From an uncultured delta proteobacterium (GTDB lineage Bacteria > Myxococcota > Myxococcia > Myxococcales > Anaeromyxobacteraceae): 64,000 bases of DNA. The stretch covers positions 480,001-544,000 of the forward strand of contig CAWFDF010000004.1 in assembly GCA_963814585.1 (NCBI GenBank), written 5' to 3'. Shown here one piece after another: positions 1 through 64,000 of the stretch. The notes under the pieces are model-generated. The model ran no database searches. It was not told the origin of the DNA and worked only from the letters and a program-made list of their open reading frames with translations. Position 1 is the stretch's first letter, and each line of letters starts with the position of its first letter. The position numbers were made by a program, and so were the translations under genes.

Positions 1-861
1 GCCGCTCCCCTCGCTGCCCACCAGCTCGCGCAGGTTCTCCACCACGTCGTCCTGGATGGCGTCGAGGTGGGCCAGCACCTCCGGCAGGTCGGCGTAGCGG
101 AGGCGGAGCTCGGCGAGCAGGTGGCCGACGGCGGCCAGGGCCACCTCGCGCTGGAGGGCCTTGACCCGGTCGCGGGCGCGGCGCTGCAGGTCGGGCATGG
201 CGCGCAGCACCTCCTGGAGGCGCGCCTGGAGCTCCTCGACGTCGCGGCGGAAGCGCTCGCGCACCTCCGGCTCGACGGTGGCGAACTGGTCCGGCTCGAT
301 CACCTGGCCGTCCCTGGTGGGGGCGAAGGCGAAGCCCATGGGCGTGCTGAGCAGGGCCACGCCGCGAGTCGCCGCCTCGCGCTGCACCTCGGCGACGGCC
401 CGCTCGCGCTCCCCCTCCGCCTCCTTCTCGAGGAGCTGGAGGCGGGTCCGGTAGTCGCGCCCCTCGAAGGCGGCCGGGATGGCCACCCGGAGCTCGCCGG
501 CCAGGCGGTCCAGGTCACGGCGCAGCTCGGTCCCGCGCCCCGTCGGCAGCTCCACCGCGCGCGGGCGGCGCGGCTCGGCGAAGTCGTTGAGGTAGCACCA
601 GTCGGGCGGCGTGGCGGCGTCTGCGGCGGCCCGCTCCAGCATGCGCAGCACCAGCGCATGCTTGCCCACCCCGGGCGGCCCCATGGCGTAGACGTTGTAC
701 CCGCCGTGGGGCAGCGCCAGGCCGAAGCGCAGGGCCTCGGCGGCGCGGGCGTGGCCGAACGGCCCCTCCAGCTCCTCCAGGTCGGCGGTGGTCTCGAAGG
801 CCACCTCGGCGTCGAAGCCGCGCGGGCGCAGCACCTGGTGCGACAGCGGCTCGACGGCCAT
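1..861 (-). CDS. Lon-family (LonB/YcbZ-like) ATP-dependent protease, N-terminal part; runs off the left edge
   Basis: Manual translation from ATG at 861 gives MAVEPLSHQVLRP...FETTADL...GHARAAEALRFGL...GYNVYAMGRPGVGKH...PDWCYLNDFAEPRRPRAVELPTGRG, the typical N-terminal AAA region of this family. GGAG-rich RBS upstream. Absent from the ORF track because there is no stop in the window. Confidence 0.8.
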   Translation of the reverse strand, partial: MAVEPLSHQVLRPRGFDAEVAFETTADLEELEGPFGHARAAEALRFGLALPHGGYNVYAMGPPGVGKHALVLRMLERAAADAATPPDWCYLNDFAEPRRPRAVELPTGRGTELRRDLDRLAGELRVAIPAAFEGRDYRTRLQLLEKEAEGERERAVAEVQREAATRGVALLSTPMGFAFAPTRDGQVIEPDQFATVEPEVRERFRRDVEELQARLQEVLRAMPDLQRRARDRVKALQREVALAAVGHLLAELRLRYADLPEVLAHLDAIQDDVVENLRELVGSEGSG

Positions 862-919
862 GGGCTCTCCCTCCTCCGGCTCCTGGGCTTCCTGGCGGCC
901 TCCCGGCGCGGTGCGCTCC

Positions 920-1354
920 TCAGCGGGCGGCGGCGCGAACCGTCAGGACGGGCACGGGCGAGAGCCGGACCACGCGCTCGGCCACGCTCCCCAGCATGGC
1001 GTGGACCAGCCCGCGCCGGCCGTGGGTCCCGAGCACGATCAGGTCCGCCTCCGCCCCGGCCGCCGCGGCCAGGATCTCCTCCCAGGCCGTGCCCATCCGG
1101 AGCACCCGCCGTGCCTCCGGGCAGCGATGGCGGACCGTGGCCAGCAGCGCGTCGAGCCGCAGCTCGTCCGCATCCGTGATGGCCTTGATCAGGTCGACCG
1201 GTGGGACGGTCTCGGGGAGGACCGGCAGCTCGCAGACGTGCACCACGGTGAAGGCGGCCCCGTCCTGCCTGACGATGGCGATGGCGAGCTCGACCGCCGC
1301 GGCGGAGGCCTCGCTGAAGTCGGTGGCCAGCACGACGTTCTTGAAGACGCCCAT
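920..1354 (-). CDS. Universal stress protein (UspA family)
   Basis: MGVFKNVVLATDFSEAS...ADLIVLGTHGRRG...LGSVAERVVRLSPVPVLTV; canonical USP motifs; [12 protein letters not shown]. Confidence 0.93.
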   Translation of the reverse strand: MGVFKNVVLATDFSEASAAAVELAIAIVRQDGAAFTVVHVCELPVLPETVPPVDLIKAITDADELRLDALLATVRHRCPEARRVLRMGTAWEEILAAAAGAEADLIVLGTHGRRGLVHAMLGSVAERVVRLSPVPVLTVRAAAR

Positions 1355-1551
1355 GGCTCCCTCCCTTCGGCCCTGCGCAGGATCTTGCTCCTCGCGGTGG
1401 CCAGGGGATGGCGCCGTCACCAGCGAAAGTTGGGTGCGGCAGATCGCCCCGGCAGCGAGGCGGCCAGGGGCACGCATCGACCCACGCCTGCGGTGGCCCC
1501 GGCACGGCCCGCCGGCGCGCGCCACGGCCAGGATCCGGCCGAGCGCCGGCA

Positions 1552-1848
1552 CTAGGGGACGTCGATGGTCTCGTACGTCGAGACCTCGCGGGACTCGAGG
1601 AGCTGGATGGCCTGTCCGAAGACGTGCTCCTGGAAGTGGGCGCTCGCCTTGTGGTCCTCGTAGGCCTTGGCGCTGGTGTACTGCTCGTAGAGGAGGAACC
1701 TGGTCGGGTCCTGGAGCGAGACCTGGGCCTGGTAGGCGAGGTTCCCGGGTTCCCGCCGGGAGAGCCGGGTCATGATCCCGATGATCTCCCGGATCCGCCC
1801 CTCCTCCCCGGGCCTGGCTTTCCAGGCGGCGATGACGACGAAGGCCAT
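1552..1848 (-). CDS. Antibiotic biosynthesis monooxygenase (ABM) / putative quinol monooxygenase
   Basis: 98 aa with SRREPGNLAY...DPTRFLLYEQY...[19 protein letters not shown]. Confidence 0.88.
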   Translation of the reverse strand: MAFVVIAAWKARPGEEGRIREIIGIMTRLSRREPGNLAYQAQVSLQDPTRFLLYEQYTSAKAYEDHKASAHFQEHVFGQAIQLLESREVSTYETIDVP

Positions 1849-1872
1849 GTGGTCTCCTCCTCGATCCGGGGC

Positions 1873-2709
1873 TCAGTGCCCCCACGTCTTCTCGCCCGCC
1901 TCGACCCGCACCGGCAGGACGTTCCGAGGCAGCGGCAGCGGGCAGGTGGCGTACGGCGAGAAGGCGCAGGGCGGGTTGTAGGCCCGGTTGAAGTCGAGCA
2001 CCACCAGCCCGTCCTTCGGCGCCGCCGCCGAGAGGAACCGCCCCGCCCCGTAGGTCTCGCGCGGAGCCGTCCGATCCTTGAAGACGAAGAAGAGCGACTC
2101 GCCGTCGAGCGTCGGCTCGAGCGAGTGCTCGGCGCCGTCGACCGTGAACCAGGCCCGCCCCGGCGCCTGCTCCCGGGTCGGGATCCCGACCACGCTCGGC
2201 ACCTCCACCTCCCTCGGCGCGGGGTACGGCTCCCAGCGCGCCACCACGCGCCAGCGCGGGTCCAGCGGGAAGGTGTCGATGCCGGTGAACTGCCGGCGCA
2301 CCGGGCTCTCGGCGTCCCAGACCCGGAGCGCCAGCTTGCCGCCCCGCTCGATCACCTGGGCCGTCCGGCTCCCGGTCGAGACCCGGTCGGGCGACCCGTC
2401 GCGATCCGACGCCAGCACCCGCGAGGTCACCGGCGCACCGCCCAGGGTCCAGCCGTCGGCCGCCGCGGCCGTGAGCGTCACCTTCCCGCCCGCCACGGTG
2501 AGGACGCCGGGGAGCCCGGCGATCCGGTTCTCTCCGTCCTTCAGCCAGTGGAGGCCGGAGAGCGCCAGCCAGCCCTGCGGCTTCTGCAGGGAGGCCAGCC
2601 GCCTGGAGCGCCAGTCCCGCCACTCCGCCTCGAAGGCGGCGGCGGACGGCGCGGGGGGACCGGCGGCGAGCAGCAGCGCGGTGGCCAGCAGGAGGTCGGA
2701 CGCGGGCAT
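1873..2709 (-). CDS. DUF1684 family exported protein
   Basis: Signal-peptide-like N-terminus; GWLALSGLHWL, FKDRT...ETYGAGRFL, LDFNRAYNPPCAFSPYATCPLP motifs. Confidence 0.88.
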   Translation of the reverse strand: MPASDLLLATALLLAAGPPAPSAAAFEAEWRDWRSRRLASLQKPQGWLALSGLHWLKDGENRIAGLPGVLTVAGGKVTLTAAAADGWTLGGAPVTSRVLASDRDGSPDRVSTGSRTAQVIERGGKLALRVWDAESPVRRQFTGIDTFPLDPRWRVVARWEPYPAPREVEVPSVVGIPTREQAPGRAWFTVDGAEHSLEPTLDGESLFFVFKDRTAPRETYGAGRFLSAAAPKDGLVVLDFNRAYNPPCAFSPYATCPLPLPRNVLPVRVEAGEKTWGH

Positions 2710-2718
2710 CGGGGGATT

Positions 2719-3684
2719 CTAGCGCGCCAGCCCCGCCACCGCCTCGGCCGGGAGCCGGGCCGGCGCCCTCGGGACCCGGGCCCAGGAGAAGGCCTCCACC
2801 AGCTCGCTCGCCAGGCAGCGCGTCCCCGCCGGCGCCAGGCCGCAGCTGGTGGCCAGCAGGCCGACCACCGCCTCCGGCGCCGCGCCCGCCTCACGCAGCT
2901 CGCCCAGCGACCTGGCCCCGTGGCGCTTGGCCAGCCGCTCGCCGTCGTCGCCCACCACCAGCGGCACGTGGGCGAAGCGCGGCGCCGGCAGCCCGAGCGC
3001 CCTGTCCAGCAGCAGCTGGCGCGCCGTGGACGGGAGCAGGTCATCGCCGCGCACCACGTCGGTGATCTCCATGGCGGCGTCGTCCGCCACCACCGCCAGC
3101 TGGTAGGCGGCGATCCCGTCGGCCCGCATCACCACGAAGTCGCCGGTGGTGGCCGCCACGTCGAAGCGGCAGGCCCCGTGGACGGCATCGTCGAAGTCCA
3201 CGCGGCCCGGCTCGACCCGGAGCCGCCAGGCCGGCGGGCGGGACGCCGAGCGGCGGCTCACCTCGGCCGGTGAGAGGTCCCGGCAGGTGCCGGGATAGCG
3301 CGGCCCCTCGTCGTCCGGCCCGTGCGGTGCCCGGGCGGCCGCGGCGATCTCGGCGCGGGAGCAGAAGCAGGGGTAGGCCCGGCCGGCCTCCCGCAGCCGC
3401 CGCAGCGCCGCCTGGTAGCGTCCCGCCAGCTCGGACTGCCGGTACGGTCCGCGCCGCCCCCCCACGTCGGGCCCCTCGTCCCAGCCGAGGCCAAGCCAGC
3501 GCAGCTCGTCGAGCAGGCGCGCCTCCATGCCGGGCCTGACGCGCGGTACGTCCAGGTCCTCGACCCGCATCACCAGCGTGCCGCGGGCCGCCCGGGCCGC
3601 CAGCCAGGCCAGCAGCGCGGTGCGGGCGTTGCCGAGGTGGAGGGGGCCGGTGGGGCTCGGGGCGAAGCGGCCGCGGTACGTCAT
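2719..3684 (-). CDS. gluQ: Glutamyl-Q tRNA(Asp) synthetase
   Basis: GRFAPSPTGPLHLGN, EDLD, YPCFCSR...YPGTCR Zn motif, VVRGDDLL, RLAKR; 321 aa with no anticodon-binding domain. Confidence 0.92.
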   Translation of the reverse strand: MTYRGRFAPSPTGPLHLGNARTALLAWLAARAARGTLVMRVEDLDVPRVRPGMEARLLDELRWLGLGWDEGPDVGGRRGPYRQSELAGRYQAALRRLREAGRAYPCFCSRAEIAAAARAPHGPDDEGPRYPGTCRDLSPAEVSRRSASRPPAWRLRVEPGRVDFDDAVHGACRFDVAATTGDFVVMRADGIAAYQLAVVADDAAMEITDVVRGDDLLPSTARQLLLDRALGLPAPRFAHVPLVVGDDGERLAKRHGARSLGELREAGAAPEAVVGLLATSCGLAPAGTRCLASELVEAFSWARVPRAPARLPAEAVAGLAR

Positions 3685-3778
3685 CGGATCTGGAGCCCCG
3701 CAGGAGGAGTGGCGTCAGCGCCATTCGACTGATATCCCACGGGTGGCGGGCGCTCAAGCGCCCATCCCTCGAGCCACC

Positions 3779-5341
3779 ATGCCACGCACCGCCGGCGTCC
3801 TCATCCCGCTCTTCTCCCTGCGCTCCGCGACCGACTGGGGCGTCGGCGAGATCCCCGACCTGGTGCCCTTCGCCCGCTGGTCCTCCAACGCCGGCATCCG
3901 CGTGGTGCAGGTGCTGCCGGTGGCCGAGGCCGCGCGCGGCCAGAACTCCCCGTACGCGGCCCTCTCCGCCTTCGCCATCGATCCGGTCTACCTGGCCGTC
4001 GACGCGCTGGAGGACTTCGCGGCCGCCGGCGGCCACGACGCGCTCGCGCCGGCCGATCGCAGGCTGCTGGCCGAGGTGCGAGCCTCGCCGACGGTCCGGT
4101 GGGACGCGGTGCGGGGCTTGAAGACCCGGGCGCTGGAGCTGGCCTTCCAGGCCTTCGTCCTGGAGCAGTGGCAGCGCAAGACGCGCCGCGCCCGGGAGCT
4201 GGAGCGGTTCGCCCGCGAGCAGGCGGCCTGGATCGACGACTACGCCCTCTTCGTCTCCATCCACGACGAGACCATGGGCGGGCGGAGCTGGCTCGAGTGG
4301 CCGGCGCCGCTGCGCGACCGCGATCCCGGCGTGCTGGCCGACACCCGCGCCCAGCTGAGCGAGCGAGTGCTCTTCCGCGTCTGGCTGCAGTGGCTCTGCG
4401 ATCGCCAGTGGCACGCCGCGCGCCGCGCCGCCAACGCGGTGGGGGTGGAGCTGGCCGGCGACATCCCCTTCATGGTGGCCCCCGACTCGGCCGACGTCTG
4501 GGCGCGGCGCCTCGACTTCCGGCTCGACGCCCGCGTCGGCGTGCCCCCCGACGCCTTCAGCGCCACCGGCCAGGACTGGGGACTGCCGGTCTACCGGTGG
4601 GCCGACATGGAGGCGGGCGGCCACGTCTGGATGACCGCCCGCGCCGAGCGCATGGCGGATCTGTACGGCCTCTACCGCGTCGACCACGTGGTCGGGCTCT
4701 ACCGCACCTACTACTTCCCCGGCGACGGCTCGCCGGCGGCCTTCGTCCCCGCCGACGAGCCGGCGCAGATCGCCAACGGCGAGCGGATGATGGCCCTCTT
4801 CTCCCGGCGAGCGCGGGTGATCGCCGAGGACCTCGGCGTGGTCCCGGACTTCATCCGGCGCTCGCTCGACCGGCTCGCCATCCCGGGCTACCGGGTCCAG
4901 CGCTGGGAGCGCGACTGGGACCTCCCGGGCCAGCCCTTCCGCGACCCGGCCGAATGGCCCGAGGTGTCGGTGGCCACCACCGGCACCCACGACACCGACG
5001 CGCTGGCCGACTGGTACGAGTCGCTCGGGGACGCCGACCGGCGGGCGCTGCTGGCCCTCCCCGGACTGGCCTCGCTCCGCGGGCGGGCCCCGGCCCGCTT
5101 CGACGACGGCGTCCGGGACGCGCTGCTGGAGCTGCTCTACGCCTCCAGGTCGGACCTGCTGCTGCTGCCGTTCCAGGACCTGCTCGGCCACCGCGAGCGG
5201 GTCAACGTGCCCGGCACGGTGAACGACCAGAACTGGACCTACCGGATGCCCACCACGCTCTCCCGGCTCCTCGCCGATCCCGGGCCACGCCGCCGCCTGC
5301 GCAGCCTCGCCGAGCGCCACGGCCGGATCCCTTCGCGCTGA
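3779..5341 (+). CDS. malQ: 4-alpha-glucanotransferase (amylomaltase, GH77)
   Basis: RTAGVLIPLFSL, SPYAALSAFA, GDIPF, GVPPDAFSATGQDWGLP, RVDHVVG, IAEDLG, TGTHD, RVNVPGT...NW. Confidence 0.93.
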   Translation: MPRTAGVLIPLFSLRSATDWGVGEIPDLVPFARWSSNAGIRVVQVLPVAEAARGQNSPYAALSAFAIDPVYLAVDALEDFAAAGGHDALAPADRRLLAEVRASPTVRWDAVRGLKTRALELAFQAFVLEQWQRKTRRARELERFAREQAAWIDDYALFVSIHDETMGGRSWLEWPAPLRDRDPGVLADTRAQLSERVLFRVWLQWLCDRQWHAARRAANAVGVELAGDIPFMVAPDSADVWARRLDFRLDARVGVPPDAFSATGQDWGLPVYRWADMEAGGHVWMTARAERMADLYGLYRVDHVVGLYRTYYFPGDGSPAAFVPADEPAQIANGERMMALFSRRARVIAEDLGVVPDFIRRSLDRLAIPGYRVQRWERDWDLPGQPFRDPAEWPEVSVATTGTHDTDALADWYESLGDADRRALLALPGLASLRGRAPARFDDGVRDALLELLYASRSDLLLLPFQDLLGHRERVNVPGTVNDQNWTYRMPTTLSRLLADPGPRRRLRSLAERHGRIPSR

Positions 5342-5350
5342 GGTGCGGCC

Positions 5351-5791
5351 ATGCCGGGGAGCTTCTACCTGATCCGTCACGCCCGGGCCGAGAAGGACGC
5401 CCCGGGCGGTGACGCCGGACGCGCCCTCACCCCCGCCGGACGCGACGCCTTCCGCGAGACGGTGACCTCGCTGGCCGGCCGGCTCCAGGTCAGGCACATC
5501 CACGCCAGCCCGGTCCTGCGCGCCCGCCAGACCGGCGACCTGCTGGCGGCCCTCACCGGCGCCCCGCTCGAGGAGGAGGAGGAGCTGGCCAGCGGCGCGT
5601 CCTCCGGGCGCAGGCTCCTGCGGCTCGGCGAGGAGCTGGGGGCCGGCGCGGCGCTCATCGGCCACAACCCCGAGGTGGGGGAGGCCATCGCGCTGGCCGC
5701 TGGCCACCGGGTCGACGTGCCCCCCGGGACCGTCGCCGCCATCGGCCTCGACGGCCGGCTGGCCTGGCTGGCCCACCCGGGCGGAAGCTGA
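5351..5791 (+). CDS. SixA-like histidine phosphatase
   Basis: YLIRHARAE, RALTPAG, SPVLRARQT, LIGHNP motifs. Confidence 0.85.
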   Translation: MPGSFYLIRHARAEKDAPGGDAGRALTPAGRDAFRETVTSLAGRLQVRHIHASPVLRARQTGDLLAALTGAPLEEEEELASGASSGRRLLRLGEELGAGAALIGHNPEVGEAIALAAGHRVDVPPGTVAAIGLDGRLAWLAHPGGS

Positions 5792-5824
5792 GTGGCCCGC
5801 CCCGGCGCTGCTATGCTCGGCGCC

Positions 5825-7393
5825 GTGACCGACTCCGCCCCGCCCGCCCCTCCGGCGCCCGCCGCCGCCGCGCCGCCCGACTTCGTCCAGGAGCTCGACG
5901 TCCTGGTGCGGGCCCGGTACCCGCTGGTCTGGCTGGTCACCTCCGAGGAGCAGCGGCTCGAGGGGCTCCTCGGGGAGCTGGCGGCGCGCCACGGCAAGGC
6001 CCTGCACGGCTGGTCGGTGACCCGCGGCTTCCGCCGGCTCGGCGGCGCGCGCACCAGGCCGCCGCCCGAGGCGCTCCGCGAGCCGGTGGCCGCGCTGCAG
6101 GCCATCGAGCAGCTGGCCGACTCCTCGATGGTGGTGCTGGAGGACTTCCACGCCTTCCTCGGTGACCCGGCGGTGGTCCGCGCGCTGCGCGACCTGGCCC
6201 ACGCCCTGAAGTCCACCTACACCACGGTCCTCATCGTCTCCCCGTCCCTCACCATCCCGCCCGAGCTGGAGAAGGAGATCACCGTCCTCGACGTGCCGCT
6301 CCCCACCGCGCGCGACCTCCTGGCGCTGCTCCGGGAGATCGTCACGGTGGTCCGGCAGGACGGCAGCTCCAAGGTGGACCTGACCAAGGACGACGCCGAG
6401 CAGCTGGTCCGCGCCGCGCTCGGACTCACGCTGTCGGAGGCGGAGAACGCCTTCGCCAAGGCCATCGCCAGCGACGGGCGGCTCTCCCGGGACGACGTCA
6501 AGCTGGTGCTGGAGGAGAAGCGCCAGGTCATCCGCAAGAGCGGGCTCCTGGAGTACTTCGCCCCCGACCTCTCGCTCGCCGGCGTGGGGGGGCTCGAGCT
6601 CCTCAAGGGCTGGCTCACCCGGCGCGGCCACGCCTTCTCCGAGGCGGCCCGCCGCTTCGGGCTGCCCGAGCCGAAGGGCCTCCTGCTGCTCGGGGTGCAG
6701 GGGTGCGGCAAGAGCCTCACCGCCAAGGCCATCGCCGCCACCTGGCGGATGCCCCTCCTGCGGCTCGACATGGGGCGGATCTTCTCCGGCCTGGTCGGCT
6801 CGTCGGAGGAGAACCTGCGCCGCGCCATCCACGTGGCCGAGAGCGTGGCCCCGGTGGTGCTCTGGATCGACGAGATCGAGAAGGGGCTCTCCGGCGTCGG
6901 CTCGTCGGGCTCCGTCGACGGCGGCGTCACCGCCCGCGTCTTCGGGACCCTCCTCACCTGGCTGCAGGAGAAGACCGCGCCGGTCTTCGTGGTGGCCACC
7001 GCCAACCGGATCGACCTGCTGCCCCCCGAGCTGCTGCGCAAGGGGCGGTTCGACGAGATCTTCTTCATCGACCTGCCGGCCTCGGCGGAGCGTCACGAGA
7101 TCCTGCGAATCCACGTGGCCGCGCGGAAGCGGGACCCGGGCCGCTACGACCTGGCCGCGCTGGCGCGGGCGGCGGCCGGCTTCAGCGGCTCCGAGCTGGA
7201 GCAGCTGGTGGTGGCGGCCCTGCACGACGCCTTCGCCGAGGGCGGGGAGCTGGAGCAGCGCCACCTGGAGCGGGCCGTCGCCGAGGCCCGGCCGCTCTCG
7301 ATCACCATGCGCGAGGAGATCGGCCGGCTGCGCGACTGGGCCGCCACCCGGACCCGCCCGGCATCGGCCCCGGCCCCCGAGGCGTCCCCGTGA
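5825..7393 (+). CDS. Ycf46-like AAA+ ATPase
   Basis: N-terminal degenerate AAA module ([14 protein letters not shown]), Walker A GVQGCGKS, Walker [13 protein letters not shown]...[23 protein letters not shown] 5825 chosen because TATGCT lies 7 nt upstream; ATG 5813 is an alternative. Confidence 0.88.
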
Positions 7394-8151
7394 GCGAGCA
7401 GCGTCGCGATCGCTTCCGCCGGCTGGAGCGGCCTCGCGCCGCCGGGCCGGACGGCGCCCCGGCCTCGCCCGGGACCGACGCCCGCATCGAGGCGGTCCGC
7501 GGCCCCGGGGAGACCGGTGCGCCGGGGTCGGTCGAGGCCGGAGCCGCCGGCCACCTCGACCGGTTCCGGCCCGCGTCCGAGCGGGAGCTCGAGCTCGAGC
7601 CGGACGACGACGCCCAGCCCTTCCTGCGCTGCGCCGCCTGCGAGACCGACAGCTTCCGCCACGCCGCCACCTGCACCACCTGCGGCGCCGACCTCACGAC
7701 CGAGCCGCAGCGCCTCTTCAACCAGCGCCTCTGGGCGGCCCGCCAGGCCGAGGCCGCCGCCGAGGCCGAGGCCATCGCGGCCAGGAAGGCCCTGCTCGAC
7801 GCCGATCGCGCGCAGGAGGGCGCGCTCCGCCGCCGCGCCGCCGAGACGCTGGCCCGCGAGGTGGGCGACGCGGAGCGGCGGCGGCTGGAGCGGGAGGGCT
7901 TCGGATCGGGCTGGAGCGGCGCGCCTCCGGCCGACCGGACCGGGGACGCTCCGCCTCCCGGCCTCCCACCCGCCATCCGGTGGCTCCGGCTCCTGCCGGC
8001 GGGCTGGCCGGTGCCGGCCGGCGTCGCCCTGATGCTGCTGCCCGTCCTGCTCTACGCCGCCTCGCCGGCGGCCGGGCTGGTGGCCGGGGCGGTGGTCTTC
8101 GCGCTCTTCACCCCGCCCGGCTGGCGCTGGCGCCAGCGTCCGCGCCCGTGA
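7390..8151 (+). CDS. Hypothetical membrane protein with Zn-ribbon (CxxC...CxxC) and coiled coil
   Basis: GTGA overlap with the ATPase stop; CAAC...CTTC; two C-terminal hydrophobic segments. Confidence 0.7.
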   Translation: MSEQRRDRFRRLERPRAAGPDGAPASPGTDARIEAVRGPGETGAPGSVEAGAAGHLDRFRPASERELELEPDDDAQPFLRCAACETDSFRHAATCTTCGADLTTEPQRLFNQRLWAARQAEAAAEAEAIAARKALLDADRAQEGALRRRAAETLAREVGDAERRRLEREGFGSGWSGAPPADRTGDAPPPGLPPAIRWLRLLPAGWPVPAGVALMLLPVLLYAASPAAGLVAGAVVFALFTPPGWRWRQRPRP

Positions 8152-8289
8152 AGGCGCCGCCGCAGGGCTCCATCCCGGCCGGAGACGCCGAGACCTCCGA
8201 CTTCGCTTGATCTCCCCCCGGCGATTGGCGAATCTCCGTCGCTCACGCCGGCCGAGGCTGGTCCACGGCCCGCCTTCCTGGAGGACGCA

Positions 8290-10288
8290 GTGCCCAATGC
8301 GAGTCCCGAGCTGGCCGAGCGAGCGGTCAACACCATCCGCATGCTCTCGGCGGACGCCGTCCAGCAGGCCAACAGCGGCCACCCGGGCATGCCCATGGGC
8401 GCGGCCGACATGGCCTTCGTGCTCTGGACCAGGCACCTCCGCTTCGATCCGGCCGAGCCGCGCTGGCCCGGGCGCGACCGGTTCCTGCTCTCGGCCGGCC
8501 ACGGGTCGGCCCTGCTCTACTCGCTGCTCCACCTCCACGGCTTCGACTGCACGCTCGACGACCTGAGGCAGTTCCGCCAGCTCGGCTCCCGCACCGCGGG
8601 CCACCCGGAGTTCGGCCACCTCCCCGGCGTCGAGATCACCAGCGGCCCGCTCGGCCAGGGGTTCGCCAACGGCGTCGGCTTCGCGCTCGGCCAGGCCATG
8701 CTCTCGGCCAGGCTGGGGGCGGGCAACCCGCTGGCCGACCACGTCACCTACGCCATCGTCTCCGACGGCGACCTGATGGAGGGGGTGGCCTCCGAGGCGG
8801 CCAGCTTCGCCGGTCACCACCGGCTCGGCCGGCTCGTCTACCTCTACGACGACAACGGCATCACCATCGACGGGAACACCGGCATCACCTTCGCCGGCGA
8901 GGACGTCACCCGGCGCTTCGAGGCCTACGGCTGGCACGTGCAGTCGGTGGGCGGGCGCGACCACGCCGCCATCGACGGGGCCATCGAGGCGGCCAAGGCC
9001 GACCCGCGCCCGTCGCTCATCCGCGTCAAGACCGTGATCGGCTACGGGTCGCCCAGGAAGGCCGGCACCTCCGGCGCCCACGGCGCCCCGCTCGGCGACG
9101 AGGAGCTGAAGGCCACCAAGGAGGCGCTGGGCTGGCCGGTGGAGCCGCGCTTCCTGGTCCCCGACGACGTCCGCGCCTTCTTCGGCCAGGTGGTGGCCGG
9201 GAAGCAGGCGCAGAAGCGGGCCTGGGCCGGCGAAGGCCGACGCCTGGCGCACGCAGCACCCGGTCGAGTCGGCGCTGCTCGACGCCCACCTCACCCGCTG
9301 GGTGCCGGCCCGCATCCAGGACCGGCTGCTGGAGGCCGGCCCCGGCGCCGACGCCACCCGCAAGCTCTCGGCGGCCGCCCTCAACCTGGCGGCTCCCGTC
9401 GTGCCCTCGCTGGTGGGCGGCTCGGCCGACCTGGCCGAGTCGAACCTCACCGAGATCAAGGGGGCGGGCGGCTTCTCGCCCTCCAGGCCCGACGGGCGCA
9501 ACATCCACTTCGGCATCCGCGAGCACGCCATGGGGGCCATCGCCAACGGCCTCGCCTACGACGGGCTCCACATCCCCTTCGTCGCCACCTTCCTCCAGTT
9601 CGCCGACTACATGCGGCCGGCGGTGCGGCTGGCGGCGCTGGCCAGGCTCCAGGTCGTCTACGTCTGGACCCACGACTCGATCTTCCTCGGCGAGGACGGT
9701 CCCACCCATCAGCCCGTCGAGCACCTCACCTCGCTCCGCTGCATCCCCAACCTGCACGTGGTGCGGCCGGTGGACGGCGAGGAGGTGGCGGTCGCCTGGG
9801 CTCACGCCCTGACGCGGCGGGACGGCCCGACGGCGCTCGTCCTCACCCGGCAGAAGCTGGCGCCGGTGGTGCGCGACGGCGGCTTCGACGCCGCCAAGGC
9901 CGCCCGCGGCGGCTACGTGGTGTCGGCGCCGGCCGGGGCCCGCTTCACGGTGATCGCCACCGGCAGCGAGGTGCCGCTGGCCGCGGCGGCGCTGGAGCTG
10001 CTGGCGAGGCAGGGGCTCCCCGGCCGGCTGGTCTCCATGCCCTGCCTGCAGTGCTTCCAGGCGCAGGACCAGGCCTGGCGGGACGAGGTGATCCCGCCCG
10101 GACTCCCGGTCGCCGCGGTGGAGGCGGCGGTCGGGCTGGAGTGGTGGAAGCTGACCGGGCGCGACGGGCTGGTGATCGGCATCGACCGGTTCGGCGCCTC
10201 CGCCCCGGAGAAGGCCCTGGCCGACGCCTTCGGCTTCACGCCCACCAAGGTGGCCGAGCGGCTGGAGAAGTGGGCGAGGAGCCGCTAG
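8290..10288 (+). CDS. tkt: Transketolase, interrupted by one +1 frameshift at about 9229
   Basis: [33 protein letters not shown] in frame 1; [41 protein letters not shown] in frame 2. Removing one G in TGG GCC (G) GCG AAG joins the two halves. Confidence 0.93.
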
Positions 10289-10298
10289 AACCAGATCC

Positions 10299-12698
10299 AT
10301 GCACAACGCCTCCCACCGGGCCGCCACGGCCACCCTCGCGCTCGCCCTCCTCGCCGCCTGTGGCGGCAAGAGCACGCCGACACCGACCCCCGGGCCGCTG
10401 GAGCTGGCCTGCGCGCTCTCGATGTCCGGTCCCGATCCGGTGGTCACCGTGGTCGGCCGGGCCACGACCACGGCCGGCCCTGGGGCCGCGCCCGTCGCGG
10501 TGTCGCTGTCCTTCCTTCCGGCGGGACAGACGCTGACCCTCTCCCCGCCGGGCTGGGTCGGCCAGGGCGAGTACCGGCCCCACTCGGGCGCCACCGGGAT
10601 GTCCGTCCAGGGCCAGGCCACCATCGACGGCCGCTCCGTGTCGGCCTCCTGCACGGCCACCAACCGCCTGGCGCTCTTCACGGCTCGCGCCACCGCCACC
10701 GCGACCGGCGCCGACCTGGCCTGGGAGCCGGTACCCGGTGCGGTGCGCTACCGCTGGACGCTGCGGGAGGGCACCGCCGGGCCGGTGGTGGCCTCGGCCG
10801 AGACCACCGCGACGTCGGCGTCGGTCACGGCGGCGCTCCTGGCGGGGAGCACCTACGTGCTCGAGGTGGGGGCCTACAGCCTGACCGGCACCGAGACCTC
10901 CTTCCCCACGCCGCTGGTCCCCCCGGCCGCCTCCTTCGCCCGCACCCCGATCACCGCCGGGAGGTCTGGCGGTGACGGCGTCTCCGCCTGGCAGCTCTTC
11001 GGCCCGGGCGACTACGTCGGCGACACGCTGCAGGTCGGCTTCCCCGCGCTGGCGAGCGGCGAGCGGCTGGCGGTCCTGCTGGCCAACGCCGGCGGCGACG
11101 ACGGCGGCTCCGCCAGCGTGAGCGTGGTCGGCACCGGCGCCGCCAGCCTGGCCGCGCCGACGCCGCTGCTGGCGGCGATGGCCGGCGGCGGCACGGGACG
11201 CCCGGCGGCGGCGGAAGAGGCCTTCGATCGCTCCGCCGCCCGGCGCGGCGAGGCGCTGGTGAGCGCCTTCCGCGAGGAGACCATCGCCAGGCTGCGCGAC
11301 GGCCGGCTCCAGCGGGTGACCGCGGCGCCGCCCCCGGGCCAGCGCCTGCTGGCCGCGGCCGCCGCCTTGCCCGCCACCCGGTCCTTCTGCCAGGCCCGGT
11401 GGAGCGACACCGGCACCACCATGGTCTGGCGGAGCGCCACGCTGGCCCATGAGACCGCCCACGCCGCCTTCTACTACGCCGACGAGGTGAAGCCGGGGAT
11501 CGACGCGGCGGTGGCCGCGCGCACGCCGCTCGCCCCGGCCGGCCAGGCGCCGTTCTGGGGCGAGCTCGGCGCCGCCTTCGAGACCAGGGTCTACCCGGCG
11601 CTCACCACCTACTTCGGCCCGATGAGCGACGTGGACGGCAACGGCAAGGTGATCTTCCTGCTGGCCGACCTGGGGAAGCAGGCGGGCGCCTTCGTCATGG
11701 GCTACTTCTCCCCCAGCGACATCGAGCTCGCGGCCGCCACCGCCACCAGCTGCCAGCTCGGCATGGGCGGCAACCGGGCCGACATGCTGGTCCTGCTCGA
11801 TCCGGGCCACTTCACCACCTACCTGGGCGGCACCGGGTCCAACTACGATCCGGCGCTCCAGGCCATCGTCGAGGGCGACTACCCGGGCGTCATGGCCCAC
11901 GAGCTCCAGCACGACGTCAACTACAACACGCACTGCCCGGCCGGCGCCGCCTGCAGCCTGGACGAGGAGCTCTGGCTCAACGAGGGGCTCTCCATGCTCT
12001 CCGAGACGGTGGCCGGCTACGGGCTCCACGACGCGTCGGGCCGCGCCAGCGTGCGGAGCTACCAGGGGGGCACCGACGGCAAGAGCGGGCTCCCCTACTA
12101 CCAGGCCTACGGCATGACCATCTGGCAGGGCGATCCCACCGGCAACTACGCCGGCGTCCAGGCCTACATGCAGTACCTGCTCGACCACGCCTCGCCGGCC
12201 CTCACCCAGGCGCTCCACAACAGGTGGCAGGCCGGCAAGGCCAACGTCGAGGCGGCCACCGGGGAACCGTGGGAGGTCGGCTTCTCCCGCTTCATCACCG
12301 CGGCGATGTTCTCCAACGAGGACACCGCGGAGCCCAACGGCGCGCTCGGGGCCATCACCTCGGCCGGCAGCCGGCTCGCCGCGCCGGCCTTCAACTTCCT
12401 CGGCGACGGTGTGGCCGCGGACTACGTCCCGTGGCACCGCTACGTCGGCTACTGCACCAGCGGCGGCGTGCAGACGCCCAAGGATCGCACCGCCTACGTG
12501 GCCTTCACGCCGCTGTCTCCCGGCGCCAGCGCCAGCGCCACGCTCCGCCGCGACGGCTGGGCTGCCTTCGCCACCGGCCCGGGGACGGGCGGCGCCGCCA
12601 CCATCAGGGTGCAGAGCCTGGCCTCCTCCCGCCCGCACGTGGTGGTGGTGAAGTACGCGGGGGCGCTCCCCAACTACGTGGCTCCGACCTGCCCGTAG
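10299..12698 (+). CDS. Large lipoprotein with zinc metallopeptidase domain (M30/hyicolysin-like)
   Basis: Lipobox [25 protein letters not shown]...WLNEGLS; N-terminal beta-rich FN3/Ig-like region. Confidence 0.75.
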
Positions 12699-12799
12699 CG
12701 GCGGGGCGCGCCGCCCCGCTCCCCGGACCCGAAACGCGAACCGGCGCGACCGCTCGTGGCGATCGCGCCGGATCCACTACAGGGCGATGCGTCCTGCCG

Positions 12800-13126
12800 T
12801 CAGCGCATGGCGGGCTGGGCCGCCGGGGCCTGGACGGCCGGCAGCGGACGGCGCTCGATCTTCTCGCCGTTGGCGAGCATCTTGAGCGAGAGCGAGAGCA
12901 GGCTGGCCAGCAGCTCGCCCGAGCCCGGCACGTCGAGCTTCCGGTAGATCCGCTTGCGCCGCGCCCGGATGGTCTCGGGCGAGACGCCGGCCGCCGCCGC
13001 CGAGTCCTTGCACGCGAAGCCCTGCGCGATGCGCAGCACCTCGGCGCGCTCGGCGGGCGTGAGCGTGGAGCCTTCCATGAAGCGGGCCGCGAACGGAGTG
13101 AGAATCTCGATGTCGATCTGAGCCAT
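12800..13126 (-). CDS. Stand-alone LuxR/GerE-type HTH regulator
   Basis: LTPAERAEVLRIAQG...GVSPETIRARRKRIYRKLDV; 108 aa with no sensor or receiver domain. Confidence 0.82.
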   Translation of the reverse strand: MAQIDIEILTPFAARFMEGSTLTPAERAEVLRIAQGFACKDSAAAAGVSPETIRARRKRIYRKLDVPGSGELLASLLSLSLKMLANGEKIERRPLPAVQAPAAQPAMR

Positions 13127-13231
13127 GGTGTTACCCCCGACTAGGTGGCCCCGTTGGTCGGAGCCGTGTCTCCGGTCCCACCCCACTCAAGGCGTCGAGC
13201 AATCATCCTCGGCGCCCCCCCAGGGACGAAC

Positions 13232-13256
13232 TCGGTATCCCACACGTTAATACCGA
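13232..13256. promoter_or_regulatory. Palindromic operator-like site TCGGTAT-N11-ATACCGA
   Basis: Perfect 7-bp inverted repeat in the relatively AT-rich region upstream of the LuxR-type gene. Confidence 0.4.
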
Positions 13257-13388
13257 CCCAAGCGGTTGCCACCCCCCTGTGGTGCTTTTTTCCCAAATCA
13301 TTGATGTTATGGATCTTTTTCGGGGCGCGATCGAGCCAACCCCATTGGGTCCTGTGGCGTACCCGGACGGGAAGCTCCCCTTGGGGCG

Positions 13389-14285
13389 TCACCCGATCGA
13401 GATCCGGTCTCGCCGCCTGGGCGGCTCCGCGGACTCGGCGCGGTCACCGCCGGCCTCTCTCGCACGCGTCAGCGCCTCGGTGGCCCGCTTCACCAGGGCC
13501 CCGAACGAGATCGTGCCGTGGCCCTCGTGGCTCGCCAGCCCGACGCTGACCGTGATCGGGATGGTGCTCGACCGCTCCCGGACCCGGGCGCAGATCCGCC
13601 GCGCCACCTGGAGGCCTCCGGTGGTGGCGGTGTGCGGCATCAGCACCACCAGGCGATCGTCGCTGAAGGGGACGCTGATGTCGATGTCGCGAACGGCCCG
13701 GGCCGCCACGCCGGCCAGCTCGCCGAGCAGCGTGGCCCGGGCGCGCGGCCCGAGCTGCTGGCTCAGCCCGTCCCAGCGATCGACCGAGACCAGCGCCAGC
13801 GAGAGCGGGAAGCCGTAGCGGCGCGAGCGCTTCACCTCGACGAAGAGGAGCCGCTTCAGGAAGGTGAGATCATGCGCGCCCGAGGCCACCCGCGGCGCCT
13901 CGGCGCGCCGGGGCTCGGCCAGCTGCCGACGCGCCTGGGTCAGGCGGGCGGCCAGCGCGCAGGTGCCCATCACCTGGACCGGCGTGAGCGGGCCGACCAG
14001 CACGCCGTCGGCGCCGAGCGAGCCCGGGGAGCCCGCCGCCTCCTCCTCGTCGAAGTAGAGCACCACCACCGCCAGGCCCGGGTCGACCCTCCGGAGCCCC
14101 TCCACCACCGCCTCGGCCCCGGCCGCCGCCCGGACCAGCGCCACCACGTGGCGGGCGGGATCGACGGTGGCCGCGGCGGAGTCCGGGGGCACGACGTCGA
14201 CACCGAAGCCGGACGGCTCGAGGCCCCTGAGCAGGGCGGAGACCACCGGCTTCGACTCGATTGCGACGAGGACGCGCCCGGCCAT
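13389..14285 (-). CDS. Pseudo-receiver plus degenerate GGDEF protein
   Basis: REC-like N-terminus (RVLVAIES...GADGVL); EVKRSRRYGFPLSLALVSVD; RDID-x5-SDDRL in place of GGDEF; ITVSVGLA. Confidence 0.8.
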   Translation of the reverse strand: MAGRVLVAIESKPVVSALLRGLEPSGFGVDVVPPDSAAATVDPARHVVALVRAAAGAEAVVEGLRRVDPGLAVVVLYFDEEEAAGSPGSLGADGVLVGPLTPVQVMGTCALAARLTQARRQLAEPRRAEAPRVASGAHDLTFLKRLLFVEVKRSRRYGFPLSLALVSVDRWDGLSQQLGPRARATLLGELAGVAARAVRDIDISVPFSDDRLVVLMPHTATTGGLQVARRICARVRERSSTIPITVSVGLASHEGHGTISFGALVKRATEALTRAREAGGDRAESAEPPRRRDRISIG

Positions 14286-14313
14286 CGCCACCCAATGTAT
14301 CATCGCCGGCGAC

Positions 14314-16038
14314 GTGGCCCCCGCTCGAATCGCCCTCGCCCAGATCGACCCGACCGTCGGGGACTTCGACGGCAACGCCGCGCTCGTCCGGCGCGCCGCC
14401 GAGCGGGCCCGCGCCGCCGGCGCCTCGCTGGTGATCCTCCCCGAGCTGGCCCTGTGCGGCTACCCGCCGCGGGACCTGCTCGACCTCCCCGAGTTCCTCG
14501 ACCGCGCCGCCGGCGCGCTCGCCGCGCTGGCCGCTCCGGCCGAGTGGTCGCGCGGCCTCTCCCTGCTGGTCGGCTTCCCGGAGCGCGTCGACGGCAGCCC
14601 CCCGCCCGGGCTGATGAACTCGGTGGCGCTCATCGAGGGCGGGCGCGTCGCCGCGGTCGGCCGCAAGTCCCTGCTGCCCAGCTACGACGTCTTCGACGAG
14701 ACCCGCTACTTCCTGCCCGCCGGGGCCGCCACCGTGGCGACCCTCGCGGGGTCCGACGTCCCGCTCGGCCTCTCGGTCTGCGAGGACGTCTGGAACGACG
14801 AGCGCTTCTGGCTGCGGCCGCGCTATGGGCGGGACCCGGTGGCCGAGCTGGTGGCCGGCGGCGCGGGCCTGGTCGCCAACGTCTCGGCCTCGCCGTACGC
14901 GCTCGGCAAGCCGGCGCTCCGCGAGCGGATGCTGGCCACCGCCGCCGCCGGTCACGGCGTGGCCATCGCCTACGTCAACCAGGTCGGTGGCAACGACGCC
15001 CTCATCTTCGACGGCGGCTCGATGCTGGTGGCCGCCGATGGGGCGGTGCTGGCGCGAGTCCCGCCCTTCGAGGAGGCGGTGCTGGCCGTCGACCTCGACG
15101 GTGGCCGGCAGGTCCTCACCGGCCTGGACGGGCGCCCGCTGGCCACGCCCTCGGGTCACGCCCAGGACGCGCCTCCCGGGGCGCCGGACGGTGACGCCGA
15201 CGAGCTCTTCCGGGCCCTGACGCTGGGCGTCCGCGACTACGTCCGGAAGTGCGGCTTCCGCTCCGCCGTGGTCGGCCTCTCGGGCGGCATCGACTCGGCC
15301 CTGACCGCGTGCCTCGCCGCCGCGGCGCTGGGGCCCGCGCAGGTGCTGGGCGTCGGCATGCCGTCCCGCTACAGCTCGTCGCACAGCCGCGAGGACGCCC
15401 GGGCCCTGGCCACCGCCCTCGGCATCGACTACCAGGAGATCCCCATCGAGCCGATGCACGCCGCGTTCCTCCGCCAGCTCGAGCAGGCCCTGGGGAGGCC
15501 CCTCGGTGACCTCGCCGAGCAGAACGCCCAGGCGCGCATCCGCGGCCAGGTGCTCATGGCCCTCTCCAACGACACCGGTGGGCTGGTCCTCTCCACCGGC
15601 AACAAGAGCGAGCTGGCGGTCGGCTACTGCACCCTCTACGGTGACATGGCCGGTGGCCTGGCGGTGATCGGCGACCTGCCCAAGGGGCTGGTCTACCGGG
15701 TGGCGCGCGCCGCCAATGCCCGGGCCGGGCAGGCGCTCATCCCGGAGCGCACCTTCACCAAGCCACCCTCCGCCGAGCTGAAGCCGGGGCAGGTGGACCA
15801 GGACACGCTCCCGCCCTACGACGTGCTCGACGACATCCTCCTCGCCTACCTCGAGGAGCGCCGCCCCTTCGACGAGATCGTGGCCAGGGGCCACCCGGTC
15901 GAGACGGTGCGGCGGGTGCTGCGGCTGGTGGTGGGGAGCGAGTACAAGCGACGGCAGGCGGCGCCGGTGCTCAAGGTGTCGGAGAAGGCCTTCGGCGAGG
16001 GGCGTCGGCTGCCCATCGCCCATGGCTTTCGTCATTGA
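14314..16038 (+). CDS. nadE: Glutamine-dependent NAD+ synthetase
   Basis: Nitrilase domain (RIALAQIDPTVGD, PELALCGYPPRD, VCEDVW) plus synthetase domain (GLSGGIDS, NAQARIRG, STGNKSE, GYCTLYGD, PPSAEL, SEYKRRQ). Confidence 0.95.
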   Translation: MAPARIALAQIDPTVGDFDGNAALVRRAAERARAAGASLVILPELALCGYPPRDLLDLPEFLDRAAGALAALAAPAEWSRGLSLLVGFPERVDGSPPPGLMNSVALIEGGRVAAVGRKSLLPSYDVFDETRYFLPAGAATVATLAGSDVPLGLSVCEDVWNDERFWLRPRYGRDPVAELVAGGAGLVANVSASPYALGKPALRERMLATAAAGHGVAIAYVNQVGGNDALIFDGGSMLVAADGAVLARVPPFEEAVLAVDLDGGRQVLTGLDGRPLATPSGHAQDAPPGAPDGDADELFRALTLGVRDYVRKCGFRSAVVGLSGGIDSALTACLAAAALGPAQVLGVGMPSRYSSSHSREDARALATALGIDYQEIPIEPMHAAFLRQLEQALGRPLGDLAEQNAQARIRGQVLMALSNDTGGLVLSTGNKSELAVGYCTLYGDMAGGLAVIGDLPKGLVYRVARAANARAGQALIPERTFTKPPSAELKPGQVDQDTLPPYDVLDDILLAYLEERRPFDEIVARGHPVETVRRVLRLVVGSEYKRRQAAPVLKVSEKAFGEGRRLPIAHGFRH

Positions 16039-16049
16039 AGGGGGAACCC

Positions 16050-16832
16050 ATGGCGAAGCGCAGGGGCGGGCACGGCCGCACGCGGGCCACCACGACCACC
16101 GCCGTCGAGCTGGAGGTCTACCCGCCGGGGACGATCGATCTCGAGCGCGTCGACCTGGCGGCCGACGTGGCCACCGGCGAGTACGAGGAGCGGCTGGGCG
16201 AGCTGCAGCAGCAGGCCTTCGCCCTGCAGATCCGCGGCTTCCTCCGCGGGGAGCGCACCATCGTGGTCTTCGAGGGGTGGGACGCCGCCGGGAAGGGTGG
16301 CTGCATCAAGCGGCTCACCGCCGAGATGGACCCTCGCGGCTACAAGGTCTGGCCCATCGCGGCCCCTCGCGACGAGGACGTCCGCAACCACTGGCTCTGG
16401 CGCTTCTGGCGCCGGCTGCCCGAGCGGGGCGAGCTCTGCGTCTTCGACCGGAGCTGGTATGGCCGGGTCCTGGTGGAGCGCGTCGAGGGCTACGCCAAGG
16501 CGCACGAGTGGCGCCGCGCCTTCGACGAGATCAACGCCTTCGAGCGGACCCTCACCGCCGACGGCGTCCGGATGGTGAAGATCTTCCTGCACATCGACCA
16601 GCGGGAGCAGAAGCGCCGCTTCGCCGAGCGCGAGGAGATGGAGGCCAAGCGCTACAAGATCGGCCCCGACGACTGGCGCAACCGGAAGAAGTGGCCGCGC
16701 TACGAGGTCGCCATCCGGGAGATGCTGGACCGGACCCACCGGCCCGACGCCCCCTGGGTGCTGGTGGCCGCCAACTCCAAGCGCCACGCCCGGCTCGAGG
16801 TGCTGCGGACGGTCATCGAGCTGCTCACCTGA
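16050..16832 (+). CDS. ppk2: Polyphosphate kinase 2 family protein
   Basis: FEGWDAAGKGG Walker A, DPRG, FDRSWYGRVLVERVEG, KIFLHI, DWRNRKKW. Confidence 0.9.
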   Translation: MAKRRGGHGRTRATTTTAVELEVYPPGTIDLERVDLAADVATGEYEERLGELQQQAFALQIRGFLRGERTIVVFEGWDAAGKGGCIKRLTAEMDPRGYKVWPIAAPRDEDVRNHWLWRFWRRLPERGELCVFDRSWYGRVLVERVEGYAKAHEWRRAFDEINAFERTLTADGVRMVKIFLHIDQREQKRRFAEREEMEAKRYKIGPDDWRNRKKWPRYEVAIREMLDRTHRPDAPWVLVAANSKRHARLEVLRTVIELLT

Positions 16833-16898
16833 CCGGCCCGGCGATTCCGGTGGCGCCTCGCCGCGGCCACGCTAGATCGGGGGCCGGGAGAACCAACC

Positions 16899-17342
16899 AT
16901 GCTCGCCTCGCTCCGCTTCCTCCACGTCCTCTCCATCGCCGCCTGGCTCGGCGCCACGCTCTGGCTGGCCGGCGATGCCCGGCGAAGCCTGGCGGCCGGC
17001 CCCGACGCCGCCCGGTCCTTCTTCGAGCGGGCCGCGCGCGCGCTCCAGGTCGACCGCCTGGCCGGCCTGGCCACCATCCTCACCGGCGCCGCCATGCTCC
17101 ACGTGACCAAGATCTGGGCGGCGCTCCCCGCCTCGCTGATCGTCGGGATGGCGCTGGGCGTGGCCCGCTACGGCCTCACCGACGCCGCGCTGCGCCCGGC
17201 GGTCCGGAGACTCTCGGCGCGGCTGGAGGCCGGCGAGGCCCCGGGGACGCTGCTGCCGGTCGCCGGGCGGCTCGCCATGCTCTCCGGCATCGGCCACCTG
17301 CTCTGGCTGGGCGCGCTGGCGGGGATGATCGCCACGACCTGA
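16899..17342 (+). CDS. Hypothetical 4-TM membrane protein
   Basis: 147 aa with four hydrophobic segments, LRFLHVL N-terminus, GGAG RBS. Confidence 0.75.
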   Translation: MLASLRFLHVLSIAAWLGATLWLAGDARRSLAAGPDAARSFFERAARALQVDRLAGLATILTGAAMLHVTKIWAALPASLIVGMALGVARYGLTDAALRPAVRRLSARLEAGEAPGTLLPVAGRLAMLSGIGHLLWLGALAGMIATT

Positions 17343-17370
17343 TCGCGCGGCCTTCAGGCCGCGCCATCCG
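17342..17370. repeat. REP-like palindrome, copy 1 (ATCGCGCGGCC-TTCA-GGCCGCGCCATCCG)
   Basis: Hairpin GCGCGGCC/GGCCGCGC with a TTCA loop; identical 29-mer at 40430-40458. Confidence 0.7.
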
Positions 17371-17513
17371 TCACTCCCAGGACGTGGGTCCCGCCTGCGG
17401 TGACGGCGCCGCCCGAGGCCTCGATCCCGAGCAGGACCTGCGCACAAGCGCCCTCCGTGCTCCCGGCCCTTCGCGGTCGCGGCCCTTCGCGCCGGAGCGC
17501 GGTCCCCCATCGT

Positions 17514-17865
17514 GCTCGTCCCGCCTTCGGCGCGCCCTCTCGCCAGCTGCGATTCCGCCTGGGCGAGCGTCTTGAGGCTGCGAGGCTCGCACTCTGGGTG
17601 ACCGCGCCCCGGCGCTTCGGTGCCGCTCTCCCGGCGCCATCGAGAGGCTCCCGGGGAGCGGCGGGGCTCCGCCGCGACCAGGGGAGCCGATTCGCGTCAC
17701 CGGGTGGCTCCCGGGAGCGGCGGGGCCCTGCCGGTCGGGAGCGAGCCGCGCAGCCCCAGCAGCGTTCGCCGGATCGGACCGGCCACTGGCGAGCGGGCGC
17801 GCCGCAGGCGGGACGAGCTCCCCGGCCCGGCGGGGCTCCGCCGCGACCTGGGGAGCCGATGCGCG
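17514..17865. repeat. Composite intergenic repeat: 33-bp inverted pair plus 38-bp direct pair
   Basis: 17514-17546 and 17786-17818 are reverse complements with 2 mismatches; 17659-17696 and 17828-17865 are direct repeats with 2 mismatches. Confidence 0.7.
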
Positions 17866-18055
17866 CTACCAGAGCCTGAGCACCGCGGCGGCCACCAGCC
17901 ACGCCGGCGCGCCGAAGAGCAGCATGCGCCACCCAGGCGAACTGGAGGAGCCGGCGGCGGCCCGGCGGGTGGGTGGGGAGCCTGGCCCAGGCTCGCACGG
18001 CGCCGGCGGCGAAGCCGAGCAGGAGCAGGGGCGCGAGCAGGAGGAGGAAGTTCAC
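17866..18055 (-). CDS. Small 2-TM membrane protein (about 62 aa) with a +1 frameshift at about 17927
   Basis: GTG 18055 gives VNFLLLLAPLLLLGFAAGAVRAWARLP...LLQFAWVA; removing one base continues MLLFGAPAWLVAAAVLRLW-TAG. Confidence 0.5.
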
Positions 18056-18157
18056 GGGGACCTGGGGCAGCTGAGCCGCGGGGCCGCGGGGCGTCTCGTA
18101 GGCGGGAGGAGGTGACACGTCCTGCGGCGGCGGGGCCAGAGGCCCGCGCCGTCGCGA

Positions 18158-18721
18158 CTAGATCTGCATCACGTCCTTCTCCTTGGCGGCCACGATGAGG
18201 TCGACGTTCTTGACGCCCTCGTCGGTCTCCTTCTGCACCTTCTCCAGCGACTTCTTCACCTCGTCGGCGGAGCAGTCACCGTCCTTCTCGGCCACCTCGA
18301 GCAGCTCCTTGGCGTCGCGCCGCTCGTTGCGGATCGACACCTTGAACTCCTCGCCCTTGTGCTTCACCTGCTTGACGATCTCGCGGCGCCGCTCCTCGGT
18401 GAGGGCCGGGATGGGGATGCGGACCATGTCCTTGTCGGACATCGGGTTGAAGCCGAGGTTGGCGTCGCGGATGGCCTTCTCGATCACCGGGATGAGCGTC
18501 TTCTCCCAGGGCTTGGCCACGATCAGCCGCGGCTCGGGCACCGAGAGCGTGGCCACCTGGTTGAGCGGCGTGGCGGTGCCGTAGTAGTCGACCCGCACCC
18601 CGTCGAGCATGTGCAGCGAGGCCCGCCCGGTCCGGACCGTGGCCAGCTCGCCCTTGAGGGCCTCCAGCGTCCTGGCGATGGTGGCGTGCAGCTCCTTGAC
18701 GACGTCGTCGGCGACGCTCAT
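18158..18721 (-). CDS. frr: Ribosome recycling factor
   Basis: VRTGRAS, VDYYG...PLNQVA, IPALTEERR, IRNERRDA. Confidence 0.97.
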   Translation of the reverse strand: MSVADDVVKELHATIARTLEALKGELATVRTGRASLHMLDGVRVDYYGTATPLNQVATLSVPEPRLIVAKPWEKTLIPVIEKAIRDANLGFNPMSDKDMVRIPIPALTEERRREIVKQVKHKGEEFKVSIRNERRDAKELLEVAEKDGDCSADEVKKSLEKVQKETDEGVKNVDLIVAAKEKDVMQI

Positions 18722-18741
18722 GGCCTTCTCCTCGGGGGGCG

Positions 18742-19491
18742 CTAGCGCCCGGTGGCGCGACTGACCGTGGTGCCGATCTCCTCGCCCAGCACCACCCGGC
18801 GGACGTTGCCGCGGACGGTGGAGTCGAAGACGATGATGGGCAGGTCGTTGTCCATGCAGAGGCTGATGGCGGTGGAGTCCATCACCTTGAGGTTCTTCTT
18901 GAGCACGTCGATGTAGCTGAGGTGCTTGAACTTGGTGGCGGACGGGTTCTTCTTGGGATCGTCGGTGTAGACGCCGTCCACCTTGGTCGCCTTGAGCAGC
19001 ACGTCGGCGTCGATCTCCATGGCGCGCAGGCTGGCGGCGGTGTCGGTGGTGAAGTAGGGGTTGCCGGTGCCGGCGGCGAAGATGACCACGCGCCCCTTCT
19101 CCAGGTGGCGGATGGCGCGGCGGCGGATGTACGACTCGGCCACCTGGTGCATCTCGATGGCGGACTGGACGCGGGTCTCGACCCCGATCCGCTCCAGCGC
19201 GTCCTGCAGCGCCATCGAGTTGATCACCGTGGCCAGCATGCCCATGTAGTCGGCGCTGCTGCGGTCCATCCCCTCGGTGGCGCCGCTGACGCCGCGGAAG
19301 ATGTTGCCGCCGCCGATGGTGAGCGCCACCTCGACCCTCAGGTCGACGCAGTCCTTCACGTCCTGCGCGATGGCCTGCAGCGTCTTCGGCGAGATGCCGT
19401 ACTTGCCCTCGCCCATGAGCGCCTCGCCCGAGAGCTTCAGCAGGATGCGCTTGTAGCGGGACTTCGACTTCTCGGGTCGCTCGCTGGGCAT
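18742..19491 (-). CDS. pyrH: Uridylate kinase
   Basis: [53 protein letters not shown]. Confidence 0.97.
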
Positions 19492-19500
19492 GGTCCGCGG

Positions 19501-19529
19501 TTTCTATGTCAGGGTGGTGGGTCGGTCAA
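19501..19529 (-). promoter_or_regulatory. Sigma70-type promoter of pyrH-frr (TTGACC-N17-TAGAAA)
   Basis: Correct 17-nt spacing; the -10 box ends 9 nt before the ATG. Confidence 0.55.
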
Positions 19530-19551
19530 GGCGCCGAGTTTCGGCGGGATT

Positions 19552-21297
19552 CTACTCGACGGCTGGTCTGGGCGGTGGGCTTCCGGTCGGGGCGCCTCCC
19601 GGGCCCCCGGCGCCACCTCCACCGCGGCGGCGGCGGCGGCGGCCCCCGCGGCGGCGGCTGGAGCGGCCGGCCGCCTCGGCGGTGCCCGGCTCGCCCGGAC
19701 CGGCGTCGACGATGGTGATGGCGCCCTCGCCTCCGGCCGGGACCGCCTCGGACCGGTCACGCTCGGCGCTGGCCGGCGCGACCGTCACGGTCCGGATCCT
19801 GCCCGCCGGGCCGGCGTGGCCCGGGCGCTGGGCACGGTCTCCGCGGTCCCCACGGTGGCTCTGGCCTCCGCGGTGGCCGCGATCGCGGCCGCCCCGATGG
19901 CCGTGGTCGCCCCCCTGGCCTCGCTCGCGCCCGCCCGGCGCGGGCGGCGGGGGCGGCTGGCGGGCCGCCTCGGCGCTCCAGTGGTGGTAGACGTCGACGC
20001 CGGCGCCGGTGGCCTCGACGGTGATGCGGAGCAGCTGGAGGGCGTCGGCGAAGTAGGGCTGGCCGGCCAGGCCCCGGCCGCGCCGGCGGCGGCGCCCCTG
20101 GGGGCGCGGCTCGAAGAAGATCGACTGTGCGTGAAGGGCGAGCCGGATGCGCTCGGCCACCTTGCGCGGCAGGCGCGAGGTCCGGACCAGCTCCTCGAGC
20201 AGCGCCTCCGCGGCCGGCGAGGCCCGCAGGCCCGGCGCCGCGCCCTCGCCCTCGGCGGCCCCCTCCTCGGGCAGGTCGTCCTCCCCGCCCCGGGACGGAG
20301 GTGCCGCGCCGAGGTGGACCAGCAGGGTGCCCAGCAGCACCGCCTCGGAGACCACCTCGCCGGACCGGACCAGCCGGTCCAGGGCGCCGAGGTGGGCGAC
20401 GAAGTTCCTGCGCTGGGCCTCGTCCCATCCCTCGTGGGCGGCGCTGAGCGCCGGCAGGATCATGGGGAGGGCCCCGCAGGCCCGCAGCAGCGCGAAGGCC
20501 CGGGCCGCGCCGCCGCAGCGGAGCAGCTTGAAGATCTCCTCCAGCACCCGGGCCGGGGCGCAGCGGGCCAGCTCGCCGGCGTGGCGGCGCATGGCCTCGA
20601 AGGTGTCCGGGGCGATGGCGAAGCCGAGCCGGGCGGCGAAGCGGACGGCGCGGAGCGCGCGCACCGGGTCCTCGCGCATGCGCACCTCGGGGTCGCCGAT
20701 GGTGGCCATGCGGCGGGCCTCGAGGTCGGCCCGGCCGCCCACGTAGTCGATGACCTCGCCGGTGGCCGGGTCGTAGAAGAGGCCGTTGACGGTGAAGTCG
20801 CGCCGGACGGCGTCCTCCTCGGCGGTGCCGAAGACGTTGTCGCGGGTGATGAGCAGGTCGCTCTCCTCCCCGGTGTCCTCGGCCACGTCGGTCGGGTTCT
20901 TCCGGAAGGTGGCGACCTCGATCACCTTGCCGTCGCGGAAGTAGACGTGGGCCAGCCTGAAGCGCCGGCCGATCAGCCGGCAGTTGCGGAAGATGGCCCG
21001 CACCTCGCCCGGGTGGGCGTCGGTGGCGAGGTCGAAGTCCTTGGGCTTGTGGTCGAGCAGCAGGTCGCGGACGCAGCCGCCCACGAAGTAGGCCTTGTGG
21101 CCCATGTGCCGCAGCCGGTAGACGACGCGCAGGGCGTCCTGGTCGAGCCGGTCGACCGGGATCTCCGGGTCGTGGGCCGGCGTCGGGATGGGGGGGTCGA
21201 GCGCGAGGCCGGCGGGCGGCGCTCCGCGGGAGGCGTCGTCGTGCTCTTCGTGCTGGCGGGGGGGGCGCTGCGAGGTGCTGCGGTTCGATTCGTTCAT
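19552..21297 (-). CDS. pcnB: Poly(A) polymerase I with a long R/G-rich C-terminal tail
   Basis: VGGCVRDLLL...PKDFD, PAP-diagnostic LIGRRFRLAHV, EVATFR, DAVRRDFTVNGL, EDPVRALRAVRF. Confidence 0.92.
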   Translation of the reverse strand: MNESNRSTSQRPPRQHEEHDDASRGAPPAGLALDPPIPTPAHDPEIPVDRLDQDALRVVYRLRHMGHKAYFVGGCVRDLLLDHKPKDFDLATDAHPGEVRAIFRNCRLIGRRFRLAHVYFRDGKVIEVATFRKNPTDVAEDTGEESDLLITRDNVFGTAEEDAVRRDFTVNGLFYDPATGEVIDYVGGRADLEARRMATIGDPEVRMREDPVRALRAVRFAARLGFAIAPDTFEAMRRHAGELARCAPARVLEEIFKLLRCGGAARAFALLRACGALPMILPALSAAHEGWDEAQRRNFVAHLGALDRLVRSGEVVSEAVLLGTLLVHLGAAPPSRGGEDDLPEEGAAEGEGAAPGLRASPAAEALLEELVRTSRLPRKVAERIRLALHAQSIFFEPRPQGRRRRRGRGLAGQPYFADALQLLRITVEATGAGVDVYHHWSAEAARQPPPPPAPGGRERGQGGDHGHRGGRDRGHRGGQSHRGDRGDRAQRPGHAGPAGRIRTVTVAPASAERDRSEAVPAGGEGAITIVDAGPGEPGTAEAAGRSSRRRGGRRRRRRGGGGAGGPGGAPTGSPPPRPAVE

Positions 21298-21385
21298 GCA
21301 TGCGCCGGATCCGGGGGGCGCCCGCGCCGTGGGAGATCCACTGGCCGGAACGCACCGACACCGTCGGGCTCGTTCTCCGAGCGAG

Positions 21386-21414
21386 GTCTTACCGGGTGCC
21401 TCGCTGTGAGTCAA
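21386..21414 (-). promoter_or_regulatory. Sigma70-type promoter of pcnB (TTGACT-N17-TAAGAC)
   Basis: Near-consensus -35 and 17-nt spacer upstream of pcnB. Confidence 0.5.
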
Positions 21415-21489
21415 TCGCTCGGCCGCCCCGGCGCCCCGTGGGCGGCCGCCGTCGGCCGGGCGCGGCCGTCCAGGCGGCGGTCGCCAGGA

Positions 21490-22323
21490 TCATCGTGGTG
21501 CCTCCGGGTCGAACAGCGCCCGCTGCACGGGACGCTCGCCCAGCGCCTCCCGGACCGGCGCGAAGCTGCGCCGGTGGAGCGGGCACGGGCCGAGCCGGCG
21601 AAGCGCCTCCAGGTGCTCGGGCGCGCCGTACCCCTTGTGCCGGGCGAAGCCGTAGCCCGGGAAGCGCGCCTCGGCCTCCACCATCATGGCGTCCCGGGTG
21701 GTCTTGGCGATGACGCTGGCCGCGGCGATGGAGAGGCTCCTGGCGTCGCCCTTCACGATCCCCTGCTGCGGCCAGGCCACGCCGGGGACCCGGCGCGCGT
21801 CCACCAGCAGGTGCTGGGGCGCCGGCGACAGGCGCTCGACGGCGCGGCGCATGGCCAGCAGGCCGGCCTGGTAGACGTTGAGCGCGTCGACCTCCAGGTG
21901 CGTGGCGAGGCCCACGCCCCAGGCCAGCGCGCCGGCCTTGACCTCGGCGGCCAGCCGGTCGCGGGCGGACTCGTCGAGCTGCTTCGAGTCGTCCAGGCCG
22001 CGGGGGCGCAGGCTCCGCGGGAGGATCACCGCGGCCGCCACCACCGGTCCGGCCAGCGGCCCCACCCCGGCCTCGTCGACCCCGGCGATCCGCTCCACGC
22101 CCGCCTCCCAGAGCGGCGTCTCGAACTCGAGCAGCCGGCGCAGCCGCTGCCCCTCGGCCCGGCTGGCGGCGCGGGTCCGCGCCACGGCGGCCAGCACCGC
22201 ACGGGCTCCGGCCCGGGGGTCGGCGGCCAGCGCCGCGGCGTCGGCGTCGCCCAGCGGCTCGCCCCGGGTCAGGAAGCGATCGCGAAGCTCGGCGACGGAG
22301 CAGGCGGCGGGGTCGAGCGGCAT
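21490..22323 (-). CDS. rnhB: Ribonuclease HII
   Basis: [57 protein letters not shown]. Confidence 0.95.
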
Positions 22324-22406
22324 GCGACCGGATGGTAGCACCGCGGCCAGGTCCCGCCGGGCCCTGCGGGTCCTGGCCCGTCCCGACGCGCCGCCGCGGG
22401 CGATTC

Positions 22407-24713
22407 TCAGTCCCCCGCCGGTCCCGACCCGGCCCCCTGGGACCGGCCGGCCAGCTCCGGGTGGGCCGCCAGGAGGGCGCGCACCTCGCCCAGCACCCCG
22501 CGCCGGGACCAGTGCGACAGGGCCACCTGGAGCACGGGGAGGCTGTTCGGGCGCTCGACCACCAGCGCGCGGAGCGGCTCGTCGAAGCGGCGCGTGCCGT
22601 GAAGGGCGACGCGCACCACCAGGCTGCGCGCATAGGCCTGCAAGGCCTCCTGGGGTCGGCGCAGGTCGAGGAGCGCCTGCGCCCGCTCGAACTCCCCGTA
22701 GGGCGCCGCCTGGGGGAACCTGGCGACGACCCAGGTGGCGTCCGCCAGGGCTCCCGCCGCATCACCCCAGCGCCGGCGCTGCCTGGCCAGCGCGTAGCGC
22801 GCGCTGGCGGGGTCGTGGAGCGCCGCCAGCGCCGCCTCCCAGCGCGGCAGCTCGGGGGCGCCGTGGACCGTGCCGGCGGCCACGGCGCGAGCCAGGCCGT
22901 CCAGGGTCCCGGGCCAGCGCGCCAGCGAGCGGCGCACCCGCTCGAGCGCCTCGACCGGGCGGCCTCCGGCCAGCACGCAGTCGGCGATCACCAGGTCCGG
23001 GTCGAGGGAGGCATCGGCCACGGCGCCGCGGAATCCCGCCTCGGCGGCCCGCTCGGCGAGCGGCACGGCGAGATCGCAGCGGCCCGCCGCCGCGAGCAGC
23101 ACGGCCTGGAGGTGGGCGTCGGCCGGCCGCGAGTCACCGTACGCCACCCTGGCGCGCTCGGCGGCGCGCAGGGCCAGCTCGGGCTCGTCCGAGTCGAGCC
23201 CGTAGCCCCGCCTGGAGAAGGGCAGGACGTGATCGGGGAAGGCGGCCTGCTCCTCCAGGAACAGGGCCCGCGCCTGGTCCCATCGACCGGCGCGCCGGAG
23301 GACGTCGACGGCTGACCGGGCCGGGACCGCCCGCTGACGCTCCTCGAGGCGGCGCTCGTCGCGCACGAAGCCCGGCAGGAGGAGGAGGGCCGGCAGCGCC
23401 GCCACGGCGGCCCGCGAGAGCAGCTGCCCGGCCTGCCGGCGGGCCTCCACCAGGGCGGCCACGGCCACGCCGGAAAGCAAGCACCAGGCCGGCAGGATTC
23501 CCAGGGTGTAGCGCGTCTGGACGTAGAACACCGCACCCGTGGCGGCACCCGCGAGGACCCACGCCACCACCAGCCGTGTCGGCCCGGAGCGCCGCAGGCC
23601 GAGGAGCAGGCCGGCCGCGCCGGCCAGCGTGAGCCAGTCGAGCGGCACGCTGGCGCCCCGGCTCGCCGCCAGCGGCGCGGCGGCATCCGGGACGTCGGCG
23701 TCGCTCCCTGGAGCCGCCACCAGGAAGACCAGCTTTCGCCCCAGCTGGCGAAGGAAGGCGCCGGGCTCGGCCCGGGCGAAGGCCATGGTCCGCTCGACCC
23801 AGTACCGCTCGGCCCTCGCGGCGGGGAGCGGCCCATCGCTGGCGACCTCGGCCAGGTCCCGGTAGAGCTGGTGGGCGCGGTCGGGCCTTCGGTCCGGCCG
23901 GCCCTGGTCCAGGAGCTCCACCATCTTGAGCAGGACGGGAAACGTCGGTCCCAGGCCGGTCCCTTCCGGCCGGTGGCCCTGGTGGAACACCTGCCCGGCG
24001 CTCATGGTGGCGGCCCACGGCTGGCCGGCGCGCAGCTGGAGCCACCCGGTGGGAAGGAGCGCCGCCGAGGCCAGCGCCGCCGTGAAGGCCAGCCCGTGAA
24101 GCAGGCCGGCCCGCCATCCCCGGGCGCCCCACCTCGCCCTGACGAGCCAGGCCAGGGCCAGGACCGCGAAGAGGAGCGCCGTCGGCCGCAGCGCTGCCGC
24201 CAGCCCGAGCGCACCGCCCGCCGCCAGGGCACCGGCGCGGCGCTCGGGCCGGCCGATCACCAGCGCCGCCGCCGCCGCCGTGGCGAGCACGCCGATGAGC
24301 AGGTCGGGCTCGAGGACGGCGCCGTAGACGAGCCAGGGCTGGGCCGCCGCCAGCGAGAGCGCAGCCACCCAGGCCGCCGCCCGGCCGGCCAGCCGGAGGC
24401 CGAGGCGGTGGACCAGCACGATCGTGGCGCCGCCGGCCAGCGCCTGCAGCCAGCGCAGCGCCGTCGGCCCGGCGAGCAGCGAGAGCACCAGGTAGCCAGG
24501 GCTGGCGTCGCTGGCCTCGGCAGGCGAGAGCGCGCCGCGCAGCAGCGCCTCCGCCAGGCGTGGGTACTTGGCGAAGAGCCAGTCCGGGGACAGGAGGCCC
24601 GCCGCGGTGACGTGCGCCACGGCGACGCCCAGGAGGACCAGATCGGCCGCATGGGCCCGGGCCCGTTCGAGGAGGATCGCTGGGAATCCAGGCAGGGCTG
24701 GACCGGACGTCAC
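22407..24713 (-). CDS. Multi-TM GT-C-like (ArnT/PMT family) glycosyltransferase with a C-terminal TPR-like region
   Basis: About 10 hydrophobic segments, SPGY, LRP, soluble Ala/Arg-rich helical C-terminus. GTG start supported by TGC-TACCAT 8 nt upstream. Confidence 0.6.
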
Positions 24714-24788
24714 GCGGGCGGATGGTAGCACCTCGTCCGCCCCGGAATGCCACCGGGGCACCCCGCGTCCTCCCCGGCGTCGGCCCGG

Positions 24789-25619
24789 CTACCGCTGGCA
24801 ACGCCGACAGAAGTAGCTGGAGCGCTGCGCCTGGACCAGCCGCTCCACGGCGCCGCCGCAGCCCCGGTGGCGGCAGCGCCCGCCCTCCCGCCCGTAGACG
24901 TGGAACGGGTTCTCGCCCCCCTCCTCCAGGTACTCGATCTCGGGCACGTCGAGCCCGGCCAGGCCGAAGCGGAGCGAGGCGCGGACGGACCGCGCCAGCC
25001 GGGCCACCTCGGCCGCCGTGAGCGAGTCGCCGCGCCGCCGCGGGTCGAGCCGGGCCCGCCAGCAGGCCTCCGAGGCGTGGATGTTGCCGACGCCGGCCAG
25101 CAGCGACTGGTCGAGCAGCGCCACCTTGACCGCGCGTCGGGTGGCGCCGAGGCGGGTCGCCAGCCGCTCCAGGTCGATGTGGGCGGCCAGCGGATCGGGC
25201 CCGAGCGCCGCCAGCTGCGGCCAGGCGTCGAACCGCGCCCCTGGCACCAGGCGCAGCCGGCCGAACTTCCGCGGGTCCACGTAGTGGACCGCCGCGTCGT
25301 CGTCGAGCCGGAGCGTGAGCCGGACGTGGCCCGGCAGCGGGGCCCCGGCGTCCCGCCGCAGCCACTTGCCGGTCATGCCGAGGTGGGCGTTGACGCCGAG
25401 CGGGCCGCGCGGCGTCGTGAGCGTCAGCAGCAGCTGCTTGCCGTGGCGGGCCACGGCCTCCACCCGGGCGCCGCGCAGGGCGCGAGCGAAGGCGGGCGGG
25501 CTCCCCGGCCGGAAGAGCCGGCGGTCGCGTGGATCGCAGGCCGCCGCCACCACCCGGCGACCGACCAGCCAGCGGCGCAGCTGGCGGGCCGCCCATTCGA
25601 CCTCGGGCAGCTCGGGCAC
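24789..25619 (-). CDS. mutM: Formamidopyrimidine-DNA glycosylase
   Basis: MPELPEVE, RHGK, HLGMTG, DPRKFG, LLDQSLLAGVGNI, C-terminal Zn finger ending FCRRCQ. Confidence 0.93.
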   Translation of the reverse strand: MPELPEVEWAARQLRRWLVGRRVVAAACDPRDRRLFRPGSPPAFARALRGARVEAVARHGKQLLLTLTTPRGPLGVNAHLGMTGKWLRRDAGAPLPGHVRLTLRLDDDAAVHYVDPRKFGRLRLVPGARFDAWPQLAALGPDPLAAHIDLERLATRLGATRRAVKVALLDQSLLAGVGNIHASEACWRARLDPRRRGDSLTAAEVARLARSVRASLRFGLAGLDVPEIEYLEEGGENPFHVYGREGGRCRHRGCGGAVERLVQAQRSSYFCRRCQR

Positions 25620-25639
25620 CTAGTGCCTCGCCCCAGGCA

Positions 25640-27301
25640 CTAGTCCCTCCGCCGCGTGAAGGCGGCCATGAAGAACCCGTCGGTGCCGTGCCGGTGGGGC
25701 AGGAGCTGCAGGGTGTGGCCGGTGACACCCAGCGCGACGGCCCGCTCCGCCCCCAGCAGCGGCGCCAGCGGCGCCGGGTCGAAGGGGAGCGTGGCGGCGA
25801 GGTGCTCGGCCACGCCCTGGTTCTCGGTCCGACCGATGGCGCAGGTGGCGTAGACCAGCCGCCCGCCCGGCTTCACCAGCCTCGAGAAGCGGGCCACCAG
25901 CGCCTTCTGCAGCGCGGCGAACCTCTCCGGGTCGCCGGGTGCGAGCCGCCAGCGGGCGTCCGGCTTGCGCCGCAGCGTCCCCAGCCCGCTGCACGGGGCG
26001 TCGACGAGGACCACGTCGGCCCGGCCGGCGAGATCCTCGAGCTGGGCGTCGGCCGCCTCGTCGGCGGCGACGGCCCGCACCCGCAGGTTGTCGACCCCGT
26101 CGCGCCGGGCCCGGCGCCGCGCCTCGTCGAGCCGCCCGGCGTCGGAGTCGAGCGCCCAGAGCGTCCCGCGGTTGCGCATCTCGGCGGCCAGCGCCAGCGC
26201 CTTGCCCCCCGCGCCGGCGCAGGCGTCCACCACCGTCCAGCCGGAGCGGGCCCCGCAGCAGAGGGCGATGAGCTGCGAGCCCTCGTCCTGGATCTCGAAG
26301 CGGCCGGCCTTGAAGCTGGGGAGCGCGAAGGCGTTCTGGTGGCCGTCGAGCGTCAGTCCCCAGGGGCTGAAGCGGGTGGGCGTGGCCTGCGTCCCCTCCG
26401 CCGCCAGCGCCGCCTGCAGCGCCTCGCGCGTGCCGCGCAGCAGGTTGGCGCGGACCGTGAGCGGCGCCCGCTGGTTGAGCACGCCCACCAGCGCGACCGC
26501 CTCGGCCTCGCCCAGCTCCTCGATGAAGCGGCGGGCCAGCCAGAAGGGCAGCGAGCCGCGCAGGGCCAGCCGCTCGACGGGATTGGCCAGCGCGCCGAGC
26601 CGGGCATCGCCCTCGCCGAGCCTGCGCAGCGAGGCGGCCGGGACCGCCAGCCGCCGGGCCGCCTCGTCCAGGCCCGCGCCGCCGAAGCGGACCAGCCAGG
26701 CCGCGTACCGGGTGGCGAGGGTGGGGAGCGCGCCGCCGGGGACGGCCAGCAGCCAGTCGAGCTGCCCCTGCCAGCGGGTGATGCCGTAGACGGCCTCGGC
26801 GACGGTTCGCCGCTCGGCGGCGAAGAGCCGGGACTCCCGCAGGGCCCGCTCCAGCGCCCGGTCGGCCAGCCAGCCCTGGTCGTGGACCAGCCCGTGGACC
26901 TCCAGCACGGCGGCGTCGACCTGCTCCAGCCGGAGCGGCCGGCTGGCGGCCTCGGAGGGGCCCCGCTCGACGCGGCGAGCGCCGCCGGGACGGGCGCCGT
27001 GGAACGGCGCTCCACCGGACGACCTTCCACCGGGCCGCGCTCCGCGGGACCACGCTTCACCGGAACGGGCTCCACCGGACTTCACGCCGGCGGAAGCGGC
27101 TTCGTCGGACCGGCCTTCACCGGTATGGGCTCCGAGGTCCCGGCTCCTCGGCTTCCTTCCGTGCCCGCCCTTGCGGGCCCCCTGCCCGCGCTGCCCGCCG
27201 CGGCCGGTCGACCCGGCACGGGACGGGGCCCGGCCATGGCCCCGGCCGTGCCCCGTCCCCGACTTCACCCTGGAGCCCCCGGTCCTCTTCGCGCTGGTCA
27301 C
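25640..27301 (-). CDS. RsmB/NOP2/Sun-family RNA m5C methyltransferase with a low-complexity N-terminus
   Basis: FEIQDEGSQ, VDACAGAGGK, VLVDAPCSGLG, LVYATC, TDGFF. Confidence 0.9.
   Translation of the reverse strand: MTSAKRTGGSRVKSGTGHGRGHGRAPSRAGSTGRGGQRGQGARKGGHGRKPRSRDLGAHTGEGRSDEAASAGVKSGGARSGEAWSRGARPGGRSSGGAPFHGARPGGARRVERGPSEAASRPLRLEQVDAAVLEVHGLVHDQGWLADRALERALRESRLFAAERRTVAEAVYGITRWQGQLDWLLAVPGGALPTLATRYAAWLVRFGGAGLDEAARRLAVPAASLRRLGEGDARLGALANPVERLALRGSLPFWLARRFIEELGEAEAVALVGVLNQRAPLTVRANLLRGTREALQAALAAEGTQATPTRFSPWGLTLDGHQNAFALPSFKAGRFEIQDEGSQLIALCCGARSGWTVVDACAGAGGKALALAAEMRNRGTLWALDSDAGRLDEARRRARRDGVDNLRVRAVAADEAADAQLEDLAGRADVVLVDAPCSGLGTLRRKPDARWRLAPGDPERFAALQKALVARFSRLVKPGGRLVYATCAIGRTENQGVAEHLAATLPFDPAPLAPLLGAERAVALGVTGHTLQLLPHRHGTDGFFMAAFTRRRD
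27003..27123 (-). repeat. Degenerate 15-bp tandem repeat encoding SGGAR-like pentapeptides
   Basis: T(C/T)CACCGG recurs with about 15-nt period; protein SGGAR-SGEAW-SRGAR-PGGRS-SGGAP. Confidence 0.55.
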
Positions 27302-27310
27302 GTCCCCCTT

Positions 27311-27766
27311 CTACAGCGCCTCGAGCAGGCTGGCGACGTGGCCGGCCACCTTCACCTTCGGGATCACCTGCTCCACGCTGCCGTCGGCGCCGACGATCAC
27401 GGTGGTCCGGACGGTCCCCATGACCTTCTTGCCGTACATCACCTTCTCGCCCCAGACACCCCAGGCCTTGTGGACCTCGAGTCCCGGATCGCAGAGCAGC
27501 GGGAACGGCAGCTGGTACTTCTCGGCGAACTTCTTCTGGGCGGCCGGGGCGTCCTTGGAGATCCCCACCACCGCCACCTTCTTCCTCGTGAACGCGTCGA
27601 CTTCGTCACGGAAGTCGCAGGCCTCCTGCGTTCAACCAGGGGTCGACGCCTTGGGGTAGAAGAAGACCACCACCCGCTTCCCCTTGAATCCCGAGAGCTT
27701 CACCGGCCGGCCGTCCTGATCCGGCAGCGTGAAGTCCGGGGCCTTCCTGCCCACCTCGAGTGTCAT
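27311..27766 (-). CDS. bcp: BCP/PrxQ peroxiredoxin, selenoprotein (Sec45 encoded by UGA at 27632-27634)
   Basis: From ATG 27766 (GGGAGG RBS): [19 protein letters not shown]...[10 protein letters not shown][UGA]-TQEACDFRD...VVGISKD...FPLLCD...VRTTVIV. The UGA sits at the peroxidatic Cys of the PxxxTPGC motif and the frame continues to a 151-aa protein. Confidence 0.9.
27589..27634 (-). promoter_or_regulatory. Bacterial SECIS-like hairpin
   Basis: RNA UGAACGC-AGGAGGCCUG-CGACUUC-CGUGAC-GAAGUCG-AC-GCGUUCA: two 7-bp stems; apical loop containing GU begins 21 nt after the UGA. Confidence 0.8.
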
Positions 27767-28020
27767 GCGATGCCTCCCGCTTCCATCCTAGCGCCGCAGG
27801 CGGCCGGACGCCGCGCTCCCGCCAGCGGGGTGGCCAGTGGCGGTGGCACCGGTCGATCCTGGCCCCCGGCCGCTCGCCCCTGCGGCCGGCTGTCTGACCG
27901 AAAAGGCGAGGGGTCAAGGCGGCTTGCGGTGACACGGCCGCCGTGCTAGATCGCCGGTCCCCACTCGTCTCGTGACCTGGGGGGGCGACCCGAGGCCTGG
28001 GCGCCAGCTTCACCACTACG

Positions 28021-28112
28021 CACACGCCCCGGCAGTGCGCTCCGGTGCCCGAGTCCATGATCTCGGGCTCTTCGCGCACGGCAGCTCCGGGACGTGGTGG
28101 ACACCAACCGGA
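28021..28112 (+). ncRNA. rpsB (S2) leader-like cis-regulatory RNA
   Basis: CACAC...GTGG...AACC arrangement before rpsB with nested stems CACG-CCCCGG/CCGGG-ACGTG, GTGCGC/GCGCAC, GCCCGAG/CTCGGGC. Confidence 0.55.
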
Positions 28113-28119
28113 GAACCAC

Positions 28120-29136
28120 ATGGAAGAGACCACGCAGACCCCTGCCGTCGAAGCCCCCCCCGTCGAGGCCGCCGCCGCCGACGCCCCCGCCACCCCCGCC
28201 GCCGAGCCGACCATGGCCGCCGCCCTCACCTCGAGCGGCACGGCCATCAGCATGAAGCAGCTGCTGGAGGCCGGCGTCCACTTCGGCCACCAGACCAAGC
28301 GCTGGAACCCGAAGATGAAGCCGTACATCTTCGGCGCCCGCAACGGCATCTACATCATCGACCTGCAGAAGACGGTCGGCCTGGCCAGGAACGCGCTCCG
28401 CTTCGTCTCCGACGCGGTGGCCAAGGGCGGCTCGGTGCTCTTCGTCGGCACCAAGAAGCAGGCCCAGGACGCCGTCCGCGAGGAGGCCTCCCGCTCCGGC
28501 CAGTACTTCGTGACCAACCGCTGGCTGGGCGGCACGCTCACCAACTTCAAGACCATCCGGACCGGCATCGAGCGGCTCAAGACGCTCGAGAAGATGAAGG
28601 AGGACGGCACCTACGACCGCCTCCCCAAGAAGGAGGTCGCCTCCAACGAGCGGGAGCGCGAGAAGCTGGAGAAGAACCTGGGCGGCATCAAGGACCTGTC
28701 CCGCCTCCCGTCCGCCATCTTCGTCATCGACACCAAGAAGGAGCACATCGCGGTGCACGAGGCCAACCGGCTCGGCATCCCGGTGGTGGCGGTGGTCGAC
28801 ACCAACTGCGATCCCGAGGGGATCGACTACGTGATCCCGGGCAACGACGACGCCATCCGCTCCATCCGGCTCTTCACCGGCAAGGTCGCCGAGGCCTGCC
28901 TGGAGGGGAAGTCGCGCCACGCCCGCTGGGTGGCCGAGCACGGCGTCCAGGAGGAGCGCGGCGAGGACCGCGACGCCGCCAGCGAGCGCGGCTCGAAGGA
29001 CCGCCGTGATCGCGGAGGCCGCGGCGGCCAGCGCCGCGAGCGGCGCGATGACCGCGGCGCCGCCAGCGCCAACGTCGAGGTGCTCCGCAAGGGCGAGGTC
29101 GCCCCCGCCCCGGCCCCCGAGCCCGCGCCGGAGTAG
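28120..29136 (+). CDS. rpsB: 30S ribosomal protein S2
   Basis: [53 protein letters not shown]- and C-terminal extensions. Confidence 0.97.
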
Positions 29137-29228
29137 CCGGCCGCGCCTTCATTCGCATCGACACCCGGGGGCGGGCCGCAGCCGGCTCGCCCCCGCCGCA
29201 CATCGCATTCCCTGGGAGGATCGACGAC

Positions 29229-29888
29229 ATGGCCGAGATCACCGCCAAGATGGTGCAGGAGCTCCGCGAGAAGACCGGGGCCGGCATGATGGACTGCAAG
29301 AAGATGCTCACCGAGGCGGCCGGCGACATGGCCAGGGCCGAGGAGCTGCTGAAGCAGAAGGGGATGGCCTCCGCCGCCAAGAAGTCCGGGCGGACCGCCA
29401 CCGAGGGCGCCGTCACCTCCTACATCCACCTGGGCGGCAAGATCGGCGTCCTCCTCGAGGTCAACTGCGAGACCGACTTCGCCGCCCGCAACGAGGGCTT
29501 CCAGGCCCTGGTGAAGGACCTGGCCATGCAGGTGGCCGCCGCCTCGCCGCTCTACGTGCGGCGCGAGGAGGTCCCCGCCGAGCTGGTCCAGGTGGAGACG
29601 GAGCTCGTCAAGGCCCAGCTGCGCGAGCAGAAGAAGCCGGAGGCCATGCTGGAGAAGATCGCCGCCGGCAAGCTCGACCGGTACTTCTCCGAGGTGGTGC
29701 TGCTCGAGCAGCCCTTCGTGAAGGACGACAAGAAGAAGGTCGCCGACATCGTCGCCGAGGCGGTGGCCAAGATCGGCGAGAACATCCAGGTCCGGCGCTT
29801 CACGCGCTACGCGCTGGGCGAGGGGCTGGAGAAGAAGCAGGAGAACTACGCCGAGGAGGTCGCCAAGGCGGCCGGCGCGGTCAAGTAG
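29229..29888 (+). CDS. tsf: Elongation factor Ts (short form)
   Basis: ELREKTGAGMMDCKK, EVNCETDF, LLEQPFVKD, RRFTRYALGEG. Confidence 0.97.
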   Translation: MAEITAKMVQELREKTGAGMMDCKKMLTEAAGDMARAEELLKQKGMASAAKKSGRTATEGAVTSYIHLGGKIGVLLEVNCETDFAARNEGFQALVKDLAMQVAAASPLYVRREEVPAELVQVETELVKAQLREQKKPEAMLEKIAAGKLDRYFSEVVLLEQPFVKDDKKKVADIVAEAVAKIGENIQVRRFTRYALGEGLEKKQENYAEEVAKAAGAVK

Positions 29889-29914
29889 CCCAGCTCCCCT
29901 CCGATCCGCGGTCC

Positions 29915-29960
29915 CGACGCCCCGCCCCGCCTCCGCGCGGCGCGGGGCGTCGTCGTTTCC
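29915..29960 (+). terminator. Probable intrinsic terminator after tsf
   Basis: CGACGCCCC...GGGGCGTCG stem followed by TCGTTTCC. Confidence 0.55.
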
Positions 29961-30008
29961 CCGGCCGGTGCGGTGCGCCGGTCCAGGCGGCTACAATGCA
30001 CCCGGGGA

Positions 30009-30749
30009 ATGCACGCCCTCGTGCTCTCGCTGGCGCTCGGCCAGGCCACGCCGGAGGCGGCCGACCCGCCGGCGGCCCAGGACGGCCGCGCCTGATTCCG
30101 CCCCGTCCCTGTCCCAGCCTCGCCGCCAGACGTCCAGCCGGCGGTGCCCGCTGCCGGGCCGACGCCGCCGGCAGCGGACCGCCCGTCGCTCCGCCCCGTC
30201 GACCTGCTCCGCCTTCCCGACGGGTCCTTCCGGGCCACGCTCGACGGCCAGCCGGTGGCCGGCGCAGACTTCTACCGGGCCGTGCTGCGGCCCGACCTGG
30301 CGGACCAGCTGGAGGAGTCGCTGAACCGCCGCGCGGCGCTCTGGATCGGGGCCGGGCTGGCGCCGCTGGTCGGGGCCGGCGTCGGGTGGGTGGCCGGCAC
30401 GGCGCAGCATCGGACGGTCGGCTGTGACGAGCCGGTCCCACCGCCGACCGACCCGGCCGCGCTGGCCGAGTGCGAGCGGGTGCGCCAGTGGAACCAGGCC
30501 ACCGTGGACCAGGCCACGGCCACCGGGGCCGCCGTCGGGCTGGTCACCGGGGTGCTCCTCTGGCTGGCTGGTCGCGCCATCCACCCGCCGGAGCCGACCG
30601 CCGAGGAGGCCGAGGCGCTGGTCCGGGCCTACCGGGCCCGCGGCGGACCGCCGGCCGACCCGGCGCCAGCCCGTCGATCCGGCGGCGCCTCGCTCCGGCT
30701 GGAGACCGGCCCCCGGGCGGCCCGCCTGGCCTTGCGTCTCGACTTCTGA
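30009..30749 (+). CDS. Hypothetical exported/membrane protein with an in-frame TGA at 30093-30095
   Basis: ATG 30009 (TACAAT 11 nt upstream) starts MHALVLSLALGQ, in frame with the 30144-30749 ORF, which has two TM segments and ends LRLDF. Confidence 0.55.
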
Positions 30750-30752
30750 AGG

Positions 30753-30791
30753 CGGAAAAGGAAGAGGGGCTGGCCCGGAGGCCAGCCCCTC
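30753..30791 (-). terminator. Intrinsic terminator of the TBDT-lipoprotein operon
   Basis: 11-bp stem GAGGGGCTGGC/GCCAGCCCCTC followed on the minus strand by TTCCTTTTCC. Confidence 0.7.
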
Positions 30792-30815
30792 GAATTTCGA
30801 CGACGGGTCAGCCGG

Positions 30816-31973
30816 CTACGGCGAGACCTTCGACGCCGACCGGCCCTTGACCGGCACGTACCCGACCGGAGGCGCCGCGAACGTCGGCGTCACGCGGTAG
30901 AAGTACGTGGTGCCGCTGATGAGCGATCCAGGGCCGGTGGTGGGGGCCACCAGGCCGGGCGCGGGCGCCCCGGCGTAGAAGACGAGCGCCGTCTGGGTCG
31001 ACACCAGCGTCCAGGCGGTGCCGTCGGTCGACTGCTCGACCTCGTAGCCGCTGGCGTCCGCCACCGCCGACCAGCCGACGCGGATGACGCCGGGGATGAC
31101 CGTGGGCGGCAGGGTCGTGGTGGAGGCCACGCCGAACGACGGGAGGAGCGGGTGGTAGGTGGTCACCGCGCCGGCGACGGCCGGCCGGGCCGTGGTGGTG
31201 GCGCCGACCGTCTCCCTGATCTCGTACCAGTAGGCGGTGTCGGGCACCAGCATGGTGTCGTAGTAGAGGCCGCACCAGACGCCGTCGCAGTCGACGGCCG
31301 GGTCGATGACGGCCACCGAGGCGTAGGTGCCCGGGGCGCCAGCGACGTCAGGCGCCCGGAAGACCTCGTAGCTGGTGGCGATGCCGGAGTCGAACCAGTC
31401 GAGCCCGAGCGAGTAGCCGTCGGCGCTCCGGGCGAAGGGCAGCGGCCGCGTGTCCACCTTGACGGTGACGTTGAGGGTGAGCGCCTTGCCCTCGTAGTCC
31501 TTCACCGAGCCGGTGATGGTGTAGACCGCGCCGAACACCAGCGGCGCGCCGGGCATGACCCTCAGGTAACCGCCGTCGGTCGGCGAGTTCGGCTCGTAGC
31601 AGACCTGGGTGGCGGCGTCGAAGGTGGCGCTGAGCGTGACGCCGGCCGCCTTGACGCAGGGGATGGGGTCGCCGTTCACGTCGACGACGGTGCTGCCGTC
31701 GGCGTTGTACTGCGCGTTCGACTGGATGGACGTGCCGTCCATGGGCTTGTTGAACTGGACCCAGATGTGGTCGTTGACCCAGGCCAGGTCGGTGGACACG
31801 GTGCCGCCGCCGGCTGCGTTCTCCACCGTGTTGGAGTCGCCGTCGACGCCGCTGGTGATGACGCGCACGACGACGGGATCGCCGCCCGGAGCTTCCGGGA
31901 ACGGGTCGCAGGCCACCGAGACCATGGTGAGCGCCGCGAGCGGCAGGAGGAACTTCGTGATCTTGTTGTTCAT
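30816..31973 (-). CDS. Lipoprotein with Ig-like and FN3-like domains, partner of the TonB-dependent transporter
   Basis: Lipobox SVAC; VQFNKPMD (Big-like), YEVFRA, YWYEIRE, YFYRVTP (FN3-like); AAGGAG RBS. Confidence 0.75.
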   Translation of the reverse strand: MNNKITKFLLPLAALTMVSVACDPFPEAPGGDPVVVRVITSGVDGDSNTVENAAGGGTVSTDLAWVNDHIWVQFNKPMDGTSIQSNAQYNADGSTVVDVNGDPIPCVKAAGVTLSATFDAATQVCYEPNSPTDGGYLRVMPGAPLVFGAVYTITGSVKDYEGKALTLNVTVKVDTRPLPFARSADGYSLGLDWFDSGIATSYEVFRAPDVAGAPGTYASVAVIDPAVDCDGVWCGLYYDTMLVPDTAYWYEIRETVGATTTARPAVAGAVTTYHPLLPSFGVASTTTLPPTVIPGVIRVGWSAVADASGYEVEQSTDGTAWTLVSTQTALVFYAGAPAPGLVAPTTGPGSLISGTTYFYRVTPTFAAPPVGYVPVKGRSASKVSP

Positions 31974-31997
31974 GGTGATTGTCTCCTTGGCCGCGGG

Positions 31998-34900
31998 CTA
32001 GAACGTCATCTCGAGCCCGAACCGGACCGACAGCGGGAGCTGGTAGGCCGTCGCCTTGGCGAAGTTCGGGTTGATGGTGGCCGCCAGGCCGTCGGTGGTC
32101 TTCATGTACTGCAGGGTCGGGCAGTCGGCGAGGGCGCCGGCGATGGGGTCGGACTTGCTGGCCGCGTTCCTGCTCGAGCACTGGCCGCCGATGATGGGCA
32201 GCGTGGAGTCATAGGTCCAGTTCTCGTCGACGGTGACCGCCTTCTGCTGGTTGAGGAGGTTGAAGATGTCCACCGTGAAGGCCACCTTGTAGGGCGGGGT
32301 GATGGTGTAGGAGATGCCACCCCTCAGGTCGAAGGCGGTCAGGGTGGGCGTGCGGCCCGCCGAGCCGCGGGGCAGGCCGTACCCCTCGCCCTCGCCGTAG
32401 TCGACGTGGGCGATCAGGTAGTTGACCGGCGTGCCGCTGGTGACGCGGAGGCCGGCGCCGGTGTTGACCTGGAGCTTGGGGCCGAAGTCCCAGGCGTAGG
32501 AGCCGTAGGCCTTGAAGGAGTGCGGCATGTCGCCCGGCAGCGGGCCATCGCTGTTGGCGAGCAGGCTGGCCAGGTCGTACGTCGAGTTGATGCCGGGGTC
32601 GAACTGGCCGGACTCGGGGCGGAAGTAGCCGGTGTAGTTGCCGCGCAGGCTGGAGTACGTGTAGGAGACCTGCGCCAGCCAGTTGTTCGAGAAGTTCTTC
32701 TTGGCCAGGATGGTGAAGCCGTCGTAGTCGCGCACCGGCTTCGGGAACGGGACCTGGAAGGTGCGGCCGGTGACCGCGTCGGTCGAGGTCGCCATGGTCG
32801 GGTCGAAGATGAAGCCGGTGCCGTCGTCGAACGGCTTGCCGGTGCCGGGGTTGGCGATGGCGGCGTGGACGAAGTCGTCCGGCGACATGTCCTCGATCAC
32901 CGGGCCCTGGCGGCGGCCCTGGTACTCGAACCCGAGGGAGAAGTCAGCCATGAGCTCGTACTCGAACGAGCCGCTGAACATGTCGACGTAGGGCGACTTG
33001 ATGTCCGGGGCGACCGGGACGATGCCAGGGGAGTACGGCGTGTAGGTATAGACTCCGTAGGTGTTGGACCGGTAGAAGCCGTCGGCCTGGGGGCAGTTCT
33101 CGGGAGCGCCGTTCAGCGCGTTCTTGTCCGTGCCGGGGAGGAGGGCATCGACCACCGCCTGGCACTCGGGACGGTAGGCGCGGATCTGGGTCTCTCCGCC
33201 GAAGGAGCGGTCGGACATGTCGAGCGGGAAGGAGGCGTAGAAGCGGCCGTAGCTGGCGGCCACCTTCGACCGGCCCTGCTTGGTGAAGTCGTAGATGGCC
33301 TGGAGGCGCGGGCCGACGCTATTGTTGATGGAGAAGCCGGTGCCCGGCTGGTCCGGGACGCTCATGTCCTGGCTCTCCCAGCGGACGCCGATGTTGAGGG
33401 TCAGGCCATCGACGAAGTTGGGCGACCAGCTGTCCTGCAGGTAGTAGCCGGCGATGTTCGACTGCGAGGAGACGGTGAGCCGCCCGCCCGGAGCGTCGAC
33501 GGCCGAGAGCCGGTCCGGAGCCACCAGGCCGTAGCGCCGGTAGTCCTGGAACCAGATCGGGTAGCCCGGATTGAAGGGGCCGGGGGCGACGACGGCGGGG
33601 TTGGTGCCGGCCGTACCCGCGGTCACGCGCCGCTCGAAGAGGTAGGCGCCGCCCGGCAGGTTGGCGTTGTTCGGGCCGGAATAGGCCTTGGAGTGGTCGT
33701 AGTTGGACTGCTGGATGTCGATGCCGCCCTTGATCTGGTGGTTGCCGGCCGCCTCGGCGAAGTAGGTGAGGGCCGCCTTGCCGGCGAACCGGCTGATGGT
33801 GGTCTCGTCGATGTAGCCCGAGCCGCCGGTGGCGTAGTTGGTCACGGTGCAGGGGTTGAAGCCGCCAGGACCCGGATCGCAGAGCGCATGCTGCCCGGCG
33901 TTCTCGAAGTCCTCCAGGCTGTGGGTCTGGGTCCAGATGACCGTGGAGGTCTTGCCGCCGTCGATGCCGTTTGTCGTGACCGGCCGGTTGGCCTGGTTCT
34001 GGCCGTGGTAGCCGCCGGTCAGCTCGAGCTGCAGCTTCTTGTCGAGGAACTTCGAGGTGTAGCGGGCCACCACGTCCATGAAGTCATCCTGCTGGTCGTA
34101 GGCCCCGGCCGAGCGGGCGGTGTTCGCGGTGCCATACCCCTGGGAGCCGACCCCGGTGGCGGTCTGCGGGACGTAGAAGACCGACAGGGCCACCTGGTTG
34201 TTCTCGTTGAAGAGGTAGGTGAGCTTGCCGACCACCTGGTACTGGGTGATCTTGTTGGTGTAGGTGCTCTCCGAGCCCGGGACCACGGTCCCGAGCGAGA
34301 AGCCGTCGGCGCCGGTGACCTTGGTGTCCACGAACGGGTCGGCGGTGGTCCCGGTGCCGGTCTGGTGTACTGGGTCGCCTGGGCGTAGCGGTCGTAGGTG
34401 TTGGCGGTGAGCCGCGGCGCAAAGCCGGCGAAGAACCAGAGCCGGTCCTTGAGGATGGGGCCGCCCACTTCGAAGCCGAAGTCGGCCTGGTAGGTGCTGC
34501 CGTCCACCACCAGCTTGCGGGCCAGCGCCGTGGCGCTGCGCTTGATGGCCTTGGCGTCGGCGCGCAGGGCGCCGGAGTTCAGGTTGCCGAACACCGACCC
34601 GTGGAACTCGTTGGAGCCGGACTTGGTGACCACCGACACGATGCCGCCGGTGGAGAAGCCGTACTCCGGCATGAAGGAGCCGGTCTTGATGTCGATCTCC
34701 TGGACGAAGTTGTTGAGGATGTCGCCGGAGAGGTTGCCGTAGCCGGCGTCGCCGATGTTCATGCCGTCGAGGAGGTAGCCGTTCTCCGGCGAGGAGGCGC
34801 CGGCGAAGGAGATGCCGTACTGGTCGACCTGCGCGGTCGGCGCCGTGACGGCCACGCCCTCGAAGCCGCGGGTGCCCGGGACGGTGGAGAGGAACTCGCG

Positions 34901-35326
34901 GGAGACCACGGTGCCCGACTCGGCCGAGCCGACGTTGATCACCGGGGCGATGCCGGTCCTGACGACCTGCTCCTCCATCTGGACCGCCTCCGGCACCATC
35001 GACAGGTTGGCGCGGATGGTCTTGTCGACGCGGACCGTCAGGTCGGAGCGCTCGGCCGGCTTGAAGCCGTCGAACGAGGTGGCGAGCTTGTAGTCGCCGG
35101 GAGGAAGGAGCTGGAAGCGGAAGCCACCGGACTTGTCGGTGACGGCCGTCTGCTCGCCCTGGGCCGCGGGGCTCGTCGCCACGACGAGCGCCCCGACCAC
35201 GGGCTTGCCTGACTGGGCGTCGGTGACGACGCCGATGATGTTACCGGTGGTCTGCGCGGAAGCGACGCTCGCGAACAGCAGTGCGAGGGGCGCGACCCGC
35301 AGGAGGCGCTGCAGCTTCATCCTCAT
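31998..35326 (-). CDS. Oar-like TonB-dependent outer-membrane transporter with a -1 frameshift at about 34364
   Basis: Signal peptide, carboxypeptidase-regulatory-like domain (GNIIGVVTD...VVATSPA), plug (ENGYLLDG, PEYGFSTGGIVSVVTKSGSNEFHGS), beta-barrel ending FGLEMTF. Adding one C at TAC ACC (C)AG ACC joins the two ORFs. Confidence 0.88.
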
Positions 35327-35344
35327 ACCTTCCTCCAGGGAGAG

Positions 35345-35422
35345 TTCACTCGGCGACGGTCGCCGATCGGGGGGTTGCGCAGAGAGCAGGACGCTCTTTG
35401 CGCGTTTCGATCGGCGGGTGAA
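35345..35422 (-). promoter_or_regulatory. Structured 5' leader of the TBDT gene
   Basis: Nested complementary pairs 35345-49/35418-22, 35361-69/35408-16, 35377-87/35393-403, plus a competing 7-bp hairpin 35350-56/35360-66. Confidence 0.5.
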
Positions 35423-35432
35423 TTTGCCGACG

Positions 35433-35462
35433 TTTGTAGGTGGCGAGTGTCGGGAATGTCAA
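35433..35462 (-). promoter_or_regulatory. Sigma70-type promoter of the TBDT (TTGACA-N18-TACAAA)
   Basis: Consensus -35 with an 18-nt spacer. Confidence 0.5.
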
Positions 35463-35772
35463 GACATCATCGGCTGTTGGGACTGCGGGTAGCGTCGGGC
35501 CATCCGGGACCCCAATGGCCTGATATTCTGGCGGATTCCAAAACCACCCGGGAATTCGTGTCCTTGCCCGATCCGGACCCGGTGACGACTTCACGGCGGG
35601 CGCGTGAATCCTGCGCGAGTGAATTTCCCGTGGAACCCGCACCCTCGCCCGCCCTCCAGGGGTCAGCCTCGAGGCGGGCTGAGACTGCCAGTCGAGGCCT
35701 CCGGAGCCGGCCCCGGGAGCGTGCTGGAGTGTCGTTCGGGGGACCGAGCCCCCCATTCGGCCGGATGCCGGG

Positions 35773-35801
35773 TTGACATCGTTTTTCGATCCGACTAGAC
35801 A
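35773..35801 (+). promoter_or_regulatory. Sigma70-type promoter of tonB-exbB-exbD-exbD (TTGACA-N17-TAGACA)
   Basis: Consensus -35 with a 17-nt spacer, about 70 nt before tonB. Confidence 0.55.
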
Positions 35802-35870
35802 GCCCCGTCCAGCCGATTGGGGCGTCAACGATCCGGGCCGAGTCTCGGCTTCCAGACCAGCGAGCGACGC

Positions 35871-36594
35871 GTGTTCGAAGAAGTCACGAAGCGACAGAGC
35901 GGGAAGTACGCGGCCCGGCGGGCCGGCTGGGTCTTTGGCTCGACCGCCTTCCAGCTCGGGCTGGTCGCCGCGGCGCTCTTCGCCGGCCAGAGGATCAAGG
36001 CCGCCATCGAGGAGAAGCCCATCGACGTGAAGTTCGTGCGCGCCGCCGCCCCGCCCAAGCCGCCGCCGCCGCCGCCCGCGGCGCCGCCCAAGCGGAAGGA
36101 CACCGGCCCCAAGCCGCCGCCCCGGCCGGATGCGCCGCCGCCACCGCCGCCGCAGGCGCTGATCCAGCCCAAGGACGTGCAGGAGGAGATGAAGGTCGAC
36201 ACCTCGCCGAAGGAGCCCGAGTACAACTACGGGCCGCAGTCCGGCGAGGGGGTGGTCGGTGGCGTGGTGGGGGCGGACCAGGTCGAGGAGGCCCCGGCCT
36301 TCGCCACCAGCGGCTACGTCAAGCCCGCCGAGAGGGAGCGTGGCTGCGTCGGCCGCTCGGTCCGCATGCCCGCGCGACCTGCAGGGCATCGTCGCCAGCA
36401 TGACCATCAAGTTCGCCGTGGGCCGCGACGGGCGCCCCAGCCGCTTCGAGGTGCTCACCGACGTGCCCGACAAGCGGATCGCCGAGGCGGTCTGGCAGGC
36501 CGTGCAGGGCTGCCCGTTCCCGCCCGGCCTCGACTCCCGCGGCCAGCCCCAGCTGATCTGGATGATCCTGCCGATTCGCTTCACCAGCGGGTGA
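35871..36594 (+). CDS. tonB: TonB-family energy transducer with a +1 frameshift at about 36370
   Basis: VFEEV start, TM anchor, polyproline linker, GVVGGVVG. Removing one C gives the TonB-C-like MPRDLQG...IKFAVGRDG...AVQGCPFPPG...LPIRF. Confidence 0.8.
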
Positions 36595-36651
36595 CCGAAG
36601 CCTCCCCGCCCCCACGCTTTCCGCTGCTCTCCCCTTCCGGAGGTATCACCG

Positions 36652-37407
<756 letters not shown>

Positions 37408-37458
37408 CCGGTCCCGGCGGCCACTCGCCGCCGGCCCGCCTCGCCAAGGGACCGGACC

Positions 37459-37917
37459 ATGTCCATGGACGTCGGCTCCAAGTCGGTCCGCAGCGACATC
37501 AACGTCACGCCGCTCGTCGACGTGGTGCTGGTGCTGCTCATCATCTTCATGGTGATCACGCCCATGCTCCAGCGCGGCAAGCCGGTGACGCTGCCGGACG
37601 CCAAGCACGTCTCCACGCTGGGCAAGGGCGGCGACCCCATCCTGCTCTCGGTGACCCGGGACGGGCGGGTCTGGCTCGACGGCGAGGCCCACACCAAGCA
37701 GGAGCTGAAGGACGAGCAGCTCGAGGGGGAGCTCAACATCGAGCTGCAGGCCCGGCCCGGCGTGCCCATCATGGTGAAGGTCGACCGTGACGTGGAGTAC
37801 AAGCGGGTCCGGCAGGTGGTCCTCGAGGTCAGCAAGACCCACGTCATGGGCGTGAGCCTGGCGGCGTCGAAGATCGACGAGAAGCCGGCCGCCGGCGAGA
37901 AGAAGGAGGGCCAGTAG
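37459..37917 (+). CDS. exbD: ExbD/TolR protein, copy 1
   Basis: DINVTPLVDVVLVLLIIFMVITP. Confidence 0.9.
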   Translation: MSMDVGSKSVRSDINVTPLVDVVLVLLIIFMVITPMLQRGKPVTLPDAKHVSTLGKGGDPILLSVTRDGRVWLDGEAHTKQELKDEQLEGELNIELQARPGVPIMVKVDRDVEYKRVRQVVLEVSKTHVMGVSLAASKIDEKPAAGEKKEGQ

Positions 37918-37919
37918 CC

Positions 37920-38381
37920 ATGGGCATGGCGCTCGGGACCAAGAAGCCCAACTCGGACATCAACGTCACGCCGCTCATCGACGTGGTGCTGGTGCTCCTC
38001 ATCATCTTCATGGTGCTCACCCCGCTGGCCGAGAAGCAGAAGTACACGCGCGTGCCGGAGTACATGCCCGACGCCCAGCCGGTCCCGCCCGACGCGGTAC
38101 CGCCCGACCAGACGGTGCTGACGGTGATGAGCAACGGCACGGTGGTGCTCAACAAGCAGCCCATGACCATCGACGAGGCCATGGCCCTGCTCGGCCCGTC
38201 CTACGACGGCCGCCCGTCCAAGCCGCTCTTCTTCAACGCCGAGGACAAGGTGAAGTACGGCCTGGCCATGAAGGTGCTCGACGCCGCCCACGGCGCCGGG
38301 GTCAACACCATCGGCCTGATGACCGACCCGCCCATCGTGCAGAGCGAAGAGGCCCCGGCGGACGCTCCCGCACCGCAGTAG
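37920..38381 (+). CDS. exbD: ExbD/TolR protein, copy 2
   Basis: DINVTPLIDVVLVLLIIFMVLTP. Confidence 0.9.
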   Translation: MGMALGTKKPNSDINVTPLIDVVLVLLIIFMVLTPLAEKQKYTRVPEYMPDAQPVPPDAVPPDQTVLTVMSNGTVVLNKQPMTIDEAMALLGPSYDGRPSKPLFFNAEDKVKYGLAMKVLDAAHGAGVNTIGLMTDPPIVQSEEAPADAPAPQ

Positions 38382-38460
38382 GTATCCGGCCTGGCGGGGA
38401 GCGCCACCGGCCCGGGCGGCGGCGCGCTGAAGGCGCCTCGGATCTACGGCGCGCCGCCGA

Positions 38461-39399
38461 TCACGCCTCTGCCGGCGGCAGCGCGGCCAGCACCGCGGCC
38501 AGCTCGGTCGGCAGCGGGCTCTCCACCACGACGCGGCCGCCGTCGGGCGACTCGGCCCCCAGCCGGGCGGCGTGCAGGAAGTGGCGTCCCAGCCCCGGCA
38601 GCGCCGCCGCCTCGCCGCCGTAGAGCGTGTCACCGGCCACCGGGACGCCGAGGAAGGCGAGGTGGGCCCGGATCTGGTGCATGGCGCCGGTGACGATGCG
38701 CACCCGCAGCAGCGTGTGGCGGGCGAAGCGCCGCTCCACCTCGTAGCGGGTCTCGGCGGGGCGGGGCGAGAGCCCCTTCTGGCGCAGCCGCTCCTCGGCC
38801 TGGGCGTCGGGGGCCGGCAGCACCTTGTTCCCTCGCTGCGCCAGCGGCACGGTGCAGACGCCGCCGGCGGTGACGCGGCCGCAGACCAGCGCCAGGTAGA
38901 CCTTCTCCACCACCCGCCGGCGAAGCTGGTCGTGGAGCCGCTCCCAGGCGTCGCGGTCCCTGGCGAAGAGGACGCAGCCGCTGGTCTCCAGGTCGAGCCG
39001 CTGCACCGCCCCGCCCTCGCGCGGGTCGAGCGAGGCCCCGGCGCACTCCGGGTAGCGGGCCACCACGGCGTTCGCCAGGGTCCCGGCCTCGTCGGCGTCG
39101 AGCGGGTGCACCGCCACCCCGGCCGGCTTGTCCACCACCAGGAAGCGCGGCTCCTCGAGCAGCACGGTGAGCGGCGCCCGGGGCTCGGGGGTGGGCGGGC
39201 CCCGCGGCGGCTCGACCGTGATCTCGACCACCATCCCGGGCTCGGCCGGCCCGGCAGGACGGACCCGCCGGCCCTCCACCCGCACCTCGCCGAGCGCGAA
39301 GGCCCGCTTCACCGCGGCGCGCCCCAGCCCCAGCGTGTCGGCCAGCGCCCGGTCGAGCCGGCCCGCGGCGCCGGCGGGGAGCGTGACGGTTCGCCTCAC
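38461..39399 (-). CDS. RluA-family pseudouridine synthase
   Basis: S4-like N-terminus (RLDRAL), VDKPAG, QRLDLETSG, KVYLALV, TGAMHQIRAHL, FLHA. GTG start overlaps the upstream stop (GTGA). Confidence 0.9.
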   Translation of the reverse strand: MRRTVTLPAGAAGRLDRALADTLGLGRAAVKRAFALGEVRVEGRRVRPAGPAEPGMVVEITVEPPRGPPTPEPRAPLTVLLEEPRFLVVDKPAGVAVHPLDADEAGTLANAVVARYPECAGASLDPREGGAVQRLDLETSGCVLFARDRDAWERLHDQLRRRVVEKVYLALVCGRVTAGGVCTVPLAQRGNKVLPAPDAQAEERLRQKGLSPRPAETRYEVERRFARHTLLRVRIVTGAMHQIRAHLAFLGVPVAGDTLYGGEAAALPGLGRHFLHAARLGAESPDGGRVVVESPLPTELAAVLAALPPAEA

Positions 39400-39980
39400 G
39401 GTGACCCCCGGTGCCGGGGCGTCCGCATCCGGACCAGCCCGTAGTAGAGCTGCCGCTCGGTGTAGACGCGCCGCTCCGGCCCTCCCCCGCGCCGGCGGCC
39501 GGCAGGCCGCTCGAGCCACATGCGGGCGCGGGCCAGCCCCTGGTGCGCGAAGGGCGCCAGCAGCTCGGGCGGCGCCTCGGCGAGGTAGCGCCGCCGCAGC
39601 GCCCGGATGCGGCGCCGGTAGGCCGCGGGCGCCAGCCGGTCGTGCCTCCGCGCGCCGTGGAGCGTGCCGTCGAAGCGGCGCGACGCGTGGTAGAGCTCGT
39701 GGAGGATGGTCTCGATCCGCTCCACCGGCGTCGAGTCGAGGAACCAGAGCGGCCGGAGCGTGATCACGTAGCGGACCTCTCGACCGCGCACCTCGACCCT
39801 CTGCCCATGCCCGGCGCTGGCGCCGGCGAACGGCCGGATGGTGGCCCGGGAGGCGCGCCGGGCCTCGCCGGCCACCACCAGCACGCGGGAGGACCGGACA
39901 TGGGCCAGCTCGGGAAGGCGCGCGGCGACATCGCGGACCAGCCGCTTCACCGCCAGGGTCACGTTGAGCCGGGCCGCCAT
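39396..39980 (-). CDS. Putative HExxH zinc metallopeptidase
   Basis: YVITLRPLWF...ETILHELYH...FDG; 194 aa, basic. Confidence 0.65.
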   Translation of the reverse strand: MAARLNVTLAVKRLVRDVAARLPELAHVRSSRVLVVAGEARRASRATIRPFAGASAGHGQRVEVRGREVRYVITLRPLWFLDSTPVERIETILHELYHASRRFDGTLHGARRHDRLAPAAYRRRIRALRRRYLAEAPPELLAPFAHQGLARARMWLERPAGRRRGGGPERRVYTERQLYYGLVRMRTPRHRGSP

Positions 39981-40088
39981 GGGTGGCTCGAGCATCGCCG
40001 CCTCCCGGCCCGCCGCCAAGGGCCGGAGCGCGGATTCGACGGGTCTCGCCTTGAACACCCCTTTCGGGATCGGTAGCATGCCCCTCTC

Positions 40089-40397
40089 ATGACGACCCTG
40101 CTCCTCCTGCTCGCGGCCTCCGGCGCCATCGCGCTGCTCGCCGTCCAGGCCCGGAGCGCCCGGCGCCGGGAGGCGGACCTGCGCGAGCAGGTCGGCGGTC
40201 TCGCGATGCGGCTCGACCAGCTCCACCTGAGGCTCGAGGTGTCGGAGCAGGACCTCGCCACGGCCCTGTCGCAGACCGGCGTGGCCGAGGGACTCCTGCT
40301 GGAGAAGGGGATCGCCGACGCCGAGGAGGTGGAGGACATGCGCCGCCGGCTCGAGAGCGACGGCGCCGCCCCTGGCGAGGGCGACGTCATCCACTGA
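40089..40397 (+). CDS. Small membrane-anchored coiled-coil hypothetical protein
   Basis: N-terminal hydrophobic helix, heptad region, LLLEKGI motif; TAGCAT 9 nt upstream. Confidence 0.7.
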   Translation: MTTLLLLLAASGAIALLAVQARSARRREADLREQVGGLAMRLDQLHLRLEVSEQDLATALSQTGVAEGLLLEKGIADAEEVEDMRRRLESDGAAPGEGDVIH

Positions 40398-40458
40398 TGG
40401 CGCGGCCCGATCGCGCCGCCTTCAGGCTCATCGCGCGGCCTTCAGGCCGCGCCATCCG
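40396..40458. repeat. REP-like cluster (copy 2 plus partial copies)
   Basis: 40430-40458 is identical to 17342-17370; degenerate copy at 40409-40427; inverted half-copy at 40396-40407. Confidence 0.7.
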
Positions 40459-40496
40459 AACCTGCCAGCACCCGGGTCGGCGAGCCGATCCCGCTC

Positions 40497-40910
40497 TCAC
40501 CGCCTCGGTGATCTCGGCGACCTCCTGGTCTTCGGCGGGGTCCGGCGCGCCGGCCTCGCCGTCTCCCCCGCCTCCCTCGGAGCGGGCTCGAACCTCGGCC
40601 TCCTCGGGTGCTTGCGGTAGACGAGGATGGTCCGGCCCAGGACCTGCGCGACCTGCGCGCCGGGCCCGGCCGCCACCCGCGCCGCCGCCTCGAAGCGGTC
40701 CTCCGGGCTCTCCGACCCCACCTTCACCTTGACCAGCTCGTGGGCCAGCAGCGCCTCGTCGAGCTGCTGGAGCACCCCGGGCGTCACCCCGTCCTTGCCG
40801 ATCTGCACCACCGGCGAGAGGTGGTGGCCGGCGGCCCGCAGCGCCTTGCGGAGGCGGGAGGCCGGCATGAGGGACTGCTTCTTCGGGTTGCTGGAGGTGG
40901 GCACGGTCAC
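40497..40910 (-). CDS. yhbY: YhbY/CRS1 RNA-binding protein
   Basis: LRAAGHHLSPVVQIGKDGVT, LLAHELVKVKV, QVLGRTILVYR; GTGA overlap with the upstream stop. Confidence 0.88.
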   Translation of the reverse strand: MTVPTSSNPKKQSLMPASRLRKALRAAGHHLSPVVQIGKDGVTPGVLQQLDEALLAHELVKVKVGSESPEDRFEAAARVAAGPGAQVAQVLGRTILVYRKHPRRPRFEPAPREAGETARPARRTPPKTRRSPRSPRR

Positions 40911-42668
40911 TTCCTCAGGTACTTCAGCTCGCGCTGGAGATCGACGTGATCCGGCGACATCGCCAGGCCGCGCTTGAGGTGCCTCTCGGCGAGCGCGAGG
41001 TCGCCGATGATCTTGGCCATCTGGCCGAGGAACAGGTAGCCCGCCACGCAGCGCGGGCTCCTCTTCAGCCCCGCCTCGATGGCGCCGGCGGAACGGGGGT
41101 GGACCTTCCGCTTCTCCGGGGCGCCGACGAACTCGCACCAGGCCAGCCACATGCCGTACTCGGCCTCGTCCGGGTTGAGCCTCATGGCCTCGGTGAACTT
41201 GGCGGCGGCCTCCTCGTACTGGCGCGCCTTCACCAGCAGCGTGCCGTTCTGGAAGACCGTCTCGGCCTGGAGGATCCCCATGACGTCGACGGCGACACCG
41301 GCGCCGGTCCTGAGGTCATCGGCGTACTGGGCGCGCTTGGCGTCGTCGCCGAGGATCCCCAGGCCTCGCCGATGCGCGAGAACAGGTCGGCGCAGAGCTT
41401 CTTCACCGCGGGGGAGGCGTTCACCGCCACGGTGTCGGGGTGGTAGGCCTTGGCCAGCTGGAAGTAGGCGATCTTGATCTGGGCCGCGCTGGCGTCGGGG
41501 GCCACCCCCAGCACCTTGAAGTGATCGGCGTCGGCATAGCTGGCGAGCAGCGCCTGCAGCGAGGCCTCGTCGGCCACCGGGGCGGCCCGCGCCGGCGGCG
41601 CGGCGGCCGGCCGTGGCGCGGGCGGAGGCGTCCGGGGGGCCGCGGCGGGTGGACGCGGCGTGGCGGGTGTCGGCGCGGCGACAGGCGGCGCCGGCGCGGG
41701 CGGGGGCCCTGGTGGTGGCGCCGCGGCCACCGGGGGTGGCGGCCGTGCCGGGGCGCTGGGGACCGGGGCGGTGGCGGCGGGCACGGGCGGCTGCGGCGTC
41801 GGCGCGGCGGTCCTGACGCGCGGCGGTCCGAAGGACAGCAGCTCCACCTCCGCCAGCAGCAGCGCCACCCGGAGCACCATGGTGGCGTCGGCGCCGCGGA
41901 GTCGCGCCAGGTCGGAGAGCCGGGTCCCGTCGAAGGCGGCGGCGGCCCGGGCCTCGGCCGGGCCCAGCCGGAGGTCCTCCACCCTGACCCGCCCGGCGAT
42001 CTGGCTGGCGCCGAGCTGCTCCCTCGGTCCCAGCCGGCGCACCACCGCGGCGGCGTCGAAGGCGCGAACGGCCGCGCCCAGCATCACCCAGGGTGAACCC
42101 ATGGGGAAGGCGCTGGGTGGCGGCGCCACCCCGGGCTCCCAGCGCCAGCGCCCGGCCTCGACGCCCAGCGCCCGCGTCACCAGCTGCGCACCGTGCTCCT
42201 GGATCAGCCGGACCAGGTCGGCGCCGTTGACGAGCTTGCGGGTGACCAGCACCCCCACCAGGTCGCCGCCGGGGCCGGCGGCGGCCACGGCCTCGTCCAT
42301 CTGCTCGGGCCGGACCACGCCACGATGGACGAGGTACCCCGGCAGGCCGTCGTCCGGGCTGGAGGTGGTGACGTGCTCCAGCACCCCCTTGCGGAAGGTG
42401 AGCGAGTAGGCCGAGCCCTCCGGGGCCAGGGTGAGCCGCCCGGAGGCGCCGGTGGAGGCCGCCAGCGCGAAGAGCCGCAGCGTGCTCTCGGCGCCGAGGT
42501 CGCCCTCCATGGGAAGGCCGACGGCGAGGGCCGCGTCGGCGGTCACCCGGGGCGCCCCGAGGCCGCGGCTGGCCCCCGGCGCCACGGCCTGGCCCGGCGG
42601 CGGAGCCCGGTCCAGGCGCGGCGGCGAGGCCGGCGCGGGAGCCGGCCGGGGCTTGGGGGATCGGCCAC
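40907..42668 (-). CDS. DUF4388-like + J-domain + TPR protein, with -1 frameshifts at about 42657 and 41358
   Basis: EGDL...SGRLTL (DUF4388-like), Pro-rich linker, HFKVLGV...AYFQLAKAYHPD J-domain, C-terminal TPR-like helices. Both breaks are in C/G homopolymers. Confidence 0.78.
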
Positions 42669-42675
42669 GGAGGCG

Positions 42676-44343
42676 CTAGAGTACCACCGTCTCCCGGTAC
42701 TCGCCGAACACCTCCCGCAGCGCGTCGGAGACCTCGCCGAGCGTGGCGTCGGCCTTCACGGCGGCGAGGATGAGCGGCATGAGGTTGTCGGTCCCGCGAG
42801 CCCCGGCGCGCACCGCATCGACGGCCCGCCGGCAAGCGGCGGCGTCGCGGCGCGCCCGGAACGCCTTGAGCCGGGCCACCTGCTGCTCCTCGAGCGCCGG
42901 GTCGACCTTCATGACGGTGACCGGCGGGTCGTCCGCCTGGTAGGCGTTGACCCCCACCACCACCTGCTGCTTCTGCTCCACCTGCTTCTGCCAGGCGTAG
43001 GCGGCGTCCTGGATCTCGCGCTGCACGAAGCCCTTGGAGATGGCGTGGACCATGCCGCCCATCTCGTCGATCTTCCGGATGTAGGCCTCGGCGCGGGCCT
43101 CGATCTCGTCGGTCATGGCCTCGACCACGTAGCTGCCGCCGAAGGGATCGATGACGTCGGCCGCCCCCGACTCGTTGGCGATGATCTGCTGGGTGCGCAG
43201 CGCGATGCGGGCCGACGCCTCGGTGGGCAGGCCCAGCGCCTCGTCGCGCGAGTTGGTGTGCAGCGACTGCGTGCCGCCCAGCACCGCCGCCAGCGCCTGG
43301 ATGGTGACGCGGACGATGTTGTTGTCGGGCTGCTGCGCGGTGAGCATCGAGCCGGCGGTCTGGGTGTGGAAGCGGAGCATCCAGGAGCGCGGATCCCTGG
43401 CCTTGAAGCGCTCCTTCATGACGCGGGCCCAGAGCCGGCGGGCGGCCCGGTACTTGGCCACCTCCTCGAGCAGGTTGTTGTGGCCGTTGAAGAAGAAGGA
43501 GAGCCGGCCGGCGAAGGCGTCGACGTCGAGCCCGGCCTTGACCGCGGCGTCGACGTACTGGATGCCGTCGGCCAGCGTGAAGGCCACCTCCTGCACCGCC
43601 GTCGAGCCGGCCTCGCGGATGTGGTAGCCGGAGATGGAGATGGGGTTCCACTTCGGCATCACCCTGGCGGTGTAGGCGAAGATGTCGGTGATGAGCCGCA
43701 GCGACGGGACCGGCGGGTAGATGTAGGTGCCCCGGGCGGCGTACTCCTTGAGCAGGTCGTTCTGGATGGTCCCCTGCAGCTCGCCCGGAGGCACGCCCTG
43801 GCGCTCGCCGATGGCCTGGTACATCGAGAGCAGCACCGCGGCGGTGGAGTTGATGGTCATCGAGCTGGAGACGGTCCCGAGCGGGATGCCGTCGAGCAGC
43901 GTGGCCATGTCGTCGATGGAGTCGATGGCCACGCCGACCTTGCCCACCTCGCCCTGGGCGCGCGGGTGGTCCGAGTCGCGCCCCATCTGCGTGGGCAGGT
44001 CGAAGGCCACCGAGAGGCCGGTCTGGCCCGACTTGAGCAGGTACTTGTACCGCTCGTTCGACTCGGCGGCGGTGCCGAAGCCGGCGTACTGGCGCATGGT
44101 CCAGAAGCGGGCCCGGTACATGGTCGGCTGCACGCCGCGGGTGAAGGGGTACTCGCCGGGGAGGCCGAGCCGCGCCTCCAGGCCGGGCTTCACGTCGGCG
44201 GCCACGTAGACCGGCTGCTGCGGGATCCCGCTGCTGGTCTCGAAGCTGGGGCGCCGCTCCGGCGACCTGGCCACCGCCTTCCCGTACGGCCCCTTGAGCC
44301 AGCGCTCCTTCTCGATGCGGCCCTGCTCGCGATCGTCACCCAT
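42676..44343 (-). CDS. Methylmalonyl-CoA mutase, substrate-binding (large) subunit without a B12-binding domain
   Basis: [61 protein letters not shown]; ends [16 protein letters not shown]. Tyr in RQYAG and Arg in YAARG indicate MCM rather than isobutyryl-CoA mutase. Confidence 0.92.
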
Positions 44344-44363
44344 GGCGTCCTCGGTCCTCCGTG

Positions 44364-44887
44364 TCAGGGTTTCCTGGCCTGCTCGACGGCCAGCAGCGTC
44401 GCGCCGCTCGCCACGTCCTGTCCCGCCTCGACCCGCAGCTCGGTCACCGTCCCGTCGCCCGGGCTGCACAGCTGGTTCTCCATCCGCAGCGCCTCCAGCA
44501 CCAGCAGCGGCTGCCCCCGAGTCACCGGGTCGCCCAGCTTCACCAGCACCTTCAGCACCCGCCCCGGCAGCGGCGCGGCCAGCGGCTGCCGTCCCTCGAC
44601 GGTGAGCGTCCCCAGGGCCCGCCGCATCCGCAGCCGCCGCTCGGGGAGGATCTCCATGGGGAAGACGGCGCCCCGCACCCGGACCCGGACCTGGGCGCCC
44701 CGCTCGTCGAAGGTGACGTCGTGGCTGGCGGTGTCGACGAGGAGCGAGAGGCTGCCGGCGTCGGGGCGGAAGGCGTCGACGTCGAGCTGGCGGCCGCCGA
44801 TCCGCACCCGGTAGCGGCCGGGGCCGGCCTCCTCGACGTCGATCTCCACCTCGCGCTTGCCGGCGTCGAGGAGCGCCACGTAGCGGC

Positions 44888-44891
<4 letters not shown>
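44364..44891 (-). CDS. Biotin carboxyl carrier-like subunit (BT-like + biotinyl domain) lacking the biotin-accepting Lys
   Basis: [36 protein letters not shown]...[19 protein letters not shown] is replaced by EALRM; ATGA overlap with the biotin carboxylase stop. Confidence 0.85.
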
Positions 44892-46425
<1,534 letters not shown>

Positions 46426-46577
46426 GTGGGGACACCCCGGTGGCAGGGCTGCTGCGAAGAGCGTGTGCGTCGGGGTGGGGACGATACCCGCGCAGGCGCG
46501 GGGCCGTCCAGCGATCACGCGGCCGGGGGATTTGCTACCCTGCGTGGTCGGCCCTGTGGGGCCCGGAGGCGGACCGC

Positions 46578-47132
46578 ATGTGGTTCCTGCTGCTGGTGAT
46601 CGGCGCGGTGGTGGTGCAGCTGGCCGGGGTGCCCGCCAGCCGCCGGCTGCCGGTCCCGCCCCCACCCGAGGCCCTGCTGATCGCCTGGTTCCTCTTCGCC
46701 GCCGCGGTTCGCCTGGCGGTGATGCGGCTCCGCCTGGCCTCCTTCGAGCGCAAGGCCAAGCGGCTGGCGCGCCGCACCAGCGACCCGGCCGTCTCGCCGA
46801 TGGGCGAGCTCGGGCTCGGGGTGGGGCGGGGGGCGCTCCTGGCCGTGGGCGGCGACGTGCTCGGGGCCTCGCTGTCGCTGGTGGCGGCGCTGCTGCGCGG
46901 CACCGCCGGCTCGCTCCGGACCCCGCCCACGCCGCAGCGGGAGCGCCGGCGGGCCTCCCGCAGGGAGCGGCTGAACGCGGCCACCTGCGTGCTGGGGGTC
47001 GGGCTCGCCTGCGTCGGCCTGGCCTGGTGGCCGCTGGTCGGCGGCCAGGCCTCCCGGGCCGCCGTCCCGGCGCTGCGCGCGGTCGGCCTGGTGCCCGAGG
47101 CGCCCACCATCGGGCCCCCACCGGCCCGCTGA
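46578..47132 (+). CDS. Hypothetical membrane protein
   Basis: [17 protein letters not shown]..., several hydrophobic segments. Confidence 0.6.
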
Positions 47133-47133
47133 C

Positions 47134-47886
47134 CTACGTGCCCCTGGCCGCGCTACCGAGGACCCCCTTGCCGCCCGGCAGCGCCGCGAGGATGGCGGCT
47201 CGCGTCGCCTCCTTGAGCGCGGCCGGGTCGTTCCCGAACTGCGAGGGGTGGATGGGATCGAGCACCTGGACCCGGGCCCTCATCGAGTCCCGGAAGAGGA
47301 TGCCGTGCTTGGGGAGGGCGTCGCCGGTGCCGCTCACCGCCACCGGGTAGACCGGGCAGTTGGCGTCGCAGGCCAGCTTGAAGGCCCCCTCCTTGAACGG
47401 CAGCATGACCCCGTCCTGCGAGCGGGTCCCCTCCGGGAAGATCAGCACCGGCACGCCGCGGTCGAGGTGGGCGCGGCAGCGGGCCATCATCAGGCGCACC
47501 GACTCGCGATCGCCCCGCCAGATGGGGACGTACTCGCAGAGCCTCATGTTCCAGCCCACGAAGGGCAGGCGAAACAGCTCCCCCTTGGCGACCCACTTGA
47601 AGGGCGAGAAGAGGCCGTAGAGGACGAGGATGTCGAGGATGGAGAGGTGGTTGGCGGTGATCACCGCCGGCCCGTGCCACGGCAGCTTCTCCCGCCCCTC
47701 CACCTTCACCCGCCAGATGGGATTGACCCAGACGTAGAGCATCCCCCAGAAGCAGCCGAACAGGTGGACCCAGGTGCGCCGGCGGTCGAGCGGCGCCGTG
47801 ACCAGGAAGATGGCCAGCTGCGTCACCATCAGCGGCGGCAGCGAGACCAGGAAGAAGAGCCAGTAGAGGATCGAGAAGAGCGCCAT
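47134..47886 (-). CDS. 1-acyl-sn-glycerol-3-phosphate acyltransferase (PlsC family)
   Basis: NHLSILD, AKGELF, FPEGTRS, FKEGAF. Confidence 0.9.
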   Translation of the reverse strand: MALFSILYWLFFLVSLPPLMVTQLAIFLVTAPLDRRRTWVHLFGCFWGMLYVWVNPIWRVKVEGREKLPWHGPAVITANHLSILDILVLYGLFSPFKWVAKGELFRLPFVGWNMRLCEYVPIWRGDRESVRLMMARCRAHLDRGVPVLIFPEGTRSQDGVMLPFKEGAFKLACDANCPVYPVAVSGTGDALPKHGILFRDSMRARVQVLDPIHPSQFGNDPAALKEATRAAILAALPGGKGVLGSAARGT

Positions 47887-47899
47887 GGCGATCCCCGGT

Positions 47900-49234
47900 T
47901 CAGGGTGAGGCCGGCCCGCCGGCGCCGGCCGAGGCGGCCACGGCCTCGAGGATGCGGTAGGTGCCGAACTTGGGGAGCCGCATGTAGCCGGCCCAGGCCG
48001 CCGAGGCCAGCAGGCCGTCGGAGAGCCAGTCGGAGAACCACTCGGCGGCGAAGCGGGGGTCGCGCTGCTTGAGCGCCGCGCCGCCCTCGCGCGCCCAGCG
48101 CCGGTTGTAGCGCTCGTGGACGCCCACCGGCGGCGCCGAGATGAGCGGCAGCCCGAGCGCGGCGTAGAAGGTCAGCTCGGAGGGCTTGGTCCAGAGCGCG
48201 TCGGTGCGGGCCAGCAGCGCGTTGAACTGGGAGTAATAGGCGGCGAAGTCGGGAGCGCGCAGGACCTCCAGCCCCCCCCCCAGGTGCCCCTCCAGCCGGG
48301 CGCCGTGGATGGCCTCGCGGAAGCGGGCCTCCACCTCGGGCCGGACCCCGGCCACCAGCGCCAGGCGGATGCGGCCGGCGTCGAGCAGCGGCCGGAAGCC
48401 CGGCAGGAAGGCCCGCGCCAGCTCGGACTGGGCCCCGGCGCCGCCCACCGCGAAGGTGAGCAGCGGCGGCCGCCCCGCCTCCTCGACCGGAAGCGGCACG
48501 CCCAGGAAGGCGGCCAGCTCCTCCGGCATCTCGCGCCGGAACTCACCGGAGGGGTCGAGCCGCACCAGCCGCGCCGCCAGGTGGCGCCTCAGGGCCGGCA
48601 GCGTCGGCCCCCCCAGCAGCTCGTGGGGCAGCGGGAAGCCGGTGAAGGTGATGCGCGGCTCGGGGACACCGTAGGCGCGGAGCCGCCGGGCGGCGCGCCG
48701 CGTCGGCACCAGGTACTGGATCCGGGTGGTCTCCGGCCCGGCCGGCACCCAGATCCGGTTGATGTCCGAGTCGGTCACCACGCAGAAGATCCGGTCGTGG
48801 CCGGCCCGGTCGGCCACGATGGCCGGCGAGTAGAAGGTGGTGAGCAGCGGCGCCCCGGTCTCGCGCAGCCGGGCCACCAGGCCGGCGCCGAGGTTCCGCC
48901 GGATGAGCCGCTCCAGGGTGATGACGGAGCGCGTCGGCGCCGAGAGATCACGGTAGGGGTGGAGCCGGGGGATGTCGGTGATGCCGTCGAGCAGGAGCCG
49001 CAGCGGGGCGCCGATGACCGGGACCTGCGACAGGCGCGAGACCAGCTCGTAGGCCCGTCGGACCCGGGCCCAGAGCTTCTCCTCCCCCGGCGCCACCACC
49101 GGCGGCCGGTCCACGTGGACCACCGCCGTGCCCAGCCCCTGGGCCAGCGGGGTGGCGGCGCGCAGGTGGCCGTACCCCATCTCGACGGCGACGACGAGCG
49201 GCAGGGGCCGGGGGGTCTGGAGGTCGGTCGGCAT
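47900..49234 (-). CDS. GT-B-like protein resembling UgtP/MGDG-synthase glycosyltransferases
   Basis: [41 protein letters not shown]. Confidence 0.6.
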
Positions 49235-49504
49235 CGCGGCGAGGCGGCGCCAAGGTACCAGAGGTCCAGCGGATGGGTCGAATCGACGCCGGCCAGGCCG
49301 GTGGCCGCGACCCCTCGAGGCGCAGCGCGTCAACTCGCGGTGGTGGCCGGGGCGTCACCGAGAGGCAAGGCGGGGAGCGCCGCCGGAGCCACGATCACGC
49401 TTCCGATCGTGCAACCAGGTGTATTAGGCTTTTTCCGTCCAGCCCGCGGACGCTGGATCGACTGTCATCTCGGCGGCTCGAATCGAAGAAAGCGAATCAA
49501 CAGC

Positions 49505-49708
49505 ATGGCGACCGGTACCGTGAAGTGGTTCAACGATGCGAAGGGCTTCGGCTTCATCACCCAGGACAACGGTGGTGAGGACGTCTTCTGTCACTACAGC
49601 GCCATCAACGCGGACGGCTTCAAGAGCCTGTCCGAGGGGCAGAAGGTGGAGTTCGACGTGGTCAAGGGGCCGAAGGGGCTCCAGGCCGCGAACGTTCGCA
49701 AGGTCTAG
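49505..49708 (+). CDS. cspA: Cold-shock protein
   Basis: [18 protein letters not shown]...DVFCHYSAI...[10 protein letters not shown]; exact paralog name uncertain. Confidence 0.93.
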
Positions 49709-49731
49709 GCCCCCCGCTCGACCGCAGTGAT

Positions 49732-49767
49732 CGGCCCGGTCCCTCGCGAGGGGGACCGGGCCGTTCA
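49732..49767 (+). terminator. Strong hairpin between convergent csp and FKBP genes
   Basis: 12-bp stem CGGCCCGGTCCC/GGGACCGGGCCG followed by TTCA. Confidence 0.6.
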
Positions 49768-49792
49768 CGTCCGGGCCACGCGAGGGGCGCCA

Positions 49793-50116
49793 TCAGCCGA
49801 CGCCGAGCAGCTCGACCTCGAAGACCAGCGTCGCCTGCGGGGGGATCGCGCCGGGGAAGCCGCGCATGCCGTAGGCCAGCTCCGGCGGGATGGTGAGCCT
49901 CCGCCGGCCGCCCACCTTCATGCCGGCCACGCCCTGATCCCAGCCCTTGATGACCTGACCGCCGCCGAGCGTGAAGCCGAAGGGGCTGCCGCCCCGCGAG
50001 GAGTCGAACTGCTTCCCGTCGAGCAGCCATCCCGTGTAGTGGACCTCCACCCTCAGGCCGGCCCGGGCCTCCGCGCCCGTCCCGACCTGCTGCTCCACGA
50101 TCTCGACCGTGCCCAC
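49793..50116 (-). CDS. FKBP-type peptidyl-prolyl isomerase
   Basis: [43 protein letters not shown] before the GTG. Confidence 0.93.
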
Positions 50117-50142
50117 GTGGACCTCCTGGTGGTGAGCTGCCG

Positions 50143-51705
<1,563 letters not shown>

Positions 51706-51773
51706 GTCGGGCTTGGAACCTCCGCTGTCCTGATAGCACGGACGGGGCGCCGGCGAGGCGGCCCACCGTCGTC

Positions 51774-54755
51774 CTACAACCGGTAGCCGCTCCGCGTGAA
51801 CCAGCCGGCCCAGGCGCGCGCCGCCTGCTCCCGCTCCGCCGAGGTCGAATCGGGGGAGTAGCTGACCGGCGGAGGCGCGATCCGCCCCAGCTCGGCGGCC
51901 GCGGCCGCCCGGACCTCGCGATCCTCGGCGGTCAGGCCTCCGAATATCCACTCGGCCCGGCCACGTCCTCGGTTCTCCTTCCACCAGAGCAGCCACGGGC
52001 GCGGCGACGATCCGTGCCGCTGCATGGTGATGATGGAGAGCGCCTCGGCGATCGCGGCCGCGGTGGACGGATCGGCCCCCTCGAGCGCCTGGATCAGGAT
52101 GGGGATTGACTCCACGTCCCGGAGGGCGGCGAGCGCCCGCGCCGCGGGGGCGGCCCGGGCCGACAGCCCCGAGGCGAGCGCCCGCCGCAGCCGCTCCGGG
52201 ATGGTCCGGATGGCCGCCGTGCCACGGTGGGCGGCCAGCGCCTCCCGCGCCGCCTCGGCCACCTCCGGGGCGGGATCGAGGCAGCGGTCGGCGAGCGCCG
52301 CCAGCGAGGCCGGATCGCCGATGGCGCCGAGCAGCTCCGCGGCGGCGCGCCGACGGGAGGGCGCGGGATTGTCGAGCGCGGCGAGGAGCAGCGGCACCGC
52401 CGGCTGGCCGATGGCGACCAGGGCCTCGAAGGCGGGGCCACGCGCCGCCGGGATGGACGGGCCGGTGGCGAGGTAGGCGTCGACGAGCTCTCCGGCCGGA
52501 TCGGGGACGCCGTGCGGCAGGGTCTCGCCGGCGGCGGCGGCAGCCGCGCCTCGCTCCACGGGCGCCTCCGGCGCGAGGTCCAGCGGTGGCTCGGGCGGAA
52601 GTGGCTCGGGCCCGGGCTCGGGCTCGGGCAACGCCAGCTCCGTGGTCACCTCCGCGGTCGGCGCCGGATCCTCCAGGATGGGCGCAGGCTCCACCGGGAA
52701 GAGCACGGCCTCATCCGGGGCGGGCGCAGCCGCCTCCAGGACGGGCGCGGCTTCCACCGGGAAGAGCGCAGCCTCCTCCGGGGCGGGCGCAGGCTCCACC
52801 GGGAAGAGCGCGGCCTCCTCCGGGGCGGGCGCAGCTGCCTCCAGGGCGGGCTCAGGCTCCACCTGGAGGAGCGCAGCCTCCTCCGGGGCGAGCGCGGCTT
52901 CTACCGGGAAGAGCACGGCCTCCTCCGGGGCGGGCGCAGCCGCCTCCAGGACGGGAGCGGCTTCCACCGGGAAGAGCGCAGCCTCCTCCGGGGCGGGCGC
53001 AGGCTCCGCGGGGATGGGCGCAGCCTCCTCCCGGATCTTCGCGGGCTCCAGCAGGAAGGTGGCGTCCGCCTCCAGCGTGGAAGCGGGCTCCGCCGGGAAG
53101 GGCGCAGCCTCTTCCGGGATGGGCGCGAAGAGCCCGTCCGGGATGGAGCTTGCCTCCCGAGGTGACGGTGGGGGCTCCTCCGGGATCGGCGCCGGCTCCT
53201 CCACGATCGGCGCGAAGAGCTCGTCCGGCTCGAGCTGGCCACCGGCGGCGAAGAAGTCCGCCTCGGCCGCGGTCACCTTCGCCGGCTCGCTGCCCGGTCC
53301 GCGCCAGGCCGGCTCGGACCGCTGGAAGGGGCCGGGAGGCGCCTCGGCCGGCCGTGACCCGACGGTGGACGGCCCCTCTCCCTTTCGCGTCTTGATGATC
53401 CGCTCGAAGGCGGCGCCGATGGTGGAGCAGAAGAGGAGCAGGTCGCCGAGGCGCCGCGCCGAGACCGTGCCGCCGCCGTTGTCGGCATAGAGGAGGCAGA
53501 CCGGCCGGTTCCGCAGCAGGATGGGGGTCACCAGCACGGTGCGCGGCGTGCCGCGCCCCAGGGCGTCGAGCACCGCCTGGTTGGCCGGGGCGTTCCGGTC
53601 GACGCGGCCGAGGTACGGGGCCATGGTCTCGATGGCGGTGCGGAAGATCCCCAGATCGCTCGAGTAGATGGCGACGGTGCGGGCCAGGTCGCGAGCGTCG
53701 CCCTCGGGCCCGAGACCGTCGTGGCCGGCGATCGCGTCACGGGTCACGGCGAAGAGCGCCGCGAACTGGAAGAAGTCGCGGGCGTAGCGCAGCACGGTGA
53801 CCACCACCTCGTCGCGGGTCCGGGCCCGGGCCAGCGCGGCCCGGGCCTGCTCCAGGGTCCAGCGTGGGGGCGCCGAGCGGTCCAGCGGGTTCGGCGCCTC
53901 CGAGGACGCTGGTGCGCCGGGACCCGGCCCGTCACCGGGCTCGGCCACGGCGATGCCGGCGTCCGGGGCGGCGTCCGCCGGTGCGTCCGGCGGCGCTTCC
54001 GGCGACTCGACGTCGAACATCTCCAGGGCCTCGGCCAGCGCGGCCGACAGCGGCTCGAGCGGCTCGCCCAGTTCCCGGGAGAAGCCCGCGAAGCCAGCAG
54101 GTGGGCGCGTCGGACCGGGTTCGCCGGGCGAGGCCGGTGCGGTGGTGATCGCCGGCATGGCCGAGCCGAGGTAGATCCCGGGCGCCGTCACGATCGGGGC
54201 CTCGTCGCTCGAGGCCGGCGGCCCGCCGGTCTCCGGCTCCGGTGCCTCGGGTTCCGCGGCCACCACGCCGGGGCTGGTTCCCCGGTCGGCGGACTGCTCG
54301 GCCAGCCGGGCCAGCCGCGGCGGGAGCGGCCCGCCGTAGAGCTGCTGGATGAGCGCGCGGACTCGCCACTCCGGCCCGACGTGCGGTGCCAGGTGGAGCG
54401 AGAGCATGAAGCTCACCTCGTCGAGCAGGCTGAGGTCGACCGGGCAGGTCGCCACCAGCGAGAGCTCGCGGCCCTCGAGCGCGAAGGGAGCGAGCCCGTG
54501 CCGCTCCGCCACCTTCGACGGGAAGACCCGGCGGGCCCGGGCGTCCACCCGCTCGTAGGCCGAGAGCGGCGCCGCCGGCAGGTCCGAGGCACGGGCCAGC
54601 GCGCCCACCAGGCGGGCCTCCGCGACCAACCCCAGCTCCAGCAGGGCGGTGTCGAGCGTGCCGCCGGCCTCCTTCTGCCGGGCCAGCGCGCGTCGCAGCC
54701 CCTCGGGGGAGACGATCCCCTCCTCGAGGAGGAGCTGTGAGAGCTCGCGCGCCAA
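51774..54755 (-). CDS. FrgA-like protein: MshEN/T2SSE_N-like N-terminus, GAF-like middle, acidic repeat linker, HEAT repeats
   Basis: TTG start with [20 protein letters not shown]...LARQ...[29 protein letters not shown]-terminal HEAT-like repeats ending W..WWKEN. Confidence 0.7.
52670..53120 (-). repeat. Intragenic tandem repeats encoding [12 protein letters not shown](AAPVLEAAA) units
   Basis: At least six recurrences of CCACCGGGAAGAGC...CCTCCTCCGGGGCG-like units with 42- and 63-bp spacing. Confidence 0.8.
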
Positions 54756-54804
54756 TGGTGTTCCCCCTTTCAGGCTTCCAGTAGTGCCCCGATCGTCGGA
54801 CCGG

Positions 54805-55218
54805 TCAAGGCGCCTCGACCACGGCGGTGTCGGCCAGGAGGTCGTGCAGGCCGCGCCCGGACCGCGTGAAGAGGGCCACCAGCGGGCCGGTCCCCAGCAG
54901 CGCGACGCCCACCACCGCGGCGGCGGCTCGCCGGGCGCTGCGGCCGAGGCCGGGTCGCGCCCCATCGGGACCGACCACGCGCAGGCCGGTGGCCCGCTTG
55001 CCGAAGGTGGCGCCGAGCAGCCAGGTGCAGAGCAGCTGGTAGGTGAAGGCGGCCAGCGCCAGCGCCGTCAGCGCCGGGATCAGCAGCCGCGGCTCGGCTC
55101 CGAGCCAGGTCGCCGTCGCCACGGCGACCAGGGCAAACGGGAGGCCGTCGATGGCCCAGGCGGCGGCCCGCCTGCCGGCGCGGGCCCGGCGCAGCTCGAT
55201 GACGGGGCCTTCGGCCAT
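54805..55218 (-). CDS. RDD family membrane protein
   Basis: RRAAAWAID, GATFGKRATGLRVV, GLHDLLADTAVV. Confidence 0.85.
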   Translation of the reverse strand: MAEGPVIELRRARAGRRAAAWAIDGLPFALVAVATATWLGAEPRLLIPALTALALAAFTYQLLCTWLLGATFGKRATGLRVVGPDGARPGLGRSARRAAAAVVGVALLGTGPLVALFTRSGRGLHDLLADTAVVEAP

Positions 55219-55279
55219 CCCTGCAAGCTACCCCGGCAGGAGGTGCGGGCAAGGATTCGGGCGCCGGTCCCGCGCCGCC

Positions 55280-56008
55280 CTACCGGCCCAGGTCCCCGGC
55301 CACGGCCTGCAGCACCGCCAGCCCGGCGATGGCCGCGGTCTCGGCCCGCAGGGTGCGTGGGCCGAGCGCAGCGCCGACGCCGCCGGCCGAAAGGCAGGCC
55401 GCCAGCTCGCCATCCGTCAACCCGCCCTCGGGTCCGACCACCAGCGCCACGCCCGGCGCCTCGTCGAGCCCGAGCGCGCCGAGCGGCGCGCCGCCCGGCC
55501 CTTGGAGGATCACCAGCCGGTGACCGCCCGGCACCGCGGCCAGGGCGCCGGCCAGCGACACCGGCGCCTCGACCACCGGCACGTCGGCCCGCCCGCACTG
55601 GCGCGCCGCCTCCTCGGCGATGCGCCGCCAGCGCACCGCCCGCTCCCGTCCCTTGTCGGGGTCGAGCCTCACCACGGACCGTTCGGCGGCCCACGGGGCC
55701 AGCCTCGCCACGCCCAGCTCGGTCGCCTTCTGCACCACCAGGTCGTTCTTCTCGCCCTTGGCGAGCGCGAAGAGCAGCGAGATGGCCGGTCCGGCGGCCA
55801 GCGCCGCCCGCCTCGCCCCCACCGCCAGCGCCTCGAAGCCCGGCTCGATGGTGGCCTCCCAGGCCCCGCCCCGCCCGTCGAAGAGCTCGACCGCCGCGCC
55901 CGGCGGGAGCCGCAGCACGTCGCGCAGGTAGTGGCGCGCCTCGCCGGTCAGATCGGCCCGCGCCGCGCCGATCCGCTCCGGCGGCAGGTGGATCCTCCGG
56001 CGGGTCAC
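55280..56008 (-). CDS. rsmE: 16S rRNA m3U1498 methyltransferase
   Basis: HYLRDVLRL, VQKATELGV, EAARQCGR, VGPEGGL, LGPRTLRAETA; GTGA overlap with prmA. Confidence 0.93.
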   Translation of the reverse strand: MTRRRIHLPPERIGAARADLTGEARHYLRDVLRLPPGAAVELFDGRGGAWEATIEPGFEALAVGARRAALAAGPAISLLFALAKGEKNDLVVQKATELGVARLAPWAAERSVVRLDPDKGRERAVRWRRIAEEAARQCGRADVPVVEAPVSLAGALAAVPGGHRLVILQGPGGAPLGALGLDEAPGVALVVGPEGGLTDGELAACLSAGGVGAALGPRTLRAETAAIAGLAVLQAVAGDLGR

Positions 56009-56880
56009 GCGGGACGCCCCGTGCTCCGCGCCGGCCTCTCCAGGGCCAGCAGGGACCACTCCCCGTCGCGCCGATCGCCGCCCGCCAGCCGCCGCAGCCC
56101 GGCGGCCAGGTAGGCGGCGCGCACCTCGTCCTCCTGCGGCGTGAGGATGCCGGAGAGGAGCACCACGCCACCTGGAGCCAGCTGGGCGGCGATCGGGCGC
56201 GCCAGCTCGCAGAGCGTGTTGGCGAGGATGTTGGCGAGGATGAGGTCGAACGGCCCGGGCTGCTCCGCGACGCCCCGCCCGTCGAAGTCGACCTGCACGC
56301 CGTTCAGCGCGGCGTTCTCCAGCGCCACGCGGACGGCGACGGGATCGTTGTCGTTTCCCACCACCACGGGCGCCCCCAGCTTGCGCGCCGCGATGGCCAG
56401 CAGGCCGGAGCCGGTGCCGACGTCGAGCACGCGCGCTCGCGGCGTGGCGGCGAGCCGCTCCGACATGGCGGCGAGGCAGAGCGAGGTGGTCGGATGGGTT
56501 CCCGTGCCGAAGGCCATGCCCGGGTCGAGCGTCACCTCGACCATGCCCGGCGGCGTCGGGGCGGCGACCCAGCTCGGCCGCACGAAGACCCGGCCGATGG
56601 AGAGCGGCGCGAGCCCCTCCTTCCACGACTCGCCCCAGTCCTGGTCGGGCAGCTCCTCCGGCTGGACGTGGCGCCGACGTGCCGCGGCGGCGGCCTCCTC
56701 GCGGTCGGCGAACCAGGCCACCACCAGCGCCCGCCCCGCCGCCGGCTGCCGGACCCCCGGCATGGGGATCCCCTCGCCATCGCGGACCTCGACCCCCGAG
56801 GCTCCGTCCTCCATGAGCGCCGCCGCCAGCTCCTCGGCCTCGTCCAGCTCCACGTCGATGGTCACCGACCAGCTCGCCAC
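56005..56880 (-). CDS. prmA: Ribosomal protein L11 methyltransferase
   Basis: DWGESWK, DPGMAFGTGTHPTT, VLDVGTGSGLL, ILANILA, LSGIL; GGAGGAGG RBS. Confidence 0.93.
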   Translation of the reverse strand: MASWSVTIDVELDEAEELAAALMEDGASGVEVRDGEGIPMPGVRQPAAGRALVVAWFADREEAAAAARRRHVQPEELPDQDWGESWKEGLAPLSIGRVFVRPSWVAAPTPPGMVEVTLDPGMAFGTGTHPTTSLCLAAMSERLAATPRARVLDVGTGSGLLAIAARKLGAPVVVGNDNDPVAVRVALENAALNGVQVDFDGRGVAEQPGPFDLILANILANTLCELARPIAAQLAPGGVVLLSGILTPQEDEVRAAYLAAGLRRLAGGDRRDGEWSLLALERPARSTGRPA

Positions 56881-57019
56881 GGGCGCCTCCTCCTGCCCTG
56901 CCGCGGGCCTGCGTACCCCGTCCCGCCCCGCCGATCCAGCGCCGGGCCCCGGGGTGCGCCGATATCGCACCCGGCGAAGAGTGAACCGCCTCCCGGTTTG
57001 GCGCTACCATGACGCCCTC

Positions 57020-59443
57020 ATGAGCTGGAACGTGCTGCTGATCGAGGCCGACGTCATCGTCGCCGAGGAGATCCGTGCCGCCTTCTCGCCGGCCGGCTTC
57101 GTGGTCGCCGCGGCGGAGGCCGGCGACCTGGCGCTGGAGCGGACGCGCACCGCGCCACCGGATCTCATCCTGCTCTCGGCCGAGCTGCCCGACATGAGCG
57201 GCTTCTCGGTGTGCAACCGGCTCAAGCGGGCGCTGCCGTCGACGCCCCTGATCCTCTACACGCGCGAGGCGACCGACGGCGCCATCGAGGCCCACCGCGT
57301 CTCCAAGGGGCGCGCCGACGCCTACCTGCGCGCCCCGCTCGACATGGCCGACCTGCTCGGCCACGCCGCGCAGCTCCTGCACGCAGAGCCCGAGGCCTCC
57401 CCGCCGCCCCGGAGCGCGCCACCGCCGATGGCCTCGCCGCCTCACGCCCCGCGCCCGCCCGCCGCCGGGGCCGCGGCCCCACCCCGGCCGCAGGCGCCGC
57501 CGCCGCGCCCCACCGTCGCCGTCCCCGCCCAGCCGGCGCCACCCACCCGGCTCAAGACCGCCGGCCCGCGCGCCGACCAGCTGCTGGCGGAGTGGCCGCG
57601 CGACCCCGCGCCGCCCAAGGGCACGCCGGAGGAGAAGCTCGAGTACTTCCGCGAGCGGCTGCGCGCCCGCGACGCCTACATGCCGAGGCTGCGCGACGCC
57701 ATCGGCGAGCTGAAGGCCGAGGCCGCCCAGGTCATCGCCGATGGCGATGAGCTGCGCGCCACCGTCGCCGCGACCCGGAGCCAGGTGCTCACGCTGGAAG
57801 GCCGGCTCGGCGAGGCGGCGCAGGAGCTGGCGGCCGCCGCGGCGCAGCGAGCCGAGCTGGAGCGGCGCCTCGGCGAGGTGGACGCCACGCGCCAGTCGCT
57901 CTCGGAGGTGCTCTCCGAGACCATGCAGGAGCACGAGCGGGCCGAGCAGGAGTGGTCCAGCCGGGTGGCGGCCGCCGACGCAGCGCGGGCCGAGGTGGAG
58001 CAGGCCTTCGCCGAGGCCCAGGCGGCCCACGTCAAGGAGCTGCAGGCCATCGCCGCCGACCGGGCCGACGAGCGGGCGGCCATCGAGGAGGCGCGGGTCC
58101 AGGCCGAGGCCGACCACGCCCAGGCGCTGGCCCAGCTCGATGCCGAGCGCATGGCCGATGGAGAGGCCGCGCGGACCGCCGCCGAGGCGGCCTCGGCCCA
58201 GCTCGTCGAGCTGGCCGCCGAGCGGGACGAGCTGGAGCGGACCCTCTCCACCACCACGGCCAGGCTGGCCGAGGTGGAGGAGGCGGCCGCGGAGGCGGCC
58301 CGCCTGGCGGCCGATGGCCAGGCCTCGCTGGAGAGCCGGCTCACCGAGACCGAAGGCCGGGCGTCGCTCGCCGCCGGCGAGCTGGCCGAGGCGTCGGCGC
58401 GGGCCGAGGCGCTGGAGCAGCGGCTGCAGCAGGTCGAGGCGTCCCGCGCCGAGCTGGACGCAGCGCTCCGGCAGGCCCGGTCCGAGGTGGCGGAGGTGCT
58501 GGCGAGGGCCGGCGACGCCGAGCAGTCGCTGGCGGCGCGCCAGGCGGAGCTGGCGGCCGAGCGAGCCCGCGTCGCCGAGCAGGCCAGCGCCCTCGAGGCG
58601 GGGCGGTCCACCGCGGAGGGCGTGCGGGGCGAGCTGGCGCGTGCCGAGGCCGGCCGGGCCGAGGCCTCCGGGCGTGCCGCCGAGGCCGAGGCCGAGAGGC
58701 AGCGGCTGGCGGGCGACCTGGATGCGGCCCGGGCCGGCGAGGTCGAGGCGCGCGATCGGGTGGCGCGCCTGGAGCTGGAGGTGGCGCGGCTGGCGCCGCT
58801 CGAGGCGGTGGCGGCCGAGGCGGTCCGGCTGCGCAAGGAGCTGCCCGGGCTGAAGGAGCTGGTGACCCAGCGGACCCAGGCGGCCGAGGCCTCGTCGCGC
58901 GCGGCGCAGGCGGCGGCCAGCGAGCGGGCCAGGCTGGCCGAGCGGCTCTCCATCGAGTCCGGGCAGCTGCAGGCCGACGTCCACCGGCTCGAGGCGGAGC
59001 TGGCCCAGGCGCAGCGCAAGCAGGGCGAGGCCGAGCAGGCGGCGGCCCAGGCCCAGGCCGACCTGCTGCGCGAGCGGCAAGGGGCGGAGCAGGCGCGAGG
59101 CACGCTCCGCGAGGGCGTCACGCAGGCGGAGCAGCGCCACGCCACCGACCTGCAGCGGCTCAAGGCGACCGCCGCCGAGCTGGAGCGGCACCTCGAGGGG
59201 CGGGCCCGCGTCGAGCACCAGCTGAAGCGGCGCATCGGCGAGCTGGAGGCGGCGGCCAGGACGGCCGCCGTGGCGCCCGCGCCCGCCGTGGATGGCGTGG
59301 CCCTGGCCTCGCTGCAGGCGCGCCTGGCCGAGGTGGAGGGCGAGCTCTCCGACCTGCGCGAGGAGAACGACTTCCTGAACGGCGAGGTGGCCCGCTACAC
59401 GCAGAAGAACCGGGACCTGAGCGCCAGGCTGGCGGGGAAGTAG
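57020..59443 (+). CDS. Pseudo-receiver plus long coiled-coil protein (FrzS/AglZ-like)
   Basis: NVLLIEAD...PDLILLSAELPDMSGFSVC...HR...ADAYLRAP, with Ser at the phospho-Asp position; Pro-rich linker; roughly 600 aa of A/E/R-rich heptads. Confidence 0.8.
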   Translation: MSWNVLLIEADVIVAEEIRAAFSPAGFVVAAAEAGDLALERTRTAPPDLILLSAELPDMSGFSVCNRLKRALPSTPLILYTREATDGAIEAHRVSKGRADAYLRAPLDMADLLGHAAQLLHAEPEASPPPRSAPPPMASPPHAPRPPAAGAAAPPRPQAPPPRPTVAVPAQPAPPTRLKTAGPRADQLLAEWPRDPAPPKGTPEEKLEYFRERLRARDAYMPRLRDAIGELKAEAAQVIADGDELRATVAATRSQVLTLEGRLGEAAQELAAAAAQRAELERRLGEVDATRQSLSEVLSETMQEHERAEQEWSSRVAAADAARAEVEQAFAEAQAAHVKELQAIAADRADERAAIEEARVQAEADHAQALAQLDAERMADGEAARTAAEAASAQLVELAAERDELERTLSTTTARLAEVEEAAAEAARLAADGQASLESRLTETEGRASLAAGELAEASARAEALEQRLQQVEASRAELDAALRQARSEVAEVLARAGDAEQSLAARQAELAAERARVAEQASALEAGRSTAEGVRGELARAEAGRAEASGRAAEAEAERQRLAGDLDAARAGEVEARDRVARLELEVARLAPLEAVAAEAVRLRKELPGLKELVTQRTQAAEASSRAAQAAASERARLAERLSIESGQLQADVHRLEAELAQAQRKQGEAEQAAAQAQADLLRERQGAEQARGTLREGVTQAEQRHATDLQRLKATAAELERHLEGRARVEHQLKRRIGELEAAARTAAVAPAPAVDGVALASLQARLAEVEGELSDLREENDFLNGEVARYTQKNRDLSARLAGK

Positions 59444-59456
59444 GCCCGCGACGCCA

Positions 59457-60290
59457 TCACGCCGCGACGGCCGGGAGCGCCTTCCGGTAGCGGTTGAGGT
59501 CGCGCACCGTCTCGAACGGCTGCCCGAGGAGGATGGAGAGGTTCCGCAGGATGGCGCCCACCACCCGCTGCTCGCACCCGGCGTCGAAGTGGAGCTGGGT
59601 GTCGAGCCAGCGCTCCAGCCAGCCCGGATCGGGCAGCCGGCTCTGGATGGTGTCGTTGGGGAAGAGCGACCTGGCCACGTGCAGGTTGGTGGGGTGGAGC
59701 GGCCTGCCGCTCCGGCCGCTGCTGGCCATGAGGAAGCCCATCTTGGAGAAGGCGCGGCGCGCCTCGGCGGGGGTCCGCGAGAGGGCCTGCTGCATGTACT
59801 TGAGGTAGGCGCCGCCGTGCCGGGCCTCGTCCCTGGAGATGAGGTCGTAGAGGTGGCGCAGCACCGGCTCCTGGTGCCACTCGGCGGCGCGCCGGTACCA
59901 CTGCGTCAGCCGCACCTCGCCGCAGAAGTGGAGCATGAGCGTCTCCAGCGGCGGGGCCGGGTCGGCCGGGAAGCGGACCGCGTGAAGCTCCGCCTCGGTG
60001 GGCACGAGCGCCGGGCGGAATCGACGCAGGTACTCCATGAGGGCCAGCGAGTGCTTCTGCTCCTCGTAGAACCAGACCGAGATGAAGGCCGAGAAGTCGC
60101 TGTCGTCCTGGTTGTCCCGCAGGAACATCTCGGTGGCCGGCAGCGCTGCCCACTCGGTGATGGCGTTCATGCGGACCGTCAGGGCCTGCTCGTCGGAGAG
60201 CAGCTTCCCGTCGAAGCGGTCCCACGGCACGTCGTCGGCCAGGCTCCAGCGGGCGGCCTCCAGGGACGCGAAGAGCTCGGGGTACAGCAT
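59457..60290 (-). CDS. Ferritin-like di-iron protein (acyl-ACP desaturase-like fold)
   Basis: ITEWAALP, WFYEEQKH, FCGE, SRDEARH (two ExxH motifs); GGGAGG RBS. Confidence 0.75.
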   Translation of the reverse strand: MLYPELFASLEAARWSLADDVPWDRFDGKLLSDEQALTVRMNAITEWAALPATEMFLRDNQDDSDFSAFISVWFYEEQKHSLALMEYLRRFRPALVPTEAELHAVRFPADPAPPLETLMLHFCGEVRLTQWYRRAAEWHQEPVLRHLYDLISRDEARHGGAYLKYMQQALSRTPAEARRAFSKMGFLMASSGRSGRPLHPTNLHVARSLFPNDTIQSRLPDPGWLERWLDTQLHFDAGCEQRVVGAILRNLSILLGQPFETVRDLNRYRKALPAVAA

Positions 60291-60566
60291 GCGGCACCTC
60301 CCAGGTACGTGGTGGTCCTTCTTGCCGCCGGCGTGTCTCCGGCGTGTCACGGCGGCCGGCGGCGCCCCGGCCGGGCGGAAACGTCCGCTCCCTCCGAAGC
60401 GCGGCGAGCGGGCCCGGTGGACGGGGCGGTGCGCTGCCTCTCCGGCCTGGACGACCCCAGCACGCACCGGCCGGGCCTGGCCCCACGGGGAACGTCTCGT
60501 CGCTCCGGGGAGGCCGGCATGGGAAGATGCGTTGCTTCGACCGCCAGCAGTCGCGAGGAGACCGCC

Positions 60567-61193
60567 ATGAGGCTCGCCATCCTGTCCACTCCGGCCCTGG
60601 TCCTGGCGCTCCTCGTGGCCCCTTCGGTGGCGTGGTCCCGGGACCCGCCTCCTCCGCCCGGGACGCCGGCCGCGTCCCCCGCCGCGACCTACCCCTGGAG
60701 CGTGTCGCTCGGGACCGGGGCCGGCGGCTACGTCGAGTTCGTCGACGCCTTCTCCAACGGAGGCCCCGCCGGCTACGACTCGTCGCAGCGGGAGGGCCGG
60801 CTCCAGGTCAACGCCCGGGCCGACCGCCAGCTCGACCGCCGCTTCCGCGTCGGCGTCGCCTGGACCTGGAACCGCTGGACCGACGCCTACTACTCCGGCA
60901 CGACCCGGGTCGGCACCATCGACAACTCGGTCCACTCGCTGATGGCCGACGTCACGCTCCGCTGGTACCGCGGCGAGCACGTGGAGCTCTACAGCGCGCT
61001 GGCCGCCGGGGCCGGCCGCTGGAGCCAGGCCGGCGACGGGATCGGGGCCTCCCAGGACGGCGTCCAGTCCGGGTTCGCCTTCCAGCTCCGCTACTTCGGG
61101 ATCAGCGCCGGGACCGATCGGGTCCGGGCCTTCGTCGACCTCGGCATCGGCATGGAGGGGCTGGTGGTCGGCGGCGTGACGCTGCGGTTCTGA
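60567..61193 (+). CDS. Small outer-membrane beta-barrel protein
   Basis: Signal peptide, alternating aromatic beta-strands, C-terminal GGVTLRF; GAGGAG RBS. Confidence 0.7.
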   Translation: MRLAILSTPALVLALLVAPSVAWSRDPPPPPGTPAASPAATYPWSVSLGTGAGGYVEFVDAFSNGGPAGYDSSQREGRLQVNARADRQLDRRFRVGVAWTWNRWTDAYYSGTTRVGTIDNSVHSLMADVTLRWYRGEHVELYSALAAGAGRWSQAGDGIGASQDGVQSGFAFQLRYFGISAGTDRVRAFVDLGIGMEGLVVGGVTLRF

Positions 61194-61306
61194 GCCGCCG
61201 GCAAGGCTCCCCAGGGAAGGGCGACCGGGAGCGGGGTCACGGATGGAGCGTGACCGATCGCCTCCAGGGGCGGACTTCCCGTGCCAGACTCCCTAACATG
61301 TCCATC

Positions 61307-62239
61307 ATGCGCCGCCCCCAGCCCACCTCCCGGCCCGCTCCCGGTGGATTCCCCGCGCTGGCCTCCCTCGTCGCGGCCGCCACGCTGGTCCTGCCAGCCG
61401 CCGCCGCCGCGGCCCCGGGCGCGCTCCTCGAGGTCTACTTCGGCCCGAGCGAGACCAGCTGGCTCGCGGTCGACGGACTGAGCGTGCTGCTGGACGGGCA
61501 GGAGATCCCGATGCTCCGGCCGGAACCGGACGACCCGCCGGGCAAGCCGCTCTTCTCCGGTCCGATCGGGCCCGGCCCGCACCGGCTGGAGATGACGGCC
61601 TCGCTGCGCGGGGACTCCGACCTCTTCACCTACGTGGACGAGTACCGGTTCATCATGCGAGGCCGCCTCGACCTCGCCGCGCCGGCCGGGCACGTGGTCG
61701 GTGTCCACGGCCGCGTCCAGGCCAGCTCGGGAGCCACCATCAGGTGGGTCGACCGGTACAGGCTGGCGCTGGCCACCGCCTCCTATCCATCCGACCGCGC
61801 CGCCGCGCTGGAGGCCGTCGCCTCGCCGCCGCCGCCCGCCCTCCCCGCCCCGGCGCCGGTGGAAACCGGCCAGGCCAGCGGGACCTCGGCCCCGCCGCCG
61901 GCCGCCGCCTGCGTGCTGGGCACCGTCCGCTTCGGCTTCGACAGGTCGGCGCTCACGCCGGCCGCCCGCCAGGCCGTCGATCGCTTCGCCGCGTGTCTCG
62001 CCGCCGGCTCCGGCACCATCGAGCTCGCCGGCCACTGCGACGTCCGCGGCAGCGACGCCTACAACCAGGCGCTGGGCCAGCGGCGCGCCGACGCGGTGGC
62101 GAGCCGCCTGGAGGCCGGCGGCGTGGCGGCGGGCCGGGTCTCGACCCGCTCCTTCGGCGAGTCGCGCCCGGTCTGCCGCGAGGCCGCCGAGGCCTGCCAC
62201 GCCCGCAATCGGCGGGTCGAGGCCGTGGTCGGGGAGTGA
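61307..62239 (+). CDS. Exported protein with a C-terminal OmpA-like peptidoglycan-binding domain
   Basis: VRFGFDRSAL, GHCDVRGSDAYNQALGQRRA, SFGESRP, NRRVE. Start 61307 (TAACAT 7 nt upstream); 61298 is an alternative. Confidence 0.85.
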   Translation: MRRPQPTSRPAPGGFPALASLVAAATLVLPAAAAAAPGALLEVYFGPSETSWLAVDGLSVLLDGQEIPMLRPEPDDPPGKPLFSGPIGPGPHRLEMTASLRGDSDLFTYVDEYRFIMRGRLDLAAPAGHVVGVHGRVQASSGATIRWVDRYRLALATASYPSDRAAALEAVASPPPPALPAPAPVETGQASGTSAPPPAAACVLGTVRFGFDRSALTPAARQAVDRFAACLAAGSGTIELAGHCDVRGSDAYNQALGQRRADAVASRLEAGGVAAGRVSTRSFGESRPVCREAAEACHARNRRVEAVVGE

Positions 62240-62367
62240 AGACGACGCGGGGCCTGACCGGCCTGGCTTCGAGATGACGGTCGCCATCGAGCCCGCGGCA
62301 GCCTGGGCTCGACGCCGATCGCTCGGCCACGGAGGGCCGAGCGATCGACGGCCCCGGGAATGCACCT

Positions 62368-63722
62368 CTAGCGGTAGCGCCCGGCCACGCCGTCGGGCGT
62401 TCCGCTCGACGTCCTCCCGCCGTGGATGTGGACGCTCCCGTCGGGGAGCTGGACCAGGGTGAGGCCCATCCTCCCCGACGCCAGGCGCCCGCCGCTGACC
62501 ACGAACTCCCCGGTCCCCGGCCTGTAGATCTCGATGGTGTCGAGGAGCGTGCCGTCGGGAGCCATTCCGCCGGCCACCAGCGCCTCGCCGCTCGCCAGCG
62601 GGACCGCCACGTGGAACGTCCGCCCCGCGTCGAGGGGACCCGTGGGGGTGAAGGTCCGGTCGGCGACGGAGTAGATCTCGGCCGACGGCGAGGCCAGCTC
62701 CATGGCCGTGTCACCTCCGGCCAGGAGTACGCGGCCGCCGGGGAGCGGGACCGCCACGTGCAGGACCCGGCCCACGACCATGTTGCCGATGGGGGTGAAG
62801 CTCTCCGTGGCCGGGTCGTACAGCTCGGCCGCCGGGACGACGACGCCCGTGAAGGCGTCCCGCCCCCCGGCGATGAGGATGGTGCCGTCGGGCAGGGTGG
62901 TGGCGGTGTGACCGGCGCGGGGGAAGGCCATGGGGCCACCGCTCGGGCGGCGCGGCGCGTTCCCTCCCGGATCGTAGATCTCCTCGGTGATCACCGACGC
63001 CGGCCTCCGGCCGAGGAAGTCGCCTCCGGCCACGAGGATCTCCCGCTCGGCAGCAGGGTGGCGCTGTGCTGGTAGCGGTCCTGGAGCATCGGGTTCTTGA
63101 GTTCCGACCACCCGCCGGTGACCGGATCGAAGGCGTGCACCAGCGCCGACTCCAGGGCGCCGATCGAGTCATGGCCCCCGGTGAGGAGCAGGCGACCCTT
63201 GCCGTCGAGGAGGGTGGTGGCCTCGGCGTGAGGGTTGTCGAGCGGCCCGGCCTGCGCGAACTCCCCGGTGGCCGGGTCCCAGACCTCGGTGCGCCCCTCC
63301 CACCCGCCGCCGTAGAACCCACCGGCCAGGACCACTCGGCCGTCGGGGAGCAGGCCGGCGCCGTGGTCGGTGCGTGGGAGGCCGCCCAGCACGGGATCGA
63401 GCCGGTGGCGGTAGGCGATGGCCAGGGGCAGCTCCGCCACAGCGCTGCGCGCGCCCTCGGTCACGCGAAGGACATAGGTGCCCGGCGACGTCCCCGGCTT
63501 CAGGGTGACGGGGCGCCCGCTCTCGACCGGGCCGACGTCCGGCTCGATCACGCCAGCGCCTCCCGTGAAGACCGGCACCAGGAGCACCGCCTCCCCGGGG
63601 TAGAGGACCGGCGGATCGGCGGTGAAGGACTGGATGGACGGGCCCGGAGCGGTGGGCAGCGGTGAGGCACTGCAGGCGGCGACGAGGAGCGCCATGGTCA
63701 GGGAAGCCGCGCGAGCTCGCAT
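62368..63722 (-). CDS. Kelch-repeat lipoprotein with a -1 frameshift at about 63043
   Basis: Lipobox VAAC; repeats of R..H.A..L.DGRV..AGG...E.YDP; adding one G gives LPSG-EILVAGG. Confidence 0.82.
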
Positions 63723-63781
63723 CGGCCGGCTTCTAGTGGCGCGCGCTCCCTGCCGCGACCCCCGGATGGGGACCAGGCCGG

Positions 63782-64000
63782 TCAGCCGGCCGACCCGGGT
63801 CCGAGCGGCTCCGGCACGGTAGTCCCCGGCGGCGGCGCGGCGGCGCGGCGGCGCGACAGCGCCCAGGCCAGGACGCCGATCACCGCCACGCCCCCCACCC
63901 ACAGGAGCGTCCGCGGCTGGTCGCCGAACCCCTTCCAGAACATCCAGGCCGAGGAGACCACGTAGACGACGGCCGCCACCACCGCCCGCTTCGACGGCGT
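63782..64000 (-). CDS. C-terminal fragment of a membrane protein; runs off the right edge
   Basis: ...TPSKRAVVAAVVYVVSSAWMFWKGFG...LLWVGGVAVIGVLAWAL; two TM segments. Confidence 0.55.
   Translation of the reverse strand, partial: TPSKRAVVAAVVYVVSSAWMFWKGFGDQPRTLLWVGGVAVIGVLAWALSRRRAAAPPPGTTVPEPLGPGSAG

Follow-up and report, generated by a model that had tools for sequence, protein, structure and literature searches.

The 64,000-nucleotide stretch of DNA from an uncultured deltaproteobacterium analysed here (contig CAWFDF010000004.1, positions 480,001 to 544,000; hereafter the window) encodes a carrier subunit of propionyl-CoA carboxylase (PCC) type in which EALRM takes the place of EAMKM, the motif around the biotin-accepting lysine. 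To our knowledge, the MKM lysine is treated as invariant. The locus raises the question of how such a gene persists, and what has become of the enzyme to which its product belonged. The protein lacks the acceptor lysine of a functional biotin carboxyl carrier, and biotin ligase chemistry, as described in PMC4016012, requires the lysine amine.

The codons GAG GCG CTG CGG ATG, reported in a preliminary description at 44495-44481, were read in the window and recur unchanged in a related-strain contig (run X4) covering 44330-44917, which shows 11 letter differences, none of them within 44481-44495 (runs X1-X4 stem from one study and a related strain, ~98 % alike). Thus, ATG AAG, which that description had considered as a possible outcome of a check in reads, did not appear. 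AAG occupies the acceptor codon in 28/28 Lys-keeping family orthologs (codon comparison), in agreement with the three substitutions then counted from ATG AAG to CTG CGG. The accompanying change of APMPG to APLPG is likewise present in the 175-aa translation, and Met108 of this motif is altered in 11/11 Lys-less orthologs of the first sample. The gene is intact as described (ORF 44891-44364, minus strand), its start overlaps the stop of the biotin carboxylase (BC) gene as ATGA, and BC indeed ends before any biotinyl domain of its own. Single-base indels had been mentioned for other parts of the window; of two extra bases in the BC gene, the one at 46068 is absent from the X1 and X3 contigs and the one at 46110 from those of X1, X3 and X4. 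Since related-strain contigs lack these bases, the frame break in BC is likely an assembly error. Such nearby errors in the assembly are also what would favour a sequencing error or private mutation at the motif, an explanation of negligible probability in view of the identical codons in an independent contig and of 57/64 homologs without the lysine. EALRM is genuine and represents neither sequencing error nor private decay. Promoter and terminator scans found none.

Table 1 Features of the carrier locus, of PccB and of the second carboxylase (positions in the window unless a contig is named)
Feature	Position	Strand	Remarks
Methylmalonyl-CoA mutase, N-terminal subunit	42676..44343	-	Directly downstream of the carrier gene; TIGR00641 803 bits, cut-off 303.8
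Lys-less BT-plus-carrier subunit, 175 aa	44364..44891	-	ORF translation; split-off C-terminal part of PCC alpha chain
Biotinyl-fold domain without acceptor lysine, residues 101-171	44379..44591	-	AlphaFold2 model, Pfam
EALRM replacing EAMKM	44481..44495	-	Codons GAG GCG CTG CGG ATG; residue 136, predicted hairpin tip
APLPG replacing APMPG	44562..44576	-	Translation; ortholog comparison
BT barrel half, residues 1-98	44598..44891	-	Eight predicted strands plus short helix; central helix not part of this half
BC with intact catalytic motifs	44888..46425	-	omega 0.12; extra bases 46068, 46110
BC C-terminal tail, putative BT central helix plus hook	44891..45055	-	Conserved tail; deleted with carrier gene in G015
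PccB-type carboxyltransferase, altered active site	50143..51705	-	Only PccB found in genome
PccB G437P	50395..50397	-	Gly in 28/28 Lys-keepers; changed in 39/40 non-Lys genomes
PccB I420L	50446..50448	-	Changed in 17/17 lineage groups, 16 to Leu
PccB D413A	50467..50469	-	Asp422 of Streptomyces coelicolor PccB, acyl-chain specificity residue
PccB T199N	51109..51111	-	YMFITGP motif; changed in 15/17 lineage groups
PccB G176S	51178..51180	-	Gly183 of S. coelicolor PccB, Gly203 human; first oxyanion hole
Second carboxylase, two genes: carboxyltransferase and 988-codon BC-carrier fusion (EVMKMF)	G000:C8:578202-582924 (L182)		Contig C8, same genome

The lysine is absent from 57 of 64 homologs (R31, Q10, G7, H5, E2, N1, D1; K7), with seven different amino acids at the hairpin-tip residue of the Lys-less relatives. 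In the family survey, comprising 66 genomes of at least 85 % completeness, the lysine is kept in 28 and replaced in 23 (by G, R, Q, H, N, E or D); no carrier domain was found in 15, among them G073 (BT half only), G076 (contig end) and G016 (whole cluster not found). The conservation across the clade considered in the preliminary description thus applies to the loss as such and not to arginine, since seven different non-Lys residues occur. Its other possibility, an LRM private to this genome and evolving neutrally, is at odds with these counts and with an omega of ~0.2-0.25. The surveyed family is likely Anaeromyxobacteraceae, because the closest named carrier records (54-58 % identity) are labelled Anaeromyxobacter or Anaeromyxobacteraceae, whereas other Myxococcota reach 50 % at most. 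Database labels, where these proteins are named at all, call them biotin carriers. In other families, EAMKM is kept in 14/14 full-length orthologs and the lysine at 79/80 genome loci, the one exception being Glu; among the top 150 cluster representatives the Lys motif was found in 140 by pattern and in 2 more by eye, 3 having no Lys and 5 no such domain.

Mapped on a phylogeny of the neighbouring mutase (57 rows), the trait switches 8 times; a careful tree of 33 rows requires 7 changes. A single origin of the non-Lys state, with the non-Lys rows held together, was rejected (p-AU 1e-6, mutase tree), and well-supported mixed groups are formed by G073 with G018, by G045 with G050 and by G068 within a Lys-keeping clade. 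Judged from these phylogenies, loss of the lysine or of the whole gene took place separately in several lineages. The preliminary description mentioned neither this family-wide, recurrent loss nor the pccB gene 5 kb upstream that changes along with the carrier. No report of such a system was found in the open-access literature, a scope outside of which most subscription papers lie.

The carrier protein retains its fold. It matches Pfam PF00364 with 51.1 bits (cut-off 22.1), and an AlphaFold2 model based on 149 sequences reaches a pLDDT of 91.8 overall and of 95-98 across the biotinyl domain; it supersedes an earlier model from 13 sequences (pLDDT 61) in which the BT half was unresolved. The top Foldseek matches are BT-BCCP parts of PCC alpha (172-175 columns, E about 1e-11). 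For the biotinyl half, omega is 0.20-0.25 in the Lys-less set versus 0.08 in Lys-keepers plus outgroups (2dlnL 40-85 against omega 1), and for the BT half 0.25 versus 0.16; these values stem from a fixed-omega grid, as a free fit gave 1.000 on the short alignments, Lys-keepers included, and Nei-Gojobori dN/dS, inflated by saturated third-position GC, was used for ranks only. With all omegas far below 1, the carrier gene is under purifying selection, and the simple decay offered as one explanation at the outset finds no support.

The two halves have separate fates in some relatives. G073, a single-contig genome, encodes the BT half alone as a 97-aa protein (L353; G073:C1:2935180-2935455), while its sister G018 retains a full Lys carrier. 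In G015, the BC tail and the whole carrier gene are deleted together, with BC itself intact. The biotinyl half is kept in 23/24 genomes retaining BT; this retention and the constraint on this half exceed the needs of an idle appendage. The BT domain of PCC is described as a helix followed by strands in a helix-in-barrel design (PMC3199775, PMC13012033), and as a hub joining BC, carrier and carboxyltransferase (CT) (bioRxiv 2024.04.30.591959). In the present proteins, we infer a division of this domain, with the BC tail contributing the helix and the Lys-less subunit the strands. The BT-only version of G073 and the joint deletion in G015 fit a structural partner with a dispensable carrier half. 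The structural pseudo-carrier suggested in the preliminary description thereby appears supported by the BT fold, by purifying selection and by G073.

Loss of the lysine would be tolerable if another enzyme carboxylates propionyl-CoA. A second carboxylase is encoded on contig C8 of the same genome (Table 1), and EVMKMF is present in 24/24 second-carboxylase sequences read. It occurs in 56/66 family genomes, namely in 38/38 non-Lys and in 18/28 Lys-keeping ones, and the 10 genomes without it all keep the lysine. Its presence in every family genome, true of the first 24, was abandoned with the full survey; likewise, its position beside pccB was discarded as a Lys-less-specific trait, being also found in the Lys-keepers G042, G043, G052, G057 and G064. 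In a phylum-wide sample of 355 genomes, the second carboxylase was found in only 12 outside the family, and 5/5 of those tested had no PccB match. A distant family (f17) harbours it in 11/17 genomes at 53-61 % identity, the four tested again without PccB match. A methylmalonyl-CoA mutase lies near the second carboxylase at 21/30 metagenome loci with at most 62 % GC and at 1/45 loci above. From these associations, the second carboxylase is inferred to be a PCC. It is homologous, as we assume, to GSU3299-GSU3300 of Geobacter and likely of the same kind. The latter (GSU3299-GSU3300/Gmet_3248-3249) is a two-gene biotin-dependent carboxylase, listed with epimerase and mutase genes and believed, on inferred activity, to convert propionyl-CoA to methylmalonyl-CoA (bioRxiv 2026.02.11.701306). 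PDB matches of the second carboxylase are partial only (best 3e-31 over about one third of its length), leaving a widespread, likely PCC without a close solved structure.

Both carboxylases are intact in 18 genomes; redundancy is therefore incomplete. Among the 10 genomes lacking the second carboxylase, 8 carry a further CT, and all 8 genomes with that CT lack the second enzyme; these eight therefore do not rely on the old PCC alone. This further CT adjoins a 5S-like gene in 5/5 cases checked, as in transcarboxylase clusters. At these loci (L486-L490, in G053, G061, G055, G048 and G054), the 5S-like gene stands beside a 12S-like CT, and a two-subunit mutase is present in 4/5. A different arrangement is seen in G016, which alone yielded no pccB: an MmdA-like CT, an MKM carrier and a gene resembling a membrane beta subunit lie near the second carboxylase (L198:6544-10172).

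The search for other MKM carriers and birA, proposed in the preliminary description, was successful in this genome (91.7 % complete), which encodes AccB, pyruvate carboxylase and a 70-residue stand-alone carrier (all MKM), furthermore BirA, BioB, AccA, AccD and an epimerase, with AccB/AccC away from the present locus. Which CT the small carrier serves is indicated by its distribution. Contig C8 also harbours a leucine cluster, where a CT adjoins genes that we take, by sequence resemblance, to encode HMG-CoA lyase, enoyl-CoA hydratase and acyl-CoA dehydrogenase. The 70-residue carrier and this leucine CT occur together in 14 family genomes and are both absent from 10, so that their presence matches in 24/24. 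In 13/14 genomes of other families the small carrier has a BC gene at most 3 kb away, as opposed to 0/14 family loci. Replacement of the Lys-less carrier by the small carrier in the service of PccB was an early idea, dropped because the small carrier tracks the leucine CT.

Retention of BC follows the same pattern. The window-type BC is intact in 22/25 non-Lys genomes with leucine CT. Of the 15 without leucine CT, 2 retain it intact, G011 and G058 have a degenerate copy, and the remaining 11 yielded none; G008 was omitted from this count, as its contig breaks at the locus. In G012, a clean deletion left a 36-codon remnant. Exceptions are G010 and G022 (BC gone at its locus, leucine CT present), G016 (leucine CT without such a BC, possibly an assembly gap), and G074 and G078 (intact BC without leucine CT). 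As these five genomes show, BC and leucine CT do not always go together, and AccC could take over this role. On the strength of this co-retention, BC likely now serves methylcrotonyl-CoA carboxylase via the separate 70-residue carrier. Accordingly, the notion of a carrier encoded elsewhere seems to hold for BC, probably with methylcrotonyl-CoA as substrate and the 70-aa protein as carrier, and does not seem to hold for propionyl-CoA. Two exchanges in BC (Q for H in QRRQQK, L for M in YDPLL) were rejected as markers, since they also occur in Lys-keepers. Divergent from the BC gene, a 230-codon ORF without Pfam match is located at 46440-47132 (plus strand), with a similar ORF in G001 (L187:6426-6968). 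In G016, one more BC is accompanied by a small carrier of its own (EVMKMF; L296:5331-7016 on G016:C16), in a cluster that to our eyes resembles urea-amidolyase or oxoprolinase genes.

The PccB encoded upstream of the carrier is a single 520-aa chain sharing ~66-75 % identity with ordinary PccB orthologs (PF01039, 602 bits; best PDB match 3N6R chain B, 4e-198). The canonical first oxyanion hole and the equivalent of Asp422 are nevertheless disrupted (Gly175 kept, G176S, D413A), while the biotin-side oxyanion hole Gly410-Ala411 is retained in this genome (equivalences taken from oxyanion-hole assignments and an alignment with human PCC beta, offset 27; residue 410 is Gly419 of S. coelicolor). 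At least four of nine marker sites (176, 180, 195, 199, 341, 410, 413, 420 and 437, chosen on the first sample) are changed in 39/40 non-Lys genomes (37 from the survey of 66, with G004, G008 and G010 in addition) versus 0/28 Lys-keeping ones, G045 having 1/9. No significance is attached to such co-occurrence counts, because kin are not independent and the starred branches hold just 3 independent pairs, a number that does not suffice for a sign test. For a cross-check, a set of 28 sites was taken from genera g1 and g10 only. Between five further Lys-less genomes and Lys-keepers (six pairings), 11-21/28 of these sites differ, compared to 0-3 in six keeper-keeper pairs and 3/27 in PccB of G045; other invariant sites differ at 1-8 %.

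Gly437 is changed in 17/17 lineage groups. Ile420 became Leu in 18/19 sampled genomes, whereas other conserved isoleucines changed to Val in 52 and to Leu in 21 of 103 cases; the near-uniform I420L looks directional. Gly176 is changed in 16/40 and Gly410 in 18/40 non-Lys genomes (Val or Ala; Val in 16/40), both together in 0/40. This mutual exclusion is suggestive only (chance about 0.02 if lineages are independent); in AccD5, the glycines matching Gly176 and Gly410 are reported to form a constriction (bioRxiv 2026.02.06.704326). Conserved parts remain. Ala137, Gly175, the CoA-binding motifs and DVPG are kept in 40/40 non-Lys genomes, and 177/337 keeper-invariant sites are unchanged across all 17 lineage groups; the leucine CT, as control, keeps 218/235 invariant sites unchanged. 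PccB was found in 65/66 family genomes, the absence from G016 being left uncounted, as BC, carrier and mutase are missing there as well and an assembly gap would explain it. Omega ranges from 0.09 to 0.11 and amounts to 0.11 in 10 genomes without BC and carrier, with 0/13 showing a stop or break. PccB is even kept in G012, G014, G021, G023 and G024, where BC, Lys-less subunit and small carrier were not found, and in sister genomes both devoid of BC its residues differ by 7-13 % versus 27-37 % at fourfold sites. Since PccB is conserved without BC and carrier, its job needs neither.

Several of these changes also occur in biotin-dependent CTs: Ser437 in AccA of this genome, Leu420 in human and Roseobacter-type PccB, and Ala at the 176 equivalent in AccD4 (bioRxiv 2026.02.06.704326); a change of the D413A type is described to widen the acyl pocket (PMC5187497). 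Models of the decarboxylase subunits MdcD and MdcE score PccB below cut-off (57 vs 228 bits and 37 vs 237 bits). A sodium-pumping methylmalonyl-CoA decarboxylase (MmdA) was rejected, as TIGR01117 scores 741 against a cut-off of 998.8 and the membrane beta subunit (PF03977) was not found in the 91.7 % complete genome. In PccB of G056 (L384), the second oxyanion motif reads YGAGY, i.e., the Ala-Gly order of methylcrotonyl-CoA carboxylase.

The explanation preferred here (probability about 0.6) is that the protein is an old PCC carrier without its biotin lysine, likely surviving for structural reasons, in a PCC that was repeatedly retired and its parts likely redeployed. The lysine would have become dispensable because the second carboxylase likely took over propionyl-CoA carboxylation, replacing the old PCC. 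The N-terminal half of the Lys-less protein would complete the BT domain around the helix of the BC tail, and its biotinyl half may be a slowly relaxing appendage. BC may be kept to load CO2 onto the 70-residue carrier for the methylcrotonyl-CoA carboxylase of leucine degradation, for which the family appears to have no dedicated BC. Altered PccB may perform a biotin-free job on a CoA ester. The idea of a repurposed PCC, raised in the preliminary description, thus gains from the second carboxylase in every non-Lys genome and from the coupled changes in PccB.

For the role of PccB, decarboxylation of methylmalonyl-CoA or ethylmalonyl-CoA is tentatively ranked first, because of the precedent of MdcD-MdcE, the retention of Ala137 and Gly175, the nearby mutase and the directional I420L. 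Non-catalytic acyl-CoA binding, a somewhat doubtful second choice, is suggested by the varied residues at most of the other sites. Carboxyl transfer with a borrowed carrier, ranked third and unlikely, would imply a biotin-dependent CT of new specificity, for which D413A and the occurrence of Ser437, Ala176 and Leu420 in working CTs could be adduced; Val410 fits poorly. Slow decay comes last, with still lower probability. One may speculate, with considerable doubt, that PCC was dismantled at least 7 times alike, the carrier becoming BADC-like, BC passing to leucine degradation and PccB turning, through a few convergent substitutions, into a biotin-independent methylmalonyl-CoA decarboxylase that, together with the mutase, would convert succinyl-CoA to propionyl-CoA.

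Alternatively, the old PCC might still be active, with the Lys-less subunit gluing BC to PccB and biotin supplied by another carrier, e.g., the 70-aa carrier, AccB or the biotinyl domain of the second carboxylase, and with a perhaps changed acyl preference of PccB. The conserved catalytic motifs and tail of BC, the CoA-binding and other elements kept in PccB of all 40 non-Lys genomes, the match of D413A to a pocket-widening change (PMC5187497), the sharing of BC modules by mycobacterial CT cores (bioRxiv 2026.02.06.704326) and the presence of BirA and BioB would agree with this. A carrier swap alone, however, needs no change of the catalytic pocket in every lineage, nor does it readily account for Val at the biotin-side oxyanion glycine in 16/40 non-Lys genomes, for a small carrier tracking the leucine CT rather than PccB, or for the conservation of PccB in the five genomes where BC, subunit and small carrier were not found, so that continued PCC activity is quite improbable. 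Ranking below it is a BADC-like regulator, in which the Lys-less domain would tune flux, either as a decoy at the BC or CT site or by capping a BC-carrier complex. The plant precedent (PMC11926652), the constraint on the biotinyl half (omega 0.20-0.25, 2dlnL 40-85) and its retention in 23/24 BT-keeping genomes are in line with such a function; yet constraint dropped about threefold after lysine loss and now equals that on the BT half, any of seven amino acids can occupy the tip, and the domain was cleanly deleted in G073 and the whole gene in G015, with BC intact.

A slow decay of the entire old PCC, its conservation reflecting only counter-selection of misfolded protein and the little time since replacement, would be illustrated by a graded series from G045 (1/9 sites) through G058 and G011 (degenerate BC) and the remnant of G012 to full deletions. 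Many PccB changes point toward GC-rich codons, and outside the family the old PCC was not found where the second carboxylase is present. For BC and carrier after loss of the leucine CT, such decay is an apt description. It is very unlikely as a general explanation, given the near-ubiquity of PccB (65/66), its omega of 0.09-0.11, the 177/337 unchanged sites, the low residue divergence relative to fourfold sites in sisters without BC, and Ile420 turning to Leu where other conserved isoleucines mostly turn to Val.

Compared with known systems, the retired and redeployed PCC favoured above resembles the PCC alpha6beta6 complexes (PDB 3N6R, 6YBP, human 7YBU) in fold, domain order and mutase cluster, with PCC in Myxococcota being the split form BC/BT-carrier/PccB; it differs in the missing acceptor lysine and in the alterations of PccB (Gly176, Thr199, Asp413, Gly437 and others). 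The Lys-less subunit is most like plant BADC, without being a member, as far as the comparison of features goes. BADC1-3 are described as carrier-derived non-catalytic subunits of the plastid heteromeric acetyl-CoA carboxylase that lack the biotinylation motif, acting as inhibitors or assembly glue, and are called unique to the plant enzyme (PMC11926652). Common to both is a carrier-like fold without biotinylation motif. Unlike BADC, the present subunit is bacterial, has separate repeated origins, and derives from the C-terminus of PCC alpha together with the BT barrel; rather than being an additional copy next to a functional carrier, it is itself the original one. Its partner CT changes along with it, and its gene overlaps that of a PCC-type BC.

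For the proposed role of PccB, a precedent is provided by MdcD-MdcE, described as a biotin-independent malonyl-thioester decarboxylase of CT fold that uses the thioester oxyanion hole (PMC5534430); PccB differs in being a single chain and in scoring far below the MdcD/MdcE cut-offs. The small carrier of the family resembles BLAP (YngHB) of Bacillus subtilis, a stand-alone carrier of ~70 residues tied to leucine degradation and neighbouring a putative methylcrotonyl-CoA carboxylase (PMC4016012), in its length and in tracking the leucine-cluster CT. It differs in having no adjacent BC, likely borrowing that of the old PCC, and scores 63 bits against NF006079 (cut-off 95). In mycobacteria, AccA3 is described as one BC module serving several CTs (bioRxiv 2026.02.06.704326), and AccE5 as a non-catalytic BC tether that places a helix in the beta barrel (PMC13012033). 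Unlike AccE, which supplies the helix and has no carrier fold, the Lys-less subunit supplies the barrel.

Repeated loss of the lysine under purifying selection represents a bacterial parallel to plant BADC, and the family could help to decide between glue and inhibitor as roles of non-biotinylated carrier subunits. Uniting intact carriers, an early stage (G045), a BT-only form (G073) and deletions, it amounts to a natural replicated experiment. The nine PccB positions appear constrained only while biotin chemistry runs, which may be useful for studies of carboxylase mechanism and for engineering. If altered PccB were indeed a biotin-free decarboxylase, the route from a CT to an MdcD/E-like enzyme could be rebuilt stepwise. 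With respect to metabolic annotation, a working canonical PCC would be missing from 38/66 family genomes.

Three further genes in the window are split across frames (31998-35326, 35817-36683 and 40907-42585), by resemblance a TonB-dependent-receptor-like gene, a TonB-like gene and the gene after the mutase; likely, single-base assembly errors are responsible. The same probably applies to the pyruvate carboxylase gene (C8:614817-618948), which is also split across frames.
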